Source: an uncultured Gammaproteobacteria bacterium
GTDB taxonomy: Bacteria; Pseudomonadota; Gammaproteobacteria; JACCXJ01
Direction of reading: 5' to 3'
Assembly: GCA_963764725.1 (NCBI GenBank)
Contig: CAVXTM010000016.1
Coordinates: forward strand, 32,001 to 96,000
DNA length: 64,000 nt
This document shows, piece by piece, positions 1 to 64,000 of this stretch. Below the pieces are notes generated by a model. That model was not told where the DNA came from. It did not search any database and saw only the letters and a program-made list of their open reading frames with translations. Numbering within the stretch: the stretch's first letter is position 1; each line of letters starts with the position of its first letter. Both the position numbers and the translations under genes were made by a program.

Positions 1-585
1 GAAACGCATGAAATCGCCGGCAAACTCGTCCGCGAGGCGAACCCGGCAGAACGGACAAAGCTCTCCGGCTATCTCTACCCCATAGGTCTCCCGAAAGTTG
101 CCTCGAAGCGTGTGCGGGATAAGATGAAGAGGGCTCTGATCGACCGGACATCCCTTGATGGCATAGAGCGCTCCGGCATCGGTATGACTGTATTCTTCGA
201 GGCCGCGTTTCAACAGGATTACCATCGTGGATTTGCCACCCGAAGGCGGTCCTAAGAGCAGCAACAAACGGCGCCCGACCTCCGAGCCCGCACTCGCGGC
301 TTTGAAGTAATCGGCTATGCGTTCGAGCGCATCCGTAATGCCGAAAAGCTCATCCGTGAACAGGCCGTAGGGCCGCGCGTCGTTGCCGTTCTCGCGTTCC
401 TTGGCCCCGGTACGGCGCAGCATACTCCAAACGTACTGGTGACTGTTGCGCGTGTAGCGCTCAGGCCGTTGCGGTAGAATGTTCTCTAGAAACTCTTTGA
501 AATTGCCTTCCCAATGTTTCGCGCGGTGCTCTTGTGTGAAAGCCGTCAGCGATTCGAGAAATTGTCCTCGCGGATCCGTGGTCAT
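1..585 (-). CDS. prkA: PrkA/YeaG-family serine protein kinase (AAA+), N-terminal part; runs off the window edge
   Basis: Not in the ORF track. Manual translation from ATG 585 (GGAG RBS at 591-594): MTTDPRGQFLESL...DELFGITDALERIADYFKAASAGSEVGRRLLLLLGPPSGGKST (Walker A)...LYAIKGCP...GELCPFC. Confidence 0.9.
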   Translation of the reverse strand, partial: MTTDPRGQFLESLTAFTQEHRAKHWEGNFKEFLENILPQRPERYTRNSHQYVWSMLRRTGAKERENGNDARPYGLFTDELFGITDALERIADYFKAASAGSEVGRRLLLLLGPPSGGKSTMVILLKRGLEEYSHTDAGALYAIKGCPVDQSPLHLIPHTLRGNFRETYGVEIAGELCPFCRVRLADEFAGDFMRF

Positions 586-759
586 ATGTTCTCCGAATAA
601 TCTAAAAATGCGCGTGCCTTTAAATCGAGTACCCGGTTCGCCTACGCGTTTAGCTCAATGGTAGTAGCAATGGTGCCCTCATTACTAGGTGGTTGTGGCG
701 CTGAGTTAGTTCCACCGCACAAAGTTTAGTCCAGCTCGTTTAAAAGCAAGCGCCGCTCG

Positions 760-1917
760 TTAGCGATCCGTGACCAGTTCAAGGGCGCGGTCGAGTTGAT
801 TGCGCGGAGTATAAAAGTGAGGTGAAAATCGAATTGCGCCGCCACGAATCGCGCAAACGACACCCTCCGCGCGAAGTTTTCGATAGAGCGTTTCGCTCAG
901 ATGACGGCGGTGACGGAAGCTGACGACACCAGACTGGTGCCCCGGATGTGCCGGGGAGCGCAGCTCTAAATCAGGATGTAGGTTAATTCGATCAGTAAGA
1001 TAACTCGTATTATTCAACACCATTCTAGAGATAGCGGCCATACCGATCTCGTGCAGCAGCGACAAGCTGGCCGACAAGGCATGCGCTCCAAGGAGGTTGG
1101 GGCTGCCGCATTCAAACCGCCGCGCCGAATCCGCGGGAAGCCAGTCCTTGTGGTCGAATGCGTTCGGATCCTGCGTCATGTGCCAGCCGAACTCGCTCAG
1201 CGTGATTTCGTCGCGGATGGCCGGATTGACATAAAAAAGGGCGATGCCCTCCGGGCCGAGCATCCATTTGTGCGCGTCGGCGACGACAAAATCCGCGTGA
1301 CAGGTGCTCACGTCGAAATTCAACGCTCCGAGCGTTTGAATCGCGTCAACGCAAAGTAATATCCCATGTTTTCGGCAGTAGGCGCCAATCAAATCGAGAT
1401 CGATCCGAAAACCGCTCGCGTATTGCACGGAGCTGATCGCAAGCAGCCGGGTACGCCCGTCGCACGCATCGAGCAACGGCTGTTCCGGACAGGGATGGTT
1501 CCTCAGCAACTCGATCTGACGCACGGCCACGCCGCGGGATTGCAACGCTTCCCAAGGAATACGATTACTCGGAAACTCTTCGGCTGAAATCACGATGTTG
1601 TCACCGGCGCTCCACGCGATCCCGTTGGCGACGAAAGACAGACCTTCGGAGGTGTTTTTCAGCAACGCTATATCATCGCTGGCTGGGGCGTTAATGAGCT
1701 GCCGTAGTTGCTCTCTCAGTCGCCGTTCCGTCTCCAGCCAATGGCTATAGTTCGAAGCGCCGTGGTGGACATTGTGGTCCGCGAATGCTTTTACCGCTTC
1801 GGCGGCACGCCGGGGCCATGGCGCAACACCCGCGTGGTTCAAATAAATGGTATTTTTTGCGACGGGGAATTCGTCCCGCCACAGGGACGCATCTATTTGA
1901 GGATATAGATTCGACAT
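760..1917 (-). CDS. Class V PLP-dependent aminotransferase / cysteine desulfurase-like
   Basis: YLNHAG, NTSEG, EFPSN, VDAIQ, DAHKWMLGPEG (PLP lysine), IRFSPHFY. Start probably ATG 1917. Confidence 0.9.
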   Translation of the reverse strand: MSNLYPQIDASLWRDEFPVAKNTIYLNHAGVAPWPRRAAEAVKAFADHNVHHGASNYSHWLETERRLREQLRQLINAPASDDIALLKNTSEGLSFVANGIAWSAGDNIVISAEEFPSNRIPWEALQSRGVAVRQIELLRNHPCPEQPLLDACDGRTRLLAISSVQYASGFRIDLDLIGAYCRKHGILLCVDAIQTLGALNFDVSTCHADFVVADAHKWMLGPEGIALFYVNPAIRDEITLSEFGWHMTQDPNAFDHKDWLPADSARRFECGSPNLLGAHALSASLSLLHEIGMAAISRMVLNNTSYLTDRINLHPDLELRSPAHPGHQSGVVSFRHRRHLSETLYRKLRAEGVVCAIRGGAIRFSPHFYTPRNQLDRALELVTDR

Positions 1918-2048
1918 GGTGCGCATAATGTGTATTATGTTAACTAGTATTTTTCTGTATCCTCTCAACCTCTCACGACAAGCATATGTAAACCGGTACC
2001 GTAAATGCGCCGATACCGATTTCCGAACGACTCAGGGATGCCTTATGC

Positions 2049-2711
2049 ATGACAATAGAATCTCGTGACAATAGAATCTCGTGTTTAATTTTACTTCTCG
2101 TTCTTTTCCCAGGGTTGGGTTTCGCGGCCCCGAAGTTCATGGTTGTCGGTCTATTTAAAGATAAAGCCATCCTGGACATCAACGGCAAACAGCGTCTACT
2201 CGCCGCGGGACACCAGACTCCCGAGGGTATTACCCTCATATCCGCCGATAGTAAAGGAGCCGTGATAGAAGTCGAGGGAAAACGCGAAACCTACGTTCTC
2301 GGCAACCGCATCGGCACTCAATTCGCCGCCGCAACGGCCGGCGCCACGGTGCACATTTTGCCTAATTACATGGGAATGTATAACGTAGGCGGCGCTATCA
2401 ACGGATTCGGGGTGAGTTTCATGGTCAACACCGGCGCCACGCAGGTAGCAATAAACAAACACGTTGCCCGGCGTCTGGGCATCGACTATAGGCTGATCGG
2501 AAACGAAGGCGTCAGCTCGACAGCTTCGGGAATCGTAAGATCCTTCGGGGTTACGCTCAAGAAAGTTCGGGTCGGGGACATTGAGCTTATGGACGTGCCC
2601 GCCACGGTTATCGATGGCGACTTCCCCAAAGAAACCTTACTCGGAATGTCGTTCCTAAGCCGGATCGATATGGACCGCAAAGGCGGGCTCATGGTGTTGC
2701 GAAAAAAATAG
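2049..2711 (+). CDS. Clan AA (retropepsin-like, TIGR02281-type) aspartic protease; catalytic Asp reads as Asn
   Basis: Signal peptide, FMVNTGAT (usually xDTGA), STASG and LLGMSFL motifs. Confidence 0.85.
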   Translation: MTIESRDNRISCLILLLVLFPGLGFAAPKFMVVGLFKDKAILDINGKQRLLAAGHQTPEGITLISADSKGAVIEVEGKRETYVLGNRIGTQFAAATAGATVHILPNYMGMYNVGGAINGFGVSFMVNTGATQVAINKHVARRLGIDYRLIGNEGVSSTASGIVRSFGVTLKKVRVGDIELMDVPATVIDGDFPKETLLGMSFLSRIDMDRKGGLMVLRKK

Positions 2712-2899
2712 TAGGCTCGCGTCGCTGGCCGGTGATCTTAGAGAAGCGCCATTTTAATAAAACGACCCCACGATCGCGTTCCATGGATTCCATCCTCCCG
2801 CTTTCTCGCGCACAAACGCGCCCCTCTTCATCTTCACAGGGCCTTTGACGCCAATATCGCTGGCCTGCTCGGCGAGATTGAGGCTTGTCTCGATGGCCG

Positions 2900-3188
2900 C
2901 GTGCACCCCGAGATGATCGTCGTGGACGACGGCAGCACCGACGTGGCCTTCAATCACCGGCCTCGGCTCGGTTCCTGATCCAATGGCTCACGAGCGAGCG
3001 CTAAACGCAGCGTGATCCCCAGGACATTCTGGTACTTCAGCGTCGGCGGCAGTTTAGTCCTGCTTTGCTACTCAGTGCATAAGGTCGATCCCGTCTTCAT
3101 CGTGGGCCAAATCACGGGACTGTTTATCTACGTCCGCAATCTGTACCTACTGCATCGCGTCGAAAGCGATCCCCGTGCTTCGACGTAG
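2900..3188 (+). pseudogene. Deletion remnant joining a GT2 glycosyltransferase fragment to a lipid-A-biosynthesis N-terminal (LAB-N) membrane protein
   Basis: EMIVVDDGSTD near 2910-2941, then RFLIQWLTSER / frameshift / AKRSVIPRTFWYFSVGGSLVLLCYSVHKVDPVFIVGQITGLFIYVRNL. Confidence 0.75.
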
Positions 3189-3195
3189 GCGATCC

Positions 3196-3354
3196 TTAAA
3201 GCCGCATCTTCCCGATGCAGAGGCCCGAGACAGGATCTCGCCACTCGGTGTACTGCCGGGTATGGCCCTTGATCCGTCGGTGCTTCCAGCCCGATCCCCA
3301 CAACATAAACGCCCACACCGCATCCGCATGTCTTAAAAGCAGGTGCATACGCAT
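3196..3354 (-). CDS. Small hypothetical protein (52 aa), possibly frameshifted near its 3' end
   Basis: GAGGTG RBS just upstream of ATG 3354; MRMHLLLRHADAVWAFMLWGSGW...WRDPVSGL. Confidence 0.35.
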   Translation of the reverse strand: MRMHLLLRHADAVWAFMLWGSGWKHRRIKGHTRQYTEWRDPVSGLCIGKMRL

Positions 3355-3493
3355 AGTGAACACCTCGCCAGGACTAGCGAGCCCATGTAGGACTCCTGGG
3401 CTATTAGCAGCATTATTTGTGCCGCGGGAGACTTTGAGGCTATGAGTGGCACATGTTATCACTGCGTACAAATGCCGGTGAGGCGAGGAGCGT

Positions 3494-3877
3494 TCAGTCT
3501 TCGTCTCGCGAGCGGTCGTTTTCATCTAGGCCGTCGCCCCAGTCATCTTCCTCCTCATCCTCTCCTGCCTCATTTTTTTCCCCCGGCCGCTTAGGATGTT
3601 TTGAACGCGGGCTCCAATCGTCGCTCGACTTGGATCCTTTCGCTTCATCCTCATAGCCGGGATCTTGGCCGCTTTGTTCGGTCCACTCCTCGGGAACCTC
3701 GATCGGCTCGATCTCTAAATCGTACCATTCGTCAATATCCATTTCGTCAAGTGCGCCGTTGGCATACTGAACCTCAATGACTCCACGCTCATCGTCCACA
3801 TCGACGACCTCGAATTTCTGGCCACGCTCCATGTGCTCGTACCAACTCCCGGCGACCGGATCAACTTCGTTGTTCAT
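3494..3877 (-). CDS. Acidic conserved hypothetical protein (DUF6763-like)
   Basis: GGAG RBS; PVAGSWY...GQKFEVVDVD...IEVQY..G...D.DEWY.LEIEPIE.PE.W; acidic tail. Confidence 0.75.
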   Translation of the reverse strand: MNNEVDPVAGSWYEHMERGQKFEVVDVDDERGVIEVQYANGALDEMDIDEWYDLEIEPIEVPEEWTEQSGQDPGYEDEAKGSKSSDDWSPRSKHPKRPGEKNEAGEDEEEDDWGDGLDENDRSRDED

Positions 3878-3975
3878 CGTTGTCTCCCGTGGCCTGTCCG
3901 CGCGCCCTGATAGGACGTATTGGTTTAATGCAAAGCATAGAGCATCTTTCGCGAATTAACCTAAGGCAAGGCCAT

Positions 3976-4752
3976 TCATTCACGCAACCCCCATATGGCG
4001 CCCAAACGCTGCATGGGCCGCAACACGAGCCGGTAAGGCAGATCGGGGCCCGGCCGCCTTGCCTTACCGGGGAAGTTATGATGATCCCGGTGTTCGGATT
4101 CTCCGAGCAGCACCGCCGACGGCACGCGATAGTTACGGGCCGTGCACCCCTCGTGATCTGACGCGCCGCGGTGGGACATGACGTTAAACCAAAGCGTGCC
4201 GAAAGGCGACAAAAAGGCGGGGACCAAAATTACCAGGGTGGACAACGCCCGCGATCCGCTCAGTCCCCAGACCGCCAGCCATTCCACCCATGGGATAACA
4301 AAACACCACTTGTCGAGCCACGCGGTCTCGGGATAACGCAGCTTGATTCGGCGGCGCGCATTCCTCAGGTCATAGGGCCAACCCAACCAAGCGTAAAGGA
4401 CCGAGCGGGCCACGGGTGAGTGCGGGTCCTCTAGGGTATCGCAGTGGAAGTGGTGATGGCGGTGATTCGCGGCCCACCAGGACATACCTCCTTGGTTGGA
4501 CGCCGCGCACGAATAGGCAATCACGAATTCGAACCAGCGTTTGGCCTTGAACGCATTGTGTGAAAAGTACCGATGCAATCCGAGCGTCATGCCAAGGATC
4601 GAGTGCCGGTTGCCTTGCAGGATAATCAAGATCCACGTCAGGGGCTCGATCAGCAGCGGCTTGACTGCCTCAAGGTCAAGGAGGATCAAGGGCACGATGT
4701 AAACGATGATCGTGCAAGTGCCGAAAATGCGCTGAAGGGTCCAGAACAACAT
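3976..4752 (-). CDS. Membrane fatty-acid (delta-9-like) desaturase
   Basis: Three His boxes: HRYFSH, HRHHH, HRDHH; also DPHSP. Confidence 0.85.
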   Translation of the reverse strand: MLFWTLQRIFGTCTIIVYIVPLILLDLEAVKPLLIEPLTWILIILQGNRHSILGMTLGLHRYFSHNAFKAKRWFEFVIAYSCAASNQGGMSWWAANHRHHHFHCDTLEDPHSPVARSVLYAWLGWPYDLRNARRRIKLRYPETAWLDKWCFVIPWVEWLAVWGLSGSRALSTLVILVPAFLSPFGTLWFNVMSHRGASDHEGCTARNYRVPSAVLLGESEHRDHHNFPGKARRPGPDLPYRLVLRPMQRLGAIWGLRE

Positions 4753-4832
4753 TGGGTTATGATTTCGGACTTACACGGTGCACGCGCATAAATTGATTAT
4801 TGTAGAAGACCAAGACGGAGGTTACAAAATCG

Positions 4833-6248
4833 GTGTACGGAAATCATCCACTGCAAGCCTCTCAGCCCCCAAGCATGGCGCGCCAACCCCGTGGTCTGGC
4901 ACTATTGTTCGTGGTGGAGATGTGGGAGCGATATTCGTACTACGGGATGCGGGCGCTGTTGATCCTGTTTCTGATCACGGAGACCGGGGGCGGCGGATTG
5001 GGTTGGACGGTCGAGCGCGCGGGACAATTGTACGGTTGGTACACGGGACTCGTGTATCTTACTCCGGTCATCGGCGGCTACCTCGCCGACCGCTACCTCG
5101 GCACTCACCGCGCCCTCGTCGCCGGCGGCATCTTGATCGCGCTCGGGCATTTCTCACTCGCACTCGAGAATACCGTGGCGTTTTATTCCGGCTTGATCCT
5201 CTTGGTGTTGGGTACCGGGTTTTTCAAATCCAATATTTCCACGATGGTCGGCCAACTCTATGGACTTCATGATCCGCGTCGCGACAGCGGTTTTACCATT
5301 TACTATATGGGGATCAATCTCGGAGCGCTCATCGGCCCGCTCATTTGTGGCTATCTGGCGCATAGCAGCCGCTTCGGGTGGGGCTACGGTTTCGGGGCGG
5401 CCGGGGTCGGAATGCTGGCCGGGCTTGCCGTTTATCTCGGCGGCAGAAAACGGTTTCTAGGAGACATAGGTATAGCGAACGCACCACGCACGCCGGATGT
5501 TCAAGCACGTCCGCTGTTAAACCACGAGGAAAAAGAGCGGATTGGGGCGATGCTGGTGATGGCGTTCTTCGTGATGTTCTTTTGGCTTGCGTTCGAGCAA
5601 GCCGGTTCCTCCATGGCGGTGTTTGCCGAGCGCAGCACCGATCGCACCACGCCGGGGTGGTTACACTGGTTGCTGGCCGAGGAACGATTTCCGGCGGCTT
5701 GGTTTCAAGCGGTCAACCCCGCCTTCATTCTGTTGCTCGCCCCCCTTTTTTCCATGCTCTGGCTGCGCCTCGGATGCGCCGGTTTGGAGCCACGAACCCC
5801 GGTAAAAATGGCATCGGGATTGATCCTCCTCGGGAGCGGTTTCCTGGTCTTGGTGTTCGCCGCGGCGCAGAGCGACCGCGGTATGCCGGTAAGCCCGCTG
5901 TGGTTGGTTGGGGCCTATCTCTTACATACCTGTGGCGAGCTGTGCCTGTCCCCCGTGGGTCTCGCCCTCGTCACGCGCATCGCACCGCTCAAGTATGCCT
6001 CGATGTTGATGGGAGTGTGGTTCCTGGCCAACTTTGCAGCCAATCTCGCGGCCGGCTATTTCGCGGGCATGCTCGATGCCTTTAGCGAGGGCCGCGTCGT
6101 GACGATCCTAGGCGGCCAAGCGGACTTTTTCCTGATTCTGGTAGTAACTTCTTGTGCCGCCGGAATTCTCCTGTGGCTGCTCGCGCCCTGGCTTAACCGA
6201 CTCATGCATGGCCGCGACCAGCGTAGCGCATCCGCGCCGCAGGCCTAA
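4833..6248 (+). CDS. POT/PTR-family proton-dependent oligopeptide transporter (MFS)
   Basis: EMWERYSYYG (ExxER motif), GTGFFKSN, GELCLSP. Start may be ATG 4875. Confidence 0.95.
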   Translation: MYGNHPLQASQPPSMARQPRGLALLFVVEMWERYSYYGMRALLILFLITETGGGGLGWTVERAGQLYGWYTGLVYLTPVIGGYLADRYLGTHRALVAGGILIALGHFSLALENTVAFYSGLILLVLGTGFFKSNISTMVGQLYGLHDPRRDSGFTIYYMGINLGALIGPLICGYLAHSSRFGWGYGFGAAGVGMLAGLAVYLGGRKRFLGDIGIANAPRTPDVQARPLLNHEEKERIGAMLVMAFFVMFFWLAFEQAGSSMAVFAERSTDRTTPGWLHWLLAEERFPAAWFQAVNPAFILLLAPLFSMLWLRLGCAGLEPRTPVKMASGLILLGSGFLVLVFAAAQSDRGMPVSPLWLVGAYLLHTCGELCLSPVGLALVTRIAPLKYASMLMGVWFLANFAANLAAGYFAGMLDAFSEGRVVTILGGQADFFLILVVTSCAAGILLWLLAPWLNRLMHGRDQRSASAPQA

Positions 6249-6567
6249 ACCATCCCCTATTTTGTGAATTTTTCACAGAACTTTTGTGACAAATTACCGC
6301 GATTTGTACGCGCATCATTCGGTATTCTACGAACCAATTCGTTATCTACTCAACCGCGGGTAACGCGATTGCCTCCTCCCCCGCCGCGACATGCGGCTCA
6401 TTTTGGCACAGGGATGTGCCACCTTTTATTCAAGCGACTCCCCTGCCCCGCCGCCCGCGTGTAACGCCTATGGTGCTGACCAGGTCTTTAATGCATACTG
6501 CGGCGAGCTTCGCATGAATCGATAGCCGTTATCGGATCGACCTTGGTTTCGCCACCTTCACATCGCC

Positions 6568-6855
6568 ATGAACAATCTGCATGAAAAGATCCGCGGCAGC
6601 CCATGGCTCGCCGCCCTGCTCCTGGTCCCGGCCTTCGCAATCACGATCCTCTTCGCGGGTTTTTTCTTTGCGCTTTTTGTTAGCGTTTTCCTGGTGCTGG
6701 GGGCGATCCTCGGAATGCGCTTTTGGTGGATCAAACGCCGCCTGAAAAAATCCGCCGGCCCAGGGATCATCGATGGCGAATTCATCGTCGTCGATAAACG
6801 GATCACCATTGTCAAGGGAGAGCACGCCCGCGATCGTGACGCCGGGGATGACTGA
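6568..6855 (+). CDS. Small membrane hypothetical protein
   Basis: Long hydrophobic segment followed by a basic stretch and IIDGEFIVV. Confidence 0.65.
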   Translation: MNNLHEKIRGSPWLAALLLVPAFAITILFAGFFFALFVSVFLVLGAILGMRFWWIKRRLKKSAGPGIIDGEFIVVDKRITIVKGEHARDRDAGDD

Positions 6856-6877
6856 AAGATTTCGCTTACGCGGCGGT

Positions 6878-7864
6878 TTATTGATCGGTACGATCGATCG
6901 CGAACCGGTCGCAGCGCACCAGTGTCCGCAGCCCGAGCAAGGCGGGAACGGGATGGGTGAGGAGATAGGTTGGCAGGGTCTCTAAGTAGTGCCGATACCG
7001 TCCTTTAGCGACAAAGCGTTCGCGAAAACGCGATCCCGCCAATGCATGGGCGATTTGCGGCAAGATCCCGCCCGCCAAGTAAATCCCACCTCGAGCGGCC
7101 AAGGTCAGGGCGAGATCTCCCGCCACTGTGCCGAGAAAGCAGAAGAACATGTCCACGGCTTGCGCGGCATAGCGGTCCTCTCCGAGTAGGGCTCTGGCGG
7201 TGATCTCGGCCGGGGTTCGATCCGAGGCCACATCACCGGCGAGCGCCGCCAGACTTTGATAGATCGCCACCAACCCGGGTCCGGACACTGCGCGCTCCGC
7301 GGACACGTGCCCGAAGCGGGCCCGTAGGCACCTGAGCACAGCCGCTTCGGCGTCGTTCATCGGCGCCAAGGTAACGTGCCCGCCTTCGCTTGCAAGCGGG
7401 ACCCATCCCGAGCGGTAAGGGATGAGCCCGGACACCCCGAGGCCGGTGCCGGGCCCAATCACACCCAGCGGCGCGTTCGCTTGCGGTTCCCCCGCGCCGA
7501 TCTGATGTCGATGCGAGGCTTCGAGCCGCGGCAACGCATGGGCAACGGCGGTAAAGTCATTGATCACCTCGATGCGCTCCCAGCCGAGGGCCTCCTTGAT
7601 CGCCTGGATAGAAAAGGACCACCCGCGATTGACCATGCGCACGCGATCTCCCACGATGGGCGCCGCGACCGCCAGCGCACCGGCACGGATAGCGGACTCT
7701 GTCCCCTCCTCCTCCAGATAGCTCCGCAGCGCCGAAATCAAGTCCGGTAGCGTGTCATTCGACAGGACCCGGATCGCCCCGATGTCGTCGCAATCGTCGA
7801 GGATGCCGATCCGGGTCCGTGATCCACCGATGTCAGCCAATAACCATGGGCGCCCTGTGTTCAT
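6878..7864 (-). CDS. glk: Glucokinase
   Basis: LLADIGG, INDFTA, GPGTGLG, EGGH, SAERAVSGPGL, F..KGR. Start ATG 7864. Confidence 0.95.
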   Translation of the reverse strand: MNTGRPWLLADIGGSRTRIGILDDCDDIGAIRVLSNDTLPDLISALRSYLEEEGTESAIRAGALAVAAPIVGDRVRMVNRGWSFSIQAIKEALGWERIEVINDFTAVAHALPRLEASHRHQIGAGEPQANAPLGVIGPGTGLGVSGLIPYRSGWVPLASEGGHVTLAPMNDAEAAVLRCLRARFGHVSAERAVSGPGLVAIYQSLAALAGDVASDRTPAEITARALLGEDRYAAQAVDMFFCFLGTVAGDLALTLAARGGIYLAGGILPQIAHALAGSRFRERFVAKGRYRHYLETLPTYLLTHPVPALLGLRTLVRCDRFAIDRTDQ

Positions 7865-8023
7865 CCTAAGGAAACTCGTGGAGAGCGCCCGCGATGCCGA
7901 AGCAGCGATTGAGGAACTTCGATCGGGAAACGTTGCCTTGCATCTAACGAGGTCTTTCTTCGATAAGCAACGACAGGGCTGGGCGCAGTATTTCACAATA
8001 GCATCGCCACGTATAATACGCTC

Positions 8024-8554
8024 TTGACCAACTGGCGAAACCACTCGGCGGCCGTGATCCCGAACCGCGTTGCATTTGTGCTCATCTTCCTGCTCTGCGG
8101 GGGGTCGCTCGGGTTTGGGATTTATCTCGAGATCGTTCGAGGACTCGAACCTTGTCCCTTGTGCATGATTCAACGGCTGTTCTTTGCGGGCGCGGGTCTC
8201 TTGGGATTCCTCGCCGCCGTGCACGGTCCGGCCCGAACCGGCAGCCGCGTCTACAGCGCCTTTATCGGTTTATCCGCGCTCGCTGGAGGCGGCGTCGCCG
8301 GGCGGCAGGTGTGGTTACAGCACCTGCCGCCGGATCAGGCACCGCAATGCGGTCCGGGCTTCGACTACTTGATGGATACCTACCCCATGCTCGAAGCACT
8401 CGCCAAGATCCTGCGCGGCAGTGGGGAATGCGCGGAGATCGGGTGGAGCTTCTTGAGTCTCTCGATCGCGGAGTGGGCGCTCGGGTTATTTATTGTGCTG
8501 CTTGGGCTTTGCATTGTTCAGATCGCGCGGCCTCCCCCGACGATAAGCGGCTAA
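8024..8554 (+). CDS. dsbB: Disulfide bond formation protein B
   Basis: LEPCPLCMIQR, second Cys pair (PQCGPG...GSGEC), 4 TM segments. Confidence 0.93.
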   Translation: MTNWRNHSAAVIPNRVAFVLIFLLCGGSLGFGIYLEIVRGLEPCPLCMIQRLFFAGAGLLGFLAAVHGPARTGSRVYSAFIGLSALAGGGVAGRQVWLQHLPPDQAPQCGPGFDYLMDTYPMLEALAKILRGSGECAEIGWSFLSLSIAEWALGLFIVLLGLCIVQIARPPPTISG

Positions 8555-8562
8555 GCTCACGC

Positions 8563-9378
8563 CTATTCACCGCTTTGCAGAAGCAATCCGCGCGCGCGCG
8601 CGACGTCGAACACCCGCAGGAACACAATCGCCGCCAATACGATATAGAGGACATTCAATTCCGCCGCGGCAGCGAATCGATCGACATCGAAGCGGTGCTC
8701 GAACATCACCGTGCGCATCCCCTCGAACACATGGCTGCTGGGCAAGCACCACGCCACCGGTTGCAGCCAGGCGGGTAAGGTGGCGATCGGATAGTAGATC
8801 CCGCTGATCGGGGCGATGGCAAAAATCGAGGCCCAGGCGAGCGATTCCACACCCAAGCCAAAACGCAGCAAGAGCGCGCAGATCACAAGTCCGATGGCCC
8901 AGCCGAAGATCAGCAAGTTGGCGAAAAACGCGATGAGCGGCATACCCATCGCAAAAATGGAGTATTGATAGAGCGGGATCGCGAGGAGCGCCGCCGTTCC
9001 CACCCCGATACAGGCACGCACGAAGCTGATGCTGATCAACGCCAGCACCAACTCGTAAGGACGCAGCGGACTCGCAAACAACTGACCGAGGTTGCGCGCG
9101 AACATCTCCTCCATGAACACGACCGAAACCCCGAGCTGCGCCCGAAACAGCACGTCCCAGAGCAGCACGGCCGCAATCAATACCCCGGCGCCATGGGCTA
9201 CCCAGGAACTATTGGTGGCGAAAAATTGCGTGACCAGCCCCCACAGGATCATCTGCACGGTGGGCCAATACGCTTGTTCGAGGATCCGCGGCCACGATCC
9301 GCGCAGAAGATAAAGGTAACGCAGTATCATTGCCCCGATGCGGCGCGCCGAGAAGACCTCCTCCGGAACCGCGATCAT
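8563..9378 (-). CDS. ABC-2 type transporter permease
   Basis: About 6 TM segments, YYPIATLPAWLQP. ATGA overlap with the upstream ATPase. Confidence 0.88.
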   Translation of the reverse strand: MIAVPEEVFSARRIGAMILRYLYLLRGSWPRILEQAYWPTVQMILWGLVTQFFATNSSWVAHGAGVLIAAVLLWDVLFRAQLGVSVVFMEEMFARNLGQLFASPLRPYELVLALISISFVRACIGVGTAALLAIPLYQYSIFAMGMPLIAFFANLLIFGWAIGLVICALLLRFGLGVESLAWASIFAIAPISGIYYPIATLPAWLQPVAWCLPSSHVFEGMRTVMFEHRFDVDRFAAAAELNVLYIVLAAIVFLRVFDVARARGLLLQSGE

Positions 9379-10139
9379 CGCACGCTGTACCGTGCTTGCC
9401 TGTCGGCGGGATCCCCGTTGCGGACGATGTGCAAGAATACCTCTTCCATCGTCGTGCGGCCATATTTTGCGATCAGATGCATAGGCTTCCCGCGATCGAC
9501 GATCGCCCCCGATCGCATGATCAAAACCTGGGTGCAAACCCGCTCGACCTCCGTCATGTTGTGCGAGGCCAGAAGGATGGTTGCGCCGTTGGCTCGCTGG
9601 TAGTGAACTAAGTACTGACGGATGCGATCGGCGCTGTCCGGATCGAGGGAAGCCGTGGGCTCATCGAGTAAGACCAACTCGGGTCTATTAAGCAAAGCCT
9701 TAGCCAGCACCACGCGGGTCTTCTGACCAGCCGACAGGGTCCGGTACTCAAGCCGCATCAAACCCTCGATGTCGAGGTGCCGCCCAAGCTCCCTGACGCG
9801 CGATTGGATATCACGCACCCCATAGAGACGTGCGTACACATCGAGGTTTTCGGCGACGGTCAGCCGTTGCGGTAGATCGACGTAAGGCGAGGAAAAGTTC
9901 ATGCGCGCCAATACGCTATAACGATGGGTCCGCAGATCCCTCCCCAAGACGCGGATCAGTCCCGCCGTTGGGGTGATCAAGCCGAGGAGCATGGCCAGTG
10001 TCGTTGTCTTACCCGCCCCGTTCGCGCCGAGTAGCGCACAGATGGATCCACGCTCGATGCTGAAGCTGATATTCTCCACGGCCACGACGGCGCCAAACCG
10101 TTTCAATAGGCCCTCGACCGCTACCGCCGGATCGGGCAT
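9375..10139 (-). CDS. ABC transporter ATP-binding protein
   Basis: GANGAGKTT, LSAGQ, LLDEPT, SH. Confidence 0.95.
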   Translation of the reverse strand: MPDPAVAVEGLLKRFGAVVAVENISFSIERGSICALLGANGAGKTTTLAMLLGLITPTAGLIRVLGRDLRTHRYSVLARMNFSSPYVDLPQRLTVAENLDVYARLYGVRDIQSRVRELGRHLDIEGLMRLEYRTLSAGQKTRVVLAKALLNRPELVLLDEPTASLDPDSADRIRQYLVHYQRANGATILLASHNMTEVERVCTQVLIMRSGAIVDRGKPMHLIAKYGRTTMEEVFLHIVRNGDPADRQARYSVR

Positions 10140-10149
10140 ACGGCGTGGC

Positions 10150-11502
10150 CTATGCCGGCGGAAAACGCCCGGACATGGAGCGCATGAGCTTTCCCAGCCC
10201 GCCTTTTTTCGAGACCTGCTTCATCGCGCGTTGCATCTGGGTAAATTGCTTCAACAGGCGGTTCACATCCTGGATCTGGGTGCCGGAGCCGGCGGCGATC
10301 CGGCGTTTATGCGAGGCCTTGATATTGTCGGGATAGCGGCGTTCTTTAGGCGTCATCGAATTGATGATTGCCTCGGTCTTACCCAGCTCTTTGTCATTGA
10401 CTTGGTCCATCATGTGTTGGGGGACATCCGACAGTCCCGGTAAACGGCTCATCAAGCTCCCCAAGCCTCCAATCCCCCGCATCTGCCGGATCTGATCGCG
10501 AAAATCCCGGAGATCGAATCCCTGGCCTTTGTGCAGTTTCTCGGCCATGTCCATGGCCTGCTCACGATCGACCTTCCGTTCCACCTCTTCGATAACCCCA
10601 AGCACATCGCCCATGCCCAGGATGCGCGCGGCCACGCGATCCGGATAAAATGGCTCGAGCGCCGTGCTCTTCTCGCCGGCGCCGACGAATTTAACCGGCT
10701 TGCCCGTGACATGGCGCACCGAGAGCGCCGCCCCTCCACGTGCATCACCGTCGGTCTTGGTAAGAATGACTCCGGTCAAGGGCAAGGCCGCATCGAAAGC
10801 CCGCGCCGTATTGACCGCGTCTTGGCCCATCATGCTATCGATGACAAACAAGGTCTCGGCCGGATCCATTACTCGGTGGAGGCGCGTGATCTCATCCATC
10901 ATCTCCGCGTCGATGTGCAATCGTCCCGCGGTATCGACGATGAGCACATCGTGAAATCGCCTCTTCGCATGCGAGAGCGCTTCGGAGGCGATCGCCGCTG
11001 GATCTTGAGCCGGATCGGCTGGGTAGCATTCGACACCTATTTCGCTTGCCAACACGCTCAACTGATCGATGGCCGCCGGTCGACGCACATCACAGCTCAC
11101 CATGAGCACCGATTTTTTCTCGCGCTCCTTCAGGTACCGGGCCAATTTGGCGGCCGATGTGGTTTTGCCCGATCCCTGCAAGCCAACCATCAACACAACA
11201 GCCGGCGGCGGCCGATTCAGGTCGAGGCGTTCGCATTGTTCGCCCATCAATGCCGTCAATTCGTTGCGGACGACGCGAATGAATGCCTGTCCGGGGGTGA
11301 GGCTGGCGACAACCTCCTCGCCCACCGCTCGCGTTCGCACATGCTCGACAAACCAACGCACCACGGGCAGGGCTACATCGGCTTCGAGCAAGGCCATGCG
11401 CAGCTCTCGCAAGGTCGATTGGATATTTTCGTCCGTCAGGCGGCCTTGCCCGCGGAGTTCCTTGACAATGCGCGTTAGGCGTTGGGAGAGGTTGTCAAAC
11501 AT
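10150..11502 (-). CDS. ffh: Signal recognition particle protein
   Basis: GLQGSGKTT, DTAGR, TKTDGDARGG, M domain IINSMTPKER. Confidence 0.98.
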   Translation of the reverse strand: MFDNLSQRLTRIVKELRGQGRLTDENIQSTLRELRMALLEADVALPVVRWFVEHVRTRAVGEEVVASLTPGQAFIRVVRNELTALMGEQCERLDLNRPPPAVVLMVGLQGSGKTTSAAKLARYLKEREKKSVLMVSCDVRRPAAIDQLSVLASEIGVECYPADPAQDPAAIASEALSHAKRRFHDVLIVDTAGRLHIDAEMMDEITRLHRVMDPAETLFVIDSMMGQDAVNTARAFDAALPLTGVILTKTDGDARGGAALSVRHVTGKPVKFVGAGEKSTALEPFYPDRVAARILGMGDVLGVIEEVERKVDREQAMDMAEKLHKGQGFDLRDFRDQIRQMRGIGGLGSLMSRLPGLSDVPQHMMDQVNDKELGKTEAIINSMTPKERRYPDNIKASHKRRIAAGSGTQIQDVNRLLKQFTQMQRAMKQVSKKGGLGKLMRSMSGRFPPA

Positions 11503-11567
11503 GGCGGCGCGATCCCGGGTTTGCTAGGAGCCGAATCATACTAACATAATCCCTTGAACAGGCCGCG

Positions 11568-11894
11568 GTGTTGCACCAAGGGGTCCTCACCGGCTCGGAT
11601 CTTCAACACGGTTTCGCTCGTGGCCAGGGTCGTGGGGTGGCATCATTGGTCGCGCCGGTAGAAAACCTCGCCTTGGTGCTACTACCAAGCGCGGGCCTTG
11701 GGATCGGCTTGGAATTGCTGTTCCCCAACGGACGCATGCTGCTGGCATCGGCGCCGCTCGGGATGAGGCTCCATGACGTGCTGTCCGTGACCACGTACAG
11801 ACTCCTGACCCATCGTGGCGCTGCAAGCGGTGCTAATTGCCTTGGAAGAACGGCTGCTGCGAACACGCCGCTACCTGGCCGCGATGCAACTCTA
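11568..11894 (+). pseudogene. ypjD: Remnant of YpjD/CcsA-family inner-membrane protein
   Basis: Divergent from ffh, the usual synteny. PVENLALVLLP...LH.VLS..Y.LLT / frameshift / IVALQAVLIALEERLLR; truncated. Confidence 0.65.
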
Positions 11895-13604
11895 ATCGCC
11901 GCTCGTTGCGCCCAGTTTCAGCACCAGATAGCGCTCATTGGTAAAAACCACCTCGCCTTGCAGTTGCCGCGCATCAAAGGGCTGCTCGAACACGGCGTAG
12001 GCGATCCCGAATTCCCTCGCCAGCGAAGCCAAACGCGTTTGATCCATGCGTAGATAGCCGGCCTCGGCTTCATTCAGGTTCCTTACCTTGGGATCGCCGC
12101 TCACACGCCCCAGGCGGCGATACCATTCCATGAGCTCGGTGGGCTTGATGGGGGTGGACTTCCAGTCCACGACCACCGCCCGGGCGGCATGCAGCCGAAA
12201 GGTCTTTAAGCTCGGTGAGATAAGGAATTGTGCATCCGTGGCGGTAGATTGCGCCCACTGAAAGAGCTCCTGCTTAGGCGCCGAGAGGCCGCGCAGGACA
12301 TTGGACGCTTTGTAGGCGGGAGCCGCTGAGAAGGCAAGGCCTACAAGCGCCAACCCAAGCGGCACCATCGCCGGCGGAATCATCGTGAGATAGCGCCGGG
12401 TCTTACCGCGCGCAAGCAACACATAAGCAAATAAGGTAAGAATAACGATGACGACGTAGGTAGGATTGACCTGTAGGAGACCGACCTCGGTTGGCTGTAC
12501 CTTCGAGCCATGGTGAATGAGAATGAGCCCGCCTCCGGCCGCCGCCAAGACCCACTGCCACTTAAAACCCTTGGCGGTCTCGCGTTCCGCGCTCGCGCTG
12601 AAGTAAGGCGCGATCCGAGTGACGATTACGAGCTGGGCCAGCAAGACCGAAAACGGTGCCATGCGCCAGAAGAATAGCTGTGAAACAAAGGGGACATAGA
12701 CGAGCGTGGTCAGCACCGTGGCGGTCATCACGAGGCCAAGAAACACCGCATAGACCTTCGCCAGCCGGGAGGAGATCCGCGCGTCGGAGGATTTCAGGTC
12801 GAGACAGCTCATGGCCAGCAACTGCCATCCTGCGAAGGAAATAAAGTCCGCGAGATAATTCCGCGGGACATAGTGATGCGGCGAGCGTATGAACTGAAAG
12901 ATATTGCGCGCATCTCCCCCCAGGGGATCGGTCGCCATGGCATAGAGCATGGGAAACTCGAAGAGCAAGACAGCGACGCTCGGCCCCAACTGTAGACACA
13001 GGCGGCGCGCAATGTCCTCGCGCCCGAGGGCGAGATGAACAAGACCGAAGAAAACGAAATCGAGCAGCAAAAAGTTAGTATGAAAAAAGCCGCCTATCGC
13101 CACCAGCACGCCGGACCAGAGGTAGCGTTCCGCAAGCAGCAATAGGAGCCCGATCACGACCGCGGAGGCCGCGACCGAGGAGGGTTCGAGAATCGAGGTC
13201 AGGATATGGCTGCTGGCTACGCTGCGGGTCTTCTCCAAGAGCACAAAGCACATGAGGATCAGGATCGCGACTAGAGCATCGCGCCGATAATAGCGATACA
13301 AGAAGCTATAAATCGTCAGCAGCAGCGCGGCCACCAGCGCCACATTCGCGCCGGCGACCATCCATGGCGCCGGACCCAACGATGCTAAAAGCTCGATCAA
13401 CAGTGCGAAATTTCGATGATACGCCGTGGTCTGCGCGGCGAGCCAGTCATAGCGCAGGAACTCTGGATCGAGCTCCCGGAGCGGGTACAGAAGATAGGTG
13501 TTGTGGTTCGCGAGCCCATAGCACAAACCAAAGCTCAATCCCACTGCCACCGCGAGCAGTAGAACCAGCGCATGCTGAAACGCGGCTCCTTCACGCTCTG
13601 TCAT
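11892..13604 (-). CDS. Polytopic membrane protein, probable GT-C-like glycosyltransferase (DUF6798-like C-terminus)
   Basis: Many TM segments, RSPHHY, FRL.A.RAVVVDWK..P.....EWY.R; follows gtrA- and gtrB-like genes. Confidence 0.7.
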   Translation of the reverse strand: MTEREGAAFQHALVLLLAVAVGLSFGLCYGLANHNTYLLYPLRELDPEFLRYDWLAAQTTAYHRNFALLIELLASLGPAPWMVAGANVALVAALLLTIYSFLYRYYRRDALVAILILMCFVLLEKTRSVASSHILTSILEPSSVAASAVVIGLLLLLAERYLWSGVLVAIGGFFHTNFLLLDFVFFGLVHLALGREDIARRLCLQLGPSVAVLLFEFPMLYAMATDPLGGDARNIFQFIRSPHHYVPRNYLADFISFAGWQLLAMSCLDLKSSDARISSRLAKVYAVFLGLVMTATVLTTLVYVPFVSQLFFWRMAPFSVLLAQLVIVTRIAPYFSASAERETAKGFKWQWVLAAAGGGLILIHHGSKVQPTEVGLLQVNPTYVVIVILTLFAYVLLARGKTRRYLTMIPPAMVPLGLALVGLAFSAAPAYKASNVLRGLSAPKQELFQWAQSTATDAQFLISPSLKTFRLHAARAVVVDWKSTPIKPTELMEWYRRLGRVSGDPKVRNLNEAEAGYLRMDQTRLASLAREFGIAYAVFEQPFDARQLQGEVVFTNERYLVLKLGATSGD

Positions 13605-13994
13605 TTAGAATACCCAGTATTTCAGCGATAAATAATTCAGGACAGTGATAAACGCCATCACGGTGATCCACGTGGGAGCTGCCGGCCAGCTCCACATGTC
13701 CACGGTAACGCTCATCAGCACACTGCTCGCCATGAGCAACAGACCTTGCACGAGCGTGAAGCGTAGCGCCTGTCGTAGGACTCGGTCTTCGGCTCCGAAG
13801 GTCCAGCCGCGGTTCCAATAGAAGCTCCACATTGATCCAAGCCCATAACTTGCCATCTGCGCAACCCCGGCGCGGTAGGAATAACCGCCCAATAGCGACA
13901 GGACGAGAACGAAGACGGCGTAGCTGAGTGCCGTGTTCGTGATCCCAACGGTGATAAAACGCGCGACCGGTGAGTTCCAGAGACGAACTCCCAT
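13605..13994 (-). CDS. GtrA-family flippase-like protein
   Basis: RFITVGITNT, SFYWNRGWTF, LNY...KYWVF. Confidence 0.9.
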   Translation of the reverse strand: MGVRLWNSPVARFITVGITNTALSYAVFVLVLSLLGGYSYRAGVAQMASYGLGSMWSFYWNRGWTFGAEDRVLRQALRFTLVQGLLLMASSVLMSVTVDMWSWPAAPTWITVMAFITVLNYLSLKYWVF

Positions 13995-14006
13995 GAAGTC
14001 CTCGAT

Positions 14007-14981
14007 TCAGGTCCGTGGCAGATTGACGCTGTCGCGAATGATCACCGTCGGGCGGTTCTGCAAGCTTTGGTGGATCCAGGCAAGATAACTGCCGATGATG
14101 CCGAGGATGATAAACAGCACCCCGAACAAGAACGACAGGATCCCCACGGTGGAGGCCCAGCCCGAAACCGTCTCCCCTTGAAAATACCGCGCCAGCACGT
14201 AAGCAATCTCGACAAAAGCCAAAAGACTGGTGGCGATCCCGAGCCAGATCCCAATGCGCAGCGGCTTGGTCGAAAACGATATGATGGCGTCGCCGGCGAA
14301 GCTGAGCATTTTTCGCAGAGTGTAGTTGCTCGACCCGTGTATACGCCGCTCGGGCTGAAAGGGCACCTCCGTCGCAGGCAAACCCAGCCACTGGACCGCA
14401 CCCCGCAGGAACAGCTCCGCGGCCTTGAGATTCACCAAGGCATCGACCGCGGTGCGGTCGAGAAGCCGGAAGTCGGAGTTACCTTCGGCCATCGGCACCT
14501 CGGCGAGGATCGAGAACAACTTGTAGAAGTACCTTGAGGTTAATCGCTTGAAGCGACTGGCCACCACTTCATCGCGCCGTTGGGTGTTCACGACCTTGTA
14601 ACCCTGCCGCCAAGCTTCATAGAGCGAAGGGATAAGCTCTGGGGGATGTTGTAGATCGCCGTCCATGCTGACCACGGCCTGGCCGCGCGCGAGCTGGAGT
14701 CCCGCCAGGAGGGCCCGCTGGTGCCCGAAATTCCGCGAGAGCGACACACCTATTATGGCAGGACTTTCGGCGGCAAGCCTAGCAATCCGCTGCCAGGTTG
14801 CGTCGCGGCTGCCGTCATCGACGAGGACAATTTCATAGGTAACCCCGATCCCCTTCAGCACGGCAACGAGCTCTCGCACTAAAGGGTGGACGCTGCCTTC
14901 CTCGTTGCACATGGGGACCACGACCGAAAGCGCGGGTCGCGCCTTAGCACCGACCCCAACCTCTACTGCCGGCGATGTCAA
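14007..14981 (-). CDS. GT2 polyprenol-phosphate glycosyltransferase (GtrB/ArnC-like)
   Basis: VVVPMCNEE, VDDGSRD, SRNFGHQ, MDGDLQHPP, two C-terminal TM segments. Confidence 0.93.
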   Translation of the reverse strand: MTSPAVEVGVGAKARPALSVVVPMCNEEGSVHPLVRELVAVLKGIGVTYEIVLVDDGSRDATWQRIARLAAESPAIIGVSLSRNFGHQRALLAGLQLARGQAVVSMDGDLQHPPELIPSLYEAWRQGYKVVNTQRRDEVVASRFKRLTSRYFYKLFSILAEVPMAEGNSDFRLLDRTAVDALVNLKAAELFLRGAVQWLGLPATEVPFQPERRIHGSSNYTLRKMLSFAGDAIISFSTKPLRIGIWLGIATSLLAFVEIAYVLARYFQGETVSGWASTVGILSFLFGVLFIILGIIGSYLAWIHQSLQNRPTVIIRDSVNLPRT

Positions 14982-16006
14982 GGAGTTAGAGGCGGAGACC
15001 GGAAACGGCGGGTAAGTATTGCGTACATGCTCGTCAAGGGCTCAAGATAAACCTTTGCGAGCGTTGGGTGGTACTGCGGCGCCCCGATCCCGACACCGAG
15101 AATGAGATTCTTGCGGATCTCCTCACTTGGCAGGACCAGGCTGCCGAACATCCAGTCCCAGATTGCGAAGACCTCCCCATAATTGCGGTTCCAGTGCTCG
15201 GGCCTGGCGCTGTGATGGATTTGATGGTGCGCGGGGCTGATGAAAATATGATTGAGCACGGGACCGAAAGAAAACCATATATGGGAATGGCGTAAGTTCG
15301 CGCCGAAGATCCGGAACAGCGCCGAGACGGCGTTGATTCCGAGGATCGTCAGCGCCTCCATCTCGCCCAGAAACAGAAAGATGGTGATCCCTTGAAATAC
15401 GCCCAGCACCGGCGCGCCGATGAATAACTTGACGATGTTATAGAGCGGGTGCTTGCGAAAATAGGTAAACGGGGTCAGCACTTCCGCGGAATGATGCACG
15501 CGATGGATCGGCCAGAGCAAATCCACTTGGTGATGCAGCCGGTGGTTTATATAGGTGACGAAATCGGATACGAGGGCGTAGACGATGGTAAATGCGAGGA
15601 TGACCCCGCCGCCGATCGGTATGCCTTGCCAGGTGGCCGCGAAGGCAGAAGTCAGCAAGCCGATGACGTAGCTCGCGACCAGGGCGGCACTGAACAGCTC
15701 GGCGATGGGCCCGAAGGTCACGGGACCGACGAAGTGGTAGCTAACGAATATCTTGTAATCGACGATCGCGGACGGATGCGTATAGATCCGCTTCGGGAAA
15801 ACGAATTTAATAAACTCCGCGAGACGCAGCGCGCCATCCCGCTGGTAATAGCGTTTATAGGCGATGGCGGCCAATAGTAGCGCCGAGAGCAGAAACACCC
15901 AATACAAGCGGCTGCTAACATCGAAGGGGGATCGCACGATGTCCAAGCTTTCGTCCAGGATCCACCCGACAAACCGCTCGCAAAAGTCCAACAGGCTATG
16001 GAACAT
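14978..16006 (-). CDS. Sterol desaturase / fatty acid hydroxylase family protein
   Basis: HRLHH, HRVHHS, HSH, HQIHH, NYG..F.IWD.MFG. Confidence 0.9.
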   Translation of the reverse strand: MFHSLLDFCERFVGWILDESLDIVRSPFDVSSRLYWVFLLSALLLAAIAYKRYYQRDGALRLAEFIKFVFPKRIYTHPSAIVDYKIFVSYHFVGPVTFGPIAELFSAALVASYVIGLLTSAFAATWQGIPIGGGVILAFTIVYALVSDFVTYINHRLHHQVDLLWPIHRVHHSAEVLTPFTYFRKHPLYNIVKLFIGAPVLGVFQGITIFLFLGEMEALTILGINAVSALFRIFGANLRHSHIWFSFGPVLNHIFISPAHHQIHHSARPEHWNRNYGEVFAIWDWMFGSLVLPSEEIRKNLILGVGIGAPQYHPTLAKVYLEPLTSMYAILTRRFRSPPLTP

Positions 16007-16285
16007 TATTTCAGAAATCCTTCATATCGTTACCGATGGGCCTGCGAGCGTGCCCGCATAGATGCGCCACGCGTTGGCGTTATTCAACCCGCCCTTCAAG
16101 TTCCTATTATGCAGGATAACTTATTGTTGTTGCACTCCCCGCCTCGAGACGGTTTCTCTTAAGACACCGAAGGCACAAGAAGTTCTCGGGATCGGGATGC
16201 GCAGTAGATTGATTTCCAACCCCTAAGACAGCGAGCCGACCCCGAGTCGTACGCCGGCCGAAACTGAGCGCCATCTCTGCCTGGC

Positions 16286-16350
16286 CATGACAGCCAACTA
16301 TCTCGACAAAAGGCGGCGGCCAGCTTCCCCGCATACTCACCGTTGCCGAC
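16286..16350 (+). repeat. Degenerate ~65-bp direct repeat of 17957-18022 (5' end of the GGDEF/EAL gene)
   Basis: catgacagccaactatctcgacaaaaggcggcggccagcttccccgcatactcaccgttgccga versus catgacatggcgactatttcgacaaaaagcagccgccagcttccccgcatactcatcgttaccga. Confidence 0.85.
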
Positions 16351-16517
16351 CCGAAAATTCCCCCGATTCTAGGCCTAGGCCCCGCATGTTTGACAACCTA
16401 CTTGCCTCGCACTACTCTGCATCTTGACGAAAAAAAAGGGCGTTTATTTTTCCAGCGCGGCCTCTGGCCGAACCCAATGCCAGACGAAGCTTCTTTGCGA
16501 AAAGCAAAGAAGTCACG

Positions 16518-17765
16518 GTGAAAGAATATATGTCCATGAATATCGTCTCGCCGGTTCGATTATCGTTGAATCGACGCCAGTATGCGCGGGCGACTGCCCG
16601 CCGGCTCGCGCTGGTCATGTTGTCGATCACCGTTCTTTACCCGCGAACTGCCGTTCCCCAGCCGAGCGACCTTACGATCAAATCAAATGAGGCAACTTTT
16701 CGGACTGAAAGCAAGAGCATCAAAACTCAAAGAAGGGACAACACCCTACCGGGCGGTGCTGCCAACCCGAGAAAGCCACTCCAGTTATTGGGACAGAGCG
16801 TCAAGCCTGGCTCCATTCAACGGCTTTCCTGGGCGCCTTTCTCCGGCATCGCCGAGGCGACGTCCGTCGTCGTCGTAAGAGGCGTCAGGCCCGGGCCGAT
16901 GCTCTGTCTGACGGCTGCTGTCCACGGTAATGAGATCAACGGTATCCAGATCGTACAGCGAATCATACACTCGCTCGAACCGGACAAACTGAGCGGCAAT
17001 GTCATCGCGGTGCCGATCGTGAACCTGCAAGGGTTTCGCCGGAAATCCCGTTATCTGTCGAATAGGCTTGACCTGAACCGATACTTTCCGGGCCATCCGC
17101 AGGGCAACGCGGCCGCCAGGATAGCTTACTCGTTCTTCCACGGGATCGTGATGCAATGCGATGCGCTAGTCGACATTCACACCGCATCGTTTCAGCGCAC
17201 GAATCTGACACAGTTGCGCGCCAACGCGCTCAAGCCCGCGGTTAAACGACTGACACAAGGCTTTGGCCCGATTGCCGTCTTACACAGCGAGGGAATCCGT
17301 GGGACATTGCGCCGCGCTGCTGATGCCGCAGGCGTGCCTGCCGTGACACTGGAACTTGGCGAATCGCACCGGATCCAGCTCGCCAAAGTGGAACAAGGGT
17401 ACAGGGGAATTCAATCCCTGATGGCCGCGTTGGAGATGGTCGATAAGAAAAAGCCGGCGGCCGACGCCCCTTTAATCTTCCATCGTTCGATATGGGTTCG
17501 CGGCAACGGCGGCGGGCTCTTCTTGTCGCGCGTCAGCCTAGGGCAGGCCGTACACACCGGGCAGCTATTGGGCATCGTGACCGACCCCATCAGCGAGGAG
17601 CGTAACGAGATCTTGTCTTCCCATGACGGACGCGTGCTGGGCATGGCCATCAACCAGGTCGTCATGCCGGGCAAAAGGTTGTTTCGGATCGGGATGCAAG
17701 CGCACAATTCGGTAAAAAATCCGCTGGCTGTCGGCGGCCGCAAGGAAAGGCAGCGCGCACGGTGA
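16518..17765 (+). CDS. Succinylglutamate desuccinylase/aspartoacylase (M14) family protein, probably exported
   Basis: HGNEING, DLNRYFPG, DIHT, TLELG, C-terminal lipoyl-like barrel. Start uncertain. Confidence 0.88.
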   Translation: MKEYMSMNIVSPVRLSLNRRQYARATARRLALVMLSITVLYPRTAVPQPSDLTIKSNEATFRTESKSIKTQRRDNTLPGGAANPRKPLQLLGQSVKPGSIQRLSWAPFSGIAEATSVVVVRGVRPGPMLCLTAAVHGNEINGIQIVQRIIHSLEPDKLSGNVIAVPIVNLQGFRRKSRYLSNRLDLNRYFPGHPQGNAAARIAYSFFHGIVMQCDALVDIHTASFQRTNLTQLRANALKPAVKRLTQGFGPIAVLHSEGIRGTLRRAADAAGVPAVTLELGESHRIQLAKVEQGYRGIQSLMAALEMVDKKKPAADAPLIFHRSIWVRGNGGGLFLSRVSLGQAVHTGQLLGIVTDPISEERNEILSSHDGRVLGMAINQVVMPGKRLFRIGMQAHNSVKNPLAVGGRKERQRAR

Positions 17766-17947
17766 TTACTAGCCCCGCGGCACGCGATGAGCCCGATACG
17801 CTGGCATATCGCCGTTGACGTTTCTGACCTTGTTCGCAAGCCCGAGCCCCGAGGCGATGCATTTGTTGGAGAGGCGATCACGGCCGCGCTCGTCGAAGCT
17901 GGCGCGCCTACCCTAAGTCATACACCGGTCCAAAGTGGGCGCAATGT

Positions 17948-20293
17948 TTGCTTAGGCATGACATGGCGACTATTTCGACAAAAAGCAGCCGCCAGCTTCC
18001 CCGCATACTCATCGTTACCGAAGAACCCGATAACGCTCTGATCCATGCACTCTGTCGCGTAGCTTCTGCCACCCCGGTCGACGATACGTTCCGTTGCCTA
18101 GAGGCTGTCCTCTTCGGCCCGACGCCGAAAGACTCTCCCGAGTCAACGTTTGAATTGACCCGCTGCCAGCGAGCCGAAGAGGCCCTCGCCAGCGTAACAG
18201 CGACTCGTGCGGAAGGCCGCCCTTATTCGCTCGCTTTTATCAGCGGGCGCGACGGCATTTCGGCCGCCGAGCAAATTCACGCTTTGGATCCCGACATCAA
18301 TATCGTGATCGTGGCCGCGTCTGGGGATGTCGATTCACAGAAAATCGGAGCCCGCCTTCCGCCATCCGACAATGTCCTTTGTATTCAACAGCCCATCGAC
18401 GCACATGAGATCTACCGCTGCGCCGTGGCGCTCGCCGCGAAATGGAAGGTTGAACGAAAGTTGCGCTTCCACAGTGGCGATCTCGCGCGTTTAAACGGCC
18501 AGTTGCTAAAGGATATCTCTGCGCGCGAACAAGCCGAGGGGACCTTGCGTCTGCTTCATACCGCGATCGTGCACACACAAGATGTGACAGCGATCATGAC
18601 GGCAGCCCCCGACCCGCAAGATTCTCGCATCGTATACGTCAACCCGGCCGTGAGCCGGGTGCTGGGATACAGTCCGCAGGAAGCCATGGGTCAGGTACTC
18701 TCCGTGCTTTTCGGTCCGGAGACAGACCCCGCCGCACTAGAGCGGCTGCGGCATCAGTTAATCCAGGGTGAAGCCTTCGCCGGACAGCTCTGTGGCCTTC
18801 GTAAGGATGCCAGCGCCTTGGTGATGGATGTGAGGATTAATCCAGTCCCCAATGAGAAGGGCCATATCACCCACTACGTTGCGCTGATTCGGGACGTGAC
18901 CGAGGCCAGCCGGGCCGCCATAAAAGCCGCCTACCAGGCGGCGCATGATCCATTGACGGAGCTTCCGAACCGGCGCGAATTCGAGCGCCGTTTGGCGCTC
19001 ATGGTAGAGCACGCGCGCGAACACGGTAAGCAACACGCGCTTTGCTACATCGATCTCGATCAATTCAAGGTCGTCAACGATACCTGCGGTCATGGGGCGG
19101 GCGACGAGTTGCTGCGGCAGATTTCGGGAATATTAAAGAGCCGCTTGCGCGAGCGCGATACCTTGGCTCGATTGGGAGGAGACGAATTCGCCGTGCTTCT
19201 GGGAGAATGCTCGGTCAACCAAGCCCTGCGCGTCGCCAACGAACTGCGCGAGGTGATCCAAGACTACCGATTCTGTTGGACCAATAAGCTCTTTAAAGTG
19301 GGGGCCAGTATCGGCGTGGTGCCGTTCAGCAAAGCCTGTACCGGTGGTGAAAGCTTATTAAGCGCCGCGGACAGCGCCTGCATTACCGCCAAGGAAGAAG
19401 GGCGTAATCGGGTTCATCTCTACGGGCGCGAAACCATGGAGATCCCCCAGCGCCACGACGAAATGCAATGGATCCCAAGGTTACACCAAGCGCTGGCGGA
19501 TAACAGGTTTCAACTGTATTTCCAGCCTATCGTGCCGTTGGGCAGCGAATTCGAGGGCATGCACGGGGAGATACTAATCAGGATGATCGGTGAGGGCGGG
19601 GAGCTTATACTTCCGGGCGCGTTTATCCCCGCTGCGGAGCGTTACAATCAAATGCTCGCGATTGACCATTGGGTCGTGCGCTCAACCCTATCCGCTATTA
19701 GCCCCGTCCTACCGGGAGGGCTGTGTGTGTCGATTAATCTGTCTTCACAATCCATCAGCAACGCGGACTTCCTCCAATTTGTAATGGATGAACTTAGCAA
19801 ACATGACGTGCTGTCCAATCAGATAATATTTGAGATCACGGAGACCGCGGCAATTATCAATTTGAACGCGGCGATGAGTTTTATTACGACCTTAAAAGGC
19901 CGCGGCTGCCGCTTTGCCCTGGACGATTTTGGCAGCGGCCTATCATCCTTTGCTTATTTAAAAATACTCCCTATAGATTATCTAAAGATAGACGGCCGTT
20001 TTATTCAGGACATCACTCACGATCCGGTGGCCGCTACGATCGTCGAAGCGATATGCCGCATTGGCCATGTCATGGGGCTTGAGCTTGTCGCCGAATCCGT
20101 GGAATCACAGACCACCGTGGAGATGCTACGGAAGGTCGGCGTAAATTATGGACAAGGAAACGGGATTGCCCCGCCCATTCCCCTTCGTGATGCCATCAAG
20201 CACTTGATCCCGGCGGAAACGCCCTGCCCTCAGGATACCTTGGTTCGGCGCATGCGCGCGTGGCCTACCCAGGCTAGCACACACAGCGTGTAA
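17948..20293 (+). CDS. REC-like/PAS/GGDEF/EAL diguanylate cyclase-phosphodiesterase
   Basis: YVNPA (PAS), HDPLTELPNRR, RLGGDEF, EIL (EAL variant), DDFGSG. Confidence 0.95.
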   Translation: MLRHDMATISTKSSRQLPRILIVTEEPDNALIHALCRVASATPVDDTFRCLEAVLFGPTPKDSPESTFELTRCQRAEEALASVTATRAEGRPYSLAFISGRDGISAAEQIHALDPDINIVIVAASGDVDSQKIGARLPPSDNVLCIQQPIDAHEIYRCAVALAAKWKVERKLRFHSGDLARLNGQLLKDISAREQAEGTLRLLHTAIVHTQDVTAIMTAAPDPQDSRIVYVNPAVSRVLGYSPQEAMGQVLSVLFGPETDPAALERLRHQLIQGEAFAGQLCGLRKDASALVMDVRINPVPNEKGHITHYVALIRDVTEASRAAIKAAYQAAHDPLTELPNRREFERRLALMVEHAREHGKQHALCYIDLDQFKVVNDTCGHGAGDELLRQISGILKSRLRERDTLARLGGDEFAVLLGECSVNQALRVANELREVIQDYRFCWTNKLFKVGASIGVVPFSKACTGGESLLSAADSACITAKEEGRNRVHLYGRETMEIPQRHDEMQWIPRLHQALADNRFQLYFQPIVPLGSEFEGMHGEILIRMIGEGGELILPGAFIPAAERYNQMLAIDHWVVRSTLSAISPVLPGGLCVSINLSSQSISNADFLQFVMDELSKHDVLSNQIIFEITETAAIINLNAAMSFITTLKGRGCRFALDDFGSGLSSFAYLKILPIDYLKIDGRFIQDITHDPVAATIVEAICRIGHVMGLELVAESVESQTTVEMLRKVGVNYGQGNGIAPPIPLRDAIKHLIPAETPCPQDTLVRRMRAWPTQASTHSV

Positions 20294-20593
20294 TTTCGAT
20301 CCTCCCCCTGACGCCGCGATCCAAGCACCCGGCCCGGCTTGCAGCGGCGAAGCGCTTCCGCCCGTGAATCGTGCATAAGTTACAAACCAGATGGTAATTT
20401 TTCGCAGAACTCTCTGTTCCCGTCGCCTATTCTAGCGAGCGTCATGACTACGCGCACCTAATCTTCCGGTGTTTACTGTCGATAGGGGGACATCGGTGTG
20501 TGCTAAATCCATTGGCGCACAATCCGCGTAGAGATCGGTGAGAATCCGGAACACATGCTCATGATGCGAACCGAGGTGACAGGGAAACGAGAG

Positions 20594-20794
20594 ATGAATA
20601 CGTTCGAGGCGATTGCGGCAAGCACCGGCGAGCTCGCGCGGCTGTTGAACCATCATTATGGAGATGGCACCGTCTATGTACCGAGCGGAGGATCGCTCCA
20701 GCTCTACCACACCTGCGTCGACGTTGGGCTGATTACCGAGGACGGGTTCATTACCCGCCAAGGCCGGGAGCTCATCGCCCGTTCTCTGACTTAG
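20594..20794 (+). CDS. Small hypothetical protein (66 aa)
   Basis: Purine-rich RBS; MNTFEAIA...GLITEDGFITRQGRELIAR, a winged-helix-like end. Confidence 0.6.
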   Translation: MNTFEAIAASTGELARLLNHHYGDGTVYVPSGGSLQLYHTCVDVGLITEDGFITRQGRELIARSLT

Positions 20795-20965
20795 CAGCGT
20801 CCTTAATCCCCCTATTACCGCTACGGTGCCCGGGGCGATATCAGTCACCGCGGCGCTACGCTCTCGCGCCGGCCCCAGAGTCACCCTACTCTGCCGCGCG
20901 CGTAAGCATGGCATTACGGGTTTTTTGTGTCTATCATGGGCGGCCTTTGGCAAGGAGAGAATGAC

Positions 20966-21235
20966 ATGAGCTTTGCGGAGCATTTTCAGAACGGCGAGAC
21001 CTGGAAGCGAGGCGCTTACATGTTGCTGTTTGCGGTTATCTATACCGTCGCCGAGATCGTCGCTTGGGGAGTCGCGCTGTTCCAGTTCGGTTCAAAGCTC
21101 GTCACCGGGGACATCAATCCGCGCCTCGTGGATTTTGGCCAGCGGCTCAGTACCTATATCTATCAGCTATTGGTGTACGTGACCTTCAAGTCGGACGATA
21201 AGCCTTATCCCTTCAGCGATTGGCCCGCGGCGTAG
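20966..21235 (+). CDS. DUF4389-domain membrane protein
   Basis: AAGGAG RBS; W.RG.YMLLF...FQF...N.RL..FG..LS.Y.YQ...Y.TF....PYPFSDWP. Confidence 0.85.
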   Translation: MSFAEHFQNGETWKRGAYMLLFAVIYTVAEIVAWGVALFQFGSKLVTGDINPRLVDFGQRLSTYIYQLLVYVTFKSDDKPYPFSDWPAA

Positions 21236-21263
21236 TGACGCGTTTACTTTAAACCCATTTGTC

Positions 21264-24200
21264 ATGGAGTTTTCCGAACGCGTCCCGCCGTACCCCGCGG
21301 CCGGCGTCTCAGCGTCCGCGCAAGTAAGTCTAGCGCTCGGATTTACCGCCTTTGCGTATGTGGACTTATACGAGCCTCACCGGCTCAGGGATCTGCTTGC
21401 GGTTTTCGATGATTACGTCGCGGATCGAGACCCCGCTCTGTCTGCCGAGTTCGGCCAATACCGCGCCACATTGGGCGCAGGACTGCCGCCACAAACGATA
21501 TCGGACTTGCTCGTGCGCATGGCGCCCTACGTCGGCGAATTCGTCGCCAAGCTCTTCGGCGTCGCGAGCGAGCGCGACCGCCAGCGTGCTGCCATACAAG
21601 AAGAACTGGACACGGTTTTTGTCTTCCGCAACGAAGTCTTGGCGCAAGCGCAAGAAAAGTTCAGGCCGGAGGATCTCATCACCTGGGACCTCCAACAATT
21701 GCAGCGGCAAATCGAGATTCTAAAACACATCATCGCTCCCGGTGTCCACGCGAGCGATCCTGAACGGGCCCTCGCCGGTGTCGCGAGCAAGCTATGGCGT
21801 CTGCGGCAGCGCTGCGCCGCGGGTATCTCTAGACAAGAACCGGCGGACAAGCACTTAGATCAAGACCTGTGCGCCGTTCGCACCGGTATCGAAGCCGACC
21901 CCGAAGCCCGGGTGACCTTTGCCGATTGCTTGACCGAAACGTGCGCGCACGCGTTCGTCCTTCGGCTGCTCGATCGCATCGAGCGCTGGAGCTTCGCCGC
22001 ACGGCACGATGCGGGAATAAACGCAACGGTGGCGAATTGGGTGAGCTTCAAGCACGCTCGAAAAACGGACTTCCAGCACCTGGTCCATGCCGAGCAGCTC
22101 CAACGCGACGGCTATAAGGTTCTCAGCGGACCGATGGCGCGACGTCGGCGGCGCGACGGCTTTGCTCTGACCGATCCCCGCCACGACGAGCGCCACGTGC
22201 TTTATGAAATAGATCACTGTATCTATTGTCACGACCGCGATACCGATTCCTGTTCCAAGGGCATGCGAAACCGCAGAGACGGGAGCTACAAGATCAACCC
22301 GCTCGGGGTGACGATCACGGGCTGCCCGCTGGAGGAGAAGATCTCCGAAATGCACGTGCTCAAGCGGCAGGGGGACAATATTGGAGCGCTCGCGCTCATC
22401 ATGATCGACAACCCGATGTGCCCGGGCACGGGCCACAGGATCTGTAACGACTGCATGAAGGGATGCATCTACCAGAAGACCGAGCCCGTCAATATTCCAC
22501 AGATCGAAACCAACGTCCTGACCGAGGTCTTGTTCATGCCGTGGGGGTTCGAGATCTACGGGCTTTTCACGCGCTGGAATCCGCTCAATGTCAAACGCTC
22601 CGTGGCCCTGCCCTATAACGGTAAGAATGTGCTCATCGCCGGCCTCGGCCCCGCCGGCTACACCTTGGCCCACTACCTACTCAACGAGGGGTTCGGCGTG
22701 GTCGGCATCGATGGTTTGAAGATCGAGCCTCTGCCGCGAGACCTGAGCGGCGATTGGGATCAACCACCGCTGCCGGTCCGGGATTTTGGCGAGCTTTACG
22801 AGGACTTGGATACCCGCGTCATGACGGGTTTCGGCGGGGTAGCGGAATACGGAATCACCGTGCGTTGGGACAAGAACTTCCTCAAAGTCATTTATCTCAC
22901 ACTCGCCCGGCGGCGGACGTTTCGCTGTTACGGCGGCATCCGTTTCGGCGGCACGCTGACAATCAACGAGGCTTGGGATCTCGGGTTTCACCATATCGCC
23001 GTCGCGAGCGGCGCCGGCAAACCCACGATCATCGAGCTTGCGAATAACCTCATGCGGGGGATCCGCAAGGCTTCGGATTTTCTCATGGCGCTGCAACTGA
23101 CCGGCGCCGCCAAACATTCATCCCTCGCCAACCTTCAGGTGCGGTTGCCCGCCGGCGTCATTGGCGGCGGACTCACGGCGATCGACACGGCGACCGAACT
23201 GCTCGCTTATTATCCGGTGCAGGTCGAGAAGGTCCTGCACCGTTATGAAGTGCTGGCGAGGCGTTATGAAGAGCAATCCGTGCGTGCCCGTTACGACGAC
23301 GAGGAACTGCTGATCCTGGATGAATTACTTGATCACGGACGCACCATACGCGCCGAGCGCTCGCGCGCTCTTGCGGCCGGCGAAACCCCGAATTTCCTGC
23401 CGTTGCTCGAACAATGGGGGGGCGTGACATTATTCTACCGAAAGGGTCTGCGCGACGCCCCGGCGTACAGACAGAACCACGAGGAGATCGAAAAGGCGCT
23501 GGAAGAAGGCATTGCCCTCGCGGAAGGCATGAGTCCTAGCGAGGCCATAGGCGATCGCTTCGGCCATCTGCGGGCGGTGCGTTTCGAGCGTCTGACTCCA
23601 AAGGACGGTCGCTGGATCGCCGCAGACGATGCGGTTGAAGTGCCGCTGCGCAGCCTTTTCATTGCCGCCGGCACCTCGCCCAATACTATCTATGAAAGCG
23701 AACACCCCGGCAGTTTCGAGATGGACACCAAGGCCCACTTCTACCAAAGATTCGAGCCGAATGCGTGCGGGCTGGAAGCGATGCACGATCTCACCGCGCC
23801 GAAAGTCGGCAAGCGCGCGCCCTTCACTTCGTATCGGCGGCAAGGTAAGTTTATTACTTTCTATGGGGACAACCATCCAGTGTACGCGGGGAACGTTGTC
23901 AAAGCGATGGCCAGCGCCCGTGACGGCTATCCGTACATCGTGAGATTGTTCGAACACGAGCTGCGCCAACTCGATCCGGCCGATCAGCGCTACCGCGATC
24001 GAGCGCTGCGGGCGTTTCACGCCACGCTCGATGAGTCACTGCTCGCGACCGTGGTGGCGGTCCAGCGGCTCACGCCCACCATCCTCGAGATCGTGGTCCA
24101 CGCGCCGATGCAAGCGCGCAAGTTTCGTCCCGGTCAGTTTTATCGAATTCAAAACTTCGAGACGCTTGCCCCGCGGATGGAAGGCACTGTTTTAGCTGCG

Positions 24201-25022
24201 GAAGGCTTGGCGCTCACCGGCGCCTCGGTGGACAAGGAGAAGGGCTTGATAACACTGATCACCCTCGAGATGGGAAGCTCCTCCCGGCTCTGCCGGTTGT
24301 GGCAACCTGGGGATCCGGTTGTTGTGATGGGCGTCACCGGCGCGCCGACCGACATCCCTTCCGGTAAAACCGTCGTGCTCGCGGGCGGCGGATTGGGCAA
24401 TGCGGTGCTGTTCTCGATCGGTAAAGCCTTGCGCGCGGCCGGCAATCGAGTGATCTATTTCGCCGGTTACAAGAGCCGCGATGATGTCTTCAAGGTCGAG
24501 GACATCGAGGCCGCAGCGGATGTGATCGTGTGGTCCGTGGATCCCGCGCCCACGGCCCGGACGATCGCGATCACGCGGCCCCAGGACAAGAGTTTCATAG
24601 GTAACATCCTCGATGCCATGGTGGCCTATGCCAAGGGCAAGCTCGGAGATACGCCGATCCATCTGGATGATGTGGACCATATCATTGCCATCGGTTCCGA
24701 TCGCATGATGGCGGCCGTGAAAGAAGCCCGCAATGGAATACTGAAGCCCTATCTGAAACCTAAGCACGTCGCCATCGGCTCGATCAACTCTCCGATGCAG
24801 TGCATGATGAAGGGCGTATGCGCGCAATGCCTGTGCAAGCACGTCGATCCCAGTACTGGCCAGGAATACTTTGTCTATTCGTGTTACAACCAGGACCAAG
24901 AGCTCGATCGTGTCGACTTTCCGCACTTGAATGCGCGGCTGCGGCAGAACTCTGTTCAGGAAAAGCTCTCCGCGCTGTGGTTGGACTACCTGTTGGAGAA
25001 ACGCGGCACTCCCAGCGTCTGA
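21264..25022 (+). CDS. Large Fe-S/FAD oxidoreductase: GltD/NfnB-like module fused to a PyrK/NfnA-like FAD/NAD/2Fe-2S module
   Basis: CIYC..C, GCPLEE, CPGTGHRICNDCMKGC, GLGPAG, GGGLTAID, PGQF, GGGLG, MQCMMKGVCAQC. Confidence 0.85.
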   Translation: MEFSERVPPYPAAGVSASAQVSLALGFTAFAYVDLYEPHRLRDLLAVFDDYVADRDPALSAEFGQYRATLGAGLPPQTISDLLVRMAPYVGEFVAKLFGVASERDRQRAAIQEELDTVFVFRNEVLAQAQEKFRPEDLITWDLQQLQRQIEILKHIIAPGVHASDPERALAGVASKLWRLRQRCAAGISRQEPADKHLDQDLCAVRTGIEADPEARVTFADCLTETCAHAFVLRLLDRIERWSFAARHDAGINATVANWVSFKHARKTDFQHLVHAEQLQRDGYKVLSGPMARRRRRDGFALTDPRHDERHVLYEIDHCIYCHDRDTDSCSKGMRNRRDGSYKINPLGVTITGCPLEEKISEMHVLKRQGDNIGALALIMIDNPMCPGTGHRICNDCMKGCIYQKTEPVNIPQIETNVLTEVLFMPWGFEIYGLFTRWNPLNVKRSVALPYNGKNVLIAGLGPAGYTLAHYLLNEGFGVVGIDGLKIEPLPRDLSGDWDQPPLPVRDFGELYEDLDTRVMTGFGGVAEYGITVRWDKNFLKVIYLTLARRRTFRCYGGIRFGGTLTINEAWDLGFHHIAVASGAGKPTIIELANNLMRGIRKASDFLMALQLTGAAKHSSLANLQVRLPAGVIGGGLTAIDTATELLAYYPVQVEKVLHRYEVLARRYEEQSVRARYDDEELLILDELLDHGRTIRAERSRALAAGETPNFLPLLEQWGGVTLFYRKGLRDAPAYRQNHEEIEKALEEGIALAEGMSPSEAIGDRFGHLRAVRFERLTPKDGRWIAADDAVEVPLRSLFIAAGTSPNTIYESEHPGSFEMDTKAHFYQRFEPNACGLEAMHDLTAPKVGKRAPFTSYRRQGKFITFYGDNHPVYAGNVVKAMASARDGYPYIVRLFEHELRQLDPADQRYRDRALRAFHATLDESLLATVVAVQRLTPTILEIVVHAPMQARKFRPGQFYRIQNFETLAPRMEGTVLAAEGLALTGASVDKEKGLITLITLEMGSSSRLCRLWQPGDPVVVMGVTGAPTDIPSGKTVVLAGGGLGNAVLFSIGKALRAAGNRVIYFAGYKSRDDVFKVEDIEAAADVIVWSVDPAPTARTIAITRPQDKSFIGNILDAMVAYAKGKLGDTPIHLDDVDHIIAIGSDRMMAAVKEARNGILKPYLKPKHVAIGSINSPMQCMMKGVCAQCLCKHVDPSTGQEYFVYSCYNQDQELDRVDFPHLNARLRQNSVQEKLSALWLDYLLEKRGTPSV

Positions 25023-25027
25023 ATCGC

Positions 25028-25777
25028 ATGCAGGGCCGCGTACTGGTCATCGCCGGGTCCGATTCGAGCGGTGGGGCCGGAATTCAGGCCGACATTACGA
25101 CCATCGCGGCCCTCGGCGGTCGCGCGGCCACCGCGATCACCGCGCTGACGGCGCAAAACACGCGGCGCGTCCACGCGATCGTCGGCATCGAACCCGATTT
25201 CGTCGCCCGCCAAGCGGAGGCCGTGCTCCGAGGCATCGGCGCCGACTGCATCAAGACCGGCATGCTCTACAGCGCGGAGATCATTGACGCCGTCTGCGAT
25301 CTGATCGAAGCGCGAGCACCCGACCTACCCTGGGTGGTCGATCCGGTGATGCTTGCGACTAGCGGTGCGACGCTTCTCGATCCTCCGGGGATCGGGCGTT
25401 TGGTGGGGCGCGTTTTCCCGCACGCGGCTGTTTTGACCCCCAATGTTCCTGAGGCCGAGCGGCTCACGGGCATGCGCATTACCACCGACGAACACATGAT
25501 CGCCGCCGCCAAGCACTTGCTCGGACAAGGTCCTAAGGCGATACTATTGAAAGGCGGTCACAGATCTGGGGATACTATCAGCGATTTCCTGGTCACCGAC
25601 GCGGACCTCCAAGTATTTCAACATCCTCGCATCGAAACGCCGCACTTGCGCGGCACGGGATGCACGCTGGGCTCCGCCGTCGCCACCGGCTTGGCCCAAG
25701 GCATGACCATTGGCTCGGCGGTGGCGCGCGCGACGGAGTACGTGCTGTACCGGCTAAGGTTCGGCAATTCCAAATGA
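25028..25777 (+). CDS. thiD: Hydroxymethylpyrimidine/phosphomethylpyrimidine kinase
   Basis: IAGSDSSGGAGIQAD, KTGML, VDPVM, TPNVPEA, LKGGH, GTGCT. Confidence 0.93.
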   Translation: MQGRVLVIAGSDSSGGAGIQADITTIAALGGRAATAITALTAQNTRRVHAIVGIEPDFVARQAEAVLRGIGADCIKTGMLYSAEIIDAVCDLIEARAPDLPWVVDPVMLATSGATLLDPPGIGRLVGRVFPHAAVLTPNVPEAERLTGMRITTDEHMIAAAKHLLGQGPKAILLKGGHRSGDTISDFLVTDADLQVFQHPRIETPHLRGTGCTLGSAVATGLAQGMTIGSAVARATEYVLYRLRFGNSK

Positions 25778-25871
25778 CATCTAGCTTGCTCTTCGGGCAG
25801 AGAAGGAGCCGGTAGCGTTGGGTCCGGCTAAGGAGTTCGGAAGCGATTCCACCCGCCGGTGCTCCATGGCG

Positions 25872-27638
25872 CTACAAAACCACCGGCTCCCACCCGAGTT
25901 CATCCACGATTCGGAACAGGTCCGTGTCGCTCACGATACCGACGGGCAAACCGCTCTGTTCGACGACCACACGGCGAATATGCGACTCCACCATCCTGGA
26001 GGCGCACTCTTGCAAGGACATGTCGATAGGCACCGTAACCAGAGGTTTGGTAGCGATCTCCTCCACCTTGACGCGCGCCGGGGAACGATTAGCGTGAATA
26101 ATCCGGCCGATGATATCCCGCTGGGTCATGATTGCCCACAGGCCATCCCTGCCGGGTTCCACGACCACGCTGCTGATGCCGTGCTCGCGCATCAAGTGCA
26201 TCACTTGATCGACGAATACCCCGGGCTTCACGGTCCTGATGTGACTCATGATGTCGGCCACCGTATGCGGCGTGCGTCCCGAGGCGCGCATTTCGACGAA
26301 GGGCTCCGCCATGCGCCGCGCCTCGCGCTCTTCCCTCTCGGATTGAATGGCCGCGTACCACTCCCTGCGCCGCGCCTCGATATCGACCTTCGCCTGCATC
26401 TGATCGATCAACGCATCCGCGAATCGGCTCGTTGAAACTGCCGTCGCGCCGTCCATCAAGCGCGCAAAATCATAGGTCACGATCTTCCGCTGAATGACTT
26501 CGGGATACGCGAAGGTAATGAGATCCGCCACCTCGTTCCAGCCGAGGTATTCGAACATCATGACGCCGCTGAACAAGAGCGAGCCGGGGTTGACCTTATC
26601 CTGGTTAGCGTATTTGGGCGCCGTGCCATGGGTGGCCTCGAAGACCGCCACGAAGTCGGCCATGTTCGCGCCCGGGGCGATCCCCACCCCGCCCACCTCG
26701 GCGGCGATGGCGTCGGAGAGATAGTCGCCATTGAGGTTCGTGGTCGCAATCACGTCGAACTCGTTCGGCCGAAGCAACATCAGTTGAAACATGATATCCG
26801 CGATTCGGTCCTTGATAACCACCTTGTCCTTGGGTTGCTTACCGCCGTGCACGCTGTAAAGATCGGCCTCGGTGATGGTCCGATCGCCGAACTCCTCGCG
26901 CGCAACCTCATAGCCCCAGTTGCGGAACGCGCCTTCCGTATACTTCTGAATATTCCCTTTATGTACGAGCGTGACGCTCTCGCGGCCGTGATCCAGAGCA
27001 TACTGGATCGCCTTGCGAACCAGGCGTTTGCTGCCAAAGGCACTGATCGGTTTGATGCCGATTCCGGAGTCTTCGAAGAATTTGGCCCCCATCTCATCCT
27101 TCAGGAACTGCTCGACCCTTCTGGCTTCGGCGCTCCCGGCCTGATATTCGATCCCCGCGTAAACGTCTTCGGTATTTTCGCGAAAGATCACCACATCCAC
27201 GAATTCCGGCTGGCGCATAGGCGAAGGCACCCCCGGGTAATACCGGATCGGGCGTACGCAAGCATAGAGGTCCAAGTCCTGGCGCAGAGCCACGTTCAGC
27301 GAGCGAAATCCGGCTCCCACGGGTGTGGTGAGCGGTCCCTTGATCGACACGATGGTCTGCTGTAATGCCTCCTTCACCTCGTCGGGAAAGACATTGCCGT
27401 CGTATTTCTCGGCAGCCTTTTCGCCCATGTAGACTTCCATCCAATGAACCTTGCGCTGGCCGCCGTAGGCCTGTTCGATCGCCGCATCCCAAACCCGCAG
27501 ACAAGCCCGCATGATATCCGGACCGATACCGTCACCTTCGACATAAGCGAGGATGGGATGATCGGGGATGACGAGCCGGCCGTTCTCAATGGATAGGCGT
27601 TGACCCTGCTGCGGAAACTCGACGTGTTGATAGGGCAT
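25872..27638 (-). CDS. icd: NADP-dependent isocitrate dehydrogenase with a C-terminal CBS-pair fusion
   Basis: EGDGIGPD, KGPLTTPVG, HKGNI, NLNGDYLSD, EATHGTAPKY, VTYDFAR, then a helical linker and CBS pair (IMTQRDII, GIVSDTDLF). Confidence 0.95.
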   Translation of the reverse strand: MPYQHVEFPQQGQRLSIENGRLVIPDHPILAYVEGDGIGPDIMRACLRVWDAAIEQAYGGQRKVHWMEVYMGEKAAEKYDGNVFPDEVKEALQQTIVSIKGPLTTPVGAGFRSLNVALRQDLDLYACVRPIRYYPGVPSPMRQPEFVDVVIFRENTEDVYAGIEYQAGSAEARRVEQFLKDEMGAKFFEDSGIGIKPISAFGSKRLVRKAIQYALDHGRESVTLVHKGNIQKYTEGAFRNWGYEVAREEFGDRTITEADLYSVHGGKQPKDKVVIKDRIADIMFQLMLLRPNEFDVIATTNLNGDYLSDAIAAEVGGVGIAPGANMADFVAVFEATHGTAPKYANQDKVNPGSLLFSGVMMFEYLGWNEVADLITFAYPEVIQRKIVTYDFARLMDGATAVSTSRFADALIDQMQAKVDIEARRREWYAAIQSEREEREARRMAEPFVEMRASGRTPHTVADIMSHIRTVKPGVFVDQVMHLMREHGISSVVVEPGRDGLWAIMTQRDIIGRIIHANRSPARVKVEEIATKPLVTVPIDMSLQECASRMVESHIRRVVVEQSGLPVGIVSDTDLFRIVDELGWEPVVL

Positions 27639-27784
27639 TTGACCGACGACCGAATAAGCTCGTAGTGCGCGGCGATTGCTTGCTCCCGGACGGCCGTGCG
27701 ATGCGGGACATTTTCCGCCGTCACGCCGACAATGTCCACGCTGGCGGCGATGCCCCTGCTATCTGACTGCGATTTCCCGGTGTT

Positions 27785-29074
27785 TTAAGGTAACGCCTTC
27801 GCGAGCGCCTTACCCGACTCGATCAAGCGCTCGATCAGCACTTGCTGAAACACTTTGCCCAACCGCAATTGCGTGGGCAGCGAGGCCCAGTCTCGAACGG
27901 GGGCGCTGACCTTCATTACCGTGGCTGCTTGGGTAGCGACCACCGTTGCGCTACGGCGTCCCTCGGTGAGATAGCCAATCTCACCGAAACATTCGCCTTC
28001 CCTCAATGCGGCGATGTCCTTGCCATCTTTTTGGATTGCAACCTCGCCGGAAACGAGGATATAAAAGGCGGCTTCGATAGCGCCCTGCTGCAGAATGCAT
28101 GCGCCCGGATCGTAAGACTCCCAGACAGAGATCTTCACAAGATCACTCACTTCCATTGCCGAAAGGGCCTTGCAAAACTTCAAGGAACGGGCAATCCGAA
28201 CCTTCTCTTCCTGCGGTAGCGCCAACTGAGGATCATTGATCTCGTTGGCAAGCGTTTCGAGATCGGCGCCAAGATCCACCGCACGTTGATAACGAAGCGC
28301 CTGATCTTTCTGTAAACAGCGTTTGACGATGGCGGCTAAGCGTTTGGGCACCTCGGGCCGCAACGCTTCGACGGGGTCCGGATCTTTTTTTAGTATGTTA
28401 TTGATCACCACCGGTATATCCCGCGCGGCAAACGGCGTCTTTCCGGTTAGTAGCTGATAGCTCACAACCCCGAGCGAAAAGATGTCCGATTGCCCTGTGA
28501 GATCGCCTCCTCGCGCCTGCTCGGGTGACATATAGAGCGGGGATCCAAACCAGCCCATGACCTGCGTTTGATCACTATTAGCGCGCTGCGAGATGCCGAA
28601 ATCGCCCAATTTAACGACGTCTCTGGAAGTCAGCATAATGTTAGCGGGTTTGATGTCGCGATGGGTGACCCCTTTGCCGTGGGCATACACCAAGGCATCG
28701 GTACACTGGCGTATCAGTTTTACTGCCTGCTCGACGGGCAACAGCTTGCTCGCTTGGGTGTAGGTCTTCAGGGTGCGCGCTTGCTCCACGTACTCCATCG
28801 CGATATAACACAGACCCTGTTCGTAATTCGCGTCGTAGATCCTGAGAATGTTCGGGTGATCGAGCGCGCCCGCGGTCTGGGCTTCATTGAAGAAAAGCTT
28901 TTGCTGTTGCCGTGCCTCCACATCTTCCTCGAGGGTCGCCGGTATTTTACTTACCTTAATCGCAACCTTGCGGTCGATGACGGGATCATAAGCGACATAA
29001 ACCGTAGCCATGGCTCCCTGGCCCGCGATCCCTGTGATTTGGTACTTACCGATCTTCGCCGGCAAGGCTGACAT
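27785..29074 (-). CDS. Hanks-type Ser/Thr protein kinase with a C-terminal cNMP-binding domain
   Basis: GQGAMATV, VAIK, HRDIKPAN, DFG, YMSPEQ; C-terminal GECFGEI...RRSATV. Confidence 0.93.
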   Translation of the reverse strand: MSALPAKIGKYQITGIAGQGAMATVYVAYDPVIDRKVAIKVSKIPATLEEDVEARQQQKLFFNEAQTAGALDHPNILRIYDANYEQGLCYIAMEYVEQARTLKTYTQASKLLPVEQAVKLIRQCTDALVYAHGKGVTHRDIKPANIMLTSRDVVKLGDFGISQRANSDQTQVMGWFGSPLYMSPEQARGGDLTGQSDIFSLGVVSYQLLTGKTPFAARDIPVVINNILKKDPDPVEALRPEVPKRLAAIVKRCLQKDQALRYQRAVDLGADLETLANEINDPQLALPQEEKVRIARSLKFCKALSAMEVSDLVKISVWESYDPGACILQQGAIEAAFYILVSGEVAIQKDGKDIAALREGECFGEIGYLTEGRRSATVVATQAATVMKVSAPVRDWASLPTQLRLGKVFQQVLIERLIESGKALAKALP

Positions 29075-29078
29075 CGTT

Positions 29079-32000
29079 TTAACGCTCCGACAAATGCAGC
29101 GCTGTTGTCGTCAACTCAACGGCGTAATCCACCCCAATCTTGCGGAGCGCGGTGAGGGCCTCCTCCCCCTCGGCGTTTTCGGCCACGGTCTTCGCGCCGA
29201 ATAATCGGCCCAGCTCATGCGCCGATTGGACCACCGCGTGTGCCTTTAAATTATGCGTCATGTCGCTGACGAACGTCCCGCTGATGGCGACAAAGTCGAC
29301 CGGAAGATCATCAAGAAGCGCATGCTTCGCAGTATTCTGGCCAAAGCATGCCAAGGAGAATCGGCAGCCGAATTCATGCACGGTACGGATAAAATGGTGT
29401 GCCGGTTCCGCATTCGCGAGGACCGTGTCCTCGGTGGCTTCAAAGCAAACCTTACCGGGCGGCACCGGATGTTCCGTCAGCAGATTCAGTACATATTCGA
29501 TTAGCCCCGCGTCGTTCAATGAGTCGCTTGACAGTCTAAAGACATACGCGCCCGTCTGCGCGGCATGGTTGCGATGGGCCCCCATCCACTGAATGCTTTC
29601 TCGTAACAGCAAGTGCTCCAGGATACGAACCTTCGGGGACAAGTGGGGCGTCTCGCATTCAAGCGGAACCGCGATGACCTCCTCCGCGCATAAAAACCGC
29701 GGGACGATCCGATAAAGGGGCGCCAGGTTCTCCGCCGGCTGCAGGGCTGTGACCCGTTGCGCGTAGGGAATGATTGATTCATTGGACAGCGCGTGATCGA
29801 GGTGGGTTTCCCAGTCAATTCCTTCCTCGCACCTGCTCGATGTCCCGCCGCATCCTGACAGGTCGAGCTTGTATCCCCCAGGCGCATCTACCTGCTCCGC
29901 TAACGAGCGCGCGCGGTCGAGGTGCTCTTGCGCCGTTCCCCCTTGAGGCCCGAACGCGACGACGCCGATATGGACGCGCAATTTCGAAAGCGCGCTCGTC
30001 CGTTTGATGGGCATATTCGACAAAGCTTCGTGTTGAGCATGGACTATTGCTTCGCCCTGGGTCGGATCCCCCGCCGGCAATACCCACGCGAGGCTGGTCC
30101 TGTCAAGGCGTGCCAACGTAGCCGGGGCCGGCAGCGACTGCTGCAAGAGCGTGGTTGATTGCTTGAGGATTCCATCGAAGCGCTGAGGGTCTATCCGCTC
30201 GTTCGCTTCTTTCAGTTGCACATGACCGAGCAAGCCCGTTACGCCTTCCGAGCGCGCCATTGCCGCGCTCAACCGGTGGATAAACGCCTGCCGGTTTTCA
30301 AGACCGGTGGTTCGGTCATGACAGGCAGCCTGATGGATGTCATGAAAGACGGAATAAGTCGCAGCACGAAGCGCCTGATCGATCGCCGTGACCTCGGTGG
30401 AATCGGCCAATTTGATCGCGCCACGGCGTAACTGCATGGCTAACTCGTGCAGCGTAAGCGATGCCGCCTTATTTCCCTCCTTGTCCGCGAAAACGTAAAG
30501 ATTGTGATTCTCAGCGATCCAAGCGAGGTAACGGCGCTCGCTCGATCCATGGCGGCCGCGGAATTGAAATGCCTGGCCCACTCGGAACTGTTTCGCGTGT
30601 TCGAGCCAGATCAGCCATTCCTTGGGAAAGTCGGGGCGCCCGTCTGTCTTCAGCTCGGTTCGCTTAGCAGCCATGCCCTGTACAACACGTGACTGCAAGA
30701 ATGCCTGCTGCTTATTACAATCCTCGATCACTTGTGTAACGTTGTTCTCATAGTCACCAATCCGCTGGGCCTCGAGTGCTTGTATGTCAGCCAAGGCTTC
30801 TCGTATTGGAGCCGTGCTATCGTTGTCTCCACCGTCGATTCTCGCAGCAAGGTGTTCGATCACTTCACTTAATCTTTGCTGGTGATCCCCGCTTCGTGGT
30901 AACGCGTGCTGTAATCGGGCGAGCTCGTTGACAAACCGATAAACAGGATGCGAGGGATCGCTCAAGAACTCCGGCTCGGACAAGGCGAGCTTGTGAAGGG
31001 GTACCGCTAAGCGCTGAAGCCAGGTCGGAGTACCATTGGTTGCTGCTACATCACCGCCAATCCAGGTGGTGAGGCGACTCACAACGTCGAGCACATACTC
31101 ATCGTCTGGGTGTATTGAACGCCGGTCCGCACCGGCTTCGATCCGGCTTTCTAGAGCAGCGACTAACCCAGCCTTGACGGTCGGGCTCTGACCTGCCTCA
31201 GCCGCGGACAGGGTTAACTCCCGTTCTACCGCGGGTAATGCGGCGATCAGATCGGAAGCGTTGTAATACGGTTCCGATCCCGCGAGCGCTGGAGAACCGC
31301 CGTGTCCTTGAGCCTGGCAACCGGGATCCTGACCTCCCGGTGGGTAGGTGCCAACGGCATCTTGTCCGATCCACTGCCGGAGTTGCAGTAACTTGCCAAC
31401 CGGGTTGCACGGACTCGGGTTGGGTGATGCCCGTGTTCCCTCGCCTACCAGAGGCGTTACCGCAGACTGCATTCGGCGTCCCGCCGCACCTCCTCGGTCC
31501 GACTGTGTGACGTACGCATCGTGGACACCCCCCCGGGCTACTGTCTCCGGCGCGACCGGTGATTCGCGTTGGACGCTCTTATGTGCGGTGGGCGTCCCGT
31601 CGAGGTTGGGCAGCACATTGAGTTTTTTTAAACATTCATTCACGCTGTGATAAAAACCACCCAGGTTCGCAAGCAACGATGCGCTCACCGCTGGATAGGC
31701 AGCCTGACACTGTCGGGTGGTGAAATCGAGGTTGTGCAATGCATCGGCAATGAGGTTGCACAGGACTACCGGGCCGATCGGATTCGTCGTTCTATCGATC
31801 TCTGACCGAGACACAAAGGAGAACCTTCTTTGTAGTCGGAAAAGGTCGTCCTTAAACCGCAGCTCGACCCGCACGACCGCTTCGCTCAGCGACAGAAAGT
31901 CCTCAAATTCATCTTGTTTTACCAGCACTAGCTCGTTTGCGTTTCGGAGAGGAGTGACCGCCTTGGTTGGAAACGCGCTGGACTGGGACCAATCGAGAGA

Positions 32001-32774
32001 ATCAAACTTACGCGCCAGGGCTTCGGCTAGCGCTGGCGCTAACCGGCCGCGGTTGTTGTGGATGAGAGATACCGCGTCGATTAGTTCGCTCTGGGCAGCA
32101 TTGCTCCCTGCAATCTTCGCTTGCTCAAACAGTTGCTCCTCGGCCTTCAGCAAGCACTCGGTGTATATCTTAAGCGCGGGATCTGCAACGAGTGTCTTCA
32201 GCTCTTGGATGATCAGTTGCACTTGAGTGCATTCATGTAGAGCTTGTGCCTTTCCAACGCCAGGCAGCGCAACGGCCTTATCTCGGCCGGACGTTTCAAT
32301 AGCCCTCTTCTCGGCGATTCTTTCGAGCGACGCTAGAGCTTCCTTATGACTTCCAATAACGGCGATTCCGAGGCTGTCACCTACTTTCCAGGCTACGCAT
32401 GCAGCCAATTCGTAGGTGAGGCTGGTATCATCCAGTGCCGCACTGAAACGCACACTTATCGGATCTTGGGGGTGTAATTCACATGCTTGGTGTGACGGTG
32501 CACGGACATGATCGACCGCCAGCAGCATCCCCTGGGTACAAAAATCTCGGATCGTGCACGGGTGCGAGTCGCGATTCGGGCCTATCATCGTTGCGGGCAA
32601 ATCGATTGCTACCCGTGACACACGGCGCCGTTCGCTGCCGGGCAGTTGACCGATTTTTCTAAAGGCAGACGCCTGGCTGACCATGACGGGTCGGGAGGTG
32701 CAATCCGCATACCGTTCTCGCATTTCGTGCCGCAATTCGCGCGTGCCGCGAACCTTATGCGCAAAAACAAGCAA
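29079..32774 (-). CDS. PilZ + DUF1631-like + degenerate GGDEF/EAL protein
   Basis: ERRRVSR...DFCTQG (PilZ), HDRTTGLENR, GGDEF replaced by DRTSL, EAL-like tail with CFEATE and ACFG. Start uncertain. Confidence 0.8.
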   Translation of the reverse strand: MLVFAHKVRGTRELRHEMRERYADCTSRPVMVSQASAFRKIGQLPGSERRRVSRVAIDLPATMIGPNRDSHPCTIRDFCTQGMLLAVDHVRAPSHQACELHPQDPISVRFSAALDDTSLTYELAACVAWKVGDSLGIAVIGSHKEALASLERIAEKRAIETSGRDKAVALPGVGKAQALHECTQVQLIIQELKTLVADPALKIYTECLLKAEEQLFEQAKIAGSNAAQSELIDAVSLIHNNRGRLAPALAEALARKFDSLDWSQSSAFPTKAVTPLRNANELVLVKQDEFEDFLSLSEAVVRVELRFKDDLFRLQRRFSFVSRSEIDRTTNPIGPVVLCNLIADALHNLDFTTRQCQAAYPAVSASLLANLGGFYHSVNECLKKLNVLPNLDGTPTAHKSVQRESPVAPETVARGGVHDAYVTQSDRGGAAGRRMQSAVTPLVGEGTRASPNPSPCNPVGKLLQLRQWIGQDAVGTYPPGGQDPGCQAQGHGGSPALAGSEPYYNASDLIAALPAVERELTLSAAEAGQSPTVKAGLVAALESRIEAGADRRSIHPDDEYVLDVVSRLTTWIGGDVAATNGTPTWLQRLAVPLHKLALSEPEFLSDPSHPVYRFVNELARLQHALPRSGDHQQRLSEVIEHLAARIDGGDNDSTAPIREALADIQALEAQRIGDYENNVTQVIEDCNKQQAFLQSRVVQGMAAKRTELKTDGRPDFPKEWLIWLEHAKQFRVGQAFQFRGRHGSSERRYLAWIAENHNLYVFADKEGNKAASLTLHELAMQLRRGAIKLADSTEVTAIDQALRAATYSVFHDIHQAACHDRTTGLENRQAFIHRLSAAMARSEGVTGLLGHVQLKEANERIDPQRFDGILKQSTTLLQQSLPAPATLARLDRTSLAWVLPAGDPTQGEAIVHAQHEALSNMPIKRTSALSKLRVHIGVVAFGPQGGTAQEHLDRARSLAEQVDAPGGYKLDLSGCGGTSSRCEEGIDWETHLDHALSNESIIPYAQRVTALQPAENLAPLYRIVPRFLCAEEVIAVPLECETPHLSPKVRILEHLLLRESIQWMGAHRNHAAQTGAYVFRLSSDSLNDAGLIEYVLNLLTEHPVPPGKVCFEATEDTVLANAEPAHHFIRTVHEFGCRFSLACFGQNTAKHALLDDLPVDFVAISGTFVSDMTHNLKAHAVVQSAHELGRLFGAKTVAENAEGEEALTALRKIGVDYAVELTTTALHLSER

Positions 32775-33075
32775 GGATACATCGCCAACTACAGAAGAAT
32801 AAAAGCAAATTTCCTAGTGGGAACCGGTCCCAACGGCGCACAGATGAAAAACCGCATGTGGCCGAATGGGTCGAGCGCCAAAATTCCGCGCGCGGCCGAC
32901 TCATGGTTGGCTAGGGCCGGGACTACCAAATAAGCATAGAGCTGGTAGAGGAGCCGGTCGCCCGCGCTCCCCCCCAAGAACCCGCCGTGCCCGATTAAGG
33001 CAACGGGTTCATGATTGGTCTTGACCCGCTTTAGTGGACAGATAGTTGTCTAGAACCTATCTCAAATTTGCCTAA

Positions 33076-34212
33076 GGAACCTCTGCAAAAGTCCACGATC
33101 TGATCGGTAAGCGCACCGAATACAATCGAGGACGATAATGAGCAAGCAGATGACGCTGGGCACGGGTTTCGAGAAGTACAGCAAGACCACCCGTCGGGAG
33201 GAGTTTCTGACGGAGATGGATCGCATCGTGCCGTGGGGAGATCTGTGCGCACTGATAGCGCCGATGTATCCGAAGGCCGGTGACGGTCGCCCGCCGAAAG
33301 AGCTGGAGATGATGCTGCGGGTGTACTTTCTGCAGCAGTGGTTCAATCTCTCGGACCCGGGCGTGGAAGAAGCTCTCTACGACTCGGTGTCGATGCGCCG
33401 GTTTGCGGGCATCGACCTGGGCGAGATGCCTGTGCCGGATGAATCCACGGTGCTGCGCTTCCGCCATTTGCTCGAGGCGCATGGCCTGGGCGAGAAGCTC
33501 TTCCAACAGGTGCATACCCACTTGGAGCGCCAGGGTATCAAAGTGGGCACCGGCATGATTGTCGATGCCACGATTATCAGCGCCCCGCCCTCGACCAAGA
33601 ACAAAGACAAGTGCCGTGACCCGGACATGCATCCGACCAAGAAAGGCAATCAGTGGTATTTCGGGATGAAGCGCACATCGGTGTGGACAGTCAAACCAAG
33701 CTCATCCACGCGGTGGTCGCCACCCCGGCCCATGTGCACGACTCGGTGTGTCTGCCCGATCTCTTGCACGGGGAGGAGACATGCGTCTGGGGCGACTCGG
33801 CCTATCAGGGGCAGAGTGAGGTCATACGCAAGCACGCACCGAAGGCCACCGATTTCACCCATCGACGTTACCGTTATCCAACGGGCGAAGAACAAAACCA
33901 AGTCCAGCGTGCGCGCCAAGGTCGAGCACCCGTTTCTCATCATTAAGCGTATCTTCGGCTTCGTGAAGACGCGCTATAAGGGCCTGGAGAAGAACGCGCA
34001 TCGGCTGTTTATCACCTGTGCGCTCGCGAACCTCTACATGCTGCGCCGGCAGCTGTGGCGACTGGCGGGGGCGTAGTGTGCCTGCACTACGCCAAACGGG
34101 GCGAAAACGGCCCCTTGAACAATGACAAACAGACCTCACGACCGCGCTTCCGTCTGAAATCGATTCGTAGGCCCGCTGCCCGAGCATTTTTGGTTACTTG
34201 TTCAGAGGTTCC
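33076..34212 (+). mobile_element. IS5-family element (IS5 subgroup), 1137 bp
   Basis: Inverted repeats GGAACCTCTG...CAGAGGTTCC; CTAA duplication at 33072-33075 and 34213-34216. Confidence 0.93.
33138..34076 (+). pseudogene. IS5 transposase with compensating frameshifts
   Basis: VDATII and RAKVEHPF are in one frame. The AHIGVD...WGDSAY block is in another frame (about 33670-33870). Confidence 0.85.
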
Positions 34213-35128
34213 CTAAGCAGGATTGCTATTGTTGCAAGCTGAACAAAGCCTAAGAAATCTCGGCATAATATTCCGATCGAACGAGGAGACGCCTTAGCCA
34301 CTGAATCCAGGCGAAGAACCGCTCAACGAGCAGCGCCGCTCATAGCGTTGCAAACGGCGGGTTTGCGTTTCTTGCGATTCGAGCGGTGCGGCGCAATACA
34401 TGCCGTGCTCTCCAACCCCGAGAGACCACCCGCCCTCTGCCCATTGCTGATGACGGGGCTATCACTTCAGCCCGAAGGCTTACGGCCTGCAGCATTCCTG
34501 TCGGTGTCCTATAACTTGCCAAACCGCATTGCCGTCCCGGCCCAGATTGCCATTCCGCTGCTTCCAGCTTGGCGTACAACCGCTCATAGGTCTACCAGTG
34601 CATACCCCTAGACTTGTTTCGGCATATCAGGGCAATTCGGATCACCGCTCAATCCGGCGTAGATTTTCATTGCCCGATCATGCGCCGTTTCCCGCTAGCT
34701 CGGCCAGCCGGTAGCAATGCCGGCAGGCGAAGTTTCACCCGCCCATATAGAGGATCGCCACGCACCGCCCTCACATGCAAGTAGGTATGTCCCTTGCCCC
34801 AAGGAAGCAGGAACGGTCAAGCGCCCCTCCGTGGTGGAGTTACCACCCATAGAGGTATAAGCCAACTACCTTACTCAAGGAAAGTTAGACAATGCGAGTG
34901 TTAATCCCAGTTATCTACGTGCTTTCAACGGCCGCAGTTACGATTATTTGTTCAGGTCATAGTATTTTGAGGAACGGAATTTGTCCCTAAGTCGTGCACC
35001 GTAGAGGCACTCTGAATTCCTGTTGATTATTGAAAGACGATGTTGCCTCTTGCGGGATCGCGAGAACACAAAAAAGCCTGCTTTCACAAGGGCTTGTGGA
35101 TTTCATTGGATTCCGTACGATGCATAAA

Positions 35129-35204
<76 letters not shown>

Positions 35205-35317
35205 AAAAGGAGGTTGAAATTGTAACTGGCTTAGAAGAACATCGCTATACGCGAGGCGAAAATTGTGACGTCGGAAACCCTCACGTCCTCAACGCCATAC
35301 GGCGGACAGAGTTTTGT

Positions 35318-35992
35318 ATGCAGATATCTTTCATCATCCCAACTCTGAACGAAGAAACGATCGTCGGCGCTACGCTGCAAGCCTTACAATCGCCTCGAGA
35401 GCGCGGACACGAGGTGATTATCGCCGACGGGGGTAGCGAGGACAGAACGCTGGTTGCGTGTGCGGGGTTAGTAAATCACGTTGTCCCCGGCGAGCCTGGG
35501 CGGGCACGGCAGATGAATGCGGGCGCCGCGGTAGCCCATGGCGATGTCCTGCTATTCTTGCATGCCGATACACAGTTACCTGCCGACGCCGACTTGCGCG
35601 TTCTAGCGGTGCTAGCGTCCTCGGGATGCCTCTGGGGTAGATTCGATATACGGCTTGCGGGCAAGAACCCAGTCTACCGCCTGATCGAGTTTATGATAAA
35701 CCTGCGTTCGCGCGTTTCCGGTATCGCAACCGGTGATCAAGCGATCTTTGTTCGACGTACTATCTTCCAAACGCTCGGGGGTTATCCCGACATACCGCTG
35801 ATGGAGGATATAGAGATTTGCCGCACTCTCAAGCGCTTTGCCCGTCCCTATTGCTTGCGTGTCCGAGCGGTCACCTCGTGTCGGCGCTGGGAACAGCGTG
35901 GGATCTTGCGCACGATGATACTGATGTGGTGGCTGAGGCTCGCCTACGCACTGGGGGTAAGCGCCGGGTGGCTCGCCAGGTATTATGACTAG
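35318..35992 (+). CDS. GT2 glycosyltransferase, TIGR04283 type
   Basis: ISFIIPTLNEE, DGGSED, GRARQMNAGA, LFLHAD, GDQ, PLMED, TS.RRW. Confidence 0.9.
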   Translation: MQISFIIPTLNEETIVGATLQALQSPRERGHEVIIADGGSEDRTLVACAGLVNHVVPGEPGRARQMNAGAAVAHGDVLLFLHADTQLPADADLRVLAVLASSGCLWGRFDIRLAGKNPVYRLIEFMINLRSRVSGIATGDQAIFVRRTIFQTLGGYPDIPLMEDIEICRTLKRFARPYCLRVRAVTSCRRWEQRGILRTMILMWWLRLAYALGVSAGWLARYYD

Positions 35993-36629
35993 CGTAAAAG
36001 GCGTCCTGCAGGTTTTTGCCAAGGCACCAATTCCAGGACAGGTCAAGACGCGTTTAATCTCCGCGTTAGGCGTAAACCGCGCAACCGATCTGTATATGCG
36101 TTTAGTACATCACACGTTGATCACGGCAAAACGCTCATCGTTCGAACGCGTCGAATTGTGGTGTTCCCCGACCGCCACCCATGATTTTTTCTTGCGCTGT
36201 TCGGCAACTTACGGAATTTCTCTGCGAACCCAAAAGGGGCATGATCTCGGCGCTCGCATGGCGGATGCGCTAAGGGACGGGCTTACCAGCCACGATTTCG
36301 CGGTGTTGATAGGATGCGATTGCCCCGCATTAACCTCGGTGGATCTCGATCGGTCCGCCCGGCTCCTATCCGAAGGCTATGACGCCGCGTTGGGTCCCGC
36401 GCAGGATGGCGGCTACATTCTAATAGGGATAAGGAAATTCTCACCGTTCTTGTTCAATGATATTCCGTGGGGGACCGACAGCGTGCTAGGGTTGACGAGA
36501 ACGAAGTTATCCGCGCTCAGGTGGCGCTGGCACGAGCTGCCTCAACGATGGGATGTCGATCGCCCGGATGATCTGTTTAAGCTCTCCGGCGGGCCCACGC
36601 GTTCGGTTTCTAAAGCGCGACACTCGTGA
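35985..36629 (+). CDS. TIGR04282/DUF2064 transferase
   Basis: FAKAPIPGQVKTRL, DLGARM, IG.DCP, LGPA.DGGY.LIG, IPWGT, DVD.PDD. Confidence 0.9.
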   Translation: MTSVKGVLQVFAKAPIPGQVKTRLISALGVNRATDLYMRLVHHTLITAKRSSFERVELWCSPTATHDFFLRCSATYGISLRTQKGHDLGARMADALRDGLTSHDFAVLIGCDCPALTSVDLDRSARLLSEGYDAALGPAQDGGYILIGIRKFSPFLFNDIPWGTDSVLGLTRTKLSALRWRWHELPQRWDVDRPDDLFKLSGGPTRSVSKARHS

Positions 36630-36635
36630 CGAACA

Positions 36636-37091
36636 TTAGGCGGCATAGGATTTCCCCGGATAATCGCTCGTGCCGGTTCGCTTGCAAGGGGGATCCAGCG
36701 CTTCATAGTAGTTGCGTAGCAGCACCGCAACCCGGTCAAGAAGTTCTCCAGCGTCGCTGACCGGAACGTACCGGGTCGTAATGCCACCACGTGATTTCGA
36801 TAAACTACCGAACAGCTCCGATTCGACGCGATAGAGATTTGCCGCGACGCGATTCGACGCAAGGTTGTAATCACCGTCATGGATCGCCTGACGAAGCGTA
36901 GCTATCCGGTCATGATCAACCGGGGGTGATATATTACCGTCGCCGTAATGCACGGTCCTCTTCATCCGATCGGCTCTGGCGAGCTGCCGAAGCGTAGCGT
37001 TCTCCTGTACGGCGTTGCCCTTATGGCGGCAGACATGCGTATGCTGCCCGCTAGGTTCGCCTATCCTTGGCAAACGGGAAAGTTTCGTCAT
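36636..37091 (-). CDS. flgM: FlgM-like anti-sigma-28 factor with a C-terminal extension (possibly eroded)
   Basis: PPVDHDRIATLRQAIHDGDYNLASNRVAANL resembles the FlgM C-terminal motif. Confidence 0.6.
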   Translation of the reverse strand: MTKLSRLPRIGEPSGQHTHVCRHKGNAVQENATLRQLARADRMKRTVHYGDGNISPPVDHDRIATLRQAIHDGDYNLASNRVAANLYRVESELFGSLSKSRGGITTRYVPVSDAGELLDRVAVLLRNYYEALDPPCKRTGTSDYPGKSYAA

Positions 37092-37184
37092 CGCTTACGG
37101 TTCATGGAATCTGTTTTCGTGTAACGGCGATGGAAGATTAATCTTTAAGTAGCTTAAATAATATAAGAATATAAGAGGACCGGC

Positions 37185-37460
37185 ATGATTGAGCTCTTGG
37201 ATGCCGTCGACGATAACGACCATGTGATCAGGTGCATGAGCCGGGAGGATATCCACAAATTTTCCCTTAGGCACCGAGCCTCCATGTATTGGTTTTTGAT
37301 TCAAAACAACGTCTTTTCTTACAAAAACGGTCCGTGACAAAAGACTGCTCGCCTGGATTATGGGATTCCTCGGCGGCCGGCCATCTGTGCAGCGGCGAGA
37401 CCCTATGAGACCTATGAGAGATGTGCTCATCGAGAATTATCCGAAGAGCTCGGTCCTTTA
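37185..37460 (+). pseudogene. Frameshifted Nudix hydrolase (YfcD/IPP-isomerase-like)
   Basis: AGAGGA RBS; MIELLDAVDDND...LRHRA / HVLVFDSKQRLFLQKRS..KD..PGLWDSSAAGH / ETYERCAHRELSEELG (Nudix box). Confidence 0.8.
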
Positions 37461-37556
37461 CATATGGTGGCAACTATCATTTAGCGTTGGGTGTGGCTGA
37501 GGACGGCAACTACTGGGTCTTTTATTATTAGACAACATTTTGTTAATCAGTGTGTT

Positions 37557-39401
37557 ATGGAGTATATATCAGGTCATGTCGACAGAAAAGCGTCTACCGA
37601 GACGTTAACGACACGCTGCGGCGTTTACCGGATGCTCGACCATGCGGGCAAGGTGATTTACGTTGGAAAGGCGAGGAATCTCAAAAGGCGCATCAGCAAT
37701 CACTTCACTTCGCAAAGCCGCATGGGTCCTAAGGCACGTGCGATGCTCGGCCAAGTTTGCGCCATTGAAGTCACTGTCACCCACACGGAGAACGAGGCGC
37801 TTATCCTTGAGAGCAATCTCATCAAAAAACTTAATCCACGCTATAACATAGTGTTACGCGATGATAAGAGCTACCCGTATATTTACCTGTCGACCGACCA
37901 AGAATATCCCCGTTTAGCGTTCCATCGAGGAGCTCGCGCCGGCGCGGGTCAATACTTTGGACCGTTCCCAAGCGCCAGCTCAGTGCGCGCTAGCATCAAT
38001 CTTCTGCAGAAGTTATTTTTGATCCGGCCATGCGAGGACAGTTTTTTCCGGAATCGAACCCGACCATGTCTTCAATACCAAATCAAGCGTTGCAGTGCGC
38101 CTTGCGTCGGCTTTGTCTCAACCGCGGCATATCGCGAAGACGTAGATCATGCCGTCTTGTTCTTACAGGGTAAAAGCGAGCAGGTGATTGATACTCTAAT
38201 CGAGCGTATGGAGGTCGTTTCGGTGGCCTTGGCTTTCGAGCGAGCCGCGCGCATCCGTGATCAAATCAATCAACTAAAACAGGTGCAACAACGCCAGTGC
38301 ATCACGAGCGGCAGTGATGACGTCGACTTTGTGGCCGGCGCGACTCGGGACGGGAATGCATGCGTGCAGGTGCTCTTTGTGCGCTCAGGGCATATTTTGG
38401 GTCATAAGGCCTATCACCTCACGTATAGAGGCGACGCCGGGCCCGTTGAGATACTCGCCGCTTTTCTACCACAATATTATCTTACCGACCGGCCAGACCG
38501 GGTGATTCCACCGGAGATCGTGGTCAACGGAAATCTTCCGGAGATCGCATGGATGACACGTGCCTTGTCGCAACTTGCAGGGAAAAGGGTAGCGATACGC
38601 CACAGCGTGCGTGGTGAGCGCGCACGCTGTCTCACCATGACGGTACAAAACGCAGAACTTGCGCTCGTACAGCGCATCGCTAACCAAGTCCGCAGGCTCG
38701 ATCGCCTAGCTGCCGTTCAGCAAGCTTTAGCCATCGAGGCACCGATTCAGCGTGTGGAGTGCTTCGATGTCAGTCATACGCGCGGAGAAGCGCCGCTCGC
38801 TTCTTGTGTAGTTTTCGATGCGGAAGGACCCGTGAAAACCGGCTACCGCCGTTTCAGTATCTTGGGCGTAACGCCGGGGGATGACTACGCCGCACTCGCG
38901 CAAGCGTTGCAGCGCCATTACCTTCGAGGACTGCGCGAGGCCCGCCCGCTTCCCGATGTGCTTTTGATCGATGGCGGTGAAGGGCAACTGTCACTGGCGC
39001 GGGAAGTGCTCGAATCCCTTGACATCAAGGGGCCCCTGATTATCGCGGTGGCCAAGGGACCCTCGCGCCGGCCAGGGCTCGAAACGTTGATCGTCGGCGC
39101 CGAGCGGAAGGTCTTAAGCCTTCCGAAGGACTCATTGGCGCTGCACTTCATACAACAGATCCGAGACGAGGCGCACCGTTTCGCGGTCGCCGGACATCGT
39201 CTGCAGCGCGCCAAGGTTCGAAACGTGTCGCCGCTCGAAGCGGTTGAAGGCATCGGTCCGAAACGCCGCCGTGATTTGATGCAACACTTCGGAGGTTTTC
39301 AAGGGGTCGAACGAGCGGGAATAGACGACCTCAGTACGGTTAAAGGCATCAGTAGACAGCTCGCCGCCAAGATCTACCGTCATCTCCACGAAACCGCATG
39401 A
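37557..39401 (+). CDS. uvrC: Excinuclease ABC subunit C
   Basis: GVYRM, IYVGKARNL, RDDKSYPY, ECFDVSH, IDGG.GQ, RDEAHRFA, HhH GIGPKRR. Confidence 0.97.
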   Translation: MEYISGHVDRKASTETLTTRCGVYRMLDHAGKVIYVGKARNLKRRISNHFTSQSRMGPKARAMLGQVCAIEVTVTHTENEALILESNLIKKLNPRYNIVLRDDKSYPYIYLSTDQEYPRLAFHRGARAGAGQYFGPFPSASSVRASINLLQKLFLIRPCEDSFFRNRTRPCLQYQIKRCSAPCVGFVSTAAYREDVDHAVLFLQGKSEQVIDTLIERMEVVSVALAFERAARIRDQINQLKQVQQRQCITSGSDDVDFVAGATRDGNACVQVLFVRSGHILGHKAYHLTYRGDAGPVEILAAFLPQYYLTDRPDRVIPPEIVVNGNLPEIAWMTRALSQLAGKRVAIRHSVRGERARCLTMTVQNAELALVQRIANQVRRLDRLAAVQQALAIEAPIQRVECFDVSHTRGEAPLASCVVFDAEGPVKTGYRRFSILGVTPGDDYAALAQALQRHYLRGLREARPLPDVLLIDGGEGQLSLAREVLESLDIKGPLIIAVAKGPSRRPGLETLIVGAERKVLSLPKDSLALHFIQQIRDEAHRFAVAGHRLQRAKVRNVSPLEAVEGIGPKRRRDLMQHFGGFQGVERAGIDDLSTVKGISRQLAAKIYRHLHETA

Positions 39402-39964
39402 ATATACCGAATACCCTCACGGTCATTCGGATCGGCCTGATCCCGGTTTTCGTGATCGTTTTTTACCTGCCGGTAAAATCCGCGAATATTGCTACGACGG
39501 TGATCTTTACGTTAGGCGCCCTGACCGACTGGCTCGATGGTTATCTTGCCCGCCGTTTGCAACAGACCTCCGTGTTAGGGGAGTTTTTAGATCCTGTGGC
39601 CGACAAACTTATGGTGGCCATCGTATTGGTGCTCCTGCTGCAACAAGACCCCTCGGTATGGCTGGCCTTGCCGGCCGCCGTCATCATCGGACGCGAAATC
39701 ACCGTCTCCGCGCTGCGCGAGTGGATGGCCGAGCTCGGAGCGCGCGCCAAAGTTGCCGTCTCCTCGCTCGGCAAGTTTAAAACGACGGCGCAAATGATCG
39801 CACTCATCATGCTCCTTTATCGAGATTCGATTGGCCCCGTGCCTACCTATGCCGTCGGATTCGCTCTGCTTTACGTTGCCGCGGTATTAACCCTGTGGTC
39901 GATGTGTCTTTATCTTTGGTTAGCATGGCCGGAGCTCAAGAAACGCCAATTCCGTGCCGATTAA
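39398..39964 (+). CDS. pgsA: CDP-diacylglycerol--glycerol-3-phosphate 3-phosphatidyltransferase
   Basis: NIPNTLT, DWLDGYLAR...G.FLDPVADK, REI.VSALRE, GK.KT..Q. Confidence 0.97.
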   Translation: MNIPNTLTVIRIGLIPVFVIVFYLPVKSANIATTVIFTLGALTDWLDGYLARRLQQTSVLGEFLDPVADKLMVAIVLVLLLQQDPSVWLALPAAVIIGREITVSALREWMAELGARAKVAVSSLGKFKTTAQMIALIMLLYRDSIGPVPTYAVGFALLYVAAVLTLWSMCLYLWLAWPELKKRQFRAD

Positions 39965-39980
39965 ACGACGTCCCCGCTCC

Positions 39981-40008
39981 TTGACACACGATGTTGCCGG
40001 ATTAGAAT
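39981..40008 (+). promoter_or_regulatory. Sigma-70 promoter of the tRNA operon
   Basis: TTGACA (39981-39986), 16 bp spacer, TAGAAT (40003-40008). Confidence 0.8.
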
Positions 40009-40018
40009 GGCGTCTAAC

Positions 40019-40094
<76 letters not shown>

Positions 40095-40104
40095 ATGACT
40101 CCAG

Positions 40105-40140
40105 ACAAAACCCCGACCGGTTCGGGGTTTTGTTATTTTT
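40105..40140 (+). terminator. Terminator-like hairpin between tRNA-Gly and tRNA-Cys
   Basis: ACAAAACCCCGA-ccggt-TCGGGGTTTTGT followed by T-rich sequence. Confidence 0.6.
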
Positions 40141-40173
40141 CCTTACCTTACGACTAACGACCACACGGTTTTC

Positions 40174-40247
40174 GGCTGGGTGGCAGAGTGGTTATGCAGC
40201 GGCCTGCAAAGCCGTGTACGCCGGTTCGATTCCGACCCCAGCCTCCA
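40174..40247 (+). tRNA. tRNA-Cys (GCA)
   Basis: GGCTGGGTGGCAGAGTGG...CT-GCA-AA...TTCGAT...CAGCCTCCA. Confidence 0.97.
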
Positions 40248-40275
40248 CTAAATCGCAAGCGCCTCACGTCATAAT

Positions 40276-40364
40276 GCCCGGGTGGCGGAACAGGTAGACG
40301 CAAGGGACTTAAAATCCCTCGGGAGCTAACTCCCGTGCCGGTTCGACTCCGGCCCCGGGCACCA
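40276..40364 (+). tRNA. tRNA-Leu (TAA)
   Basis: GCCCGGGTGGCGGAACAGGTAGACG...CT-TAA-AA, long variable arm, ...CCGGGCACCA. Confidence 0.97.
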
Positions 40365-40459
40365 TTTGAATATCAAGTAATTATAATTCTTTTCTCGCTT
40401 CAGCGTTAAGCATTGTTCTTTGGGGTCTGTGTAATTTATGCATGTCACGCAATTCGCTA

Positions 40460-41295
40460 GTCAGCCGGCCGGTAGCGGCGCTCAAGCTTATCCAGCGCCG
40501 CGCGTATATGATCACTGTTGTGATGGCTGTGGCGCGCTACCATTTGTACCGTCTTATGGCTGTACGGTCGGCAGATCCACCCCGGCTTGGACTAAGTGAG
40601 TGATCGCCGTATGGCGTAGCGTGTGCCGCACGACTTCCCTGGGGTCCAAACCCGCGCGCACTACGACGCGACGGAAGGGTTCTTCGATCCATTTCGTGTG
40701 ACCCTTCTTGGGGCGGAAGGGAAATAACCATTCCTGCCTGAACTGTGCTGTTTCGATATACCTTCTTAAGAACTCCGCAAGGTAAGCTGTCATTGGTTGT
40801 TCCCGCGCACCGGCCTTCGCTGGGGGAGATAGATGATCGCCGTTCAAGCTCGATATGCTCCAAGCGGATGGAGAGAATTTCCATTCGGCGCAGCGAAGTT
40901 TCGAGCGCAATGAGGATAAATGGGTATATCTGAAAGTTTTGGTCTGCCCTGGCCGCATCCAAAAGGAGCGCGATCTGTTCTGTAGGCAAGTAGGTAATGC
41001 GCCCTCGGTCCTCTTTAAGACGCTCGATTGAAGTGGGCCTGGCATCTATCCACTGCCATTCCACCCCCTTGGTGAAGAGGTGGGAAAGTGCGGCGAGCTC
41101 GCGGTTGATTGAGCAGGAGCAGCACCAGCTTCGAGGCGCTGCTTCTTATAGCGCTGGACGTCAAAGGTGCGGACCTTGGCGAGCGGCTTACGCCTAAAGA
41201 ACGGCAACAAGTGGTAAATGAAGCCGGTAGCGCTTTTTCTCGATATCTTTTCCACCGTCCTGGACGAGTTTATCAAAATAGACTCGGGCGGCTTG
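40460..41295 (-). pseudogene. Degraded tyrosine integrase at the tRNA-Leu island junction
   Basis: ALETSLRRMEILSI (box I), AKAG, HTLRHTAITHL.QAG.DL.TVQ (box II); several frameshifts; 5' end cut by an IS5 fragment. Confidence 0.85.
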
Positions 41296-41299
41296 AGCG

Positions 41300-41499
41300 A
41301 ACGCCCCCGTGTTCAAAATCCACAGGACGGCTTCGAGCACATAGCGCGTAGGAATCGGTTTGCGTCCCAGACGGCTTTCAGGACTATGTTCTTCCGGAAA
41401 ATGTTCCCGGATGCGTTCCCAGTGCTCATCGCTCAGACGTATCACACTTCCGATTATACACTATGTATATCATCAGGTACTATTTTGAGATAGGTTCTA
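41300..41499 (-). mobile_element. IS5-family (IS427-group-like) left-end fragment
   Basis: End TAGAACCTATCTCAAA on the minus strand; MIRLSDEHWERI...GRKP...R.VLEAVLWILNTGA. Confidence 0.8.
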
Positions 41500-42059
41500 A
41501 TCAATGCGATCGGCGATGGGCTTACACCGGCGACGAGCTTGCCCCAGACTCCTCTTGGTTTTTACACAACCTCGGCCAGGAGCCGCCACTCCAACAACAT
41601 CAGAGGCCAGTGTCTGCTATGCAGCGTTTTGCTTACCGTTGTATCCGGTGCGGTACACGATCAGCTTGGGAAGCCGATGATGGACTGCCTCTCCTATGGC
41701 ATTTTTCTGAGCCCGAAAAACGCGCGTGCGCGTGATGGGGTTCATAAACGATGGATTACTATATGACCCAAAACGAAGAGCTACGACTTCCAGGACGAAA
41801 AATTTAACGGATGACAGGCGAACGCTCCGCATTTCAGGTTTACCCGGCTCCTGTGACCCTGGCACCTCGAACCCGAGCTCGAAGGCTATCGGGATGAGGC
41901 CCGCAGTCGTGCCGAGCAGGAAGTAATCGAGGGGCCGGTAACAGTCCTACAGCCTGAAACGCTGCATACACAACTCCTTCACCTCGTCACCCCTACCTTA
42001 ACCGCTTAGATACCGCCGCTTTAGCTAGGGGGACGATGATAGGCGTCAAACTGAGCCCG

Positions 42060-42190
42060 GTATTCTTTGCTTTCGGCTCATCCATTCGCTTCTATTTATA
42101 CAGGGTCGGTTTGGAGATCCCCATCAATTGGCAGATCTCGTTGATGCCGTGTTCGCGTTGGTTGTACAGTTTGACAACTAGCCGCCGCGA
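42060..42190 (-). pseudogene. C-terminal HTH remnant of a serine resolvase
   Basis: RRLVVKLYNQREHGINEICQLMGISKPTLYK. Confidence 0.65.
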
Positions 42191-42686
42191 GCCCGCCTGT
42201 GTCCCTGATGCGTTTCATGGCTGGGTTATCGGCAAGCACCCCTGGGTCCCCCCCCCCCCCCCAGGCCCCTCTCATGGCGCGACCACGAGGCTGACCAGTT
42301 GCGCTCTCGGCCGTGTCTCGTGCAGTCCAGCTCAAGGGGTGCGCGAACAGCGTGGCGACGCCAAAACGCTGGGAAATGCGTCGCTACGCAGTGACATTTG
42401 CGAGCCCGGTATTTTACCGCGCTGCAGTTCATCGTCGTGGTTGGGCGTGATCGACAAAGCGTGCTAACCGACTGACGACCTAGCCATAAATACGCCTACG
42501 GTCATCAAACGAAATGCTGACGACCTCGTTATGGCATGGGGCGTGCCTACTGCATTAAATCCATTCTGAACTTCGTTCTCACTGGTAGGAATCGAAGTGG
42601 GTGGTGCTATGTAAAGCAACAGGTGGTACGCGCCGATCGGCCACTATCTATCTGTATAGTTGTGCCTCAAATAAAGGGAGATTTAC

Positions 42687-43039
42687 ATGAGGAATTGGGC
42701 TGCGGTGTGTTATTAACTACTTTTCTTCTGGCTGCGTGCGCCACAGCGAGCAAGATATCTGGGGTGCAACTCGGAATGACAAAAGACGAAGTGTTCAGGG
42801 TCATGGGAAACCCGATCAGCGTTAGTGCGCTGGCTGGTTTAGAATATCTTGACTATGTCCTCTCAGAACCACACGACGATGCGTTCCAGGGCTGGACCAC
42901 GGCATACTACGTGAGGCCCGTTAAGACCACGCCATACTACGTGAGGCTCGTTAACGGAAACGTAGAGTCCTACGGTCGCACTGGCGACTTTGACAGCACT
43001 ACCGTCCGCCTGGAGAGCGATCACACAATAGGCTTGTGA
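42687..43039 (+). pseudogene. Small lipoprotein (SmpA/BamE-like) with an apparent frameshift in the signal peptide
   Basis: GGGAG RBS and ATG 42687 are out of frame with LLTTFLLAAC; GMTKDEV...MGNP; internal 30-bp tandem duplication. Confidence 0.6.
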
Positions 43040-43219
43040 AACCCCAATAACCGGATGCTGTCAAGGAGGACGATTTGAAAAGGCGCATGGAATGCTTCAC
43101 AACCAAGATCTTGGAGTTTCCCCTACGGGAGGTACTGCACCTACCCCGTCTCGCTACTCCTCACTGCAGGGCTTCTGAGCCTATCCCCGGGGACGCTCGC
43201 GGGCCCTTTCCCGGCCGCT

Positions 43220-43340
43220 CTACGACGGGCCACGATGCGCGGCCGGCCCCCAATTTGGTGAAGCGGTGTTCACGGCGGATCGCTCCGACCAGCTTTGGGT
43301 CGCCGACAGCACCTACGTACCGACCTTGGATGGGGATCGT
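43220..43340 (+). mobile_element. IS3-family transposase fragment
   Basis: DARPAPNLVKR / FTADRSDQLWVADSTYVPT. Confidence 0.7.
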
Positions 43341-43409
43341 CGGTGCGCGACGAGCCGGACGCTTTGCAGGATGGCCGGTGCCGCTTTCGCTTCCCCGCCG
43401 AAGACACCC

Positions 43410-43624
43410 CCTGCCATAAGCTTCCGAACGCCTTCCGCTTCATGACCCGAGGTTTGGGCACACAAGAGACCCGATCGAACGATATCTTAAGCGTATTGAT
43501 GTTTCAGCCAGACTACTTGCGACGGTTACTGGAGTTGGGCTATGCGGATGCAGAGACGCGCCGCGAGGAAATCGCCGCGTTCTTCGTGAAAAGCTATGTA
43601 TGCCCGGATCCGGCAACTGTATGA
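43410..43624 (+). pseudogene. C-terminal remnant of a patatin-like phospholipase
   Basis: LPNAFRFMTRGLG...DILS.LMFQPDYLRRLLELGYADA. Confidence 0.65.
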
Positions 43625-43735
43625 TGCGATCGCTGTCGTGCGAGTTTTGGTGATCGTTGGTGATCATTGCCCGGGGGCATTGTAGACATGACGTTCTCCT
43701 CCGATCAGAATGAGTGGTTCGACGTTCTTGTCATT

Positions 43736-44425
43736 CTAAAAGCCGACATTGATTTTAGCAGCAAGCCCCCGGATCCGGTCCGACTCGTACACGTGGACCC
43801 CGCGGGTGGCGTCCTTGGCAATCCGGATCATCGCCGCGGCGACCGCCCGCGCCGCGATCGGCCGGTACTTACCAAGCGGGCCGACGAACATGAATCCGAG
43901 TGCCCGTCCCGCGAGGATCGCGAGCCGCTCTCCGGGACGGCGCTCCCGGCGGTCACCGAGGAGCAGCGAGGGCCGGAAGATGTGTACGCCATCGAACGGC
44001 AGCTTCCGAACCGCATCCTCCACCTCGCCCTTCACCCGGCTATAGAAGACCCTCGATTGGGGATCCGCACCCAGTGCGCTCACTAAGAGGAACTGGCTGG
44101 CGCGGTGACGGGAGGCGAGCTGCGCGAGCTCTTGGACATAGGTGAAGTCCACCCTGCGGAACGCCGCCTCTGAGCCCGCGTGCTTCATGGTGGTGCCCAG
44201 ACAGCAGAAGACGTCGTCGACCCTCGGGACGTCATCGAGCTCCGCTAGCCGGTCGAAGTCGACCATCCGCTGCACCAACTTGCGGTGCGTGGTTCCGATC
44301 TCCCGCCGGCCCAGCACCGCGACCTGCTCCCAGGCGTCGCCTTGGAGCAGCAGCTCCAGGCAGTGACCGCCCACGAGCCCGGTCGCGCCGGCAAGGAGCG
44401 CGGTGCGCCTGCCCGGTGTGACCAT
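43736..44425 (-). CDS. NAD(P)-binding oxidoreductase, YraR/HTATIP2-like
   Basis: GATGLVG, FCCLGTT..HAGS, VSALGAD, FY.RVKG, RPSLLLG. Confidence 0.9.
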   Translation of the reverse strand: MVTPGRRTALLAGATGLVGGHCLELLLQGDAWEQVAVLGRREIGTTHRKLVQRMVDFDRLAELDDVPRVDDVFCCLGTTMKHAGSEAAFRRVDFTYVQELAQLASRHRASQFLLVSALGADPQSRVFYSRVKGEVEDAVRKLPFDGVHIFRPSLLLGDRRERRPGERLAILAGRALGFMFVGPLGKYRPIAARAVAAAMIRIAKDATRGVHVYESDRIRGLAAKINVGF

Positions 44426-44428
44426 GCT

Positions 44429-44854
44429 TTACGTTTCGAGCTTGGCGTCCATCGTGATTCTCGCATTCAGCACCTTCGAGACCGGACACCCTGCCTTGGC
44501 ATTATTCGCTGCCGTCTCAAATGCCTGCGGATCTGCTCCCGGTATTTTCGCCGTCACCTCCAGATGGACGGCCGTAATGGTGAATCCCCCCTCCGTCTTA
44601 TCCAGAGTCACATTGGCCGTGGTGCGAATGCTCTCGGCTGTCATGCCGGCATCTCCCAACTGAGCAGAGAGAGCCATCGAGAAACAGCCCGCATGTGCGG
44701 CGGCAATCAACTCCTCTGGATTGGTGCCGACTCCCTGCTCGAAGCGGGTGCTGAAGGAGTACTGAGTGTCTGACAAAACACCACTATCGGTCGAAATAGT
44801 GCCTTTCCCGTCCTTGAGACCGCCTTTCCATACCGCTGAAGCTTTACGTTTCAT
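44429..44854 (-). CDS. osmC: OsmC-family peroxiredoxin
   Basis: GGAGG RBS; [28 protein letters not shown]. Confidence 0.95.
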
Positions 44855-45022
44855 AATTCCTCCTGCTATCAATCGTTATTTCGTGAAAAAGCAATAGCCA
44901 TTCAGCACTCAGTTGTTGCAGGACCACTTTCGCTGGGATTGGGACAACGCGGGATGCAAGACGCCCCCAACAGGCGGGCGCCGACTGCGGACGCCCTGTG
45001 ATTCGTGCCAGGAAGGCCGCGA

Positions 45023-47437
45023 TCAAGTCGAAAGCGCAGCAAGCAACGCGTCCTCGACTCTTTCGATCCAGACAAAATTCAGTTGATTGCGCGCGCCCTC
45101 TGGAATGTCTTCCAGATCCTTTTGGTTACGCGCAGGCAGGAGCACCGTTTTGATTCCGGCACGCGCCGCCGCCAACACTTTTTCCTTGATCCCGCCCACG
45201 GGAAGCACGAGACCGCGCAGGCTGATTTCACCGGTCATCGCGGTGTCGCTGCGAACCGCTTTGCCGATCAAGAGTGAAGCGAGCGCGATGAACATGGCAA
45301 CTCCAGCGCTCGGGCCGTCTTTCGGTATCGCCCCCGCCGGGACATGGACGTGAATATCTTTCTTGTCAAACGCATCGTCTGCAACATTGATCTCGGCGGC
45401 GCGCGATTTGACGAGACTCAAGGCAGCCTGCGCGGACTCTTTCATCACCTCCCCAAGCTGACCGGTAAGAATCAGTTTTCCGTTGCCCGGAACGCGAGTC
45501 GCTTCCACAAACAAAATGTCCCCGCCAACCGGTGTCCACGCCAAACCGGTCGCAACTCCCGGCGTGCTCGTCCGCATCGCGATTTCGCTTTCAAATTGTT
45601 TCGCACCGAGAACGGAATGCAAGTCTGCGGTCTCAATGTTGACGCGCGCGGTCGCACCCTCTGCGATGCGCATCGCGGCACTGCGGAAAGCTGTGCCAAT
45701 CTGCCGCTCGAGGTTGCGCACGCCGGCTTCGCGGGTGTAGTCATGAATAATCGCGCGTAACGCATCGTCGCTGATGCCACTCTGCTCAGAAGACAAGCCG
45801 TTTGCTTCGAGCTGCTTTTTCACCAGATACCGGCGCGCGATCTCGATTTTTTCCTCCTCAGTGTAGCCGGGAAGTTGGATCACTTCCATGCGGTCGCGTA
45901 AGGGGCCGGGGATGGTGTCGAGAATATTGGCGGTGCCGATGAACATGACTTTGGAAAGGTCGAACGGCAGCGCGAGGTAATTGTCGCGGAAGGTCGCGTT
46001 TTGTTCGGGGTCGAGCACTTCGAGCAGGGCGGAAGAGGGGTCTCCGTGAAACCCGGCACCGAGCTTATCCATCTCATCAAGCATGAACACCGGGTTACGC
46101 GTTCCCGCCTTGCGTATTGCCTGAATAATGTTTCCGGGCAAGGCGCCTATGTAGGTGCGGCGGTGCCCGCGGATTTCCGCTTCGTCGTGCACGCCGCCGA
46201 GACTGATCCTTATGAATTTGCGGCCGGTCGCTCGCGCGATGCTTTGTCCGAGCGAAGTCTTGCCGACGCCGGGCGGCCCGACAAAACAAAGGATCGGGCT
46301 CTTGCCCTCGGGATTGAGCTTGCGCACCGCGAGGTACTCGAGTATGCGGCGCTTGATTTTTTCCAGCCCGTAGTGGTCCTCATCAAGAATTTTGCGCGCC
46401 TCTGCAATATCGATGGTGCTATCAGTCAAGATCGACCATGGCAATTCGGTGAGCCACTCGAGGTAAGTGCGCACCATCGAATATTCAGCCGCGGCGTCGG
46501 GCATGCGCTCCAATCGCCGCAACTCCTTGCGTGCGTACTCTTCCGCTTCCGCCGGCATTTTCGCTTGCGTGATCGCTTGAGACAACTCTGCGACCTCAGC
46601 CGCGTTCTGATCTGTTTCGCCCAGCTCCTTCTGTATCGTCTTCAGTTGCTCGCGCAGCAGATACTCGCGCTGCCGCTCGTCCATGCTTTCCTTCGTGCGT
46701 TGTCCGATGTCGCGCGACAAACGCAAGACCTCAAGCCGGTGGGCGAGAAACGCCAATACTTTGTCGAGCCGCACCTGCACGTCAAACGTCTCGAGAATAT
46801 CTTGCTTCTCCGCGGGTTTCAGGTCCATAAAGTGTGCGCTGAGATCAGCGAGCGCGGAGGCGGATTGCACTCCTTGCAGCGCACTGGCAAGCTCCTCCGG
46901 CGGTTGCGGCAGCAGTTGTAACGCTTCGACTGCGCGCTCTTTAAGGTGAAGCATTCGCGCTTCGATCTCGCGGTTTGTATGCGCTGACTCCTCGATGAGT
47001 TCAATACGGCCGACCAGAAACGGGTAGCCCTCGATAAATTGCGTGATGCGAAAACGCTGCTCGCCCTGGCAGATCACATGATGCGTTCCGTCGCGGCCAG
47101 TAACGTAGCGCACGACGTTGGCCAACGTTCCCACCCAGTGCAAATCGTCCGGGGTGGGAGATTCCGCTTCGGCGTTGCGTTGCAAGACGACCCCAATAGG
47201 GCGCTCGCTGCGCGTCGCCTCTTGCGCCGCGGCGACCGACTGTTTGCGGCCAACTGTCAGCGGAAGAATGATCCCGGGGAACAGGACCAGGTTGCGTACC
47301 GGCACAATCGGTATGGCGTGCTCCGGCAGGCGCGGGAAATCACGCACCGCGGCGCTTGCCTGGGCATCGCTTGCTTCAGGTTTTTGGTCGCGTCGCAATT
47401 CGGCATTCAAGTTTTCAGCGTTCATTGTTTCGATCAC
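45023..47437 (-). CDS. lon: ATP-dependent Lon protease
   Basis: [32 protein letters not shown] (catalytic Ser), GGIKEK (catalytic Lys). Confidence 0.97.
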
Positions 47438-47829
47438 GCCTTACCTAGTGTCAGAATAAGACAACCATCGATGAGATCTCGCCGTATCAGTTCTACTGCT
47501 TGGGTTGGCAGCGCGATTCGGCGCTCGAAGCGCCCGTGCGGTATTTCCAGCCGGTGTATCAGCGCCGCGCGCATTCCCGATGGGAGCAATCTTTCACCGG
47601 AAATCACAAGGCCGTCCGCTTCAAACAGGATTTCAATCTGTTGCGTGCTGACTCCGGGCAAAGCAACACACACAAAAATTTCGCGCTCGGTCTCAACCAT
47701 ATCTACCGGCGGCTCCCACGCGGGGCAGTGTTCGCCAATGAAGAAGAATTGCCGCTGCAACTGCTCCGCTCGTGCGAGCAGCTCGCACGCTTCTGCCCAC
47801 ATCAAAGCCGTGGGATCACGCATTTTCAA
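47434..47829 (-). CDS. Hsp20/alpha-crystallin small heat-shock protein
   Basis: WEPPVD..E, ALPGV, ISGER, EI..G.FERRI.LP, DG.L; overlaps the lon start. Confidence 0.92.
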   Translation of the reverse strand: MKMRDPTALMWAEACELLARAEQLQRQFFFIGEHCPAWEPPVDMVETEREIFVCVALPGVSTQQIEILFEADGLVISGERLLPSGMRAALIHRLEIPHGRFERRIALPTQAVELIRRDLIDGCLILTLGKA

Positions 47830-48037
47830 TCCTCGTCCACAAGCTGGTGTTGCACCAGTTCGCTTTTAAACATTCTTTCTTAAAACCCTTTCACCGCAAA
47901 CGTGGATGTCACGCTTTGGAGGTGGCGCGTGCCGACTCGCCAGCAGTCCAAAAGATTAGGCCATATTCGGCTTTTTCAACAGGCCTCCGGCACGGACGCT
48001 TCTTGAGCTCGTAATTCCATCCGATCCACCGCGGGAA

Positions 48038-48229
48038 CCGGCGGTCACCGAGGAGCAGCGAGGGCCGGAAGATGTGTACGCCATCGAAGGGCGGCTTCCG
48101 AACCGCGTTCTCCATTTCACCTTTCACCCGGCGGTAGGAGACCCTCGATTGGCGATCCGCACCCAGTGCGCTCACCATGAGGAACTGGCCGGCGCGGTGC
48201 CGGGAGAGGCGAGCTGCGCGGGCTCCTGG
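48038..48229 (-). repeat. Diverged ~190-bp partial duplicate of the YraR-like gene (43946-44135)
   Basis: Near-identical DNA; peptide VSALGAD.QSRV.Y.RVKGE.E.AVRK.PFDGVHIFRPSLLLGDRR. Confidence 0.88.
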
Positions 48230-48654
48230 CTGGCCCCTGCTGGTTCAAGCCGCACAGTAGACGCCCAGTTTTCGATGGGCAGGCCAGGATAGACGCGGAA
48301 ATCCTGTTCATTATTGGTGACTAGGGTGAGCCCCCGACTTAACGCATGAGCGGCAATGAGTTTGTCCAACGCGTCAGTGGTGCGCTCGCGCGTGGCAAGG
48401 CGGACTGGACCGTAGGCCGCCGCCGCATCCTCATCAAACGCGATGGCAGGCACCGCCTCCAGGAGCGCTGCCACTTGATCTTCCTGAACTGTACGGTCGG
48501 CCGTACGACATTCGACACCATACCGAAGCTCTGCCAGTGTGATGGCCGACATGACTACGTCACCTTCGACGCAGTCGGCCAGCTTCGCCACGACTTCTCG
48601 CGGATGGTGCCTTATCAGGTAGATACAGATGTTCGTGTCGAGCATGTATCTCAT
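48172..48654 (-). CDS. vapC: VapC PIN-domain toxin (C-terminus reads into the YraR-like remnant)
   Basis: YMLDTNICIY, ITLAEL.YG, D.LIAAHA, LVTNN..DF, ENW. Confidence 0.93.
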   Translation of the reverse strand: MRYMLDTNICIYLIRHHPREVVAKLADCVEGDVVMSAITLAELRYGVECRTADRTVQEDQVAALLEAVPAIAFDEDAAAAYGPVRLATRERTTDALDKLIAAHALSRGLTLVTNNEQDFRVYPGLPIENWASTVRLEPAGASQEPAQLASPGTAPASSSW

Positions 48655-48887
48655 AGCGGCTCGCGTTCAAGCTGCATCTGATGCTGTCGATCGGGAAAGT
48701 CGGGCGACGGACCTAACGCAAGAAAACGCCCGAGTGTCTCACGCATCGAACGTCGTTGCGGACGGAGGATGAGCGTATCGCCGTGGCGTTCGATCTCAAG
48801 CAAGATGTCCATGCGTTCGAACTGCAATTCCTTTGGGATACGTACCGCTTGTGAATTACCGCTCTTGAAGATACGCGTGGTTGACAT
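48651..48887 (-). CDS. vapB: VapB/AbrB-family antitoxin
   Basis: TRIFKSGNSQAVRIPKE; ATGA overlap with vapC. Confidence 0.93.
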   Translation of the reverse strand: MSTTRIFKSGNSQAVRIPKELQFERMDILLEIERHGDTLILRPQRRSMRETLGRFLALGPSPDFPDRQHQMQLEREPL

Positions 48888-49004
48888 GAAGGTCTTCGTA
48901 GCTCAATGTATATCCAAGTATATACACGGCGAAGTATGGCGGCAAGCCTCTGTGGCACAAACAAGGCGTTGCGGTCCTTCACTGCATCTGCCGGGACGGA
49001 CGAT

Positions 49005-49171
49005 ACACCGGTATCTCGCCAGGCCGCGACCTCATCGCGAACCTTGGCGACCAGCTGCGGCCGTAGCTTTTCGTAGGCCGTGCTCCGCAACTCTTCCGGG
49101 GCCGGAAACCAGCGCCGGTCCGGTGGCAGCACCGCGTACGGCGATTCAGGGAAGTCAGGATGCAGTGCCAA
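49005..49171 (-). pseudogene. N-terminal remnant of a type III restriction Res-like subunit
   Basis: (L)ALHPDFPESPYAVL.P..RWFPA.EELR...YEKL.P.LV.KVR..V..WRDTG resembles Res N-termini, recognised from memory. Confidence 0.6.
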
Positions 49172-49511
49172 TGGGTCACGATGCGTGTAAGGCGGGGTAT
49201 ACAATTAACGCCTTTTTGCTCCGATAGGAAAGTACTGAGGGCCGGCGCTGTTGTCAATCACAGTGCACATCGAGCGAAATCCGAAGATTTGATGAAGTTG
49301 CGGAATCAAGCGGGCAGTGGCGTATAGGTGACGCTGTCCAAATAGGTGCTTCGGACCGTCGGTGAAGAGTGTAGAACAATGCTTCCTTGAGCGATCCTGG
49401 ATGAGTGCGATGAAAGGAGTTCTTCCAAACGTGCAGCACACCGCGGGGCAGCGTAAACGATGACCTCGACCCACTGATCAACGCTGGCTATACGGAGAGA
49501 AGCGATCGTCC

Positions 49512-50282
49512 ATGTGCCAACTCCTGGGTATGAACTGCAATGTGCCGACCGACATCTGTTTTTCCTTTGAAGGCTTCCGTGTTCGCGGCGGGCTGACCGA
49601 CCACCACCGCGACGGCTGGGGGATCGCTTTCTTCGAAGGCCGCGGTTGCCGGGTCTACTTGGATTCCAAGGCCACGATCGAATCGCCGGTGGCCGATCTG
49701 GTCCGGAACTACCCCATTCGTTCGGCGAATGTCATCGCCCACATCCGGAAAGCGACCCGGGGTCGGATAGCGTTGGAGAATTGCCATCCATTTCAGCGCG
49801 AGCTCTGGGGCCAATATTGGCTCTTCGCGCATAACGGCACGCTCGAAAATTTCGACCCTGCCGTCTGCGAGGTCTTCCGGCCGGTCGGAGAGACCGATAG
49901 CGAGAGCGCCTTCTGCTACCTGCTCGAAGGGTTGCGCCGGGAGTTCCCGGTAGGGCCTCCGGGCTGTCGCGATACCTATCAGGTACTGACACGCATTAAC
50001 TCCGCGATCGCCCGTCACGGCGACTTCAATTATTTGCTGTCTAACGGGGACGTCCTGTACGCACACTGTTCGACCAATCTCTATTTCATTACGCGCAAGG
50101 ATCCCTTTACCTCCGCGCACCTGGTTGATCAGGACGTCACGGTAGATTTCAGCACACTCACAAGACCCAGCGACAAGGTCTCGGTGATCGCGACACTGCC
50201 GCTCACCGATAACGAGGCATGGACGAGGCTGGAGCCCGGACAATTGCTGATGTTTCAGGACGGCGAGCCGGTAACGGTTTAA
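49512..50282 (+). CDS. yafJ: Class II glutamine amidotransferase, YafJ-like
   Basis: MCQLLGMN (N-terminal nucleophile Cys), H.DGWG, AHIRKAT.G, NCHPF, FAHNG, GETDSE. Confidence 0.92.
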   Translation: MCQLLGMNCNVPTDICFSFEGFRVRGGLTDHHRDGWGIAFFEGRGCRVYLDSKATIESPVADLVRNYPIRSANVIAHIRKATRGRIALENCHPFQRELWGQYWLFAHNGTLENFDPAVCEVFRPVGETDSESAFCYLLEGLRREFPVGPPGCRDTYQVLTRINSAIARHGDFNYLLSNGDVLYAHCSTNLYFITRKDPFTSAHLVDQDVTVDFSTLTRPSDKVSVIATLPLTDNEAWTRLEPGQLLMFQDGEPVTV

Positions 50283-50336
50283 GCGAATAATCCTTTCCCG
50301 ACCGGGCACGGTGGTGGATCGCCCGACCGCCCACAT

Positions 50337-50358
50337 AAAAAAGCCCCCTCGCGGGGGC
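50337..50358 (-). terminator. Rho-independent terminator-like hairpin
   Basis: GCCCCC-gcga-GGGGGC followed by T6 on the minus strand. Confidence 0.6.
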
Positions 50359-50501
50359 AAAGTTGTGGAGGCTAGGCTGTAGCGCATCTTAGGGGAGTTC
50401 GAGCCGTTGCGGAATGTGACAAATTGCCGCACGGCTGCATCGACGCAAGCGCCGAGTGTTGCAAATCACGCTGCAGTGATCTGGGATGGGCTACGAAAAT
50501 G

Positions 50502-51410
50502 GGCTCATCGTGAAAGTGAGTGGGTAGAAAATGATGTTTTCACAGCACCGGCAGCATGCAGGTAAGCACCTTAAGGCGCAGGTAATGCTGGTCGCGGAGT
50601 CCGTAGGCGCGGCGCTGGATGACGCGGATCTTGTTGTTGAGTCCTTCGACGAATCCGAGAGAGATCTTGTTCTCTGGTTTGCAATAAGCAGCGATCCCAT
50701 CCCAATGGCGCTCGATCATCTCGGCGAATTTCTCGTACGGTTTCAGGCGCTGCCATTTAAGCGCGTTGCGCCAGTTTTCGAAGAAACGTCGCGCCCAGGC
50801 TTCGCGCTCGTAGCACCACAACTGGCCGAAGGATTCCTTGAGCAGATAAGCGGTATTCAATCGCTTGTTGGCGGCGAGGAGCCTTTTCAGGGCGGCTCGA
50901 CCATCGAGGGTCAGATGCTCCCGCCGGGAGAGCAGCGTATACCTTTGACCCTTGATGTAGCTCCGTTTCTCGCCGCTGAGCCGGGCATACTCCTCCTTGC
51001 GGATCTTATCGAGCGCCTCACCCAGGTGACGCATCACGTGAAATTTATCGAACAGGATAGCCGCCTGGGGTGCTTGTTCTCTGGTACTGTTGCGAAACGG
51101 CTTCCACATGTCCATCACGGCCAAGCGTACCCCCTTGGTTTTACGTGGCCCCAGCCAGGTGAAGAATTCGTCCATGCTGGCCTCCGAGCGACCGGTTCCG
51201 CCGAACCAAATGGGTCGGCCACGGAGGAGATCGCTGACCACGATGCGATAGGTGTGACCCTTGCGGATGGCGATCTCATCGATGCCGATAACCGCAGGTC
51301 CTGGCCGGCCAGCCCGTGCAAGCTGCGCACCCATGTATTGCTTGTCCAACTCCTTGACCGTCTGCCAGTCGAGATCCAACTCATCGGCCACCGCTTTGAT
51401 GGTGCTCGTG
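50502..51410 (-). mobile_element. ISL3-family element, 3' part (5' truncated)
   Basis: IGIDE, MDMWKP, FDKFHV, VEGLNNKI..I.RRAYG; end sequence GGCTCATCGTGAAAGTGAGTGGG. Confidence 0.9.
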
Positions 51411-51753
51411 CGCCAGCTCGCGCTCAGTTGCGGGACGGTGGAGTTGCAGCGGCCGCGGGTACGGGGGGAGGAGGAGCGCTTTGAGAGTCGGCTCTTACCC
51501 TTGTTTGTTCGCCGGACGGAGGGCGTTGCGGAGTTGCTTCCCACCTTATATCTGCACGGGCTGTCGATGGGGGATTTTGAGCTAGCGCTCCGTGGGCTGC
51601 TCGGGGACGGGGCGCCGCTCTCGGGGAGTTCGATTGCGCGGCTGAAGACGAAATGGCAGGGAGAATATGCGGTTTGGAGTCAACGCTCTCTCGCGGAGTT
51701 GGAGGTCGTCTATCTGGGTCGACGGGGTGTATGTAAAAGCCGGATTGGAGAAG
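51411..51753 (+). mobile_element. IS256-family transposase, N-terminal fragment
   Basis: G.VELQRPRVR...FES.LLP...LYLHGLS.GDF..AL..LLG...VDGVYVKAGLEK, cut by the IS3 end at 51754. Confidence 0.85.
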
Positions 51754-51822
51754 TGATCTTGTAAGCTTTCGATAGACGACTTAATCGAGGTAAATTGGAG
51801 TGGACCACGAGAGGAGTCGGAG

Positions 51823-52091
51823 ATGGAGAAACTTAAGCGGCGGCAGTTTACCGCCGAGTTCAAGATAGAAGCGGTGAAGCTGGTGCTCGAGCAGGGCTAC
51901 AGCTATGCCGAGGCAGGCAAACGATTGGGGGTTCTGGCGAAGTTGATAAAGGCGTGGGCAAAGAAATATCGGGGGGGGGGTGAATTGGTTGCCGGTGCGC
52001 CGCGCTTGCGGGTGACACCGGAGCAGCAGGAGCTCAGCCGGTTGCGCCAGGAGGTGCAACGATTGCGGATGGAACGTGACATTCTAAAAAA
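51823..52091 (+). pseudogene. IS3 OrfA interrupted at its frameshift site by IS110
   Basis: RRQFTAEFKIEAVKLV...LRMERDILK, then IS110. Confidence 0.88.
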
Positions 52092-52149
52092 CCTTCTAAG
52101 GGGCGTGCCCACTACCTGTAGGAGTAGAAACTCCGGTGATTTTATACTG

Positions 52150-52300
52150 CCCCGGACGAAGGGAGCGGCCGTTGGCTTTTTGGTGGCATTGACCCCGTAA
52201 AAAAACGTGGTCCAGGGACAGTAGCGCACTTGGCAGTGGTGACACCGTTTCGGTGATCCCGGTTAGGAAAGTGATGATTGAGCGCCGTCCCGCCCTTCGA
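52150..52300 (+). ncRNA. Putative IS110 bridge RNA
   Basis: TATACT at 52143-52148; closing stem CGAAGGG/CCCTTCG; two internal-loop hairpins carrying target- and donor-matching segments. Confidence 0.7.
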
Positions 52301-52328
52301 TTCTTTTGGCAAACGGTGGAGAACGAAG

Positions 52329-53702
52329 ATGGCGCGAGCGAGAAAGCCGAAAGGCAAGCGGCAAACATTATCGGTGGTTCATCCGAAGGCGGCGGGAATT
52401 GATGTCGGCGCACAGATCCACGTGGTTGCAGTTCCGGTGGAACTGGCAGCGGAGGCGGTGCAAACATTCAAAAGTTTCACCCGCGATCTACATCGACTTG
52501 CTGGTTGGCTAGTTGATCTGGGTATCACAACGGTTGCCATGGAATCGACGGGCGTGTACTGGGTCCCCCTCTTTGAGATATTAGAGAGTCGTGGTATTGA
52601 AGTTCTCTTAGTCAATGCCCGTCACGCCAAAGCGGTCCCTGGGCGCAAGACCGATGTCAATGACGCGCAATGGTTGCAACAACTGCACGCCTGCGGTCTT
52701 TTACGCGGAAGTTTCCATCCCGAGCGGGAGGTGGCTGTTTTACGGGCCTACGTGCGACAACGCGATCGGCTTTCGGACTACGCCGCTTCCCATATTCAAC
52801 ACATGCAGAAAGCGCTGAACCAGATGAATCTGCAGCTGCAGCACGTCGTGACCGACATTACTGGTGCCACGGGGTTGACGATTATCCGTGCCATTGTCGC
52901 TGGAGAACGCGATCCTGCGGTATTGGCAAGTTACCGTGATGTACGCTGTAAGGAATCGGTTGAGGCAATCCGCGAAGCGCTCGTCGGTCACTATCTTCCC
53001 GAGCACGTCTTTGCGCTGCGCCAAGCCCTCGAGCTTTATGATTTCTACCAGCAGCAAATCGCCGCGTGTGATGTGGAGATTGAACAGGCCCTGGCCCGGC
53101 TTGGTCACGGGAGGGAATTACCGGCCACCCCCTTGCCCAAGCCCAAGCATCGAGGTCGTGCACCCAATGCACCGAGATTTGATATTCGCATGGCTCTTTA
53201 TACGGTGGTTGGTACCGACGTGACCCAAATCCACGGGATGGGCCCGCACCTCGCGTTGAAACTCCTGGGAGAATGCGGAACGGACATGTCACGTTGGCTC
53301 AGTGCGAAGCACTTCACCTCCTGGCTAGCGTTGGCGCCCGGGAACAAAATCTCCGGCGGGAAATTATTATCGTCCAGAACGCGTCCCTCATCGAGTCGCG
53401 CTGCGGCGCTCTTACGCCTGGCCGCGACCACCCTTGCCAGAAGCGATACGGCTCTGGGCGCCTTTTACCGCCGCCTTGGCGCGCGGGTGGGTAAAGCCAA
53501 AGCTGTCACCGCCACCGCGCGCAAGCTCGCAGTCTTGTTCTACAATGCCCTGCGCTACGGCCTTGATTACGTTGACCCGGGCGCATCGTACTACGAAGAG
53601 CGCTATCGTCAACGTACGCTCTCGAACCTTCGTCAACGCGCGCGAGCTTTGGGCTTTGAACTCTTACCGCGCACGGAGGAGGCCGTGGCGGGAGTTTCTT
53701 AG
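52329..53702 (+). CDS. IS110 DEDD recombinase/transposase
   Basis: GIDVG, MESTGVYW, KTDVND, C-terminal NKISGG serine motif, ATARKLA. Confidence 0.95.
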   Translation: MARARKPKGKRQTLSVVHPKAAGIDVGAQIHVVAVPVELAAEAVQTFKSFTRDLHRLAGWLVDLGITTVAMESTGVYWVPLFEILESRGIEVLLVNARHAKAVPGRKTDVNDAQWLQQLHACGLLRGSFHPEREVAVLRAYVRQRDRLSDYAASHIQHMQKALNQMNLQLQHVVTDITGATGLTIIRAIVAGERDPAVLASYRDVRCKESVEAIREALVGHYLPEHVFALRQALELYDFYQQQIAACDVEIEQALARLGHGRELPATPLPKPKHRGRAPNAPRFDIRMALYTVVGTDVTQIHGMGPHLALKLLGECGTDMSRWLSAKHFTSWLALAPGNKISGGKLLSSRTRPSSSRAAALLRLAATTLARSDTALGAFYRRLGARVGKAKAVTATARKLAVLFYNALRYGLDYVDPGASYYEERYRQRTLSNLRQRARALGFELLPRTEEAVAGVS

Positions 53703-53742
53703 TCCCTTATCCATGAAATCTTGTGCAAAAAAGCAAAGAGTG

Positions 53743-54836
53743 TCATGCATGAGCGGTATTGAGAGCAGGCATGACCACATACTCTCGGATAGCGAGTGCG
53801 CTGCTGAGCACACGACGACCGAATGTCGTGAGGTAGTACTTGTAGCGATGTCCAATCTTTTTGATGAGGCCATGGGTGCGCAAGCGTTTCAACCAGTAGG
53901 AGGCACGGCCGGTGGAGAGATCCCGGAGATGGGCTCGGAGATCGGAGGCGCGAAAGCCGCTGATGTTCCACTCCCCGCGGGCGAGGGTGATAAAAAGGCT
54001 ATGATCTTCACCGAGGAAGAGATTGAAGCCCCGATAGGAGCGGTCTTTCTCTCGTACAGGTTTGGCCATTTTGTCGATGGCGTGCAGAGCTGCATTGGGG
54101 TTATCGATGCTGGCCATGAAGCTGAGATAGCGTTCATTGGCAGCATGCATCAGCTCTCGCAGATCGGGGAGGCTATAGATGTTTTTTCGCAGGGGTGCGA
54201 GTTTGAATTGCTTGCGCCCATTGCGTTGTTCCACCCAACGGTGGTGTTTGAAGAAGGAGACATCGTTGGCGGTGCATTCCACCCGAGCCATGAGACTGAA
54301 TTTATCGTAGAGCTTGAGGCTTGCTGGTCCCATATGATGGCGGATGCGTGTACCCTGAATGCGGGTGTGAAAATCGTTACCGGCCTCCCCGCTGAAGGCC
54401 GAGGTAAGTTTGCGTCCCAAGAAGGTGGCGACGTGTTCTGCCTTGAGGGCATGCACGGCGGTACGCACGATGGCTTGATAGAGGGGTTGGAAATCGGCTT
54501 GGCGGTGGAAGATGACATCGGTCGAGAAAGCCAGGGCCAGGGAGTGGCCCTGCTTGGCGCGCCGAGGATGCAACTCCACCTGCATGCAGCTCCAGTGATA
54601 ACCAGCGCGAAACTGACCCAAGATAGGACAGAAGCTTTTCGCCCATCGGTCCAAACGCCGATGCAAGCCTTTGGGATCGAGGCTATCGGCAAGCGCCTGA
54701 GCCTGTTGGGGATCGCCGATGGACAAGAAGGCATTATCGGCGCGCTCAAAGGCGATCCCTGTCTTGGTCAGTCGTTGGGCTAACCAGTGATGGCCGTTCA
54801 AATAGACCTGCAGGCGAAACGGTGCCCAGGTGGGTA
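53743..54836 (-). mobile_element. 5'-truncated unclassified transposase-like gene with a C-terminal winged helix
   Basis: VPTWAPFRLQVYLNGH.WLA, DNAF, STDVIF, LKLYDK, RVECT.ND, LKRLR.HGLIKK...YKYYLT; putative terminal sequence GTCCCTTATCCATGAAATC at 53702. Confidence 0.6.
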
Positions 54837-55690
54837 CTCTGCGACTCGATTATCCGATGAGGCTATTGTGCCGTGTGATGGGGGTTTCGGCCAGTGGCTA
54901 TTATGCGAGGCTTTGCCGTCCGCCCTCGAAGCGATCGAGGGAGGAGGTGCGCTTGAAGGTCGCGATCGGTGCAGCCCATGAACGCACCCGTGGCACCTAT
55001 GGTGCGGAGCGTTTGCAAAAAGAGCTACAAGCCGAAGGTATTCAGGCGGGGGTGGGGCGGATCAAACGCCTTCGCAAGCAGCTTGGGCTATGTTGCAAAC
55101 AACGGCGTAAGTTCAAAGCCACAACCCATTCCAACCATCGGCTGGCGGTTGCAGAGAACCTCCTCGATCAGAATTTTGCAGCGACTCGGCCTAACCAGAT
55201 CTGGGTCGCCGACATCAGCTATGTGCCGACCGATGAGGGCTGGTTATACCTCGCTGCCCTCAAGGACCTCTACACCTGCGAGATCGTCGGCAGAGCGCTC
55301 TCGGAACGCATGAGCAAGGAGCTCGTGGGCCGGGCGCTGATCCAGGCGGTCGCAGCCAAACGCCCAGCGGCAGGGCTGATTCATCATTCTGATCGAGGCA
55401 GTCAATACTGCTCGCATGACTACCGGAAACTCCTCGAGCAATTTGGCATGAAAGCTTCCATGAGCCGCAAAGGCAACTGCTACGACAATGCCCCGGTGGA
55501 GAGTTTCTTCGCCTCGTTAAAAACCGAGCTCGTTTATCATCGGCGCTACCAGACGCGTCGCCAGGCCGTGGCCGAAATCACCGAGTATATCGACCTTTTT
55601 TACAATCGCCAGCGGCGGCATTCGAGACTCGGGTATCTCTCGCCCATGGCTTTCATTATAAAATACTGGGAGAAACGACAGGCAGCTTAA
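54837..55690 (+). pseudogene. IS3 OrfB (DDE), separated from its orfA
   Basis: WVADISY, HHSDRGSQY, DNAPVESFF, YNRQRRHS. Confidence 0.9.
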
Positions 55691-55724
55691 AAGTTATGGC
55701 GTCCACTATTGACAACCGACCTCA

Positions 55725-57730
55725 CCTTTACCTGATAACGAACAAGAGGGTCGGTCGTATCCTGTTTGAACAACTGCCCAAATACTTCATGCGAAATACG
55801 GCTTTGCTCATCGCGGAACGCGCGCTCGCTCCGGAGTTGATCGAGCCGCCGCAGTATTTGCTCAACTAATGCACCCAGCCTGCTGGGAATGGTGTTTTCC
55901 TCAAAGGAAATGCGAAACGCCTGGACGAAATCGTCGTTCGGGCGCGCCAGTAGCTGGTCGAGCACCAACGGGATACCGTGACGACCCCAGCCGTAAAACG
56001 CTTCCGCTGGGATCTCCGTTTCGCGCTCAAGCCTTGCCGCCTGCCGTACCAATTCGATGTGCTCGGGGGGAATGCCGGTTTCGGGGGCGAGAAAAGCTGT
56101 GTCGTCATCCGTCAAGTCGGCGAGTTTAACGCCTTCCAAAACCGGTTCGAGCTCGGCTAGGTGTTCCTCGTATGTGCAAGCCGCGCATGGTTTACAAAAT
56201 AGACCGGGGCGCATGGTTTACAAATTCTCTCCCTGTCCGTGCCATTGGCTGGGAGGGTTGATTTTCTGGTTTCGCTCATTGAGTACACCCAGAAGATGAA
56301 AGCTATAGCGTACTTCCCACAGGAACTCGTCAATCTGGTGCATGCCGATCGGTTCCTTGGCCAGAATGTCTGAGACATAGAGCAGATGGCCTTTCCACTT
56401 GATTTCGCCATTATGTCGCACCCTTCGGACCGTCACCTCAGTCCCATACGCCACTGGCGGCAGCTTCGTGGGATAACTCCTGGGCGAGGCCGTGTACCGT
56501 TCACGAGGTGTTCGCCGTGCCAGCGCTTCATGGCTACGCTCTGCGTTGTACTCGCTGACAAACGCGTTAAAGCGTTGCTGCTGGGCTTCGAGCGTCGCTG
56601 CAGGAGGCGCCACCGCGGCTTCTTTCAACGTCCGATGCATGCGCTCATGTCGGCCATTCTGATCCGGCCGGCCAGGTTCAATGCGCTCGGGACGGATACC
56701 CAGCCGAATCCACCAGGCCGACAGCCGACTCAACCCACCCACCGCCAGCGAGGCAAAGGGGGCGCCGTTGTCGGTCCGTATAGCTTCCGGCAATCCGTAC
56801 TCCCGAAAGACCCATTCGAACCAAGGCTGGACCTCGGCTCACGTCGGTCGTGCCAGACCTCGGCACTGCAAGAGGTAACGGCTGAAGTTGTCCGTCATCG
56901 TCAGCGGGTAACAGCGCCGGCCATCGCCCAGCACGAAATCGCCTTTGAAGTCCGCGCTCCAAAGGGCATTGGCGCCGTCGCAGTGGAGCAACGGCTCGCT
57001 GTGAGGCGCCACCCGCCGACGGCGGCGACGCGGACCCACCAGACCCGCCCGCTTCAGAATCTCACCCGCCGTACTGTCGGCGGGCCAAGCCACCGCGGGA
57101 TCTTCACGGCGCAACCCATCCATCACCTTCTTCGGCCCAAAACGTTGATGCCGCAGTTTGTACTGCACGATTCTTTCGCACAGCGCCGGTTCACTCGCAT
57201 TGGGATGATACTTGGCCGCCCGCGACCACTCCTTGAGCCCATCCAGCCCCAACCGCTGGTACCGCTCAATCCATTTGTCACCTGTCGGGCGACTGATCCC
57301 ATAAAACTCACACAAATTGATCTTGGGGCACTGACCATTCAACCAGTCACCGATAAATTGAACTCGTTGGTCCATCGCACAGGTCTCTTTCCACGGCATT
57401 GGCGTTTCCTCCTCGCCAATACCATAACTGATGTAAACCATGTGCCCGGTTTGTTTTTGTAAAGGATCATACCGGTTTGTACCCCCCCGTTTGGTCGAAG
57501 ATCCGGACGATCAGGTCAGCGGTATGCTTCTCCGCTCTCCGGAATTGTTCGGCCGCATAGGAGATTTGATATTCGCCATTAGTATCGGTAACCGCTTCAC
57601 CCAGGAATTGTTCCGCACGAAGGTCCTTGTCGAATGCACGAATGATATAGCCGCTTAAGTCGAAGACCTCGCCCGAGCGGCTAACCTTACCTCTTACGAT
57701 AAACCGCACGGTGGTTATAACGGAGCTCAT
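55725..57730 (-). pseudogene. N-terminal part of a large Tc-toxin-A-like protein, split by IS481 and IS3
   Basis: 57730: RAFDKDLRAEQFLGEAVTD..G.Y.ISY; 56172: YEEHLAELEPVL...FLAPETGIP...IPAEAFYGWGR.GIP...YQVK; continues at 62757. Confidence 0.55.
56173..57483 (-). mobile_element. IS481-family element with a frameshifted transposase (57399-56218)
   Basis: MPWKET, WSADFKG, TDNGAPF, NGRHERMHRTLK; TGT end; repeated CATGGTTTACA sites at both ends. Confidence 0.9.
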
Positions 57731-57864
57731 ATCGCTACCTCTTGTGGTGGCCTACCGATTACACACGAGAACGGCTCGCAGAGCGCCGCAAGCAGACTAA
57801 GCGACTGGCTGGGCGCTCCGCGTTATAATTAGATGCTCCTATGGTTAGGAAACGAGGTAGCATC

Positions 57865-58065
57865 ATGAAAGTCGCCGATCTCACGGTTGAACAATTGCGA
57901 ACGCTAATCAAGAAAGTCGTGCACGAAGAGTTGCGCGACCTGATGACCGATCCCGATAAGGGACTGGAACTGACCGACGAGATCCAAACACGGCTGCAAG
58001 CGTCCCTGGCCTCCGAAGGCCGGATCTCCTTCGAGGACGTGCAACGAAGGCTGAATCTCGCTTGA
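57865..58065 (+). CDS. Putative antitoxin
   Basis: GAGG RBS; MKVADLTVEQLR.LI...DPD.GLEL; overlaps the toxin start. Confidence 0.8.
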   Translation: MKVADLTVEQLRTLIKKVVHEELRDLMTDPDKGLELTDEIQTRLQASLASEGRISFEDVQRRLNLA

Positions 58066-58325
58066 CCTATAACGTCGAGTTCACCTCTCAAGCGCTCGAG
58101 GATCTCTCCCGCCTTGATGCCGCAATCGCCAGACGCATCGCCGAAAAAATCCAGTGGCTCGCCGAGCATTTCGATCAAATCCAAGCCGAGACGCTGACAG
58201 GACGCTTTGCAGGTCTGTTCAAGCTCCGGGTCGGTGACTGGCGCGTACTTTACACGACCGATCCGGCTCAACGCATCATCACGGTTCATGTGATTGCCCA
58301 TCGCAGCAAGGTTTATAAGTCCTGA
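58062..58325 (+). CDS. RelE/ParE-family toxin
   Basis: Y.VEF...A..DL.RLD...KLRVGDWRVLY...HRS.VYK. Confidence 0.9.
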   Translation: MTYNVEFTSQALEDLSRLDAAIARRIAEKIQWLAEHFDQIQAETLTGRFAGLFKLRVGDWRVLYTTDPAQRIITVHVIAHRSKVYKS

Positions 58326-58399
58326 CACGCGTGTGCATCGCGCACCTCACTCAACCTTCATTTCCGTTCGGCAAGGCCTCGCCGCTACCGGCCCAATCG

Positions 58400-58880
58400 A
58401 CCGGCAACCCACCCAGAGGAACGTAGCGGTGGAACGACGAATAAGGCCAATCGTCAATCGTCGCCCCAAACCATGCTTCATAGGATTCCAATGCACGTAA
58501 TCGACGTGCCGGGCGTAATCGGCCTCGTCACGAATGACGTGCTCCCAGAAGCGCTGCCTCCATGCCCCTCGCTCTCCTTCGTCATCCGGACCTTCGAGCG
58601 CCGCTCGGTGCGGGGTAGCGCCTGCACGAATCGTATCTTGATCGCCTCCCAGCGATTGGAGAAATCATCATCGCCCGGCGGCAAGGTCCAAATGCAATGC
58701 AGGTAGTCGGGAAAGACCACCCAGGCGTCGATGTGAAACGGCCGCTCCCGCCGCGTCACTCGCACCGCCTCGCGTAGCGCATCGACATGGCGCACCAGCG
58801 TATCCAGCCGCCGCTCCAACAGGGTTCACCGTAAAGAAATAGGTGCCGCCCAGCACCCGAAAACGTCGATAGTCCAACAT
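58400..58880 (-). pseudogene. REP-associated tyrosine transposase (RAYT), frameshifted
   Basis: YRR..V.GGTYFFTVN / F.IDAWVVFPDYLHCIWTLP.GD.DFS.RW / RFWEHVIRDE.DY..H.DY.HWNP.KHG. Confidence 0.85.
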
Positions 58881-58894
58881 AAAACTCCATACCC

Positions 58895-59010
58895 GTCGTA
58901 GGGCGGAAGCCCGAAGGGTGTTCCGCCAAATGGGATAATCCAAATCAACGGCACGCGATCCATCAAATATGTCTCCCTTCACACTCGGCGGAACCCGCAG
59001 AGCCATTCCC
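58895..59010. repeat. REP-like palindromes flanking the RAYT gene
   Basis: GTAGGGCGGAAgcccgaagggtgTTCCGCC, then a degenerate GGCGGAAC... partner. Confidence 0.6.
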
Positions 59011-59085
59011 ATCCGGCGAAACCCATTTCATGGTTCCGTCTTACGCGGGTTCGGAACGTGGTGGATACCCCGTTCCGCGCGGGAG

Positions 59086-59685
59086 CTACCTACGGGCGCC
59101 TTGATACTTTGGTAGGTTGAGCACCGGCCACTTAGGCGGACTATCTCCGGATATGTCCAGCATTCTCTGCCGATCAGCTTCGCGCGAATCTGCTCGTAGA
59201 AGAAACGGTATATTCCACCCTTTGATTTGGCGACTATACTCGCCAGGATTCACTTCCGTTCCGAATCTGTCTCGCTTTTCAAACTCGTAATAATCACGAA
59301 ACCTACCAAAAACCTTGGTTATCTGTATCTCGACAGTGTCTCCCTTCTCCGAAACGCGCCAAGCATAGTCGGCCTCAACTGTTAGGAGAGCGTGTCCAGA
59401 ACCCCATGCTTGATCCGCACCTCTAGCACCTGGCCACCATCCCTCAGACTGTGCCAGGAATTCTTCGGTAAGGTGAAAATGCTCTATGCCGCTACGTTGG
59501 CCTCGGTGTGCTCTAGCAGCCGCTTCTTCGGTCATGCGGCTCAGGCTTTCTTCCAAGAGTTGTGAGTAGGCTTTACCGCAGCCAGACATTACCCATTCCT
59601 TTTCTACTGTAGAGCTTCCGTCAAGAAGTGTGTAAATAAGTTCAGGCGGCCTTTCTGAGGGTGTCATCATTTTTTCGTATGCCAT
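59086..59685 (-). CDS. Hypothetical protein with lower GC, possibly the 3' remnant of a longer gene
   Basis: 199-aa ORF with AT-richer codons next to an IS256 remnant; no recognised motif. Confidence 0.45.
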   Translation of the reverse strand: MAYEKMMTPSERPPELIYTLLDGSSTVEKEWVMSGCGKAYSQLLEESLSRMTEEAAARAHRGQRSGIEHFHLTEEFLAQSEGWWPGARGADQAWGSGHALLTVEADYAWRVSEKGDTVEIQITKVFGRFRDYYEFEKRDRFGTEVNPGEYSRQIKGWNIPFLLRADSREADRQRMLDISGDSPPKWPVLNLPKYQGARR

Positions 59686-59719
59686 CGGCGAACGGGATGC
59701 CGCGATAGACTTCTTTAAG

Positions 59720-59872
59720 TAACCCCGCGGCGTTCAATCGGCGGAACGTCGTTTCAGCGACCCTCATGATTTCCAGATCAGCGCGGTGGCGTTCTCGACG
59801 TTCTTGAACCGCTTGGCGGCATCGGTACGCAGCCGTACGGCGGCAAAGGGCGACTCGATCGGGTTAGTGGTC
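59720..59872 (-). mobile_element. IS256-family transposase, C-terminal fragment
   Basis: TTNPIESPFAAVRLRTDAAKRFKNVENATALIWK. Confidence 0.85.
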
Positions 59873-60814
59873 TGAGGTCGGTTGTCAATAGTGGACGCCA
59901 TAACTTTTAAGCTGCCTGTCGTTTCTCCCAGTATTTTATAATGAAAGCCATGGGCGAGAGATACCCGAGTCTCGAATGCCGCCGCTGGCGATTGTAAAAA
60001 AGGTCGATATACTCGGTGATTTCGGCCACGGCCTGGCGACGCGTCTGGTAGCGCCGATGATAAACGAGCTCGGTCTTTAACGTGGCGAAGAAACTCTCCA
60101 CCGGGGCATTGTCGTAGCAGTTGCCTTTGCGGCTCATGGAGGCTTTCATGCCAAATTGCTCGAGGAGTTTCCGGTAGTCATGCGAGCAGTATTGACTGCC
60201 TCGATCAGAATGATGAATCAGCCCTGCCGCTGGGCGTTTGGCTGCGACCGCCTGGATCAGCGCCCGGCCCACGAGCTCCTTGCTCATGCGTTCCGAGAGC
60301 GCTCTGCCGACGATCTCGCAGGTGTAGAGGTCCTTGAGGGCAGCGAGGTATAACCAGCCCTCATCGGTCGGCACATAGCTGATGTCGGCGACCCAGATCT
60401 GGTTAGGCCGAGTCGCTGCAAAATTCTGATCGAGGAGGTTCTCTGCAACCGCCAGCCGATGGTTGGAATGGGTTGTGGCTTTGAACTTACGCCGTTGTTT
60501 GCAACATAGCCCAAGCTGCTTGCGAAGGCGTTTGATCCGCCCCACCCCCGCCTGAATACCTTCGGCTTGTAGCTCTTTTTGCAAACGCTCCGCACCATAG
60601 GTGCCACGGGTGCGTTCATGGGCTGCACCGATCGCGACCTTCAAGCGCACCTCCTCCCTCGATCGCTTCGAGGGCGGACGGCAAAGCCTCGCATAATAGC
60701 CACTGGCCGAAACCCCCATCACACGGCACAATAGCCTCATCGGATAATCGAGTCGCAGAGACCTCATCAACGCGTACCTCGTAGCGACTCCTTGGCAAAG
60801 TACGCGGTGGCTTC

Positions 60815-62188
60815 CTAAGAAACTCCCGCCACGGCCTCCTCCGTGCGCGGTAAGAGTTCAAAGCCCAAAGCTCGCGCGCGTTGACGAAGGTTCGAGAGCG
60901 TACGTTGACGATAGCGCTCTTCGTAGTACGATGCGCCCGGGTCAACGTAATCAAGGCCGTAGCGCAGGGCATTGTAGAACAAGACTGCGAGCTTGCGCGC
61001 GGTGGCGGTGACAGCTTTGGCTTTACCCACCCGCGCGCCAAGGCGGCGGTAAAAGGCGCCCAGAGCCGTATCGCTTCTGGCAAGGGTGGTCGCGGCCAGG
61101 CGTAAGAGCGCCGCAGCGCGACTCGATGAGGGACGCGTTCTGGACGATAATAATTTCCCGCCGGAGATTTTGTTCCCGGGCGCCAACGCTAGCCAGGAGG
61201 TGAAGTGCTTCGCACTGAGCCAACGTGACATGTCCGTTCCGCATTCTCCCAGGAGTTTCAACGCGAGGTGCGGGCCCATCCCGTGGATTTGGGTCACGTC
61301 GGTACCAACCACCGTATAAAGAGCCATGCGAATATCAAATCTCGGTGCATTGGGTGCACGACCTCGATGCTTGGGCTTGGGCAAGGGGGTGGCCGGTAAT
61401 TCCCTCCCGTGACCAAGCCGGGCCAGGGCCTGTTCAATCTCCACATCACACGCGGCGATTTGCTGCTGGTAGAAATCATAAAGCTCGAGGGCTTGGCGCA
61501 GCGCAAAGACGTGCTCGGGAAGATAGTGACCGACGAGCGCTTCGCGGATTGCCTCAACCGATTCCTTACAGCGTACATCACGGTAACTTGCCAATACCGC
61601 AGGATCGCGTTCTCCAGCGACAATGGCACGGATAATCGTCAACCCCGTGGCACCAGTAATGTCGGTCACGACGTGCTGCAGCTGCAGATTCATCTGGTTC
61701 AGCGCTTTCTGCATGTGTTGAATATGGGAAGCGGCGTAGTCCGAAAGCCGATCGCGTTGTCGCACGTAGGCCCGTAAAACAGCCACCTCCCGCTCGGGAT
61801 GGAAACTTCCGCGTAAAAGACCGCAGGCGTGCAGTTGTTGCAACCATTGCGCGTCATTGACATCGGTCTTGCGCCCAGGGACCGCTTTGGCGTGACGGGC
61901 ATTGACTAAGAGAACTTCAATACCACGACTCTCTAATATCTCAAAGAGGGGGACCCAGTACACGCCCGTCGATTCCATGGCAACCGTTGTGATACCCAGA
62001 TCAACTAGCCAACCAGCAAGTCGATGTAGATCGCGGGTGAAACTTTTGAATGTTTGCACCGCCTCCGCTGCCAGTTCCACCGGAACTGCAACCACGTGGA
62101 TCTGTGCGCCGACATCAATTCCCGCCGCCTTCGGATGAACCACCGATAATGTTTGCCGCTTGCCTTTCGGCTTTCTCGCTCGCGCCAT
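60815..62188 (-). CDS. IS110 DEDD recombinase/transposase, copy 2
   Basis: Translation identical to 52329-53702. Confidence 0.95.
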   Translation of the reverse strand: MARARKPKGKRQTLSVVHPKAAGIDVGAQIHVVAVPVELAAEAVQTFKSFTRDLHRLAGWLVDLGITTVAMESTGVYWVPLFEILESRGIEVLLVNARHAKAVPGRKTDVNDAQWLQQLHACGLLRGSFHPEREVAVLRAYVRQRDRLSDYAASHIQHMQKALNQMNLQLQHVVTDITGATGLTIIRAIVAGERDPAVLASYRDVRCKESVEAIREALVGHYLPEHVFALRQALELYDFYQQQIAACDVEIEQALARLGHGRELPATPLPKPKHRGRAPNAPRFDIRMALYTVVGTDVTQIHGMGPHLALKLLGECGTDMSRWLSAKHFTSWLALAPGNKISGGKLLSSRTRPSSSRAAALLRLAATTLARSDTALGAFYRRLGARVGKAKAVTATARKLAVLFYNALRYGLDYVDPGASYYEERYRQRTLSNLRQRARALGFELLPRTEEAVAGVS

Positions 62189-62216
62189 CTTCGTTCTCCA
62201 CCGTTTGCCAAAAGAA

Positions 62217-62367
62217 TCGAAGGGCGGGACGGCGCTCAATCATCACTTTCCTAACCGGGATCACCGAAACGGTGTCACCACTGCCAAGTGCGCTACTGTC
62301 CCTGGACCACGTTTTTTTACGGGGTCAATGCCACCAAAAAGCCAACGGCCGCTCCCTTCGTCCGGGG
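62217..62367 (-). ncRNA. Putative IS110 bridge RNA, copy 2
   Basis: Inverted copy of 52150-52300. Confidence 0.7.
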
Positions 62368-62756
62368 CAGTATAAAATCACCGGAGTTTCTACTCCTACA
62401 GGTAGTGGGCACGCCCCTTAGAAGGTTTTTTAGAATGTCACGTTCCATCTGCAATCGTTCCGCAACTCCCGCTGCAACCGGGTGAGCTCTGCTTCTACCG
62501 CCGTCACCGGCAAGCGGTTCGACCCCACCTCTCAAGTTTCCCCCCCGAGTTCTTTGCCCACGCCGTTCACTAAGGTCTTCGCTGACATCGATAACCAATC
62601 GATGCCGCCTCGGTAGCTTTTAACCTCTCCTCCACAACCAGCTTCACCGCATTCTCACGAAACTCTTTCGTGTAAACCTGCTTCGGTAACTTATTCATTG
62701 AACACCTCCTTCTCCTATACCCTATCGAAGGCGTCCATTTTTTTCATCCTACCTCA

Positions 62757-62972
62757 AGGCATCCGACCTCGACGCAGGCGCCGAGCCGAAGGACCTGGGT
62801 CAGGATACGACCGACGGACAGGGCTTTTTCACCCTCGTCTTTACACCGGCAAAGACGAACCAATAACGGATGACACCACGCGCCGGTTGCGTCTACGGAT
62901 TAACGACCCAGAGGGCAAAGAACTTGCGACGGTCGAGAAGACGGTCAACGTCAAACAGCCGGTATTACTCAA
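62757..62972 (+). pseudogene. Continuation of the Tc-like gene broken at 55725
   Basis: (K)ASDLDAGAEPKDLGQDTTDGQG...RRLRLRINDPEGKEL; joins YQVK in frame through the AGG duplication. Confidence 0.7.
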
Positions 62973-63803
62973 GGTTTCAGGCGCTGCCATTTAAGCGCGT
63001 TGCGCCAGTTTTCGAAGAAACGTCGCGCCCAGGCTTCGCGCTCGTAGCACCACAACTGGCCGAAGGATTCCTTGAGCAGATAAGCGGTATTCAATCGCTT
63101 GTTGGCGGCGAGGAGCCTTTTCAGGGCGGCTCGACCATCGAGGGTCAGATGCTCCCGCCGGGAGAGCAGCGTATACCTTTGACCCTTGATGTAGCTCCGT
63201 TTCTCGCCGCTGAGCCGGGCATACTCCTGCTTGCGGATCTTATCGAGCGCCTCACCCAGGTGACGCATCACGTGAAATTTATCGAACAGGATAGCCGCCT
63301 GGGGTGCTTGTTCTCTGGTACTGTTGCGAAACGGCTTCCACATGTCCATCACGGCCAAGCGTACCCCCTTGGTTTTACGTGGCCCCAGCCAGGTGAAGAA
63401 TTCGTCCATGCTGGCCTCCGAGCGACCGGTTCCGCCGAACCAAATGGGTCGGCCACGGAGGAGATCGCTGACCACGATGCGATAGGTGTGACCCTTGCGG
63501 ATGGCGATCTCATCGATGCCGATAACCGCAGGTCCTGGCCGGCCAGCCCGTGCAAGCTGCGCACCCATGTATTGCTTGTCCAACTCCTTGACCGTCTGCC
63601 AGTCGAGATCCAACTCATCGGCCACCGCTTTGATGGTGCTCGTGCGGCAGCGCCGCCCGACGTAGAAAGCAAAGCGCTTGGTGTAGAAAGGGTTGTCGGC
63701 CAGAAAGTCCAGACGCTCGCGCTTCACCTTGCCGCACTGCCGGCAATCCACACGCCGGACCTCCAACTCCAGCCGCACGTGCGTATCCCCGCAGGAGAGA
63801 TCT
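62973..63803 (-). mobile_element. ISL3 internal fragment (same element as 50502-51410)
   Basis: DLSCGD, RRVDCRQCG zinc finger, IGIDE; about 660 bp near-identical to the first copy. Confidence 0.9.
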
Positions 63804-64000
63804 CAATCAAGGACTGGCGAAAAGGAACAAGGGGCATCTGGAGCGCATGCACGGTCATCTCGCCGAGGCGCTGCGCAACTTTCGGGAGGCCGAGAAGATA
63901 TTCACCGGCCTGGTCGAGAGGAATGGCGAAGGCGATCGTCCCAGGGCCGAGCTGGCGCGCACCCTGAACTCGCATTGGTGACGCCCTTGCCGATCAAGGC
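63804..64000 (+). pseudogene. TPR-like protein fragment
   Basis: GHLERMHGHLAEALRNFREAEKIF..LVE...RAELARTLNS / IGDALADQG. Confidence 0.45.

Follow-up and report, generated by a model that had tools for sequence, protein, structure and literature searches.

The window, a 64,000-nt stretch of an uncultured gammaproteobacterial genome, carries two inverted copies of a 1612-bp IS110-family element, each directly 3' of the A6 run that closes an IS3-type orfA. The clade of this element inserts at the A-rich -1 frameshift (slippery) site closing orfA of IS3-family elements. We judge it fairly probable that this targeting and a local history of recombination jointly explain the locus, and that the two copies are not independent witnesses of insertion. 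The locus is known from the assembly alone, a 19-contig draft.

An IS110 clade in the slippery site of IS3 genes

The repeated unit belongs to the IS110 group. Its non-coding left end (52092-52328) lies upstream of a DEDD recombinase gene, for which ATG 52329 is the most likely start in copy 1. The recombinase matches DEDD_Tnp_IS110 (PF01548) with 73.1 bits and Transposase_20 (PF02371) with 44 bits in Pfam, and shows the two-domain layout required of the group, with DEDD (RuvC-like) at the N terminus and Transposase_20 at the C terminus. In addition, NCBIfam model NF033542, 'IS110 family RNA-guided transposase', is matched with 240.6 bits (cut-off, 140). An earlier note claimed that the same IS110 sits at the same nucleotide in both loci. 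In accordance, the copies, in inverted orientation, show 0 mismatches over 1611 nt, and the first base of both is the C after CTAAAAAA. The two-base core flanks the IS110 of copy 2 on either side, within the A6 run on the left and as AA on the right.

We compare 79 related IS110 loci from many phyla (55-69% amino acid identity). The left junction reads YTAAAAAA/C and the right junction GTTTCTTAGG/AA (slashes mark the element boundary), with AA on either side. The right-end motif is present in 74/79 loci and is followed by AA in all 73 that have a flank; both junction motifs occur 1541-1679 nt apart in 42/79. IS3-type parts adjoin on at least one side in 43 of the 79 loci and on both sides in 21. 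The upstream ORF contains HTH_Tnp_1 in 34 of 67 loci tested, and the downstream ORF contains rve or HTH_21 in 30 of 62. About half of the 79 loci have no adjoining IS3 part, some being located in IS630-type genes, tandem IS110 arrays or short contigs. In Candidatus Caedibacter, an empty, 83%-identical IS3 relative has, across the site, the length expected of the occupied copy once the IS and one AA are taken away, a comparison that fits a 2-nt repeat. There, the same IS110 resides in seven IS3 copies that are identical and in an eighth, 80% identical, whose flank diverges within 10 nt of the junction, indicating that separate hits on diverged IS3s do occur.

Covariation in an alignment of 21 sequences shows that the left end encodes a structured RNA of two modules, each with an internal loop. 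Its 26 pairs in 5 helices are paired in 94.1% of cells, as against 37-50% in slid controls, and 13 pairs change on both sides, a number reached by 0 of 500 shuffles. In the predicted target-binding module, the 5' loop strand UUGGCUUUU is antisense to AAAAGCCAA, and its reverse complement, AAAAGCCAACGG, agrees with AAAAGCCACCGC in 10/12 positions. The 3' loop strand UAAAAAAAC has the same sense as the left target, CTAAAAAA, whereas the first-loop strand AAAAGCCAaCGg is antisense to the core and right target AAAAGCCAcCGc of IS3-B, the host of copy 2. The UUAGGAA of the second module, the sense of the right end CTTAGG plus the AA core, is present in 21/21 aligned sequences; guides for the left end (CCTTCT..) and for the right donor half were not found. 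In the branch that resides in IS630-type genes, AAGUUUU replaces GCUUUU, fitting the AAAACTT flank of that branch. The right-side covariation of guide and target is partial, many loci with an AAGGC flank carrying GCUUUU loops. By analogy with IS621 and ISEc21, the RNA probably guides the recombinase to the slippery site, which would be one of the rare parts of IS3 genes whose nucleotide sequence is conserved.

Because of the relatives elsewhere and the guide-target matches in the element's own RNA, site-specific insertion at this orfA nucleotide is strongly supported. The reading of the locus as two independent, site-specific insertions is thus upheld for site-specificity by the 79 relatives and the guide-target matches, but the local pair does not represent clean independent hits.

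Composition of the two loci

Table 1 Features of the two IS110 loci, in window coordinates
Feature	Position	Strand	Details
IS256-type (Mutator family) transposase gene fragment, left flank of copy 1	51261..51753	+	Pfam Transposase_mut
IS3-A left part	51754..52057	+	putative left end TGATCTTG..; 5' part of orfA from 51823; Pfam HTH_Tnp_1
34-nt orfA end, copy 1	52058..52091	+	..QRLRMERDILKK, closing in A6 run; contains left target and core; 33/34 as in copy 2
IS110 copy 1	52092..53702	+	last base (G) lost to ISX insertion
Predicted target-binding RNA module	52167..52212	+	5' loop strand 52172-52180 (UUGGCUUUU); 3' loop strand 52198-52206 (UAAAAAAAC)
Predicted second (donor-binding) RNA module	52214..52296	+	3' loop strand holds UUAGGAA (52263-52269)
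ISX	53699..54839	-	1141 nt of a ~1690-bp multi-copy element; in TTAG of IS110 right end
IS3-B right half, copy 1	54837..55724	+	orfB 54830-55690; right end ..CGACCTCA at 55724; 54-nt orfA tail missing
CCT, half of the 3-bp target duplication of an IS3-B insertion	55725..55727	+	
IS3-B right part, copy 2	59873..60811	-	orfA tail (ATAYFAKESLRGTR, then stop); orfB 60770-59907; right end 59873
AA core, second occurrence at right junction of copy 2	60812..60813	-	..TTTCTTAGG/AA/GCCACC
IS110 copy 2	60814..62425	-	complete, 1612 nt
Copy 2 version of the 34-nt stretch	62426..62459	-	..RLQMERDILKK, A6; looks foreign to IS3-B
IS3-B left part	62460..62756	-	left end TGAGGTAGGATG at 62756; orfA decayed (2 or more frame changes, one stop)
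CCT (AGG on + strand), other half of the duplication	62757..62759	-	gene cut at 55725 resumes here

Copy 2 is a whole IS3-B with matching ends, split at the target site by IS110. Its start TGAGGTAGGATG at 62756 (minus strand) and its OrfA, MNKLPKQVYTKEFR, are as described earlier. The left and right ends form a cognate inverted-repeat pair (22/32 positions match), and an intact metagenome relative, L106, bears the same pair. Without IS110, copy 2 is 1270 nt long versus 1271 nt in L106; the slippery run is A6 in copy 2 and A7 in L106, and a copy from the same genus, G003, also has A6. To the right of IS110, 54 nt of orfA tail are followed by orfB, which matches rve, HTH_21 and rve_2/3 in Pfam. 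The copy has the make-up expected of the IS3 family: an orfA, here decayed, an orfB holding the rve core, an A-rich slippery run between the two, imperfect TG..CA inverted repeats and a duplicated 3-bp target. Its nearest relatives are ~77-88% identical in DNA. In a same-genus genome, an empty IS3-B-like site reads TATTAAAAAA/GCCACCGCG.

Copy 1 is chimeric, joining the left part of an IS3-A to IS110, a truncated ISX and the right half of an IS3-B. The start TGATCTTGTAAG at 51754 and the OrfA MEKLKRRQFTAEFK from 51823, both given earlier, are recovered. IS3-A is represented by its left 338 nt only (orfA, HTH_Tnp_1, 59.8 bits in Pfam). The left part gives a single BLAST match in the genome, the right half is absent anywhere in the genome, and the best relatives are 42-51% identical in amino acids. 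Position 51754 is a putative IS3-A end, placed there from the frame break of the IS256-type fragment (..GVYVKAGLEK, ending at 51753) and from the TG start. It is unlike the TGAnGTGGnCTA ends of the nearest relatives, and the sequences searched hold no close IS3-A relative to confirm it. The remainder of the IS256-type copy was not found in the genome, where only 82%-identical relatives occur.

On the other side of IS110, ISX is truncated at a 3-nt overlap with IS3-B. Five full ISX copies have TTAG at both ends, and the 520-aa ORF of the full-length element matches no Pfam or NCBIfam family. The IS3-B right halves of copies 1 and 2 are identical at 885 of 888 positions. The left end of copy 1 does not match this shared right end, and its flanks are non-contiguous. 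The left ~300 nt of the two loci come from different IS3 elements, which agree in 127 of 239 aligned columns. Two different IS3 hosts, as proposed earlier, are thus present over the left ~300 nt, but not on the right, where both IS110s reach IS3-B (in copy 1 after ISX).

Recombination between the copies

The 4.1 kb between the inverted copies have been inverted by recombination, since the CCT target duplication of IS3-B is now divided between the two copies and the gene at the insertion site is split with it. Rejoining the gene prolongs its frame by 30 codons and restores a repeat of the same protein; the local alignment score is 41, whereas shuffles give 21.8 +/- 4.1 and 1 in 2000 attains 41.

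The 34 nt before the two junctions (52058-52091 and 62459-62426) are identical at 33 positions, which bears out an earlier caveat about a near-identical stretch of ~35 nt; farther upstream, the identity is the 127/239 columns given above. As a control, we compare the same stretch in 253 pairs drawn from 23 distinct IS3 hosts that carry related IS110s. These pairs share 21.2 positions on average and 32 at most, with none at 33, so the identity is far beyond chance. The stretch encodes xRL[QR]MERDILKK, like the nearest IS3-A-like relatives, with [KR]RL[QE]ME in four of the seven closest. RL[QR]M occurs in 0/40 distinct orfA ends of the IS3-B clade, 38 of which begin with A (AEVK, AEAR, AELK and the like). 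In copy 1, the frame stays open across the IS3-A/34-nt boundary. Just left of the stretch, copy 2 departs from L106 and the G003 copy by one additional codon and by the loss of 1 nt (frame break). The shared 34 nt thus look IS3-A-like and foreign to IS3-B. As no close IS3-A relative is found among the sequences searched, this label rests on a short motif in 42-51%-identical relatives, and as the IS3-B relatives are only ~77-88% identical, a private IS3-B variant with the 34 nt is possible.

Being the same DNA and apparently IS3-A-like, the 34 nt suggest that the left junction of copy 2 would have arisen from a copy-1-type junction by gene conversion or homologous recombination rather than by transposition, and that the two left junctions would be one junction, copied by recombination. 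ISX would have entered the TTAG of the copy 1 right end later, and a deletion at the 3-nt overlap would then have removed the orfA tail (54 nt) together with ~550 nt of ISX. Two independent insertions, as claimed for the local pair, are contradicted by the apparent match of the 34 nt to the other IS3 type and by the chimeric copy 1, with its IS3-A left part, IS3-B right end and non-contiguous flanks. The A-like left flank and the B-like right flank indicate that IS110 or its junctions once engaged both IS3 types at the homologous site. The number of true transposition events cannot be read from this locus.

It is unlikely, yet worth weighing, that IS110 transposed separately into intact IS3-A and IS3-B at the homologous nucleotide, followed by crossovers within the identical IS110 copies, gene conversion of the flank, and ISX insertion and deletion. 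The clade is site-specific, an A-like left and a B-like right flank go beyond a single insertion, and in Candidatus Caedibacter the IS110 also occupies the 80%-identical IS3 with its early-diverging flank. Two insertions and a crossover within IS110 would yield an A-left/B-right chimera, which counts against our preferred explanation. The IS3-B right halves differ at 3/888 positions versus 0/1611 in the IS110 copies, a comparison that may point the same way. However, neither copy has a junction feature of its own (33/34 flank positions and 1611/1611 IS110 positions are shared), IS3-B lies behind both IS110s with no IS3-A right half in the genome, and this history calls for three or more IS3 elements plus several additional events.

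We consider it improbable that the 34 nt are native to IS3-B, a single IS110 insertion having been copied when a compound IS3-B::IS110 was mobilised in trans and the left part of copy 1 swapped by a crossover with a resident IS3-A 34 nt before the A-run. The common IS3-B right half, the in-frame boundary of copy 1 (as from a homologous crossover) and its non-contiguous flanks agree with such a history, and the seven Candidatus Caedibacter copies with identical IS3 flanks fit compound spread. It is opposed by the lack of RL[QR]M in the 40 IS3-B-clade ends, by the extra codon and 1-nt loss of copy 2, and by the genome, in which no intact IS3-B able to supply transposase is left.

Very unlikely is an artefact of assembly or polishing, in which reads of one junction overwrote the 34 nt of the other or a contig was misjoined within repeats: the draft has 19 contigs, and the several frame changes in the copy 2 orfA and A6 versus A7 in L106 are of kinds typical of long-read consensus, but the flanks of the five ISX copies (at least 99% identical mutually) differ right up to TTAG, so the assembly does not generally homogenise repeat flanks, one mismatch persists within the 34 nt, the ISX/IS3-B and IS3-A/IS110 joints are unique sequences beyond repeat collapse, and A6 recurs in the G003 copy.

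Beyond our preferred explanation of the locus, it is conceivable, though doubtful, that this widespread clade is a dedicated hyperparasite of IS elements (IS3 and, in one branch, IS630-type), acting via a bridge RNA that reads the slippery site and driving IS3 recombination once resident. If so, each hit would uncouple orfA from orfB and leave the host IS ends intact, and the host could therefore still carry the IS110. The recombinase, or its breaks at empty sites, would drive recombination between occupied and empty IS3 copies, which would build IS3 chimeras such as copy 1, copy IS110 and flanking DNA, and invert intervening DNA.

Relation to known elements

The natural targets of IS621 are REP-like sequences, not another IS. 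In the IS110/IS1111 superfamily, conserved sequences within other mobile elements are also homing sites for IS4321/IS5075 and the IS1111-attC group. Both are IS1111-group members whose inverted repeats are subterminal and whose RNA lies downstream; they insert into the terminal repeats of transposons or into attC sites, whereas the target here is a coding frameshift site.

ISEc21, an IS110-family element with a seekRNA (Siddiquee et al. 2024), is directed in nature to a conserved part of IS3-family transposase genes, at the orfB codons for the second D of DDE (PMC11187229). IS3-gene targeting is thus already known, and the site targeted here differs. The two are alike in being IS110-group elements with an upstream non-coding region and an IS3-gene target, and in having the target top-strand-sense RNA strand 3' of the other guide strand (PMC11187229). 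Unlike ISEc21, the present clade enters the slippery A-run that closes orfA, ~0.3 kb inward of the left end of IS3, and one of its branches resides in IS630-type genes. The ISEc21-type site in orfB does not apply here, as the insertion lies upstream of the whole rve domain. AA is present on both sides of the element, whereas no duplication is reported for ISEc21 (PMC11187229).

Like IS621 (Durrant et al. 2024, PMC11208160), the element combines a DEDD recombinase with a structured left-end RNA with two internal loops. In IS621, the left-target-sense guide pairs with the bottom strand and the other guide is antisense to the right target, both reading the core (PMC11208160). The guide arrangement here is similar, with one left-target-sense strand, one right-target-antisense strand, and the core included. 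The core is AA here versus CT in IS621 (PMC11208160), and the element is 1612 bp long with a recombinase of ~457 aa, versus 1279 bp and 326 aa for IS621 (figures quoted in bioRxiv 10.64898/2026.08.14.744561).

Target site of the clade

The IS3 frameshift-site junction is the real target of a clade of IS110 elements. A scan of genome contigs yields 79 loci, from Acidobacteriota to Enterobacterales, with recombinases that are 55-69% identical. The right end of the element reads T[CT]T[TC]AGG in 74 of the 79 loci, and it is directly followed by AA in all 73 loci with a flank and then by [AG]GC in 37 of these 73. The left junction, between [CT]TAAAAAA and C, lies 1541-1679 nt upstream in 42 of the 79 loci. 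In addition, the upstream ORF is an IS3-type OrfA (HTH_Tnp_1) in 34 of 67 loci tested, and the downstream ORF contains rve or HTH_21 in 30 of 62. IS3 parts are present on at least one side of 43 of the 79 loci and on both sides of 21.

About ten upstream ORFs are of IS630 type (HTH_29/32/33), and three downstream ORFs carry DDE_3. The loci of this IS630-type branch (L048, L052, L055, L072, L077, and L071) have the insertion directly after ..TTTAAAAAA. Four loci (L010, L052, L072, and L076) carry two IS110s of the clade in tandem, the second directly downstream of the first. The sequence to the right of the first copy resembles the left end of another IS110 at L010 and L072.

In Candidatus Caedibacter acanthamoebae (genome G412, L189-L197), the IS110 resides in seven IS3 copies with identical 250-nt IS3 flanks, and the same IS110 also resides in one 80%-identical IS3 copy with its own flank. 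A further IS3 copy, 83% identical, lacks the IS110 and has the length expected for a 2-nt AA repeat. The identical flanks of the seven copies suggest that the IS3::IS110 compound spreads as a unit in this organism. Of 5426 complete E. coli genomes, 546 contain a match to an element close (98%) to the Salmonella arizonae member, and in 74 the match is full-length. At the one place inspected, the E. coli member has a partial orfA ('transposase') on one side and a partial 'IS3 family transposase' on the other; the only annotation it carries at L188 (E. coli NZ_CP091700.1 582272-587852) is 'IS110 family transposase'. Insertions of the clade explain many 'partial IS3 transposase' annotations, and ISfinder probably lists the common E. 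coli member.

Homing of the IS110 group into IS3-family genes is already published. ISEc21 is reported to home into a conserved IS3-family stretch where orfB encodes the second D of DDE (PMC11187229). The site here differs, being the end of orfA at the slippery run rather than orfB, and the AA core and the use of IS630-type genes as well set the clade apart from ISEc21 as described there. No description of IS110 elements at the IS3 frameshift site was found in the literature searched, and the portions of the Durrant et al. supplements searched contain no entry for this target (TAAAAAA, TTTCTTAGG, IS3).

Left-end RNA and guide matches

When 21 diverse members are aligned, the left end forms two modules, each composed of a stem, an internal loop, and a stem. 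The RNA has 26 pairs, with 94.1% of cells paired versus 37-50% in slid controls; 13 pairs change on both sides, which no shuffle equals. An Rfam scan of 51700-53800 finds no family for the left-end RNA, giving a chance miRNA match only (E 0.17).

In module 1, the 3' loop strand (52198-52206) reads UAAAAAAAC, the sense of the left target. The reverse complement of the 5' loop strand and its neighbours (52169-52180), AAAAGCCAACGG, is identical at 10 of 12 positions to AAAAGCCACCGC of IS3-B, the IS3 type that hosts copy 2 of the window. Module 2 contains UUAGGAA, which has the sense of the element's right end and the AA after it. No guide for the left end of the element is found in the left-end RNA.

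Members with AAAGGC.. guides have A6GGC targets. In the IS630-type branch, the guides read AAAACTTT.. and the flanks AAAACTT.., and the target-loop strand is changed to AAGUUUU, which by its sequence would fit the AAAACTT flank. At many other loci, the covariation of guide and flank is only partial, in a comparison among related loci whose targets almost all contain AAAAGC. By analogy with the IS621 and ISEc21 papers, the left-end RNA would guide insertion. The rule given for IS621 is that the left guide base-pairs to the bottom strand and the right guide to the top strand, with the core read by both guides (PMC11208160). The strand layout of module 1 agrees with this rule, and its strand order agrees with that reported for ISEc21 (PMC11187229).

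The target of the clade is the slippery heptamer of other transposons, a site that is multi-copy, harmless to the host, plasmid-borne, and fixed in nucleotide sequence by its own function. Genome-writing tools based on RNA-guided IS110 recombinases are under development, which makes it useful to know the natural targets of these enzymes, and the clade offers a natural AA-core bridge system. The lasting result is clade-wide targeting of the frameshift site, together with a guide RNA that would account for it.

The inverted pair and its IS3 hosts

Comparison of the window, which spans 32001-96000 of contig C16 in the source genome, with itself reveals two inverted, near-identical block pairs of 1645 and 888 nt. 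The 1645-nt block carries the IS110-family gene (Pfam DEDD_Tnp_IS110 and Transposase_20; NCBIfam NF033542, 240.6 bits). The first IS110 base in both copies is the C directly after CTAAAAAA, and the preceding 34 nt are identical at 33 positions. To the left of these 34 nt lie two different IS3-family elements (127 of 239 aligned columns identical). Copy 1 has the left end TGATCTTGTAAG.. and OrfA MEKLKRRQ.. (IS3-A, a left part only), and copy 2 has TGAGGTAGGATG.. and OrfA MNKLPKQV.. (IS3-B). Re-reading and alignment confirm what the earlier note had observed of the left ends, the OrfAs, the common junction nucleotide, and the near-identical upstream stretch. Its two different IS3 hosts hold for the left sides, whereas the right sides are both IS3-B, identical at 885 of 888 positions.

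Coordinates of the inverted pair and neighbouring features
Feature	Position	Strand	Remark
34 nt before IS110	52058-52091 / 62459-62426		orfA end, copy 1 / copy 2
IS110 copy 1	52092-53702	+	0 mismatches to copy 2 in 1611 nt
IS110 copy 2	62425-60814	-	1612 nt
Left-end RNA modules	52092-52328		copy 1
Inverted block pair	52058-53702 / 62459-60815		1645 nt
Inverted block pair	54837-55724 / 60760-59873		888 nt
ISX	53699-54839		1141 nt in copy 1; full copies e.g. L186:148-1838 (contig C18 of the source genome)
Pieces of gene cut by IS3-B	57467-57730, 55725-56214, 62759-62863		
IS481-like element	56218-57441	-	two ORFs
Truncated ISL3-family genes	50540-51410, 62969-63778	-	direct orientation; 50739-51038 = 62973-63272

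The source genome contains only these two IS110 copies and a distant remnant on contig C1, and two further IS3-type sites elsewhere in it are empty. No IS110 copy more than 57% identical is present in the 60 relatives searched, partly on unpublished genomes (G001 and G012). The nest is bracketed by two truncated ISL3-family transposase genes with at least 300 identical nt in common.

In copy 2, the IS110 is followed by AA, GCCACCGCGTACTTTGCC.. (ATAYFAKES.. to the stop), orfB, and the right end at 59873, so that IS3-B continues. Its ends are a cognate pair, also found in an intact metagenome relative of 1271 nt (L106); without IS110, IS3-B is 1270 nt long. With IS110 and one AA removed (62426-62431 with 60812-60813), IS3-B has an A6 run, as has an empty same-genus copy (L085); L106 has A7. 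A6 puts the orfA tail and orfB out of the usual frame, and therefore the A6 copies of IS3-B were probably already dead.

In copy 1, the IS110 gives way at its last TTAG to part of ISX, an unrelated element of ~1690 bp, which adjoins the IS3-B right half via a 3-nt overlap. This right half is without the 54-nt orfA tail, the left end of copy 1 does not pair with its IS3-B right end, and the left flank is an IS256-type gene fragment, the remainder of which is absent from the source genome. Therefore, copy 1 is a chimera. A search of the source genome reveals no reciprocal recombination product. A 137-nt IS3-B left fragment lies on contig C18, followed by what by eye appears to be an IS5-type gene. 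The three sole differences between the IS3-B right halves (55456, 55514, and 55522) fall within 67 nt; a partial IS3-B copy on contig C5 has the copy 1 base at 55456 and the copy 2 base at 55514 and 55522, a pattern that suggests a small conversion patch.

The source genome has five full ISX copies, with mutual identities of at least 99%, and split and partial copies. Every copy has TTAG at both sides, and no terminal inverted repeats are seen. The 520-aa protein matches no Pfam or NCBIfam family, and its Atlas look-alikes are 'hypothetical proteins' of several phyla. ISX may represent an undescribed transposase family.

The 3 bp outside the copy 2 left end and the 3 bp outside the copy 1 right end are both CCT. 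When these flanks are joined, the gene cut at 55725 gains 30 codons, and the joint rebuilds a motif (..A.D.D......LG...TD..G) that an earlier part of the protein also contains. This repeat scores 41 in local alignment, versus 21.8 +/- 4.1 in shuffles, a score reached by 1 of 2000. Therefore, one IS3-B insertion has its two ends on different copies, parted as inverted-repeat recombination predicts. The evidence for the inversion is the split duplication and the internal protein repeat in place of synteny, as the cut gene has no homologue in 40 relatives searched. Pfam finds nothing significant in its pieces 62759-62863 and 57467-57730. The same gene is split by an IS481-like element, the ORFs of which carry HTH_32 and LZ_Tnp_IS481, then rve_3.

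The earlier note had read the pair as two independent insertions. The locus does not support this reading, since copy 1 is chimeric, the 34 nt are common to both copies, and an inversion lies between them. The modest lesson for the window is that identical elements at identical inverted sites recombine, so the junctions they share cannot be taken as one event each. The observation of the pair is real and incomplete: one to three true transposition events may lie behind it. The A-like left flank and the B-like right flank mean that the element has at some point engaged both types of IS3.

Origin of the 34 nt before the junction

As a control, the corresponding stretches of 23 distinct IS3 elements that host related IS110s were compared in 253 pairs; they are identical at 21.2 of 34 positions on average and at 32 at most. 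The 34 nt encode (Q)RL[RQ]MERDILKK. From the IS3-B clade, 40 distinct orfA ends were compared: none has RL[QR]M, 38 start with A (AEVK, AEAR, AELK, and similar), and the two nearest IS3-B relatives read ..RELAEV[KR]MERD[IV]LKK. By comparison, [KR]RL[QE]ME.. occurs in four of the seven nearest IS3-A-like relatives, which are only 42-51% identical. Copy 1 reads through the stretch in frame, and copy 2 has, relative to the two nearest IS3-B relatives, one extra codon and a 1-nt loss just left of it. The stretch opens with AA in both copies. With moderate confidence, we read this sequence pattern as indicating that the 34 nt are IS3-A DNA that recombination, rather than transposition, brought into copy 2 along with the left end of the IS110. 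They could have been carried there by gap repair or by gene conversion that stopped at a microhomology.

The earlier note had proposed a comparison with IS110-free copies of both IS3 types. For IS3-A none was found: a DNA search of the source genome and 60 relatives gives only the source genome itself and a 38-nt match in one relative, a protein search matches 7 of 401 genomes of the class (the source genome included) at 42-51% identity, and plasmids give one 70-nt match. For IS3-B, IS110-free copies do exist, the closest being a metagenome contig whose orfB is 83% identical in amino acids and a copy within the same genus at 77-88% DNA identity, neither of them close enough in DNA to assign the 34 nt.

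A polishing artefact may, with low probability, lie behind the shared 34 nt, but the sequences beside near-identical ISX copies diverge all the way to the element ends. None of 22 listed public runs represents the source genome, the best share of sampled words being 0.10. The 34 nt are rejected as part of the mobile unit, because relatives in different hosts differ in flank up to the A-run and because in copy 2 the IS3-B stretch is replaced, not added to.

Follow-up and report, generated by a model that had tools for sequence, protein, structure and literature searches.

IS1111-group elements home into repeated sequences of mobile elements, such as attC sites or, in the case of IS4321 and IS5075, Tn21-type inverted repeats. 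They carry subterminal inverted repeats, and their guide RNA is encoded in the right end, on the downstream side of the gene. Within the IS110 family, an RNA-guided mechanism is established for IS621 and ISEc21 (PMC11208160, PMC11208158, PMC11187229). In the IS621 RNA, as described there, the LTG, at 50-58, comes before the RTG, at 77-80 (PMC11208160, PMC11208158). ISEc21 and ISMch6, two IS110-family elements with a seekRNA, have as their natural target a conserved coding stretch of IS3-family transposase genes, which for ISEc21 corresponds to the IS3 DDE codons, and so provide an earlier published case of an IS110 lodged in an IS3 (PMC11187229). A literature search retrieved no description of an IS110 homing to a frameshift or slippery site; the supplementary material of PMC11208160 and PMC11187229 may list such cases.

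The locus studied here lies in a 64,000-nucleotide stretch of DNA from an uncultured Gammaproteobacteria bacterium, analysed in full and hereafter called the window. It contains two copies of one IS110-family element, copy 1 at 52092..53702 on the plus strand and a complete copy 2 at 60814..62425 on the minus strand, which lie in the inverted arms 52058-53702 and 60815-62459, 100% identical over 1,645 nt. The sequence GACATTCTAAAAAA directly precedes both copies (two matches, a number reached by 0 of 100 shuffles), and an A6 run stands before each of them, in agreement with the initial annotation, which had both starting straight after the A-run of an IS3 orfA. The start of 52081 given there was corrected to 52092, the first C past the A6 run. 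Copy 2 terminates in TTTCTTAGG followed by AAGCCACC; it is flanked by the A6 run at 62426-62431 and by a copy of the AA core at 60812-60813. Copy 1 lacks the final G of its right end and the AA core: its right junction was replaced by a foreign 1.1-kb piece (53703..54836), with the loss of that G and of about 55 nt of IS3. The 352-aa minus-strand open reading frame of this piece matched no Pfam or NCBIfam family. The region around the two copies is a nest of IS fragments. No further copy of this IS110 occurs in the genome, and no close copy was found in 14 other genomes of the family (including the unpublished G008, G011 and G012, which enter into none of the other results).

Copy 1 interrupts an IS3 whose orfA (51823..52091, plus strand; Pfam HTH_Tnp_1, E 1.1e-16) ends with the A6 run 52086-52091. 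The orfA frame (ORF 51823..52200) enters the IS110 left end and meets a stop there. Downstream, part of orfB is found at 54837..55724 on the plus strand (Pfam rve; NCBIfam IS3, 345 bits), 100% identical over its 888 nt to 59873-60760. The latter belongs to the IS3 3' part that follows copy 2 (59873..60811, minus strand), which reads GCCACC..., the orfA C-terminus and then orfB. On its other side, copy 2 adjoins an orfA that belongs to a second IS3 type (62432..62700, minus strand); it is degenerate, with frame breaks, and shares about 73% identity with the copy 1 orfA. The genome lacks an intact version of this IS3. Metagenome contigs from runs X1 and X3, followed from orfB, pass through 60813 and five further T's into orfA-like sequence, and the uninterrupted IS3 that they carry reads T-A7-GCCACC. 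This independently bears out the A7 empty site postulated from the window alone. Across this site orfA is restored and reads to a stop, with orfB in the -1 frame, as had been proposed. The host thus combines an HTH orfA and an rve orfB in the -1 frame with an A-rich slippery heptamer, as expected for IS3 from Pfam, NCBIfam and the reading frames; in contig C11, the matching position of a related IS3 reads A6G. Two other joints in X1 (61012/61191 and 61211/61683), with sides of only 21 letters, were put down to other organisms or repeats.

The recombinase gene (52329..53702, plus strand, 457 aa) most likely starts at ATG 52329, and its stop codon lies 2 nt inside the IS110 right end. Its product matches DEDD_Tnp_IS110 (PF01548, E 2.5e-20) and Transposase_20 (PF02371, E 2.8e-11) in Pfam, and NF033542 in NCBIfam with 240.6 bits against a cut-off of 140. 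While phmmer gave no match in the PDB, a profile search aligned the protein to IS621 chain 8wt6 (E 9.8e-9), with residues D25, E72, D109, D112 and S342, invariant in 25 homologues, facing the GID, E(A/S)TG, KTD..D and ESG motifs. The DEDD and serine residues and the family matches agree with the initial assignment to the IS110-family RNA-guided recombinases. The layout, a 237-nt non-coding left end (52092-52328) and a short right end, is that of the IS110 group and not of the IS1111 group.

The terminal part of the left end (52092..52142, plus strand) consists, in the left-end alignment, of a variable hairpin and a conserved AGAAAC (52127-52132), the inverted repeat of a GTTTCT in the right end. 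The right end reads GTTTCTTAGG in 71 of the 79 loci of the clade; the search for a fixed motif at the left-end start failed, the first ~35 nt being variable. Next comes a conserved -10-like TAYACT box (52143..52148, plus strand); the linear left end contains no full match to a sigma-70 promoter. A joint between right and left ends was not seen among the reads placed on the window (for X21, two reads).

Beyond this box, comparison of 49 homologues yields a bridge-RNA-like fold (52157..52299, plus strand) with two internal loops inside a common closing stem. Its helices are P1 (52157-63/52293-99), P2 (52167-71/52208-12), P4 (52215-19/52287-91), P5 (52224-28/52281-85) and P6 (52238-46/52252-60). 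Overall 83.6% of the cells are paired (94-99.6% for helices 2, 4 and 6) and 21 of the 33 pairs change on both sides, a result equalled by none of 500 shuffles. Only the comparative fold is informative: single-sequence folding does no better than shuffles (z 0.12), and no Rfam family matched the left end. The initial annotation's closing stem, CGAAGGG/CCCTTCG, and its three loop segments are all recovered at their positions. Since they are conserved or covary in the 49 left ends, the matches to A/T-runs are not chance effects of low complexity.

The first loop holds two candidate target guides. On its 5' side, the putative right target guide UUGGCUUUUU (52172..52181) complements the top-strand A-run and the (A/G)GCCA that follows; the target that it predicts, AA-(A/G)-GCCA, coincides exactly with the in-frame sequence of the IS3. 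This guide covaries with the flank (permutation p ~0.0002 in 50 rows, uncorrected for kinship), including in the 26 rows where the flank is not (A/G)GC (p ~0.024, likewise uncorrected for kinship), and the column of G52175 is associated with the third base past the AA core (z 5.9). The check suggested at the outset, covariation between loops and targets, gives a positive answer for this guide, and the segments named there are conserved guide positions. Differences between lineages track the bases past the A-run, AGC or GGC for IS3 and ACTT for one IS630 type, with guide/target pairs such as AAAAGU/ACTT, ACGAU/TCGT and CCAACU/AGTTG across the clade. The match beyond the A's is short (3-5 nt), and several copies occupy sites that fit the guide poorly, such as the L079-type copies at A8-GTGG. 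On the 3' side of the loop, the putative left target guide U-A7 (52198..52205) has the same sense as the target T-A7; as N-A6/7 it is conserved in 49 of 49 left ends and hardly varies.

The 3' side of the second loop carries UUAGGAA (52263..52269), a candidate left donor guide identical to the right-end TTAGG plus the AA core; it is nearly invariant in the 49 left ends, and so is the matching right end. Both loops follow one plan, their 3' sides reading CCCG-N-7 nt-N-GUG, and the target half of one and the donor half of the other align on the AA core. A second donor guide, GGT, had been proposed as a weak match. We tried it, along with the G-N-UU before UUAGGAA, and also compared the second loop's 5' part with the core and the first 14 left-end bases in a complementarity matrix; no convincing guide for the left-end start emerged, this part of the loop not being complementary to it. 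The fit is discontinuous: conserved U and G positions face A-C1 and a conserved G faces C5. As it does not covary, this fit was rejected.

Where do relatives of this element insert? A scan gave 571 confirmed relatives, of which 80 were kept, and the clade was surveyed at 79 loci whose recombinases are 60-70% identical. In 39 of them the element occupies the A-run where the two frames of an IS3-type transposase gene meet, and in 8 the corresponding A-run of an IS630-type gene; the remaining 32 are unclassified. The initial claim of an IS3 slippery-site target thus holds in the window and in the 39 loci, but the class is wider and takes in the A-runs of IS630. These IS630 hosts show HTH_33 upstream (L079), DDE_3 downstream (L040) and a -1 frame at the A-run, with an NCBIfam score of 128 bits against a cut-off of 100; recoding in IS630 has been stated previously (PMC5009743). 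Insertions are always co-oriented with the host gene and split its DNA-binding ORF from its catalytic ORF. The proposed flank comparison gives a uniform picture: distinct left flanks end with at least four A's in 54 of 54 cases and have A at -6 in 50 of 54, and distinct right flanks start with AA followed by R-G-C in 63 to 65 of 66. At least one copy (L057) lies upstream of an IS21-like gene, away from any recoding site. Two others, L097 and L100, lie in unassigned contexts. The clade is present on many plasmids (219 records, including 60 from Citrobacter, 18 from Enterobacter and 7 from Klebsiella).

A 2-nt duplication is needed in 20 of the 22 IS3 loci whose frames could be read (25 were examined, three being unreadable). 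In genome G015, one IS630 is found empty with A8 (L105, L106, L110) and occupied as A7|IS|A3 (L104, L109, L112). This points to a core of 2 nt, AA, that lies within the A-run and is present at both junctions. The window departs from this rule by one A: its junctions carry 6+2 A's, one fewer than the 6+3 predicted by the usual duplication of the clade, and the Dinoroseobacter plasmid copy L102 does likewise. Tandem junctions between right and left ends occur in six loci, with 2-4 A's.

From the sequence comparisons above, we consider it highly probable that this is an IS110-group insertion sequence guided by a bridge RNA tuned to a poly-A recoding site. This RNA, with its two internal loops and single common stem, would be transcribed from about 52150-52300 of the left end, and is probably made and used as in IS621. 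Its U-A7 would match the T-A7 half of the target and pair with the bottom strand. The top strand would be bound by UUGGCUUUUU, from the final A's of the run into the adjoining (A/G)GCCA. UUAGGAA, on the second loop, would correspond to the element's own right end and the AA core. A circular form (right end-AA-left end) could then recombine with the target at the AA core of the A-run, which would leave AA at both junctions. The clade would land in IS3 and IS630 recoding sites because long A-runs, rare in ordinary genes, are obligatory in the -1 recoding sites of these transposase genes. The host IS presumably loses its fusion transposase, OrfAB synthesis being stopped, as the initial annotation had suggested, and the recoding site would offer a safe, self-renewing target; we infer that such targeting is selected rather than incidental.

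Three other readings bear on this interpretation. The element might simply recognise T-A6/7-R-G-C, its link with IS3 and IS630 being a by-product of their carrying that sequence in many copies and spreading it horizontally, without specialisation for recoding sites or selected consequence. The 32 unclassified loci, the copy near an IS21-like gene and the unassigned contexts of L097 and L100 speak for this, as does the near fixity of left guide and core in the clade, by which any long A-run may be a target. However, 47 of the 79 loci lie at the two-frame boundary of transposase genes, these genes belonging to two unrelated DDE families, and the right guide differs from lineage to lineage along with the bases that follow the A-run; on balance we regard simple-sequence recognition as rather unlikely. 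Choice of the target by the protein or by A-tract DNA structure, with another role for the left-end fold such as control of transposase expression, appears very improbable. The RNA role is deduced from sequence, one donor guide is missing, and the left guide and donor guide, being invariant, cannot show covariation; against this reading, the right guide does covary with the flank, the two loops are built alike with target and donor halves aligned on the AA core, and the mechanism is established in the family for IS621 and ISEc21.

The third reading concerns the window itself: a single insertion may have given rise to both copies, either by later duplication together with its IS3 host or through reshuffling by homologous recombination. 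The chances of this are about even. The identity of the two IS110 copies over 1,645 nt and of the orfB flanks over 888 nt is what a single event would produce, and the restriction to two copies in a genome with no intact copy of this IS3, amid a nest of IS fragments, points the same way. Past 23 nt, however, the left flanks are only about 73% identical, and two different orfA genes therefore carry the element. If a single insertion did occur, this genome alone gives no independent evidence of homing; the clade-wide evidence is unaffected.

Returning to guidance by a left-end RNA, a broader and more tentative proposal, to which we give slightly less than even chances, is that an undescribed IS110 lineage spread over many phyla acts as a hyperparasite of recoding sites. 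The A7 of the left guide, the AA core and a U-run able to read both A7 and A6G by wobble would be hard-wired for poly-A, and a change in a few right-guide bases alone would allow a move between IS3 and IS630 hosts. The host transposase would be cut into a regulator half and a catalytic half, and intact host copies acting in trans could then carry the element along. A homopolymer core may also permit one-base slips, leaving frameshifted host elements after excision. If this is true, one class of mobile elements has specialised on the handful of bases under the tightest constraint in two others. Mutation could not abolish such a site without destroying the host element, and the site would be renewed wherever IS3 or IS630 spread. 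It would bear on the mutual restraint among insertion sequences, and the clade probably accounts for many of the 'split' IS3 and IS630 genes in annotations. For work on bridge recombinases, it would offer a natural AA-core system, a left-end RNA whose guides stand in mirrored order, and a guide that tolerates A/G by wobble.

How does this element compare with the described systems? It resembles the IS1111 group in its site-specific homing into other mobile elements and its subterminal inverted repeats, but its guide RNA lies in the left end, upstream of the gene, and not downstream in the right end. With IS621 it shares a DEDD and serine recombinase and an extended left end that precedes the gene and encodes the guide RNA; in both, each junction carries the 2-nt core and nothing else is duplicated (PMC11208160, PMC11208158). 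The proteins are nevertheless only distant kin, related through the profile match and not detectably by phmmer. The core is AA within a homopolymer instead of CT, and the target a poly-A recoding site in another IS instead of a REP (PMC11208160, PMC11208158). Unlike IS621 as described there, the element has a 6-bp subterminal inverted repeat (GTTTCT/AGAAAC), a variable hairpin of about 35 nt between the left end and AGAAAC, and both loops inside one common closing stem. The guide order, which the initial annotation had read as reversed relative to IS621, is indeed mirrored in both loops, the top-strand guide being 5' and the same-sense guide 3'. ISEc21, compared by its published description, is likewise of IS110 type, has a non-coding region upstream and parasitises IS3; its bottom-strand match, however, is 5' of the top-strand match, the opposite of the order seen here (PMC11187229). 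The order in our element, with the top-strand match first, is the one reported in the same source for IS1111 seekRNAs (PMC11187229).

The stretches 52058-53702 and 60815-62459 are exact inverted copies of each other, and harbor the same IS110-family element at 52092-53702 (copy 1, plus strand) and 62425-60814 (copy 2, minus strand). Each carries an ORF of 457 amino acids with both IS110 domains (Pfam), which scores 240.6 bits against the NCBI model 'IS110 family RNA-guided transposase'. A profile built from 25 homologues retrieved the IS621 recombinase structure 8wt6 (E 9.8e-9), with D25, E72, D109, D112 and S342 opposite its catalytic residues. The genome contains these two copies only, and we found no close copy among 14 other genomes of the family, including the unpublished G008, G011 and G012. 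The two inverted IS3::IS110 units are flanked on both sides by a 300-nt, 100% identical direct repeat (50739-51038 and 62973-63272) of an ISL3-type transposase sequence (Pfam DDE_Tnp_ISL3, 50540..51544), and the 13 kb between its arms are a nest of IS pieces. Another direct repeat, 169 nt long and 91% identical, occurs at 43946-44114 and 48038-48206.

Both IS110 copies are immediately preceded by GACATTCTAAAAAA of an IS3 orfA; further upstream, the two host orfA genes share just about 73% identity. The right end of copy 2 is TTTCTTAGG, followed by AA and then by GCCACC..., the remainder of the IS3. Copy 1 lacks the final G of its right end, and some 55 nt of the IS3 are gone too; in their place is a foreign 1.1-kb piece (53703-54836), whose 352-amino-acid ORF, on the minus strand, was matched by no Pfam or NCBIfam model. 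The same IS3 orfB lies 3' of both copies (888 nt, 100% identity).

The initial annotation had proposed an A7 empty site at which orfA is restored and orfB lies in the -1 frame. The genome itself holds no intact copy of the host IS3, and we compared public metagenome contigs with copy 2. Contigs of runs X1 (depth 102) and X3 (depth 8.5) extend from the orfB side up to base 60813, beyond which they show five further T's and then orfA-like sequence. On the strand of the element, this gives an uninterrupted IS3 with T-A7-GCCACC, exactly the site proposed; the IS110-bearing metagenome contigs have depths of just 7.2, 6.9 and 4.1. With A7, orfA extends to ...KKATAYFAKES and a stop codon, and orfB is indeed in the -1 frame. 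A related IS3 on contig C11 has A6G at the corresponding place.

How many bases are shared by the two junctions? A 2-nt duplication is needed to reconcile the reading frames in 20 of the 22 readable IS3 loci (25 examined, 3 unreadable), the exceptions being L050 and L052. In genome G015, one IS630 exists both as an empty A8 site (L105, L106, L110) and with the IS110 inserted between a left A7 and a right A3 (L104, L109, L112), a gain of two A's. Six loci present tandem right end-left end junctions with two (L060, L083), three (L041, L077, L099) or four A's (L075) in between; they represent either copies in tandem or insertion into a junction that already existed. Together, the frame fits, the G015 pairs and the tandem junctions define the core as AA inside a homopolymer, with an A count that is not fully stable. 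Copy 2, with 6+2 A's against the A7 empty site, is one A short of this rule, as is the Dinoroseobacter copy; the deficit may stem from slippage, during recombination or afterwards, or from an error in the assembly. Runs of 7-9 G's occur in both orfA genes (51960-51970, and 62545-62555 on the minus strand), and the second orfA has frame breaks. Decay may be the cause, or wrongly assembled homopolymers, and this affects the trust to be placed in the one-A deficit.

Relatives of the recombinase at 60-76% identity number in the thousands. When one genome per species was scanned, 571 relatives were confirmed; 80 were retained for analysis, with 79 distinct loci, 71 of which have GTTTCTTAGG as right end. 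Comparing the flanks of further copies had been suggested at the outset, and they agree with the proposed target: AA comes first in 63-65 of 66 distinct right flanks, followed by A/G (57), G (38) and C (39), and all 54 distinct left flanks end in at least four A's (exactly six in 37). Host genes were classed by tblastn; the queries came from the window and from loci that Pfam and NCBIfam had identified. The element lies between the HTH and rve ORFs of IS3-type genes at 39 of the 79 loci and between the HTH and DDE_3 ORFs of IS630-type genes at eight, where the catalytic ORF is in the -1 frame at the A-run; all classified insertions share the orientation of the host gene. Among the 32 unclassified loci are short contigs, tandem copies, one locus upstream of an IS21-like gene and one with a masked flank; judged by eye, several of the 32 are also IS3 or IS630. 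The review PMC5009743 describes frameshifting in IS1, IS3, IS5 and IS630, and transcriptional realignment in a Roseiflexus IS630.

The left junction is the same in three plasmid copies, from Aeromonas, Dinoroseobacter (pDSHI01) and Citrobacter. A 65%-identical relative is present on plasmid records of Citrobacter (60), Enterobacter (18) and Klebsiella (7); in one of these records (L103) it is preceded by ...DILK-A6 of an IS3 and has an IS66 directly after its right end. At L113 (G015 C2, ~1249549), unrelated sequence begins directly after A6 of the run in a copy of the IS630 whose A8 run hosts the IS110 elsewhere; this insert may be a different element that exploits the same A-run site.

Between a conserved TAYACT box and the ribosome-binding site, 49 distinct left ends can be aligned well. 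We drew a six-helix structure on the window's sequence and tested it on this alignment: 83.6% of 1,535 cells are paired, versus 75.4% in shuffles, and 21 of 33 pairs show changes on both sides. None of 500 shuffles matched any of five structure measures, and slid controls peaked at zero. Helix 1 is the closing stem already noticed in the initial annotation, and all seven of its pairs have changes on both sides. A variable hairpin takes up roughly the first 35 nt of the left end, and the AGAAAC behind it is conserved and forms an inverted repeat with the right-end GTTTCT; a promoter search of the linear left end gave no match.

The two loops of the predicted RNA are similar in build. On the 3' side, both follow the pattern CCCG-N-(7 nt)-N-GUG, where the 7 nt are A7 for the first loop and UUAGGAA for the second; in alignment, the former corresponds to five target bases plus AA and the latter to five bases of the right end plus AA. 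Most members have NNN-GC-UUUUU on the 5' side of the first loop. The G and C of this segment are complementary to bases 2 and 3 behind the AA core, and the preceding U pairs with A or G. Loop-target covariation, named as a test in the initial annotation, is apparent. When all columns were scanned blindly against every flank position, the top signal fell at this 5' side (z 5.9; 84% paired versus 64% expected). Flank permutation gave p ~0.0002 for 50 element-flank pairs and p ~0.024 for the 26 without an (A/G)GC flank. Neither test allows for relatedness, but guide and flank change in the right manner: AAAAGU with ACTT, ACGAU with TCGT, CCAACU with AGTTG. The window's UUGGCUUUUU makes five pairs past the core with AA-(A/G)-GCCA, which is the IS3 sequence that is in frame, and fits the actual one-base-short junction poorly. 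A search for a guide matching the start of the left end gave none. Four near-identical copies of one G015 IS630 type (L079, L085, L086, L095) all have the IS110 at A8-GTGG, a site that fits the right guide of these elements poorly; the IS630::IS110 composite may have been copied in trans by the transposase of the host element.

Insertion of this IS110 in the IS3 frameshift site is real, and better supported than the initial annotation could know. An IS110 inside an IS3 is not new in kind, since ISEc21 targets IS3 genes where they encode the second D of DDE, according to Siddiquee et al. (PMC11187229); our literature search, supplements aside, found no report of homing into a slippery run or of its use across IS3 and IS630. 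The mechanism is a known one, IS3 parasitism has a precedent, and the ecology of slippery-site homing is something we infer. The element would work like IS621 (PMC11208160, PMC11208158). The same-sense guide comes first in IS621 (left target guide 50-58, right target guide 77-80), and the window's element is mirrored in both loops, the reversed order suspected initially. In PMC11187229, the top-strand match comes first in IS1111 seekRNAs and the reverse holds for ISEc21; the window's element therefore joins a predicted upstream RNA, of IS110 type, to the guide order of IS1111.
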